Of a stretch of 20,000 nucleotides of DNA, positions 1-20,000 are shown one piece after another; the stretch's first letter is position 1; the number at the start of each line of letters is the position of its first letter. Both the position numbers and the translations under genes were made by a program. A model generated the notes under the pieces. It was not told the DNA's origin. It saw only the letters and a list, made by a program, of their open reading frames with translations, and searched no databases. The DNA is from an uncultured virus (IMG/VR IMGVR_UViG_3300042338_000192) (Duplodnaviria > Heunggongvirae > Uroviricota > Caudoviricetes): positions 46,325 to 66,324 of the IMG/VR virus record IMGVR_UViG_3300042338_000192. One strand, given 5' to 3'.

Positions 1-28
1 ATTAAATTTAAATACATTTAATACAAAA

Positions 29-2806
29 ATGATAACGGCTAGTGTTTCTAAAATAGAACGCAGTGAAATCGGAGTATTGGTACCTACAACAATAACTTTT
101 AGCACTCCTTACGCATCGGCGACTCACCAGTGGACAATAGCTGGCGTTGTGCAGACAGATACGAGCAACTCGATTACAGTATCAACTACGAATGCTTCAA
201 TGGCTACGAGTGTAAAAGTTGTAGACGCGACGACATTTTCAATAATGAGCGATTCATTAACAATTCCGTTCACTCAATTAAAAACAACTTCATTTACCAG
301 TACTATATTTAAACGTAGTATTTTAAAACCTGATACACCAACAGACGGCTCTTTCTTACTACCTGTACCTTCCGGCTGGTCTGATGGCATACCGGAAGAC
401 AATGGCACCAACCTGACAGTATGGATGAGTAGTCGTTTATTTACAAGTGATGGAGAATCACCTCAAGCGCTAGTATGGAAAACACCTACTGAATTGGTCT
501 CTACATCAGATACAAAACTAGAGTTTAGTGTAGACGGTTCTACAAACTGGCATCCAATTGGTGTACCATTAGATCAATACATGCGAACCACCGTCACAGC
601 AAATGGTGAAGCAACAGTATCAATTGTTAAGATAAGAGGAGAGAATGGTTCTCCAGGTGCAGTAGGGCAAGGCCAAGTTAATGGGATATGCTTCAACCGA
701 AGTGCAACCCCATTGGTTGATAGACCTGCAGGTGGTACATTTAGCAGTCCAGCTGCTACAGGTTGGTCGGATGGGGTGCCTGCTGGTACCGATCAATTAT
801 ATATGGCAACCAGAATCTTCACTAGTGATGGCTTACCTCCGCATTCAGCTGTATGGTCATTTCCTGTTGCAATCTCAAAAGATGGCACTAGTGGTACTAT
901 ACGCTTTACTTATAGTTCTGCTACAAATGCTCCAACGCTTCCAGCATCATCTACGCAGACTGCCACAGGGTGGGGGCCTATTCCTGATACAACGACAATT
1001 TGGATGAGCCAGCAAGTGAATACTTTAAGTGCCACAGGAGTTGTATTATCATATGGTACATGGTCTACCCCTTCTAAAATTAAAGGCGAGAAAGGAGATC
1101 AAGGCTTATCTATAAAAGGCGATACAGGCGATTCAGTAGATATTATTTTTAGACGAAGTGCAGCAGCGCCCTCTGTTGTAGGCGCACCGGCTAATTGGTA
1201 TTCTAATGTCGATCTAGTGCCTGATAGCACAGAGCCGATGTGGTCATCCGTTGGCTATAAACTATTAGGCGCGAGTAGTTTTACATGGAATACTCCAATT
1301 AAGATTGAAGGATCAAGTATTGCGGAAATTACCATTTATACAAGAGGGGCGCCATCTACTACTCCTTCCGGAGGTTTATACAGTTTTAGTAGTGGGAATA
1401 CTCTGGTGACCATGCCAACTTCGACGGGAGCGACATGGAGTTACGCAATACCCGCAGGAACTACCCCAGTTTATACCTCAAGGGCGGTTGTATCTGCGCG
1501 TGCAGGCTATGTAGGTAATATTGCAGTTACAGGATGGACAACACCTGTAGTCAGTATGAAAGATGGTATCGATGGTAGTCCTTCTACAGTTCCAGGTCCA
1601 TCAGGTAAAACTGCAAAAAGGTTATACTACAAACAACTATATACTGGTTATGAGCCTCAAACACCTATGGCGTCTACAGATGGCGCATTGCCAGCAATAG
1701 CCTACGATTTGTTTTGGAATATTATAACTTGGTCAGAAACACCTTATACTGTAGCTACTGGGGAGAAGCAATGGCAGACTGATGCGATATATCAGCCAAA
1801 TGGAGACTACCAAAATACAGTGTGGGGTGTACCTTATCTTAGTTTATTTAAAGTTGGCAGCCTAGAGGCCATAACAACATTTACAGGAGAGTTAAAATCT
1901 ACATCTGGAACGGGAGAACGGTTAACTATTAATGAAGATAGAACTAGTCATGAGTTTAGAACGTATTCAAATACTAATAACTTATTATTTTCCGCCGGAG
2001 ATAGCGTTATTGGCGACTATACAGTTGTATACGCAAATCCAGCAGGGTCTGCTGAACAACCTGTTAGGATAGCTTACCAAGCAAAGATAAGGCACCCGAG
2101 TGATTTCGTAAATAGAGCGGGTGTAGGTATGGAAACGATGTTTTGGGGTCATAATGGGAAACCGGACGTCAACGGCAGTACTTTAATACGTATGGGCGAA
2201 ACAGGTTATTATCTAAATAATGAGTTTTGTAGAGCTTTTAACGTAACTTACAGTTCAGAGGCTGGAAATAATGCTTTCCAAGTTAGTTTAGGTTCACATG
2301 CTTCTTACGGCACCAGTGGAGCGGATACCGCTCAGTACGCAGGATACTTTGCCAGTCAGTTTAATATGTCACCTGGCTCTACTCGAACTTCAGTTTATAT
2401 ATGCGACCCCTCATATGCGCTCAGAGCCTCTGGGAATGTATATGTAACTGGAAATATAACTGCTACTGCGAATATAACGGCATACAATGGTTCAGATAAA
2501 AGATTGAAACATAATATTGTATTAATTTCAAATCCCATTGAAAAACTATCTAAAATAAATGGATATACTTTCACCTGGAATGATGACTATTACGCTAAGC
2601 AAAATCAAGACCTATTCAAGCGAAATGATATAGGTGTAATTGCTCAGGAAATAATGGAAGTTATTCCGGAAGCTGTTCATGAAAAAGATGATGGATTTCT
2701 TGGTGTAGATTACCAGAAGATTATACCATTATTAATTGAAGCTATAAAAGAGCAACAATTGCAAATAGAGGAGCTACGTAATGACATTACCCGTCTCTCC
2801 GAATAG
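29..2806 (+). CDS. Tail fibre with internal repeats and C-terminal intramolecular chaperone (peptidase S74); probably 5'-truncated by the window edge
   Basis: C-terminus SDKRLKHNI...INGYTFTWN...IGVIAQEI.EVIPEAV...VDYQKIIPLLIEAIKEQQ matches the S74 chaperone pattern. About 6 degenerate repeats (F.RS...P..P..G....GWSDG.P.....WM..R.F......W..P) are joined by short Gly-X-Y linkers. The frame is open from base 2 and there is no SD before ATG29. Confidence 0.85.
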   Translation: MITASVSKIERSEIGVLVPTTITFSTPYASATHQWTIAGVVQTDTSNSITVSTTNASMATSVKVVDATTFSIMSDSLTIPFTQLKTTSFTSTIFKRSILKPDTPTDGSFLLPVPSGWSDGIPEDNGTNLTVWMSSRLFTSDGESPQALVWKTPTELVSTSDTKLEFSVDGSTNWHPIGVPLDQYMRTTVTANGEATVSIVKIRGENGSPGAVGQGQVNGICFNRSATPLVDRPAGGTFSSPAATGWSDGVPAGTDQLYMATRIFTSDGLPPHSAVWSFPVAISKDGTSGTIRFTYSSATNAPTLPASSTQTATGWGPIPDTTTIWMSQQVNTLSATGVVLSYGTWSTPSKIKGEKGDQGLSIKGDTGDSVDIIFRRSAAAPSVVGAPANWYSNVDLVPDSTEPMWSSVGYKLLGASSFTWNTPIKIEGSSIAEITIYTRGAPSTTPSGGLYSFSSGNTLVTMPTSTGATWSYAIPAGTTPVYTSRAVVSARAGYVGNIAVTGWTTPVVSMKDGIDGSPSTVPGPSGKTAKRLYYKQLYTGYEPQTPMASTDGALPAIAYDLFWNIITWSETPYTVATGEKQWQTDAIYQPNGDYQNTVWGVPYLSLFKVGSLEAITTFTGELKSTSGTGERLTINEDRTSHEFRTYSNTNNLLFSAGDSVIGDYTVVYANPAGSAEQPVRIAYQAKIRHPSDFVNRAGVGMETMFWGHNGKPDVNGSTLIRMGETGYYLNNEFCRAFNVTYSSEAGNNAFQVSLGSHASYGTSGADTAQYAGYFASQFNMSPGSTRTSVYICDPSYALRASGNVYVTGNITATANITAYNGSDKRLKHNIVLISNPIEKLSKINGYTFTWNDDYYAKQNQDLFKRNDIGVIAQEIMEVIPEAVHEKDDGFLGVDYQKIIPLLIEAIKEQQLQIEELRNDITRLSE

Positions 2807-4619
2807 TATCTCATTATCACAGGTTAATATAGAGTTAGGTCTTACAAGTAATACAGCTATCAATATGAATGATACAGCAGTCAGGGCTCTCTTTGGAAGA
2901 ACTTCAGGGACAATTTCTATGTCTGATGGGTGGGGAAAGAGTAGTGTTGTAAAACTTGGGACACCTACATTTACGGCGGCTACGGGTGGCGCAGGTACTG
3001 TTTCGTTTACATGGAATGCGATTACTAGCGCCACAAGTTATGATGTTACATTCAACGGCACTACCACAAATCAAACAAGCACGACATTTGCTAGAACAAG
3101 TGGAGTCAATGCCGGTTTATATGCCTTATCTGTAGTGGCTAAAGCAACTGGCTTCACGAGTTCAGATGCCGGTGTATCCACCACTGTCAATGTAACCTCA
3201 CCTAAATTAGCGACCCCGCTATATTCAGTAGTAGCTGGTGGTGTTAACTCGGTATCTTTCGCATGGACTGCAGTCTCTAATGCTACAAGTTATGATGTGA
3301 CGTTTAATGGCAATACTACAACTCAAACTGGTCTTACATTTAACATCGCATCGGGCGTTGCCGCAGGGACTTACTCTTTGAGTGTTGTGGCCAAGGCCGC
3401 AAACTACACTAACTCAGATGCTGCTACATCTGGTAATATAATCGTAACAAATGCTAAACTCTCTACACCTTCGTTTACGGCGGCCACCGGTTCAGTCAAT
3501 CAAGTATCATTTACATGGAGTGCAGTTACAAACGCTACAAGTTATGATGTGACGTTTAATAGTGTAACAACTACTCAGACTAGCACAACATTTACAAGCG
3601 TTAATACTTTGACCCCGGGCACATATTATCTTTTTGTTAAAGCGAAAGCAGCCAACTATCCCGATTCAGATGTCGGTACCAGTTCTGCCGTTGCAACCGC
3701 AACGAACGTCCTAGGTACTCTAAATGTATCAGTCAGTGGCATAAATTCAGGTTCTGCCACGGTCTCTTTGACCTATACAGGGACGTATTCTATAGGTACT
3801 TACTACATTGATTTATTCCCTTCATTATCTAATACGGGAACACCGCTCGCCAGTTATAGCGGCGCAAGCTCAACACACGTATTTTCTGGCCTAGCTGCTT
3901 CCACAAAATATTATGTCGATGTAGCGGCACAATTCAGTACAGGGGGTGGCTTTAACAAAGGAATGAATGAGACCGATACTTTCACAACGATCGCGTCAGC
4001 CACGCCTCCCTCAGCCACTGTAATCACAGCGGGAACACGTACCGCACGTGCTACTGGGAATGCCTTCCCAACATGGTATTCATTCACCCCAACCACGAGT
4101 GGAAGTTATACATTTGTATTAACATCTGCAGTAGATCCTTTTGTTGAAATTTATGATAGTAGTGGTATGACCATCCAATTTAGTGATGATGATTCGGCTT
4201 ACCTTAATAACTCGCAAGCGACCGGCACCTTAGCCGCTAACACCACGTATCTCATAAAGGCAAGGGCATTTAGTCCGCCCAACAGCGGTGCGCACGCGTT
4301 ATCGATTTATGGTGGAAGTTGTACAGCTATTACGACCACAGGCACGACTCAAGGCGCTGTTGCCGTAGCCACTTCGAACGTGACTTACAGATTCACCCCA
4401 GCTGTCGGGAAGACGTATCAATTTGCTTTGACCGGTGCAATCGGAGATAACTTTATGCTGATGTATGATTACACGGGCACTTTGCTAATTCAAGACGACG
4501 ATTCAGGTGGCGCAGGTTCCGCGCTATTCTCGTACGGTTGCTTAGCTGGTCAAGATTATTATATAAAATGTATGGGTTACAGCAGTCAAACAGGTGTATT
4601 TAATTTAACAATAACATAG
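2781..4619 (+). CDS. Putative tail-tip adhesin / receptor-binding protein with FN3-like repeats and two PPC-like domains
   Basis: Overlaps the fibre gene; SD GAGGAG. N-terminal LP....ISLSQVNIELG...VRALFG..SGTISMSD.WGKS. Three 84-aa repeats (KL.TP...VSF.W.A...ATSYDVTFN...Y.L.V.AKA), a fourth FN3-like unit (FSGLAASTKYY) and two C-terminal Y.FTP...Y.F...D....YD..G....DDDS units. Confidence 0.7.
   Translation: MTLPVSPNSISLSQVNIELGLTSNTAINMNDTAVRALFGRTSGTISMSDGWGKSSVVKLGTPTFTAATGGAGTVSFTWNAITSATSYDVTFNGTTTNQTSTTFARTSGVNAGLYALSVVAKATGFTSSDAGVSTTVNVTSPKLATPLYSVVAGGVNSVSFAWTAVSNATSYDVTFNGNTTTQTGLTFNIASGVAAGTYSLSVVAKAANYTNSDAATSGNIIVTNAKLSTPSFTAATGSVNQVSFTWSAVTNATSYDVTFNSVTTTQTSTTFTSVNTLTPGTYYLFVKAKAANYPDSDVGTSSAVATATNVLGTLNVSVSGINSGSATVSLTYTGTYSIGTYYIDLFPSLSNTGTPLASYSGASSTHVFSGLAASTKYYVDVAAQFSTGGGFNKGMNETDTFTTIASATPPSATVITAGTRTARATGNAFPTWYSFTPTTSGSYTFVLTSAVDPFVEIYDSSGMTIQFSDDDSAYLNNSQATGTLAANTTYLIKARAFSPPNSGAHALSIYGGSCTAITTTGTTQGAVAVATSNVTYRFTPAVGKTYQFALTGAIGDNFMLMYDYTGTLLIQDDDSGGAGSALFSYGCLAGQDYYIKCMGYSSQTGVFNLTIT
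3030..3560 (+). repeat. Three intragenic repeat units with 252-bp period; cores of copies 2 and 3 identical over 27 nt
   Basis: GCTACAAGTTATGATGTGACGTTTAAT at 3282-3308 and 3534-3560; diverged copy GCCACAAGTTATGATGTTACATTCAAC starting at 3030. Confidence 0.9.
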
Positions 4620-4627
4620 GAAAAATT

Positions 4628-4810
4628 ATGAGTTATATCACATCCAGATTAAGAGAGCCATCTACATGGTTCGGTATTATTTCAGCTACATTAGCTATCT
4701 TAAGTTCATTTAAAGTGTTAGTATTAACACCTGAAGAAATGGATAGTTTACTCGCGCTGTCGGTTGCCGTTTTGGGTGGCGGCAGTATCACGTCTAAAGA
4801 TCCTGAATAA
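4628..4810 (+). CDS. Putative holin (60 aa, two hydrophobic segments)
   Basis: RLREPSTWFGII N-terminal motif, two predicted TM helices, position directly after the tail genes. Confidence 0.6.
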   Translation: MSYITSRLREPSTWFGIISATLAILSSFKVLVLTPEEMDSLLALSVAVLGGGSITSKDPE

Positions 4811-4825
4811 AAAGGGAAAAAACAC

Positions 4826-5494
4826 ATGGCGAAAAAATCTAGACGTACTGAAGAAAACGTTGTAGAACCCACTACTGAAAAGGACTTACAGCTTTTAACA
4901 GATGCACAGAAAAGATATTTAAATTCCATCAAATCAAATATAATAACATTTGGTGTTGGGGTTGCTGGTACAGGTAAATCATATGTAGCATTATCATATG
5001 CTGCTCAATTACTACAGAACAAACGAATATCAAAGATCATTGTTACAAGGCCTGCGGTAGAAGCCGGTGAATCATTTGGATACTTACCAGGAGAGCTTGA
5101 GGAAAAATATGCTCCCTACATTGATCCAATAAAAGATATATTAAACAAAAGATTAGGTCATTCATTTACAGATTACTTATTTAAACGTAAAGTAATTGAA
5201 GCAAGACCATTGGCATTTATCAGAGGAAGTACATTTGAAAATACATTCGTATTATTAGATGAAGCTCAAAATTGTACTCCTGCTCAAATGAAAATGTTCT
5301 TAACTAGAATTGGTGAGAATACTAAAGTAGTTATTGATGGTGATATACAACAGAAAGATATTAAAGGTAATTCAGGATTAGCTGATGCTATTACTAGATT
5401 ACATGGTATTAATAAAGTTGGTATAGTTACTTTTGATGTTGATGATATTGTACGTAGTGGTATCTGTAAAGAAATTGTGAAAGCCTATTTGTAA
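4826..5494 (+). CDS. phoH: PhoH-family ATPase
   Basis: GVAGTGKS Walker A, TRPAVEAGESFGYLPG, PLAFIRGSTF, LLDEAQN, MFLTRIGEN, GDIQQKD, DIVRSG. Confidence 0.95.
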   Translation: MAKKSRRTEENVVEPTTEKDLQLLTDAQKRYLNSIKSNIITFGVGVAGTGKSYVALSYAAQLLQNKRISKIIVTRPAVEAGESFGYLPGELEEKYAPYIDPIKDILNKRLGHSFTDYLFKRKVIEARPLAFIRGSTFENTFVLLDEAQNCTPAQMKMFLTRIGENTKVVIDGDIQQKDIKGNSGLADAITRLHGINKVGIVTFDVDDIVRSGICKEIVKAYL

Positions 5495-5502
5495 AATTTG
5501 AG

Positions 5503-5531
5503 ATGCCCTGACTACGGTTGGGGCATTTATT
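5503..5531 (+). terminator. Rho-independent terminator after phoH
   Basis: ATGCCCTGAC-TACG-GTTGGGGCAT: 10-bp stem (2 G.U), C(UACG)G tetraloop, then TTATT. Confidence 0.8.
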
Positions 5532-5770
5532 CGCACAGGAACGGGGGTAGACGTGGCGACTGAGTGGCCAGCTATACGACAGGCATGGGGCAGCCTCAGC
5601 GTGGCAGAGACGGGCAGATTTCACACCTCTCAAAGTTGGGCGTGTGTGGGCCGCCTGAGACGGGGGCATCACTGAGGGGGCAGCGTGCCGTCCGCGTGCC
5701 GTGTAGGGCAGTTTCTGGTCGCAGAACTGGCACTCTCAGTGCGGGGCGTGTCGCAGTTTTCAGCACCGAA
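5532..5770. other. GC-rich non-coding island at the late/early junction (candidate terminal-repeat or packaging region, or structured RNA)
   Basis: Hand count 147/230 G+C (~64%) over 5531-5760 in an otherwise AT-rich window. Many short repeats (GAGACGGG, GGGGCAGC, GGGCGTGT, CGTGCCGT, GTCGCAG). Confidence 0.55.
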
Positions 5771-5813
5771 CCCGTTGAATTAACCCTTCAGACGTCCCCC
5801 CTCAATTAACCCT
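5771..5813 (+). promoter_or_regulatory. Tandem AATTAACCCT motif (motif B, copies 1 and 2)
   Basis: CCCGTTGAATTAACCCT (5771-5787) and CCCCCTCAATTAACCCT (5797-5813); the first is 16/17 identical to 13459-13475. Confidence 0.55.
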
Positions 5814-5847
5814 TTAGTCATTATCCATTAATTGTTAATTCCTAATA

Positions 5848-5897
5848 CGGAAATAATGGTATCTTATATGATAATCAATATCGATTATTATAACTAA
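5848..5897 (+). promoter_or_regulatory. Early promoter-plus-hairpin element (motif A, copy 1)
   Basis: CGGAAATAATGGTATCTTATATGA, running into hairpin GATAATC-AATATC-GATTATT, then AACTAA; 21/24 identical to 6386-6409; directly upstream of SD AAGGAG and ATG5908. Confidence 0.7.
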
Positions 5898-5907
5898 GGA
5901 GTATATC

Positions 5908-6051
5908 ATGAAACACAATAGAGTAACACCTATCCAACAATTAGCGCTAATAAACTCTAAGGGTGTGCCATTCCCTTTCCGTAAAAAGAAAGAGAAAAAC
6001 TCAGAAGCCTTTGATACCTTTCTTAAGGCAGCTTTGAAGGAGCAAAAATGA
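5908..6051 (+). CDS. Small basic early protein (47 aa, MKHNRVTPIQ...), not in the ORF track
   Basis: Strong SD TAAGGAG; TGA overlaps ATG6048 (ATGA coupling). Confidence 0.7.
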   Translation: MKHNRVTPIQQLALINSKGVPFPFRKKKEKNSEAFDTFLKAALKEQK

Positions 6052-6350
6052 AAAGTACAGTAATGTTTGTAATTGAAAACAATTTAGATATCGATATCCG
6101 ACACCACGTCCCCTGGGACTATGAAGAAGTCGATGCAGAGGATTACTCTGCAGTGATTAATATCTTAGATGCGGCTAATACGCGCGTGCGTATTGGCAAT
6201 GTTGTCCAGTACACGTGGGACAACGTCACGTGGGTAGGTAGAGATGTTGATAGTCTAGCAGCTATGCTAGAGAAGTTGAATGGAGATGACTTCAAACTAT
6301 GTGTCTTAACGGAAGGGCATATTTACCAGCAGGGGGTGCTGGTGCTTTAA
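6048..6350 (+). CDS. Hypothetical acidic early protein (100 aa)
   Basis: SD AAGGAG, ATGA overlap with the upstream ORF, followed by a terminator. Confidence 0.75.
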   Translation: MKSTVMFVIENNLDIDIRHHVPWDYEEVDAEDYSAVINILDAANTRVRIGNVVQYTWDNVTWVGRDVDSLAAMLEKLNGDDFKLCVLTEGHIYQQGVLVL

Positions 6351-6353
6351 CAC

Positions 6354-6380
6354 AGGGATGGTCTTCGGACTATCCCTTTT
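6354..6380 (+). terminator. Rho-independent terminator
   Basis: AGGGATGGTC-TTCG-GACTATCCCT: 10-bp stem, C(UUCG)G loop, T-tract. Confidence 0.9.
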
Positions 6381-6385
6381 AAACG

Positions 6386-6433
6386 CGGAAAAAGAGGTAT
6401 CTTATATGAAGTACAATAAGGTACCTCAACTAA
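6386..6433 (+). promoter_or_regulatory. Early promoter-plus-hairpin element (motif A, copy 2)
   Basis: CGGAAAAAGAGGTATCTTATATGA, running into hairpin GAAGTAC-AATAAG-GTACCTC, then AACTAA; lies right after a terminator and before the next gene cluster. Confidence 0.7.
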
Positions 6434-6458
6434 CTTAATTAAAATCAAAGGTAATAAA

Positions 6459-6611
6459 ATGAACTCAATTCAACAAGCAAAAGCAGCAGTCTATTCTGAA
6501 TTAGAAGCAATGAAAATTGCTCATGATGAAAGTATCAAAGCTCTAGACAACAATGTAGAAGATCAAATGGCCGCAATCATGGCTACAATCGCAGCAATGC
6601 AATCTAACTAA
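6459..6611 (+). CDS. Small Ala/Met-rich helical early protein (50 aa, MNSIQQAKAA...), not in the ORF track
   Basis: SD-like AAAGGT (same as the next gene); clean ORF filling the gap after motif A copy 2. Confidence 0.7.
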   Translation: MNSIQQAKAAVYSELEAMKIAHDESIKALDNNVEDQMAAIMATIAAMQSN

Positions 6612-6624
6612 AAGGTAAATCAAA

Positions 6625-6876
6625 ATGAAATTAATTAAAATTGCATGTGTAATAGTAGAATTAAATCTTCTTAATGACTCTGAATTAACAGGTCAAGTTT
6701 ATGAAGGAAAAAGAAATAACTCTGAAGTAACAGCAATATATCCGCCTGATGGAAATCCCTGGGCTATTGTTAGCACACTCGACGTAGGAGAAGCTGGCTA
6801 TCTTATTTGGATGCATGAAGGCTCAGACCTACGTATATCTGAAAAAGGCATTTATTCATTCAAAATTAATCTTTAA
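6625..6876 (+). CDS. Hypothetical protein (83 aa)
   Basis: AAAGGT SD-like site; packs directly after the 6459-6611 ORF. Confidence 0.65.
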   Translation: MKLIKIACVIVELNLLNDSELTGQVYEGKRNNSEVTAIYPPDGNPWAIVSTLDVGEAGYLIWMHEGSDLRISEKGIYSFKINL

Positions 6877-6905
6877 TAACTTCACATTCCAAGAGGAAGC
6901 TTACA

Positions 6906-7187
6906 ATGAGCGAACTAAGCAAAGTTTTAGATGTAGTGGCCCCAGTATCAGCTGGATATCTCGCAGGCTCTTACGTAGCTGCGCAAGCGCCAATAATAAT
7001 TGCAGAAGTAGCTTCTGTAGTTGTTACACGAACAGCCTTACAAGTAGGTGCACAAACGATTGTTACACCGTTTGCGACAGCTGCTGCAACAGGAACAGCT
7101 GTTGTATTAAACCCTATTGTAGCAGGGGTAGTTGTTGGCTTTGCTGTATACACTTTATTTGATGCATTATTTGGAGAAAAGAAATGA
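6906..7187 (+). CDS. Hypothetical Ala/Val-rich membrane protein (93 aa)
   Basis: GAGG SD; strongly hydrophobic, C-terminal PIVAGVVVGFAVY helix; ATGA overlap with the next gene. Confidence 0.7.
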   Translation: MSELSKVLDVVAPVSAGYLAGSYVAAQAPIIIAEVASVVVTRTALQVGAQTIVTPFATAAATGTAVVLNPIVAGVVVGFAVYTLFDALFGEKK

Positions 7188-7459
7188 TACCATTAGTATT
7201 ACTTGTTGGTTTGGGTGCCTTAGTTTTAAACAAACTAGAAGACTCAAGAACACCTGCTGAGACCGCTATTGAGGCTCAAGTGGAAATTGTAACATCAACT
7301 ATAGCTGCTACAGCAGTTGTAATTGGAGCTGTTGCAGTTGTAACAATGCCAGTTGGAATCAACAGCTGGTATATGTATCACTATTTGCTTAATATCGGGA
7401 GGCTAGTGTTTGACATTATACTCATTGTACCATTCCTTTTAGGAGGGTTGTTACTATGA
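7184..7459 (+). CDS. Hypothetical multi-pass membrane protein (91 aa)
   Basis: GGAG SD, about 3 hydrophobic segments, ATGA overlaps on both sides. Confidence 0.65.
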   Translation: MIPLVLLVGLGALVLNKLEDSRTPAETAIEAQVEIVTSTIAATAVVIGAVAVVTMPVGINSWYMYHYLLNIGRLVFDIILIVPFLLGGLLL

Positions 7460-7848
7460 ACCCTCTTTGGATTGTGGCAATTGCAGTTGGGATCTTCTTT
7501 ACTAAAGACTGTCAAGACTTCATAAAAGAAGCTGATGAGGATTTTAAGAAGAAGAAAAAACTTGAAGCTATAAAAGCTAAACGTGAATTAAGACGTTTAG
7601 CAAAGGAGGCTAAGTGGAATGGTTATATTGTTCTAGAAGGTCACTATCCAGTGGACAAAAAAGATAAACCACCGGAATATACTTTCAGTGCTAAAAAGTT
7701 AGATGTTGAAGATATCTATCTTTTAAAGGAATTTGTAAAAGATGGAATAAGTGTTTATCCAGTTGTAAATTTAAAAGGGTCCCTCAACCCGATCTATATA
7801 GGCAAAAAGGATTACGAACTACTTAAAGAGCTTCGAACACTGCCATAG
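7456..7848 (+). CDS. Hypothetical protein with N-terminal membrane anchor and Lys-rich helix (130 aa)
   Basis: AGGAGG SD; NPLWIVAIAVGIFF anchor. Confidence 0.7.
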   Translation: MNPLWIVAIAVGIFFTKDCQDFIKEADEDFKKKKKLEAIKAKRELRRLAKEAKWNGYIVLEGHYPVDKKDKPPEYTFSAKKLDVEDIYLLKEFVKDGISVYPVVNLKGSLNPIYIGKKDYELLKELRTLP

Positions 7849-7885
7849 AAAGTCAGAGTCTGTTGACTCTGTAAGTAAGAATATC

Positions 7886-7960
7886 CCCTCCCACATCCCT
7901 AATACATTCCCTTAATTGGGGGTGTATTAGGGATGTGGGAGGGTTAACCCTTATTTTTTT
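7886..7960 (+). repeat. Long inverted repeat (26-bp arms, 6-nt loop) followed by a GGGTTAACCC palindrome and T-tract; terminator, RNase III site or cruciform candidate
   Basis: CCCTCCCACATCCCTAATACATTCCC-TTAATT-GGGGGTGTATTAGGGATGTGGGAGGG (7886-7943): 24 Watson-Crick pairs plus 2 G.U. Confidence 0.85.
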
Positions 7961-7966
7961 CTTTCT

Positions 7967-8095
7967 ATGACTAATACATTAAATTATGCGGCAACAGTAT
8001 GGTTAGCTTCCGTATTATTCGGATTGACTACACCTGTAGTAATTATGGCAACAGTAGTACATTTAGTAAATAGTGGTGACAATGCCGATATTTAA
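7967..8095 (+). CDS. Possible small hydrophobic protein (42 aa, MTNTLNYAAT...)
   Basis: Open frame with one TM-like segment filling the gap before the RNAP gene; no clear SD. Confidence 0.35.
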   Translation: MTNTLNYAATVWLASVLFGLTTPVVIMATVVHLVNSGDNADI

Positions 8096-8145
8096 TTTAT
8101 TACTACTATGTGCGTTCTCCAGTATTTTAAACAGCAAAGGATCAG

Positions 8146-10365
8146 ATGAGAATACAACTATTGAAGTCATTAAAAAGAAGGATGCAATTAGAAATAGCTC
8201 CTCAAAGTCCGCTAAAATTTCTAAAAGAAATTGACTTAGAAAGCGTATTAGATGTAATAATATCTAACGTATACTTATACACTCGTCCAAAGAGAGGTGC
8301 TGTAAACAAACAAATATTAATGGTAGAAGTCATTAGCATTATTGGGCATTCAGTAAGACGAGGTTTAAAGAAAGATTCATCTGTTGCGGCTAAGACTGGT
8401 GCATTCATACTATACTCATTTGAAGAGCTTGGAATGCTTAGAGCAGTACTAGGTTCTGCTGGTAATGGTCATGCAACATATATTGTAGAAGTCTTAGATG
8501 ATGCGACAATACAATTACTATGGGAAAGTGTAAGCAGAGAAGGTGCCAAGGGTAAATTACCTTCAGTAACACCATATGAATCTTATACAGAATTCAAACA
8601 CCCTACTGGACAAGTATTAGTCAAGACGGGTAATAAAGATGTTCCAACAAAATTAACACCTGCAACACATCCTATAGTATTTGATTCAGTAAATAAGAGC
8701 TTAAATACGGGTTGGCAAATAAACAAAGAAGTTTATAATGTTTCTAAATGGGCATTGAATAACCATACTGATGCATTTAGTGATATATGGGAGCAGCAAA
8801 ATCCTCAAGCTAAGACTACTAAATTAAGGGAAACAAAAGCTATTCTATCTATAGCAGATAAGTTCATGGATACTGTATTTTACCATATGTATTACCTTGA
8901 TTTCCGTGGAAGGAAATATCCAACAACGGCATATCTCCATGAACAATCTAGTGATATTGCTAAAGGTCTTTTAATGCGTCAAGATAAGAAAGTAATTGGT
9001 GAAGAGGGTTTCTTTTGGCTATGTGTATCTATCGCCAGTAACTGGGCAGGTTCATCAGGACGTGAAGATGGTGCAAAGACGGATAAGATCAATCTCAAAG
9101 ACCGATATCAGTGGGTATTAGACAATCAAGAGATTTTATTATCATATGCAGAAAGTCCAAAAGTAAATCAAGGATGGATGTCAGGAGATAAGCCATGGCA
9201 ATTCTTAAGTGCATGTATTGAATTAAGAAATGCTTTAAAATTGGGACCAAGATATTTAGAGTATGAGTCACATGTTGAATGTTTTATTGACGGATCAACG
9301 AACGGCTCACAACATTTATCTGCATTAACAAGAGATGAAATAACAGCTCCATATGTTAATTTAATTCCATTAGAACTTCCAGGTGATTTATATGCATATG
9401 TTGCCGAACATGTATGGAATAAAATATCTAATGACATAGCAAGAATGCCAGCGGATTTAATCTTTCAATGTGAAGATTTTATAGATGGCTTAATTAAATT
9501 AAAGAAAAAGATTACTGCATCCGAACCTAAGTCTGAAATTAGGAATCAACTAGTAGCTCAAATTAAAGCCTATAAACAACAATGGGCTGATATTGGCTCT
9601 GTTGCAGCACCTGTATTTTGGAATCGTATAAAGGATTTGAAACAAAGAAGGAAGATAGTTAAAAGAAACACTATGACTCTTCCTTATGGAGGTAGCAGCT
9701 ATGGATTGGGAGAGCAACAAATCCTTGATGCAAAAAAGCATGGAATAGACTTGCTACTTCATATGGAGCATAAATGGGGAGCTTGGCTGGGCAGATTAGT
9801 ATTTGAAGATTGTAAAGCTTCATTAGAGAAGCCAATGAGGCTGTTAAATATATTTGAGAATGCCGGAAGAAACTGTGAGAAAATTGAAGAATTTTTATCA
9901 TGGAATGTTCCAATAGTAAACTTTCCTGTGGTACAAAATTATACAGAAGGTAAAGTTAAAAAGATTTATGTACAGTATGGGCCACCAGTTGGGTCACGTA
10001 AATCTACAGGTTATTATGAAAACACTTTTCAATTAGCAATATGTTTTATTGAAGATGTGGTTCCTAGTAAAGGTAAGCAGTCTCAAGGAGCAGCACCTAA
10101 CGTTATTCATAGTTTAGATGCAGCACACTTAGCACTTACTACACACCGTTGTGATTTTACAATTACAACAATTCATGACAGCTATGGTTGTTTATTTGCT
10201 GACATGCCAAATCTCTTTAGAATAGTTCGCGAGACATTTGTAGAACTTTATAAAGATAATCCATTGTTTCCAATAATGGATGATATTGACGGAGATCTTA
10301 CTTATCTTGAGATGGGTGATCTTGATATTAATTTAATTCTAGAAAGCGAATACGCTTTCGCATAG
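8146..10365 (+). CDS. T7/T3-family single-subunit DNA-dependent RNA polymerase (short N-terminal domain)
   Basis: DFRGRKY (T7 DWRGRVY), DGSTNGSQH (motif A, D537), RRKIVKRNTMTLPYG (motif B, K631/Y639), APNVIHSLDAAH, IHDSYG (motif C, D812), C-terminal SEYAFA (T7 SDFAFA). Confidence 0.97.
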   Translation: MRIQLLKSLKRRMQLEIAPQSPLKFLKEIDLESVLDVIISNVYLYTRPKRGAVNKQILMVEVISIIGHSVRRGLKKDSSVAAKTGAFILYSFEELGMLRAVLGSAGNGHATYIVEVLDDATIQLLWESVSREGAKGKLPSVTPYESYTEFKHPTGQVLVKTGNKDVPTKLTPATHPIVFDSVNKSLNTGWQINKEVYNVSKWALNNHTDAFSDIWEQQNPQAKTTKLRETKAILSIADKFMDTVFYHMYYLDFRGRKYPTTAYLHEQSSDIAKGLLMRQDKKVIGEEGFFWLCVSIASNWAGSSGREDGAKTDKINLKDRYQWVLDNQEILLSYAESPKVNQGWMSGDKPWQFLSACIELRNALKLGPRYLEYESHVECFIDGSTNGSQHLSALTRDEITAPYVNLIPLELPGDLYAYVAEHVWNKISNDIARMPADLIFQCEDFIDGLIKLKKKITASEPKSEIRNQLVAQIKAYKQQWADIGSVAAPVFWNRIKDLKQRRKIVKRNTMTLPYGGSSYGLGEQQILDAKKHGIDLLLHMEHKWGAWLGRLVFEDCKASLEKPMRLLNIFENAGRNCEKIEEFLSWNVPIVNFPVVQNYTEGKVKKIYVQYGPPVGSRKSTGYYENTFQLAICFIEDVVPSKGKQSQGAAPNVIHSLDAAHLALTTHRCDFTITTIHDSYGCLFADMPNLFRIVRETFVELYKDNPLFPIMDDIDGDLTYLEMGDLDINLILESEYAFA

Positions 10366-10373
10366 GAGTTTAT

Positions 10374-10658
10374 ATGACACAGCCACAAAGATTTACAATA
10401 CATGAATACGCAGAATTGACTGGAACAACACCTAATACTGTTCGTACACGTATCGTAAAAAGTCAAGCAGATCCAGTAGATTCTATACGTAATAAAAACG
10501 GTAGCATAACTTATGTTTATAGTGGTGTTGATTTAAAAGCATGTATGCATAACTTAAGAAAGAAAGAGAGAGAAGCCATTGAGATCACAAATCCGATGTG
10601 CAAGTTTCTTGCTAACCCGATAATGCCTGTTGGCAAATGGTATGGATTTGCGGTATGA
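10374..10658 (+). CDS. Small HTH DNA-binding protein (Xis/MerR-like fold)
   Basis: FTIHEYAELTGTTPNTVRTRI helix-turn-helix pattern; SD AGGAG. Confidence 0.55.
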   Translation: MTQPQRFTIHEYAELTGTTPNTVRTRIVKSQADPVDSIRNKNGSITYVYSGVDLKACMHNLRKKEREAIEITNPMCKFLANPIMPVGKWYGFAV

Positions 10659-10858
10659 GCAATGTAATAGGTTTAACACAACCAAAGAAGAAACACGAAG
10701 TAAAGATACTAAACATTGCTGTTGGCCATAAAGCTGACTACTCTGAACTACAAGCATTAATGGAATCTGAATATGAATTAACAGATGTAATTACAACAGG
10801 TGGTACAGAAGGTTACCACGGATCTTACACAATTTTTATCTTACAAAAATGGGGTTAA
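10655..10858 (+). CDS. Hypothetical protein (67 aa from ATG10655)
   Basis: ATGA overlap with the upstream gene. Confidence 0.55.
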   Translation: MSNVIGLTQPKKKHEVKILNIAVGHKADYSELQALMESEYELTDVITTGGTEGYHGSYTIFILQKWG

Positions 10859-10859
10859 T

Positions 10860-11177
10860 ATGTTTATTTCAAAAGAAGAATCCAATGCTTTTTTGTTGAA
10901 TAATTGCCTTGGGAAAAAGCTTTATGCACATGTTATTTGGAATTGTAATGGCGTTGTCGAAGTTGTTTCAACATTTACAGAAAATGACATTAAAGATGTT
11001 TTTGAAGATTTTAACGGACGTGTGGAAGACTTCATGAAAGTGTGTCGTAGCTGCGACCCGAATTCTTTTTGTCAGCGAGTAGATCAAGAAGAGATTGATC
11101 CAGGATGTAATTTTGAAATCTTCATCGTCAAAGGCGATGATTGGTCTTATCAAATTAATTTCGTGGAGGTTTACTGA
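10860..11177 (+). CDS. Hypothetical protein (105 aa from ATG10860)
   Basis: Starts 1 nt after the upstream stop; ORF track frame 10800-11177. Confidence 0.6.
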   Translation: MFISKEESNAFLLNNCLGKKLYAHVIWNCNGVVEVVSTFTENDIKDVFEDFNGRVEDFMKVCRSCDPNSFCQRVDQEEIDPGCNFEIFIVKGDDWSYQINFVEVY

Positions 11178-11178
11178 T

Positions 11179-11526
11179 ATGCCGACAACGATTGCAGAGT
11201 TACTTGTGGCAGCTTACGAGAAAATAGGCTACTTGACACTGACCGATGAAGATGCTGTATCAGGTCCAAAGGAAGTATATACCCTGGGTTTGCATGCGCG
11301 AGTCTATTATCAAAATAAAGCTGCGCATGAGGTAAGTGGCCCTGTGTATGATATGATAAACACGATTATGGTTAATCCAGTAACTGATGAAGTAGAGGTT
11401 TCTTTTGAGACAGCTAGTAGCTGTTGTGGTATTTCGGCTTGTGTGAATACCGAGGTAAATCCCTTACAGCTGTATTCACCAATTCCTCCGCGACTCATTG
11501 TTAAATTCTACAAAGAGCTGGAATAG
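11179..11526 (+). CDS. Hypothetical protein (115 aa from ATG11179)
   Basis: SD GGAGGT; starts 1 nt after the upstream stop. Confidence 0.65.
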   Translation: MPTTIAELLVAAYEKIGYLTLTDEDAVSGPKEVYTLGLHARVYYQNKAAHEVSGPVYDMINTIMVNPVTDEVEVSFETASSCCGISACVNTEVNPLQLYSPIPPRLIVKFYKELE

Positions 11527-11532
11527 CTAATA

Positions 11533-11559
11533 AAAGCCTGAGTATGCTTTAACTGCTCA
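11533..11559 (+). promoter_or_regulatory. Compact H-type pseudoknot candidate upstream of the hydrolase RBS
   Basis: S1 AAAGC(11533-37)/GCTTT(11546-50); S2 TGAGTA(11539-44)/TGCTCA(11554-59). Confidence 0.45.
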
Positions 11560-11579
11560 AAACAAAAATGGAGGAAAGT

Positions 11580-11954
11580 ATGTTAACATCAATAGGTTGT
11601 CTCGTAGCTGTAATGTATTTCGAGGCAAGAAACCAACCAGTTGATACTATGTTAGGTGTAGGTCAAGTATTAATTGAACACGCACGTCCAGGAGAAAATC
11701 TATGTCATGTTATTCAACGTGATCCAGGTTTGTTTACATGGGCACGACATGGTATGAAAACACCCCACCCTAAAGGTAAAGCCGATAGAGATGTGTTGGA
11801 TAAGCAATATGAATTGGCGCGAAAAATGTTATTCAGAAATCTCAGAACTACTAAATTAACAGAAGGCTATACGCATTTTAATAATGTGCCTTTAGGCAAG
11901 CGCTTCAGAACAAATGTTAAAATGGTAAAAATTGGCGATTTATTATTTTTCTAA
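11580..11954 (+). CDS. SleB/CwlJ-like (Hydrolase_2) cell-wall hydrolase
   Basis: CLVAVMYFEARNQ (catalytic Glu), C.VI.....FTW, GYTHF, KIGDLLFF; SD GGAGG favours ATG11580 (ORF track start 11568). Confidence 0.75.
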   Translation: MLTSIGCLVAVMYFEARNQPVDTMLGVGQVLIEHARPGENLCHVIQRDPGLFTWARHGMKTPHPKGKADRDVLDKQYELARKMLFRNLRTTKLTEGYTHFNNVPLGKRFRTNVKMVKIGDLLFF

Positions 11955-11964
11955 GGAGAACCAA

Positions 11965-12231
11965 ATGGATAATATTCTGAGTACGATTAACTATGTTTTA
12001 AATTTAGAGATAGACGCATTTGAGGAATACGTCTGTGACCAGTGGAATGATGAAACATTCACACCACGAAATAAACATATGCTTGATAGAGCATTACTAG
12101 ATAGTAATATTGATCATATGTATAAAACCGCTTACTTAGCTGGAGAAGAATATGTTACATTAGTAGCATTTGAGAATAAAGTCAAGAGTCTGACTTTGAA
12201 TCAACAACAACAATCGGCAATGTGGAAATAA
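11965..12231 (+). CDS. Hypothetical protein (88 aa from ATG11965)
   Basis: SD TAAGGAG. Confidence 0.65.
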   Translation: MDNILSTINYVLNLEIDAFEEYVCDQWNDETFTPRNKHMLDRALLDSNIDHMYKTAYLAGEEYVTLVAFENKVKSLTLNQQQQSAMWK

Positions 12232-12233
12232 TT

Positions 12234-12383
12234 ATGTTTAAAGATATTTGTCAAGCCATGTTTTCATTGGCGGTGGTAATACCATTATTTGTATTGCTAT
12301 TCATTTTTTATATTCCTCTTAGAATCTTTGGAATTGATATATTAAAAATTATAGAGGTAAAAATAGATGATGTCTTACGGTGA
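12234..12383 (+). CDS. Small membrane protein (49 aa, MFKDICQAMF...), not in the ORF track
   Basis: Long hydrophobic stretch; fills the gap after 12231. Confidence 0.5.
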   Translation: MFKDICQAMFSLAVVIPLFVLLFIFYIPLRIFGIDILKIIEVKIDDVLR

Positions 12384-12546
12384 TATAGCACTATGGTGCT
12401 CATTACTTTTTGTAATGTATAAGAATATTCATTGGTATAAGGTTGCGCGTACACAATCTGAACTGAATGAAAAACTTCAAGATAAGATTGCTGAACTTGA
12501 AACGATTATAATTATTCATGGAATCAAAAATGAGAGTAAGCACTAG
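12367..12546 (+). CDS. Small protein with N-terminal hydrophobic helix and coiled coil (59 aa, MMSYGDIALW...), not in the ORF track
   Basis: SD GAGGT; SELNEKLQDKIAELE heptad pattern. Confidence 0.55.
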   Translation: MMSYGDIALWCSLLFVMYKNIHWYKVARTQSELNEKLQDKIAELETIIIIHGIKNESKH

Positions 12547-12724
12547 AGATGTAATGATTAGATTAGGTATCAACCAGATGCAACTAGGTATGGCATTGTA
12601 TTCAGGACGATTACCTAATCATGGAGCAGATGCCACATGGGATAAAGAATCCATTGAACCATATTTAGTTAATTGGGAAAGACAACTTAAAGCTAAAGAA
12701 AGAACAGGTATAAGAAATGATTAG
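12530..12724 (+). CDS. Small AlpA/Xis-like DNA-binding protein
   Basis: STRDVMIRLGI...Y.GRLP......W pattern resembles AlpA/excisionase winged HTH; start 12518 or 12530. Confidence 0.45.
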   Translation: MRVSTRDVMIRLGINQMQLGMALYSGRLPNHGADATWDKESIEPYLVNWERQLKAKERTGIRND

Positions 12725-12896
12725 TCAAATGCAATATCAATTATTAGAAGCTGTAAGCTGTAAACTTTTAGAAAACATGGTAGTAGAGCTATTGCACCAA
12801 GGTTGGATGCCACTGGGCGGAGTTGCAGCATGCGCACCTCCCGATGTTACTCCACTTTATGTTCAAGCTATGGTACGAGATAATGCTAGTGCTTAA
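12717..12896 (+). CDS. DUF1737-like small protein (59 aa), not in the ORF track
   Basis: MISQMQYQLL...VVELLHQGWMPLGG...YVQAMV fits the Y..L...V...L..GW...G.....Y.QA.V pattern. Confidence 0.6.
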   Translation: MISQMQYQLLEAVSCKLLENMVVELLHQGWMPLGGVAACAPPDVTPLYVQAMVRDNASA

Positions 12897-13032
12897 AGAA
12901 GAAGTAATTGAAGTACTTAGTTTGCTTAAGCTATTAAGAGCAATGCTAGGTGAAGGCAAAAGTGGATACGAGGATTCTGTAGCAACAGTTGATCGTTATA
13001 TTAATTTATTTTCAGAATGGTTAAAAGCATGA
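12883..13032 (+). CDS. Hypothetical protein (49 aa from ATG12883)
   Basis: Overlap-coupled to both neighbours. Confidence 0.5.
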   Translation: MLVLKEEVIEVLSLLKLLRAMLGEGKSGYEDSVATVDRYINLFSEWLKA

Positions 13033-13427
13033 TTACATTTAGACAAAACTCACATGTACGCGACTTCTTTTATGGAAAAGAAGATCATCCGCATTGGAAA
13101 CCACTGTGGCAACACTTTTCAAACATCTTAATGAGCACACATGATGCTGCAGGTTACATTCATGAATTTGGCGGTAATCTTCATATTCTAGAATCTTTTG
13201 GAGATTTCTTGCATGTAACATTTATGGGCATGGATGATAATGGTGTATTTAGAGAAACTAATCTTGCGTTAGATCCTGGTTCATTTGATATTGCTCGAAA
13301 AATCGAAGACTCTGACTGGTATGAGTTTCATTTCATCACTACAAATGCAGGCGGTCCGGTTTGGTTCATTCCAGAAGAACTTGCTAAAGTAAATGAAAAC
13401 GTGCAAGAATCAGTAAATATTTCCTAA
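13029..13427 (+). CDS. Hypothetical phage protein (132 aa from ATG13029)
   Basis: ATGA overlap; ITTNAGGPVWFIP segment. Confidence 0.7.
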   Translation: MITFRQNSHVRDFFYGKEDHPHWKPLWQHFSNILMSTHDAAGYIHEFGGNLHILESFGDFLHVTFMGMDDNGVFRETNLALDPGSFDIARKIEDSDWYEFHFITTNAGGPVWFIPEELAKVNENVQESVNIS

Positions 13428-13434
13428 TAAATGT

Positions 13435-13475
13435 GGGTCTCTATAAATGCTTAGAGACCCCGTTAAATTAACCCT
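13435..13475 (+). promoter_or_regulatory. 9-bp hairpin plus motif B upstream of the replication module
   Basis: GGGTCTCTA-TAAATGCT-TAGAGACCC (13435-13460) overlapping CCCGTTAAATTAACCCT (13459-13475). Confidence 0.6.
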
Positions 13476-13503
13476 AATTCAGAAATCAAAAGAGAGAACA
13501 GCA

Positions 13504-13995
13504 ATGGCAAAGTTATATGACGTAGAAATTTATTTCGCTAAACTTGGTAAACCAAACGGCAAGTTTAATAAAGAAAATCCTACATGGGAACTCCAAATTC
13601 GGACTACCGACAAAGAGAAAAAGAAAGAATGGGAAGCTATTGGATTGACTGTCAAGGCTATCGTTCCAGATGATGGTGATACATATTTCAGAGCTAATCT
13701 GAAAAAGAAGTCTATTAAATCAGACGGTACACCAAATGAACCTGTGAAATTGATTGATGGTAAATTAAGACCTATTGATCCCAACACGATTGGAAATGGA
13801 TCCATCGGTAATATTCGTGTATTTGAATACGAATATAAAGATCCAATGGGGGTTACAAAGAAAGGCTTTACCCTTATGACAGTACAATTAACAAAGCATA
13901 TAGTATATACTCCACGTATCAGCGAAGATGATTTCGGTGAGACAGAATATGAACGTGAATTCAGCAGTAATGAAACTGACGATGACGTATTCTAA
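13504..13995 (+). CDS. T7 gp2.5-like single-stranded DNA-binding protein
   Basis: IGNGSIGNI motif, acidic tail ending in Phe (ETDDDVF), position before the DNA polymerase; ATG13504 preferred over 13447, which lies inside the hairpin. Confidence 0.75.
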   Translation: MAKLYDVEIYFAKLGKPNGKFNKENPTWELQIRTTDKEKKKEWEAIGLTVKAIVPDDGDTYFRANLKKKSIKSDGTPNEPVKLIDGKLRPIDPNTIGNGSIGNIRVFEYEYKDPMGVTKKGFTLMTVQLTKHIVYTPRISEDDFGETEYEREFSSNETDDDVF

Positions 13996-13999
13996 ATAT

Positions 14000-14704
14000 A
14001 TGATAAATTATACATACAAAATACTTAATAAAGATCACCAATTTGTAGCTTTTATTAGAGAATGTGAATTAGATAGTATGATTTCTAATTTTAAAGACGG
14101 ATATTTTATAAAAGCAGAAACAAATAATATGCCGCTTCAAAGAATTTCTTTTATTAGAAATGTTGATGAACTTGATGCGTGGTATGAACAAATAGATCGA
14201 AGACATTGGAAAAAGAAAGAGCGTACAATTTCATTTTTATATGATCTTCAAATAGTATATAAAGCAACTATTAATGAATATTTAAATGAGAATATTCGTG
14301 ATGTTACTGAGTATAATTTAAACAATGACCATTTAACCGCAGTAATTACAGAAAGTAATGGAAACGAAATTGTATTCCATGACGAAGAAGCTTTAGATAA
14401 TTATCTAATGAATTATCGTAAAAAAACTCAAGAAGTAAATAATGCAGTAGACCCTAAGCATTATAAGGGATATGTAGATGAATTACAATGGTTAGACACA
14501 ATGAGTAGAATACCTACACTGCGTGATCCAGTGAAATTCGAAGCAGCAGTTGAATTACAAATAAGAAAATACCTTGACCGTAATGGTCAAAAGGATGATT
14601 CTCTACAAGAACTCCAAAAAGCTTTATGGTACTTAAAGTACCTAATCGCCTATAAAAAGGCCGGCAGACCGATAAAGGTTGGAGAAGTAGAAAGCATCCT
14701 ATAA
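14000..14704 (+). CDS. Protein with C-terminal DUF3310 (T7 gp1.7-like nucleotide kinase) domain
   Basis: NAVDPKHY...KYLDRNGQKDDSLQELQKALWYL; ATG14000 follows the SSB stop. Confidence 0.7.
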   Translation: MINYTYKILNKDHQFVAFIRECELDSMISNFKDGYFIKAETNNMPLQRISFIRNVDELDAWYEQIDRRHWKKKERTISFLYDLQIVYKATINEYLNENIRDVTEYNLNNDHLTAVITESNGNEIVFHDEEALDNYLMNYRKKTQEVNNAVDPKHYKGYVDELQWLDTMSRIPTLRDPVKFEAAVELQIRKYLDRNGQKDDSLQELQKALWYLKYLIAYKKAGRPIKVGEVESIL

Positions 14705-14711
14705 CAAAATC

Positions 14712-14744
14712 GGCACCTCACTAATACTGGGGTGCCTTTTATTT
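14712..14744 (+). terminator. Terminator-like hairpin immediately upstream of the DNA polymerase
   Basis: GGCACCTCA-CTAATAC-TGGGGTGCC, then TTTTATTT. Confidence 0.75.
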
Positions 14745-14755
14745 GGAAATTATAT

Positions 14756-16624
14756 ATGAATTATGTATTCGACATTGAAACCGATGGACTATTAAAAGAC
14801 GTAACACAAATGTGGATCATGGTTGTTCATGATGTAAGTGCTAATAAGCGAATGCAATTTTTGCAAGGAGATATGAATTGGATACAACTATTCAATAATG
14901 CTAGACAAGTTATGGGCCATAATATTATTGGATATGACTTAGCTGTATTAAAGAAGCTATTCAACTATGAATTACCTAAGAGCGTAAAAGCTGTAGATAC
15001 ACTTATTCTTTCACAAGTATTAGACTATAGGAGGTTCGGTAATGATGGGCATGGTTTAAAACGTTGGGGTGAATATTTAGAGTTTCCTAAACAAGAGTTT
15101 GAAGACTGGTCTGGATATTCTGAACAAATGGGTGAATACTGTAATAACGACGTTTCATTAAATGTCAAGGTATTAGAGATATTAAAGCAGGAATTGATTG
15201 AAGTGTCTGAAAAGAATCCTAAAGTCAAAGAGTATATTAAAGTAGAACATGCAGTAAGTAAGTGGTGTGCCGAAGCTAACTTAGGTGGATGGCCATTTAA
15301 TTTAGATAAAGCACATATACTTTATGACAGATTACAAGTTGAAATGGATAAGACGTATACTGCACTAAATTCAAAACTTGGCTTAAAGATAGTCGCTGTA
15401 GATAAGAAACTTGGTATTGTAGAAGTAAAGAGACCTAAATATAGAAAGGATGGATGTTATGATGCGCATACTGCTCGGTGGTTTGATGTGGATCCTTGGA
15501 GTGGGTTCGATCCTGATGATCGCATTGTCGATGGTGAGTATTGCCGTATTCAAGTCGAACCTCTTAGTCTGGACTCGGTAACAGATGTAAAGATATTTCT
15601 ATATAGACATGGTTGGGTTCCTAATGATTGGAATTATAAAGCTGATCCTATTACAGGAAGAAAAGCGAAAACTACACCTAAGATTACAGAAGATAGTTTA
15701 GAATTCTTAGGTGGTGATGGTAAGCTCTATAAAGATTTCTTAACTGCAAAGGCTAGGCAAGGCATTTTAACAACATGGTTAAAGAACGTAGATGCTCAAG
15801 GCAATCTGCACGGTGATTGTATGACAATCGGTACACCAAGTATGCGTGCTAGACACTCTATTATTGTTAACGTACCGTCAGGAGATTCACCATGGGGTAG
15901 AGAAATGCGGGAATTGTTCTCATGTAAGCCTGGCTGGAAGCTTGTAGGCTGTGATTCATCAGGTAATCAAGCTAGAGGCTTAGCACATTATTTGAATAAT
16001 GCTACATTTATTGATACATTACTTAATGGTGATATCCATCAATTTAATGCTGATATTCTTACTGAGATCTTAAAGAAAGATTTAAAGATGAATTATGTAG
16101 TACCAAGAGCGAATGCCAAAAGAATTCTATACGCATTCTTATTCGGAGCCAGTGGTGGAAAGCTTTGGTCATATATCTTTGGCTCGCATGATGATGTTAA
16201 AGGTAAGAAATTGAAATCAGGCTTTATTAAAGCTGTTCCAGGGTTTAAAGACTTAAGTGAAAAGTTGGAGAAAATATATGGAAACACAAAGAAAAAGGGA
16301 GATGGTTATATACCTAGCTTGGCTGGTACTCGTGTGTATGTTGACAGTTTCCATAAGCTTCTTGTCTATCTACTGCAATCGGCAGAGAAAATTACTTGCG
16401 GAGCAGCATGTATGCTTGCAATGGAGCGACTCGAATCTGCAGGAATTCCGTACCAACCCTTAATTATGATGCATGATGAAATTGACTTTATGGTGCCTGA
16501 AGAGTTTGCTGAACAAGCAGCAGAAATAGGTAAACAAGCTTTTGCAGACGGCCCAAAACTATTCGGTGTTGAGATTATGGATGGTAGCGGAAAAATTGGC
16601 AATGACTGGTATGAGATTCACTAA
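14756..16624 (+). CDS. Family A (T7 gp5-like) DNA polymerase with 3'-5' exonuclease
   Basis: ExoI FDIETD, ExoII GHNIIGYD, ExoIII YCNNDV; motif A GCDSSGNQAR, motif B RANAKRILYAFLFG, motif C MHDE. The track start GTG14732 lies inside the terminator, so ATG14756 is preferred. Confidence 0.95.
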   Translation: MNYVFDIETDGLLKDVTQMWIMVVHDVSANKRMQFLQGDMNWIQLFNNARQVMGHNIIGYDLAVLKKLFNYELPKSVKAVDTLILSQVLDYRRFGNDGHGLKRWGEYLEFPKQEFEDWSGYSEQMGEYCNNDVSLNVKVLEILKQELIEVSEKNPKVKEYIKVEHAVSKWCAEANLGGWPFNLDKAHILYDRLQVEMDKTYTALNSKLGLKIVAVDKKLGIVEVKRPKYRKDGCYDAHTARWFDVDPWSGFDPDDRIVDGEYCRIQVEPLSLDSVTDVKIFLYRHGWVPNDWNYKADPITGRKAKTTPKITEDSLEFLGGDGKLYKDFLTAKARQGILTTWLKNVDAQGNLHGDCMTIGTPSMRARHSIIVNVPSGDSPWGREMRELFSCKPGWKLVGCDSSGNQARGLAHYLNNATFIDTLLNGDIHQFNADILTEILKKDLKMNYVVPRANAKRILYAFLFGASGGKLWSYIFGSHDDVKGKKLKSGFIKAVPGFKDLSEKLEKIYGNTKKKGDGYIPSLAGTRVYVDSFHKLLVYLLQSAEKITCGAACMLAMERLESAGIPYQPLIMMHDEIDFMVPEEFAEQAAEIGKQAFADGPKLFGVEIMDGSGKIGNDWYEIH

Positions 16625-16929
16625 TGAATAAAGAACAATATCTACTTGTATGTTTAATGGAAGAACTCTCAGAAGCCGCACAGGAAGCGTCTAAATGTTT
16701 AAGATTCACACTTGATCATAAATATGAATTGTATGAAAAGACTAACAAAGAAAAGCTTAAATCAGAGCTATCTGATGTACAAGCTATTTTAATACTTCTT
16801 TCATCAGAGTGTAATATTAGATTGAATTGCGAAAGAGTGCCTGATATCAGAGATAAGATTGATCGCACATTGCTAAGAATGAAATTGTCTCAGGAAATGG
16901 GAGTTTTAGATGCTGATAGCACTGATTGA
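16624..16929 (+). CDS. MazG-like NTP pyrophosphohydrolase
   Basis: LMEELSEAAQ...KSELSDV (EExxE...ExxD) all-alpha NTP-PPase motif. Confidence 0.7.
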   Translation: MNKEQYLLVCLMEELSEAAQEASKCLRFTLDHKYELYEKTNKEKLKSELSDVQAILILLSSECNIRLNCERVPDIRDKIDRTLLRMKLSQEMGVLDADSTD

Positions 16930-17701
16930 TGGCGATATACTTGCCCACAACTGCTGTTACAACCGTACTGATGGTGTCACATATCTTGATGATGAGGGTA
17001 ACGTAATACCTCAAGTATTCACTAAAGAAGAAGATACAGAGTATCGTAAAGCAATATGGCGTAACTTTGAAAGTATGTTAGAAGTGATTATGGAGGAGAC
17101 ATTTGCAAGTGATTACTGTATGGCTGTTAAGGGTGAAGGCAACTATAGAGACGAAATATTTGTAGACTATAAGAAGCATCGTACAGCTGGTCCACCTAAT
17201 CTTTTTGTACCATTTGTAAGAAAGCTAGCAGTAATGCACGAGATCGCTATAGCTGCAGATGGACGCGAAGCTGATGATTTATTACGTATATGGGCAAATG
17301 AATGTAGGTCTCATAATATAGATTATGTTATATGCTCAATAGATAAGGATCTATTAATGATCCCTGGAAAGCACTATAATATAAAGCATAAAACAATTAC
17401 AGAAGTCTCAGAGCTTGATGCTAAAAGAAACTTCTACGAACAAGTATTAAAAGGCGATGCCACGGATAATATACCTGGCATTTGGAAAATGGGGCCAGTG
17501 AAAGCATCAAAAGCTTTAGCACATTGCACAACAGATGAGGAATTCCAAGAGGCAGTAATTGAACAATATATAAAAGCTAATGGTGATGAATGGCCTGAAT
17601 ATCTATTAGCTAATGCAAAGCTTATCAACATACAGAATACATATGATGATTATTTCTGTTTTGATAACTGGCCATTAGCACAGGAAATTAGAGATGGCTG
17701 A
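16910..17701 (+). CDS. 5'-3' exonuclease (T7 gp6/FEN-like)
   Basis: LIDGDI, YKKHR, EADD, SIDKDL, GDATDNIPGI motifs. Confidence 0.9.
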   Translation: MLIALIDGDILAHNCCYNRTDGVTYLDDEGNVIPQVFTKEEDTEYRKAIWRNFESMLEVIMEETFASDYCMAVKGEGNYRDEIFVDYKKHRTAGPPNLFVPFVRKLAVMHEIAIAADGREADDLLRIWANECRSHNIDYVICSIDKDLLMIPGKHYNIKHKTITEVSELDAKRNFYEQVLKGDATDNIPGIWKMGPVKASKALAHCTTDEEFQEAVIEQYIKANGDEWPEYLLANAKLINIQNTYDDYFCFDNWPLAQEIRDG

Positions 17702-18209
17702 ATTTAAAGGTAAAATAAACCACACCGTGTCCAATTCAGATATTAGTAAATTTGATAATGGACACTGGTGTTTTAATAGACAGATGAACGTAGGAAATAA
17801 ACAATATGTGGGATTCATCTACATTATATATGATACGGTCTTGGATAGATTCTATCTTGGCAAGAAGAATTACAGATCATATGGTAAAGCTACTTATGGA
17901 CAAGAATCTGATTGGCGTAGATATAAATCTAGCTCTAACAGTTTGGCGGCTCATTTCGCTAGCAGACCGAAGAAAGAGTTCAAGTTTATTGTCCTTGATG
18001 AATACACTACCAAAGGCTCCTTAGCTTGGGCAGAGACATGGTCATTATGCCATGTTGAAACCCCAGTAACACTCAAGTGGTATAATAAACAAATCGAGAA
18101 GGTATCATGGGATGTCAAAGAAAATGTATCACACGATCACAGAGTACGATTAACTATGATCACTAAAATGTCACCAGAATGTTTAATTCAATGGCCAAAA
18201 GATGGGTAA
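17694..18209 (+). CDS. GIY-YIG-family endonuclease
   Basis: GFIYIIYDTVLDRFYLGKK...WRRYKSSS...AE pattern. Confidence 0.7.
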   Translation: MAEFKGKINHTVSNSDISKFDNGHWCFNRQMNVGNKQYVGFIYIIYDTVLDRFYLGKKNYRSYGKATYGQESDWRRYKSSSNSLAAHFASRPKKEFKFIVLDEYTTKGSLAWAETWSLCHVETPVTLKWYNKQIEKVSWDVKENVSHDHRVRLTMITKMSPECLIQWPKDG

Positions 18210-19818
18210 AATAGTAATTCACAATCAACCATGTCCAAATCCAGATTGCGGTTCTTCAGATGCACTTCAGATCTATGAGAACGGCACAGCTACATGCTTT
18301 AGCTGTCAAACTTGGTTTCCCGCTAACAAAAATAAGGAGTTCACTCACGTGGAAAAACCTAAGAAACCTTTTGTACTAGATGTAGAAAAACTAAGAACTG
18401 CTGGCTTTAAAGATAGAAAGATATCTAAGGAAGTAGCGGAATTCTTTGATGTTAAATCAGCATTTAATGAAGATGGCGAAGTAGATACACACTATTATCC
18501 TTACGGTGAAGGTATTTATAAAGTTAGAAAGCTACCTAAGATGTTTTCATGTATAGGTAAACCAACAACTTTATTCGGTATGGATAAGTTTGGCACAGGT
18601 GGTAAGAGGTTGATTGTAACTGAGGGTGAATTAGATGCAATGGCAGTAGCACAAGCATCATTAGATAAGTATGGAAAAATTTATCCTGTAGTCTCAATTC
18701 CCTCAGCATCTAATGTTAAGACACTCTTAGCGCATAGAGATTGGGTAAGGTCATTTGACACAGTAGTATTATGCCTTGATACTGATGAAGCTGGTGAAAA
18801 AGCTAAAGCAGAAGCTATTAAATATATAGGTGCTGATAAAGTAAGATTAGCTAAATTGCCTGTTAAAGATCCAAGTCAAATGTTACTTGAGAAAGGCGGC
18901 CAACAATTATTAATTGCTATTTGGGAAGCGTCTAAATACACGCCTGTAGGTATCTTAGGTAGAGATGAATTATGGGAAGCTTTAAAAGCTTACAATGATA
19001 CTGAATCTGTACCATATCCCATGTGTTTAGATGCATTAAATACTAAGACTAAAGGTATGCGTGAAAATGAGATTGTACTATTTACTTCTGGTACAGGCTC
19101 AGGTAAGTCAACTATTCTCAGAGAAATTGTGTGGCATATTATAGATACTACCCCTGCAATGGTAGGTATTGTATCATTAGAAGAATCACCTGCTGAGACT
19201 ACACGTAAACTCTCGGGTATTCCGTTGAATGTCAATCCTTCATATAGAGAATTAACAGAAAGTGAATTAGAATCAGGCTTTAGAGCAGTGTTTGGTGATG
19301 ATAGAATTATGGTATTAGACCATCAAGGTTCTATGGAAGATTCAACTCTGTTTGAAAAGCTAGAGTATATGGCATTATCAGGTTGTAAATATCTATTCAT
19401 CGATCACATTACAATCCTGGTTTCAGAAGGTGTAGATGGACTAACAGGTAATGAAGCCATAGATAAAACTATGAATGATTTACTTAGATTATGTAAAAGA
19501 TATCCCGTATGGATTGGCTTAGTGTCACATTTAAGGAAGACACCTACAGGCAAGACATCATTTGAAGAAGGTCAATTACCATCTTTAGATGATATTAAGG
19601 GTTCAGGCTCAATTAAACAAATTTCAAATGATATCATAGCATTCGCACGTGACATGTCACATGATGATGATAGAATAAGAAATCATATTAAGATGAGAGT
19701 ACTGAAAAGCAGATTCACAGGTCTAACAGGAAACGTACCAGGTGTTGATTATGACTATCCAACAGGTAGGTTATCAGCTTCAATACTATTACACCCAGAT
19801 GATTTTATGGAGATTTAA
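18202..19818 (+). CDS. T7 gp4-like primase-helicase
   Basis: Zn finger CPNPDC...CFSC, TOPRIM TEGELD and DTDEAG, Walker A SGTGSGKST, FIDHI, VSHLRK, GSGSIKQ, KSRFTG. Confidence 0.95.
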   Translation: MGKIVIHNQPCPNPDCGSSDALQIYENGTATCFSCQTWFPANKNKEFTHVEKPKKPFVLDVEKLRTAGFKDRKISKEVAEFFDVKSAFNEDGEVDTHYYPYGEGIYKVRKLPKMFSCIGKPTTLFGMDKFGTGGKRLIVTEGELDAMAVAQASLDKYGKIYPVVSIPSASNVKTLLAHRDWVRSFDTVVLCLDTDEAGEKAKAEAIKYIGADKVRLAKLPVKDPSQMLLEKGGQQLLIAIWEASKYTPVGILGRDELWEALKAYNDTESVPYPMCLDALNTKTKGMRENEIVLFTSGTGSGKSTILREIVWHIIDTTPAMVGIVSLEESPAETTRKLSGIPLNVNPSYRELTESELESGFRAVFGDDRIMVLDHQGSMEDSTLFEKLEYMALSGCKYLFIDHITILVSEGVDGLTGNEAIDKTMNDLLRLCKRYPVWIGLVSHLRKTPTGKTSFEEGQLPSLDDIKGSGSIKQISNDIIAFARDMSHDDDRIRNHIKMRVLKSRFTGLTGNVPGVDYDYPTGRLSASILLHPDDFMEI

Positions 19819-20000
19819 ATGGCACAAATTCTTGAAGAAAGAGAATGCTACGGTACAGACTATCCAGCGTTAGTTAACTTCGCTGAAGAACAAACGTCCA
19901 TATTGTGGACAGCAGATGAAATTGAAGTGGAGAAAGATATCCATGAATTACGAACAAATTGTACAGCAGCAGAGTACCACGGAATTGTCAGTGTTCTTTT
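19819..20000 (+). CDS. nrdB: Ribonucleotide reductase class I beta subunit, 5' part (runs off the window)
   Basis: MAQILEERECYGTDYPALVNFAEEQTSILWTADEIEVEKDIHELRTNCTAAEYHGIVSVL: the YP...W...EI....D......E pattern of NrdB N-termini; SD GGAG. Confidence 0.7.
   Translation, partial: MAQILEERECYGTDYPALVNFAEEQTSILWTADEIEVEKDIHELRTNCTAAEYHGIVSVL

Follow-up and report, generated by a model that had tools for sequence, protein, structure and literature searches.

Co-variation of a glutamine steric gate with a helix-Q glutamate in a T7-like family A DNA polymerase from an uncultured phage and its relatives

The DNA polymerase encoded in the window, the whole stretch of 20,000 nucleotides analysed here, belongs to a widespread set of T7-like family A polymerases, hereafter called Gln-type, in which the steric-gate Glu of motif A (E710 in Klenow) is replaced by Gln, the O-helix Tyr (Y766) is usually lost and a Glu is found on helix Q at the position of Klenow A852. 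It is the replicase of an uncultured phage of 66-79 kb with a T7-like replication module. Judging from the co-variation of these sites and from contacts described for Pol gamma, the enzyme probably works as a proofreading replicase in which helix Q, in place of motif A, supplies the carboxylate of the pocket. In Pol I-type enzymes (Klenow, Taq, T7 and Pol gamma), E710 and Y766 count as textbook determinants of fidelity and sugar selection. Both residues have been described as universally conserved (PMC3715850, PMC4882331).

The polymerase open reading frame codes for 630 residues if read from the GTG at 14732 and for 622 from the ATG at 14756; the ATG is probably the true start, because the homologues measure 621-622 residues (NB: residue numbers of the window polymerase are nevertheless counted from GTG 14732). 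The gene and those of its motifs that are intact, or that bear on the pocket described below, are as follows:

14732..16624, + strand: gene for a T7-like family A DNA polymerase whose N-terminal domain is a 3'-5' exonuclease (Pfam, PHROG and PDB-chain matches)
14771..14779, + strand: Exo I motif D14-I-E16 of the proofreading domain, intact (codons checked; alignment A1)
15839..15847, + strand: equivalent of the TGR motif, S370-M371-R372 (alignments to T7 gp5 and E. coli Pol I)
16472..16480, + strand: motif C, H581-D582-E583 (= H881, D882, E883), intact (invariant in alignment A1)

The product matches the Pfam profile PF00476 over residues 309-627 (58.1 bits, against a cut-off of 34.3) and PHROG 17 (E 2.4e-96), and its top matches among solved structures are the T7 gp5 chains (E 7e-25); the exonuclease domain is matched in addition by Pfam RNase_H_2 and by PHROG 403 (exonuclease subunit). 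The DEDD set is complete, with Exo I DxE, Exo II Nx(2-3)(F/Y)D and Exo III Yx3D represented by D14, E16, N64, D69, Y136 and D140, all invariant or nearly so in alignment A1 (D69 and D140 invariant, D14 and E16 nearly invariant). The polymerase catalytic set is likewise present (D408, R459, K463, Q549, H581, D582, E583 and R372): D408 (= D705), H581, D582 and E583 are invariant in A1 and their equivalence was confirmed against E. coli Pol I, and the counterparts of R754, K758, R668 and Q849 are kept as R459, K463, R372 and Q549. R372, which corresponds to T7 R429 and Klenow R668, is invariant, and its neighbour M371 stands where Glu-type enzymes have a small residue. The genome neighbourhood is T7-like, with genes for a single-subunit RNA polymerase, a gp2.5-like SSB, a gp1.7-like kinase, a primase-helicase and an exonuclease.

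The two substitutions named in the preliminary description, E710Q and Y766F, lie in motifs A and B:

15953..15976, + strand: motif A, DSSGNQAR, residues 408-415 (translation of 14732-16624 and alignments)
15968..15970, + strand: codon CAA for Q413, at the steric-gate position (codon read; Gln in 121/121 close homologues)
16106..16147, + strand: motif B / O-helix, RANAKRILYAFLFG, residues 459-472 (translation and alignments)
16142..16144, + strand: codon TTC for F471, at the Y766 position (codon read; Phe in 121/121 close homologues)

In motif A, D408 is the catalytic Asp (D705), N412 occupies the I709 site and Q413 the steric gate (E710, T7 E480); in motif B, R459 corresponds to R754, K463 to K758, Y467 to F762 (T7 Y526) and F471 to Y766 (T7 Y530). 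HMMER comparison with the T7 gp5 PDB chains places Q413 on E480, Y467 on Y526 and F471 on Y530, a MAFFT alignment including the T7 gp5 CDS gives the same equivalences, and when E. coli polA (NC_000913.3) is aligned, D705, E710, F762 and Y766 fall on those columns. The assignments originally made, including that of the Tyr at position 762 and the two codons, are thus correct, and the three independent alignments agree in ruling out a register shift that would restore the Glu or the Tyr.

Gln710 and Phe766 occur together in 121/121 homologues with at least 60% identity, and N412, Q413, F471, V545 and E552 (for the last two, see below) are all present in the same number of close homologues. Their codons vary synonymously while the residues are kept (CAA/CAG, TTC/TTT and GAG/GAA), with 18 distinct DNA versions recovered from 32 of 34 IMG/VR loci. 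At the level of sequence, this demonstrates purifying selection on the Q413/F471/E552 set, which reflects neither chance nor decay. It is therefore most improbable that the substitutions are an alignment artefact or the mark of a decaying or inactive polymerase copy, as might be thought from the absence of two residues called universally conserved and from the modest Pfam and NCBIfam scores: that reading is already contradicted by the agreement of the alignments on the polymerase register, by the presence of all catalytic residues, by the fixation of the substituted residues in 121/121 relatives with synonymous codon variation, and by the position of the gene inside a complete replication module. 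Moreover, a protein search of the record with the window polymerase gave one match, so that no second polymerase copy was seen.

The substitutions extend to a third element of the pocket, helix Q:

16352..16390, + strand: helix Q / motif 6, HKLLVYLLQSAEK (alignments to T7 gp5 and E. coli Pol I)
16364..16366, + strand: codon GTC for V545, in place of Asn (Klenow N845; Val in 121/121 close homologues)
16385..16387, + strand: codon GAG for E552, a new glutamate (co-variation with the Gln gate; GAG/GAA among relatives)

Here, H541 corresponds to R841, V545 to N845 (T7 N611), Q549 to Q849 (T7 Q615), which is kept, and E552 to A852 (T7 G618); E552 therefore lies three residues past the invariant helix-Q Gln. 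Glu was found at 852 in 285/285 Gln-gate sequences vs 0/175 Glu-gate sequences, both totals including many close relatives, so that they do not represent independent observations. Anchor residues could be aligned in 329 of 345 sequences; in this main set, Gln710 is accompanied by Glu852 in 268/268 cases, and Glu710 by Gly, Ala, Asp or Ser at 852 in 61/61. A further 114 sequences comprise 17 of the Q/F/E type and 97 of the Glu type, Glu852 being present in none of the 97, and the further IMG/VR loci that could be read (17 of 18) are all E/Y with Gly or Ser at 852. Coupling at 766 is looser: Tyr766 is lost in 276 of the 285 Gln-gate sequences and retained in nine, which means that its loss is not obligatory in the triad, and Phe766 occurs alongside Glu710 in two of the 175 Glu-gate sequences. 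Nor is an acid at 852 incompatible with Glu710, since three Glu710 sequences have Asp there. In these alignments, Glu852 is the partner always found with Gln710, and the pairing of Gln710 with Phe766 is the less strict of the two associations. The co-occurrence of Q710 and F766 raised in the preliminary description thus holds among the 121 close homologues but has exceptions in both directions in the larger collection, and the paired change, although real, was incomplete in that the constant partner of Gln710 had been overlooked. Position 845 is also variable, with Asn in 53/53 Glu-type representatives, and Asn (42), Val (21), Cys (9) or Ser (6) in the Gln-type ones. The window enzyme lacks the Glu710 and Tyr766 taken as universal in family A (it has Q413 and F471) as well as the helix-Q Asn845 (V545). 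The absence of Glu710 and Tyr766 is not counted against family A membership; with 285 natural Gln-type sequences, it shows that the published invariance is not universal.

Trees were built with the columns of motifs A, B and 6 removed. On the FastTree phylogeny at least eight changes are required at 710, at least eight at 852 and at least 12 at 766, and the supported branches yield five independent pairs, all of them concordant (5/5; sign test, p = 0.0625). In the IQ-TREE analysis, with 70 rows, supported branches force at least five coupled changes, and the AU test rejects a single Gln-type clade (delta lnL 264, p = 1.2e-11), so that the idea of the Gln-type enzymes defining one clade has to be abandoned. 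Sister pairs of opposite type are supported for P0254 (QFE) and P0224 (EYG), and for P0255 (QFE) and P0269 (EYG). Recombination, in which an imported segment would have given rise to the isolated Gln-type lineages, was rejected: in the segment flanking the motifs, the nearest neighbours of these sequences are of the Glu type, which an imported segment cannot explain. Three of the isolated lineages are single metagenomic sequences (P0254, P0255 and P0270 are singletons by cluster look-up); single-protein queries of IMG/VR found no close relatives of P0254 and P0255, and the P0270 query brought up Glu-type sequences only, at 31-36% identity. The trees show that the Gln710/Glu852/non-Tyr766 swap arose several times in related phage enzymes; with such independent recurrence, it has the look of an alternative that works rather than of a defect. 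This bears out the earlier proposal of a compensatory, not a degenerate, double change, as the sites co-vary over several independent lineages and the catalytic and exonuclease residues are intact.

We propose that the floor of the nascent base-pair/sugar pocket is wired differently in the Gln-type enzymes. E710 of motif A is exchanged for the isosteric but uncharged Gln, and helix Q provides a new Glu (Klenow A852E, T7 G618E), three residues past the invariant Gln that faces the minor groove; the O-helix Tyr, normally the hydrogen-bond partner of E710, has in most cases lost its hydroxyl (Y766F or Y766L). Within the clade to which the window phage belongs, I709N, N845V and a bulky TGR-loop residue are fixed in addition. 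The negative charge of the pocket would thereby be preserved but supplied from helix Q, and the helix-Q Glu probably contacts R372 (= R668, the invariant TGR-loop Arg), Q413, or both. This proposal draws on the co-variation and on another enzyme: in apo Pol gamma, the Arg equivalent to R668 touches the Glu equivalent to E710, and the Arg next to it is paired with an Asp located five positions beyond the helix-Q Gln, contacts that make the TGR loop, helix Q and the Glu of motif A close neighbours (PMC3241644). The steric block against a 2'-OH should be retained, because Gln has the shape of Glu. E710Q alone is expected to be harmful and to require the helix-Q Glu, in agreement with the behaviour of Klenow E710Q, an error-prone mutator enzyme that binds dNTPs weakly and incorporates them slowly (PMC3715850). 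Y766F, which in Klenow is close to wild type (PMC3715850), would be near-neutral and follow once the hydrogen-bond partner is lost.

Alternatively, the Gln gate could relax sugar or base selection, producing a naturally lower-fidelity or ribonucleotide-tolerant replicase that leans on its proofreading domain, whose motifs are intact. N412 at the I709 site and Val at the N845 site would fit, as hydrophilic residues at I709 (Taq I614) reduce fidelity and sugar discrimination and N845 is linked to fidelity. So would the mutator phenotype of Klenow E710Q (PMC3715850). We regard this alternative as unlikely, however, as the isosteric Gln should maintain the 2'-OH clash, the perfectly coupled helix-Q Glu indicates compensation and not loss, and very divergent lineages stably keep the arrangement in the replicases of their genomes, which measure about 40-80 kb.

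The rewired pocket could also be an adaptation to non-canonical nucleotides (dU in place of dT, 2-aminoadenine or another base or sugar modification), in which case the Gln type would mark phages with modified DNA. The nearest cultured relatives, the Naomviridae phages DSS3_VP1 and DSS3_PM1 (35% identity for the RNA polymerase, 35.5% for PolA and 47% for the primase-helicase), have DNA in which dU replaces dT (PMC8323127), and their PolA is of the Gln type (Q710, E852); Phe at Y766 is the only substitution reported as common to both clades of DpoZ, the 2-aminoadenine polymerase (PMC8599892, PMC10201439); the changed residues all lie on the sugar/minor-groove side of the pocket; and the polymerase gene is directly followed by one for a MazG-like pyrophosphohydrolase and has a nucleotide kinase gene upstream. 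The kinase, however, is of the T7 gp1.7 type (DUF3310), ordinary for T7-like phages, the difference between dU and dT sits in the major groove, away from the changed residues, and DpoZ is of the Glu type, going by the lists given in its papers (PMC8599892, PMC10201439). Genes of the relevant pathways were searched for in the window phage genome (G000) and in a complete 78.7-kb relative with an identical PolA (G001), with positive controls that worked for the ThyX, deaminase, HD and PurZ families. Neither genome gave a match for the dU pathway (PF00383, dCMP/dCTP deaminase, and PF01966, HD hydrolase; several small ORFs have no family match and could conceivably encode a non-homologous route), for the Z-DNA pathway (PF00709, PurZ-type, and PF01966; only the MazG-like gene is present) or for ThyX. 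The 13 kb of G001 absent from G000 contain RNR, ligase and HNH genes and unknowns (Pfam, PHROGs and NCBIfam scans). The dU-DNA and Z-DNA readings were rejected on these grounds, and the earlier suggestion that the change serves modified nucleotides finds no counterpart in the gene content of the two genomes. Gln-type enzymes are found, moreover, in roseophage SIO1, Vibrio phage 1.208.B and Klebsiella phage Klyazma, for which we know of no reported DNA modification. Taken together, we hold an adaptation to modified nucleotides to be distinctly unlikely. A related view, that the Gln type is a distinct catalytic architecture with its sugar-guarding carboxylate on helix Q and an altered acceptance at the sugar or minor groove (for example of ribo-, 2'-/3'- or minor-groove-modified nucleotides), is rather unlikely in our estimate; if true, the Q710/E852/non-Tyr766 triad would be a marker of phages replicating with, or resisting, unusual nucleotide pools, with the dU-DNA Naomviridae as the earliest known example.

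The relocation of the carboxylate to helix Q thus remains our preferred reading. None of the open-access papers and preprints searched describes the triad or a Gln gate occurring naturally in T7-like PolAs, and Nasko 2018 and Keown 2022 contain no mention of 710 or 766. A large natural set of replicases does without both Glu710 and Tyr766, under the accompanying rule that in 285 Gln-type sequences the Gln gate is never without Glu at A852. The set would represent a natural, convergently evolved case of epistasis and of charge relocation in a polymerase active site; the coupling rule would directly explain why the single Klenow mutant E710Q is crippled, and it provides a three-residue recipe testable in T7 gp5, Klenow or Taq. 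The Gln-type enzymes may also serve as a new scaffold for polymerase engineering, and they call for caution in viral PolA surveys that filter or classify by 'invariant' residues.

Among known polymerases, T7 gp5 is the best solved-structure match, with the same domain order (3'-5' exonuclease, then polymerase), identical catalytic residues throughout and a Tyr at the position of ddNTP discrimination (Y526 = Y467), but the identity is only about 24-25%, the window protein is shorter (630 residues vs 704 for the gp5 chain) and T7 E480, Y530, G618, N611, L479 and R604 are replaced by Q413, F471, E552, V545, N412 and D538. Members of the T7-like PolA cluster #5 carry a Tyr at position B3 of motif B (F762/T7 Y526), and the thioredoxin-binding thumb loop is not universal among them (Czernecki et al., 2023); the T7 gp5 chains as top PDB matches and the alignment of Y467 with Y526 would place the window enzyme in this cluster. 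No near-identical cultured phage was present in the phage collection, the best protein match of the polymerase, and the closest cultured PolA, being that of the Naomviridae roseophages DSS3_PM1 and DSS3_VP1 (35.5% identity over 98% of the protein), whose RNA polymerase and primase-helicase are also among the closest cultured matches. Their PolA is nested in the large Gln-type clade of the window enzyme, but it combines Phe762 with Tyr766 (DSAACQLR / ..FIFAFLYG), the reverse of the window enzyme, and their genome carries the dU-pathway deaminase and HD phosphatase (PMC12697855), families that were not found in the window genome. The Zobellviridae PolAs of SIO1, Vibrio phage 1.208.B and Klyazma, at about 30% identity to the window enzyme, all have the Gln gate and the helix-Q Glu; those of 1.208.B and Klyazma share Phe766 with the window enzyme, unlike SIO1 and its relatives, which have Leu766. 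SIO1 falls within a Glu-type clade, adjoining pelagiphage HTVC104P (E/Y/G), which indicates a separate switch. DpoZ (phiVC8-like and Wayne-like) also has Phe for the O-helix Tyr, the sole substitution common to both of its clades and unique among PolA clusters (PMC8599892, PMC10201439), but belongs to other PolA clusters than the window enzyme; it appears to keep the Glu gate, as the substitutions listed in those papers include no motif A departure, and it is accompanied by a PurZ/DatZ/MazZ gene cluster, of which PurZ, like the HD family, was not found in the window genome. Lastly, the engineered Klenow mutants E710Q and Y766F carry the same two substitutions at the same positions as the window enzyme, but they were made singly, in a Glu-type background without the helix-Q Glu, whereas the natural enzymes have a third, apparently compensating change.

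An open reading frame of 630 codons in the window encodes a family A DNA polymerase (PolA; 58.1 bits in Pfam, where the cut-off is 34.3), and Pfam reads its N-terminus as an RNase H-like exonuclease. PHROGs assigns it to the phage DNA polymerases (E = 2.4e-96), and the chains of T7 gene 5 polymerase are its best solved relatives (E = 7e-25). Because its homologues are 621-622 amino acids long, translation probably begins at the ATG at 14756; residues are numbered here from 14732.

Features of the window PolA (residue equivalents in Klenow numbering unless stated)
14732-16624, + strand, PolA open reading frame, from translation
15953-15976, motif A, DSSGNQAR, residues 408-415
15968-70, codon CAA, Q413, steric-gate position
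16106-16147, motif B, RANAKRILYAFLFG, residues 459-472
16142-44, codon TTC, F471, Y766 position
16364-16366, V545, N845 site
16385-87, codon GAG, E552, aligned with T7 G618 and E. coli A852

Translation of the frame places Q413 and F471 exactly at the codons from which the preliminary description had read a paired E710Q/Y766F substitution. The HMMER alignment equates Q413, Y467 and F471 with T7 E480, Y526 and Y530, and a MAFFT alignment containing the T7 gp5 CDS gives identical equivalences. Against E. coli polA (NC_000913.3), D408 corresponds to D705, N412 to I709, Q413 to E710, R459 to R754, K463 to K758, Y467 to F762 and F471 to Y766. The three alignments agree and none brings back Glu or Tyr, which rules out a register shift; the paired substitution is real. 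All tested catalytic features of a T7-like family A polymerase are present, and the enzyme departs only at the "invariant" E710, Y766 and N845.

A full HMMER scan covered 1.84 billion representatives; of the query and its best 150 matches, 124 sequences were full length with aligned anchor residues. Positions 710/766 were Q/F in 58 of these, E/Y in 52, Q/L in nine, Q/Y in four and E/F in one; the Gln/Phe pair is not private to the window phage. Among the Zobellviridae, Vibrio phage 1.208.B and Klebsiella phage Klyazma are Q/F, as is the window enzyme, whereas roseophage SIO1 is Q/L; DSS3_PM1 (Naomviridae) combines Gln710 with F762 and Y766, and T7, a Przondovirus, cyanophage S-CBP3, pelagiphage HTVC104P and a Mesorhizobium phage are E/Y. 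In the Naomviridae branch (DSS3_PM1 at locus L001 and representatives P0148, P0153, P0161 and P0163) the O-helix aromatics are the reverse (F762 with Y766) of those in the Gln-type neighbours (Y762 with F766); within it, both sites are Phe in the sisters P0161 and P0163. One PolA of 66% identity carries the source label Flavobacterium sp.

When alignment columns were ranked by their power to separate sequences with Gln at 710 (Gln-type) from those with Glu (Glu-type), a single column was in perfect step with 710, that of E552, three residues past the invariant helix-Q glutamine (T7 Q615, Klenow Q849).

Residues at 710, 766 and 852 in three samples of PolA sequences
Sample 1 (329 of 345 sequences, with aligned anchors): Gln-type, QFE 249, QLE 10, QYE 9; Glu-type, EYG 48, EYA 9, EYD 2, EYS 1, EFG 1
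Sample 2 (114 further sequences gathered around homologue P0255): QFE 17, EYG 95, EYD 1, EFG 1
Sample 3 (17 of 18 additional IMG/VR loci): E/Y throughout; 852 is Gly in 16, Ser in one

In the pooled samples, which hold many close relatives so that the counts are not independent, Glu852 accompanied Gln710 in 285/285 sequences and Glu710 in 0/175, while Tyr766 was lost in 276/285 Gln-type and kept in 173/175 Glu-type sequences; no intermediate state occurred among the 460. The proposal that the double change is compensatory is supported, and sharpened to a rule of three sites. Other sites track the class more loosely: I709 becomes Asn or Cys (N412 in the window enzyme), T7 R604 becomes Asp, Glu or Pro (D538), and the TGR loop acquires a bulky central residue (M371). 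The helix-Q N845 site is Asn in 53/53 Glu-type representatives and varies among Gln-type ones (N, V, C, S), with Val, Cys or Ser in part of the set, as though a Gln gate eased the constraint on it; Val is found in 121/121 close relatives including the query.

The same 121 sequences, which comprise the query and the 120 top-ranked homologues (60-99% identity), all keep Q413, Y467 and F471. Of 34 related IMG/VR loci, two are fragments that lack the motif region; the 32 that could be read gave 18 distinct DNA versions, all of which encode N/Q/F/V/E at 709/710/766/845/852 with synonymously varying codons. Little or no variation occurs at the catalytic positions or at the DEDD positions of the exonuclease. 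By these patterns of conservation, the window PolA is a selected, working enzyme.

A FastTree phylogeny of the 124 sequences, using all columns, requires at least five changes at 710 and at least nine at 766; one of 132 sequences, with the columns of motifs A, B and 6 dropped, requires at least eight at 710, eight at 852 and 12 at 766. The latter contains five independent contrasts on supported branches and eight on all branches; the five supported ones agree in direction for both 852 and 766 (sign test p = 0.0625, five being too few for 0.05). IQ-TREE (LG+G4, quick) was run with motif columns dropped on 70 of the 132 sequences (15 chosen and 17 random Gln-type, 38 Glu-type). Its supported branches force at least five changes; among the supported sister pairs are P0254 (QFE) with P0224 (EYG; SH-aLRT 98) and P0255 (QFE) with P0269 (EYG; SH-aLRT 96), and the SIO1-like QLE group is nested in a Glu-type clade with HTVC104P. 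To judge from these trees, the sites switch together, whichever the direction (the trees are unrooted and the direction of each change is not readable). A single Gln-type clade is rejected by the AU test (delta lnL 264, p = 1.2e-11). P0254, P0255 and P0270 are each represented in the collection by one sequence, which differs at three separate codons, and the closest database relatives of P0255 (45% and 43% identity) are E/Y/G. An imported segment is ruled out as the source of the isolated Gln-type sequences, whose nearest neighbours around the motifs are their Glu-type sisters.

Passages of PMC3715850 describe E710 and Y766 as hydrogen-bonded in the closed complex, where they shape the nascent base-pair pocket; the Klenow mutant E710Q shows weak binding of correct dNTPs and impaired closing, is slow to incorporate and acts as a mutator, and Y766F is close to wild type. 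The statement that both residues are "universally conserved" is repeated in PMC4882331. For apo Pol gamma, the relevant passage of PMC3241644 has the Arg equivalent to R668 (T7 R429) touching the E710-equivalent Glu, and an adjacent Arg of the same loop pairing with an Asp five residues past the helix-Q Gln. Helix Q, the TGR loop and the motif A Glu would thus lie side by side, so that a Glu at Q849+3 could supply the carboxylate missing from Gln710, to R372 and/or the Q413 amide. Gln710 would retain the shape that blocks a 2'-OH, and Tyr766, its partner gone, may drift to Phe or Leu. Such a relocation of the carboxylate fits the findings that Gln710 never occurs without Glu852, that Phe766 can occur alone (in two Glu-type sequences, and in DpoZ in print) and that intermediates are absent from the 460 sequences.

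The source record is 66,324 bp long and the window is its final 20 kb; a relative with an identical PolA (G001) is 78,740 bp long, has direct terminal repeats and is rated complete. A T7-like replication module lies within the window.

Genes of the replication module
8146-10365, single-subunit RNA polymerase
13447-13995, gp2.5-like SSB
13928-14704, gp1.7-like nucleotide kinase with DUF3310
14732-16624, PolA
16624-16929, MazG-like pyrophosphohydrolase (PHROG 4856, E = 1.4e-12)
16910-17701, 5'-3' exonuclease
17694-18209, SegE-like GIY-YIG homing endonuclease (PF19835, E = 2.1e-15)
18202-19818, primase-helicase
After the primase-helicase, at the window end, RNR small subunit, start only

The MazG-like gene, whose product has no Pfam or NCBIfam match, begins on the final nucleotide of the stop codon of PolA, an overlap that suggests translational coupling. 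The GIY-YIG gene sits between the exonuclease and primase-helicase genes. Upstream of the early and replication genes are a PhoH-like gene (4826-5494) and a tail-fibre gene (29-2806) with a product of 925 aa, the C-terminal 200-300 residues of which match families of the T4-type long-tail-fibre distal subunit. Outside the window, the source contig carries one open reading frame of ~5,900 codons (locus L011 6907 to L012 6594, contig positions about 24907-42594) in a genome of ~66-79 kb, and adjoining genes for heme oxygenase (PF01126, E = 2.8e-16; L010 10318-10854) and ferredoxin-dependent bilin reductase (PF05996, E = 1.9e-22; L010 10894-11685). Pigment-pathway pairs of this kind occur in cyanophages and uncultured marine phages.

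A comparison of DNA sequences with the phage collection gave no close cultured phage. Among proteins of cultured phages, the nearest belong to the Naomviridae dU-DNA roseophages DSS3_VP1/PM1 (PolA 35.5%, RNA polymerase 35%, primase-helicase 47%); the primase-helicase match to roseophage CRP-7 is 52.5%. That these dU-DNA relatives have a Gln-type PolA, and that Phe at Y766 is, in passages of PMC8599892 and PMC10201439, the sole substitution common to both DpoZ clades, would suit a reading of the Gln-type enzyme as an adaptation to modified DNA. We consider this improbable: searches with working positive controls detected neither the two families of the Naomviridae pathway (deaminase and HD; PMC12697855) nor ThyX nor a PurZ-type synthetase in the source record or in the complete G001. 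The source record ends inside the RNR gene and so is cut there rather than genuinely without the ~13 kb found only in G001, which runs from the start of RNR to the terminase gene (L014 15270-21890, L048 13265-19901). This segment encodes both subunits of RNR, small and large, together with an ATP-dependent ligase and two HNH endonucleases; it also has over 10 ORFs without a family match, and these leave room for a non-homologous pathway, which keeps the probability low rather than nil.

The three-site arrangement can be set against published family A enzymes. Passages of Czernecki et al. (2023) describe Phe at the Y766 position of motif B as unique to DpoZ and, for the T7-like cluster, mention only Tyr at B3. 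The texts of Nasko (2018) and Keown (2022) contain neither '710' nor '766', and a 2026 preprint on T7 Y526 mutants gives Glu480 as conserved and adds nothing on the site. In the main texts of the open-access papers searched, we found no description of a natural Gln gate or a helix-Q Glu. The Gln710/Glu852/non-Tyr766 enzyme is a variant of a known family A kind, and its three-site rule is relevant to polymerase enzymologists and readily testable in T7 gp5.
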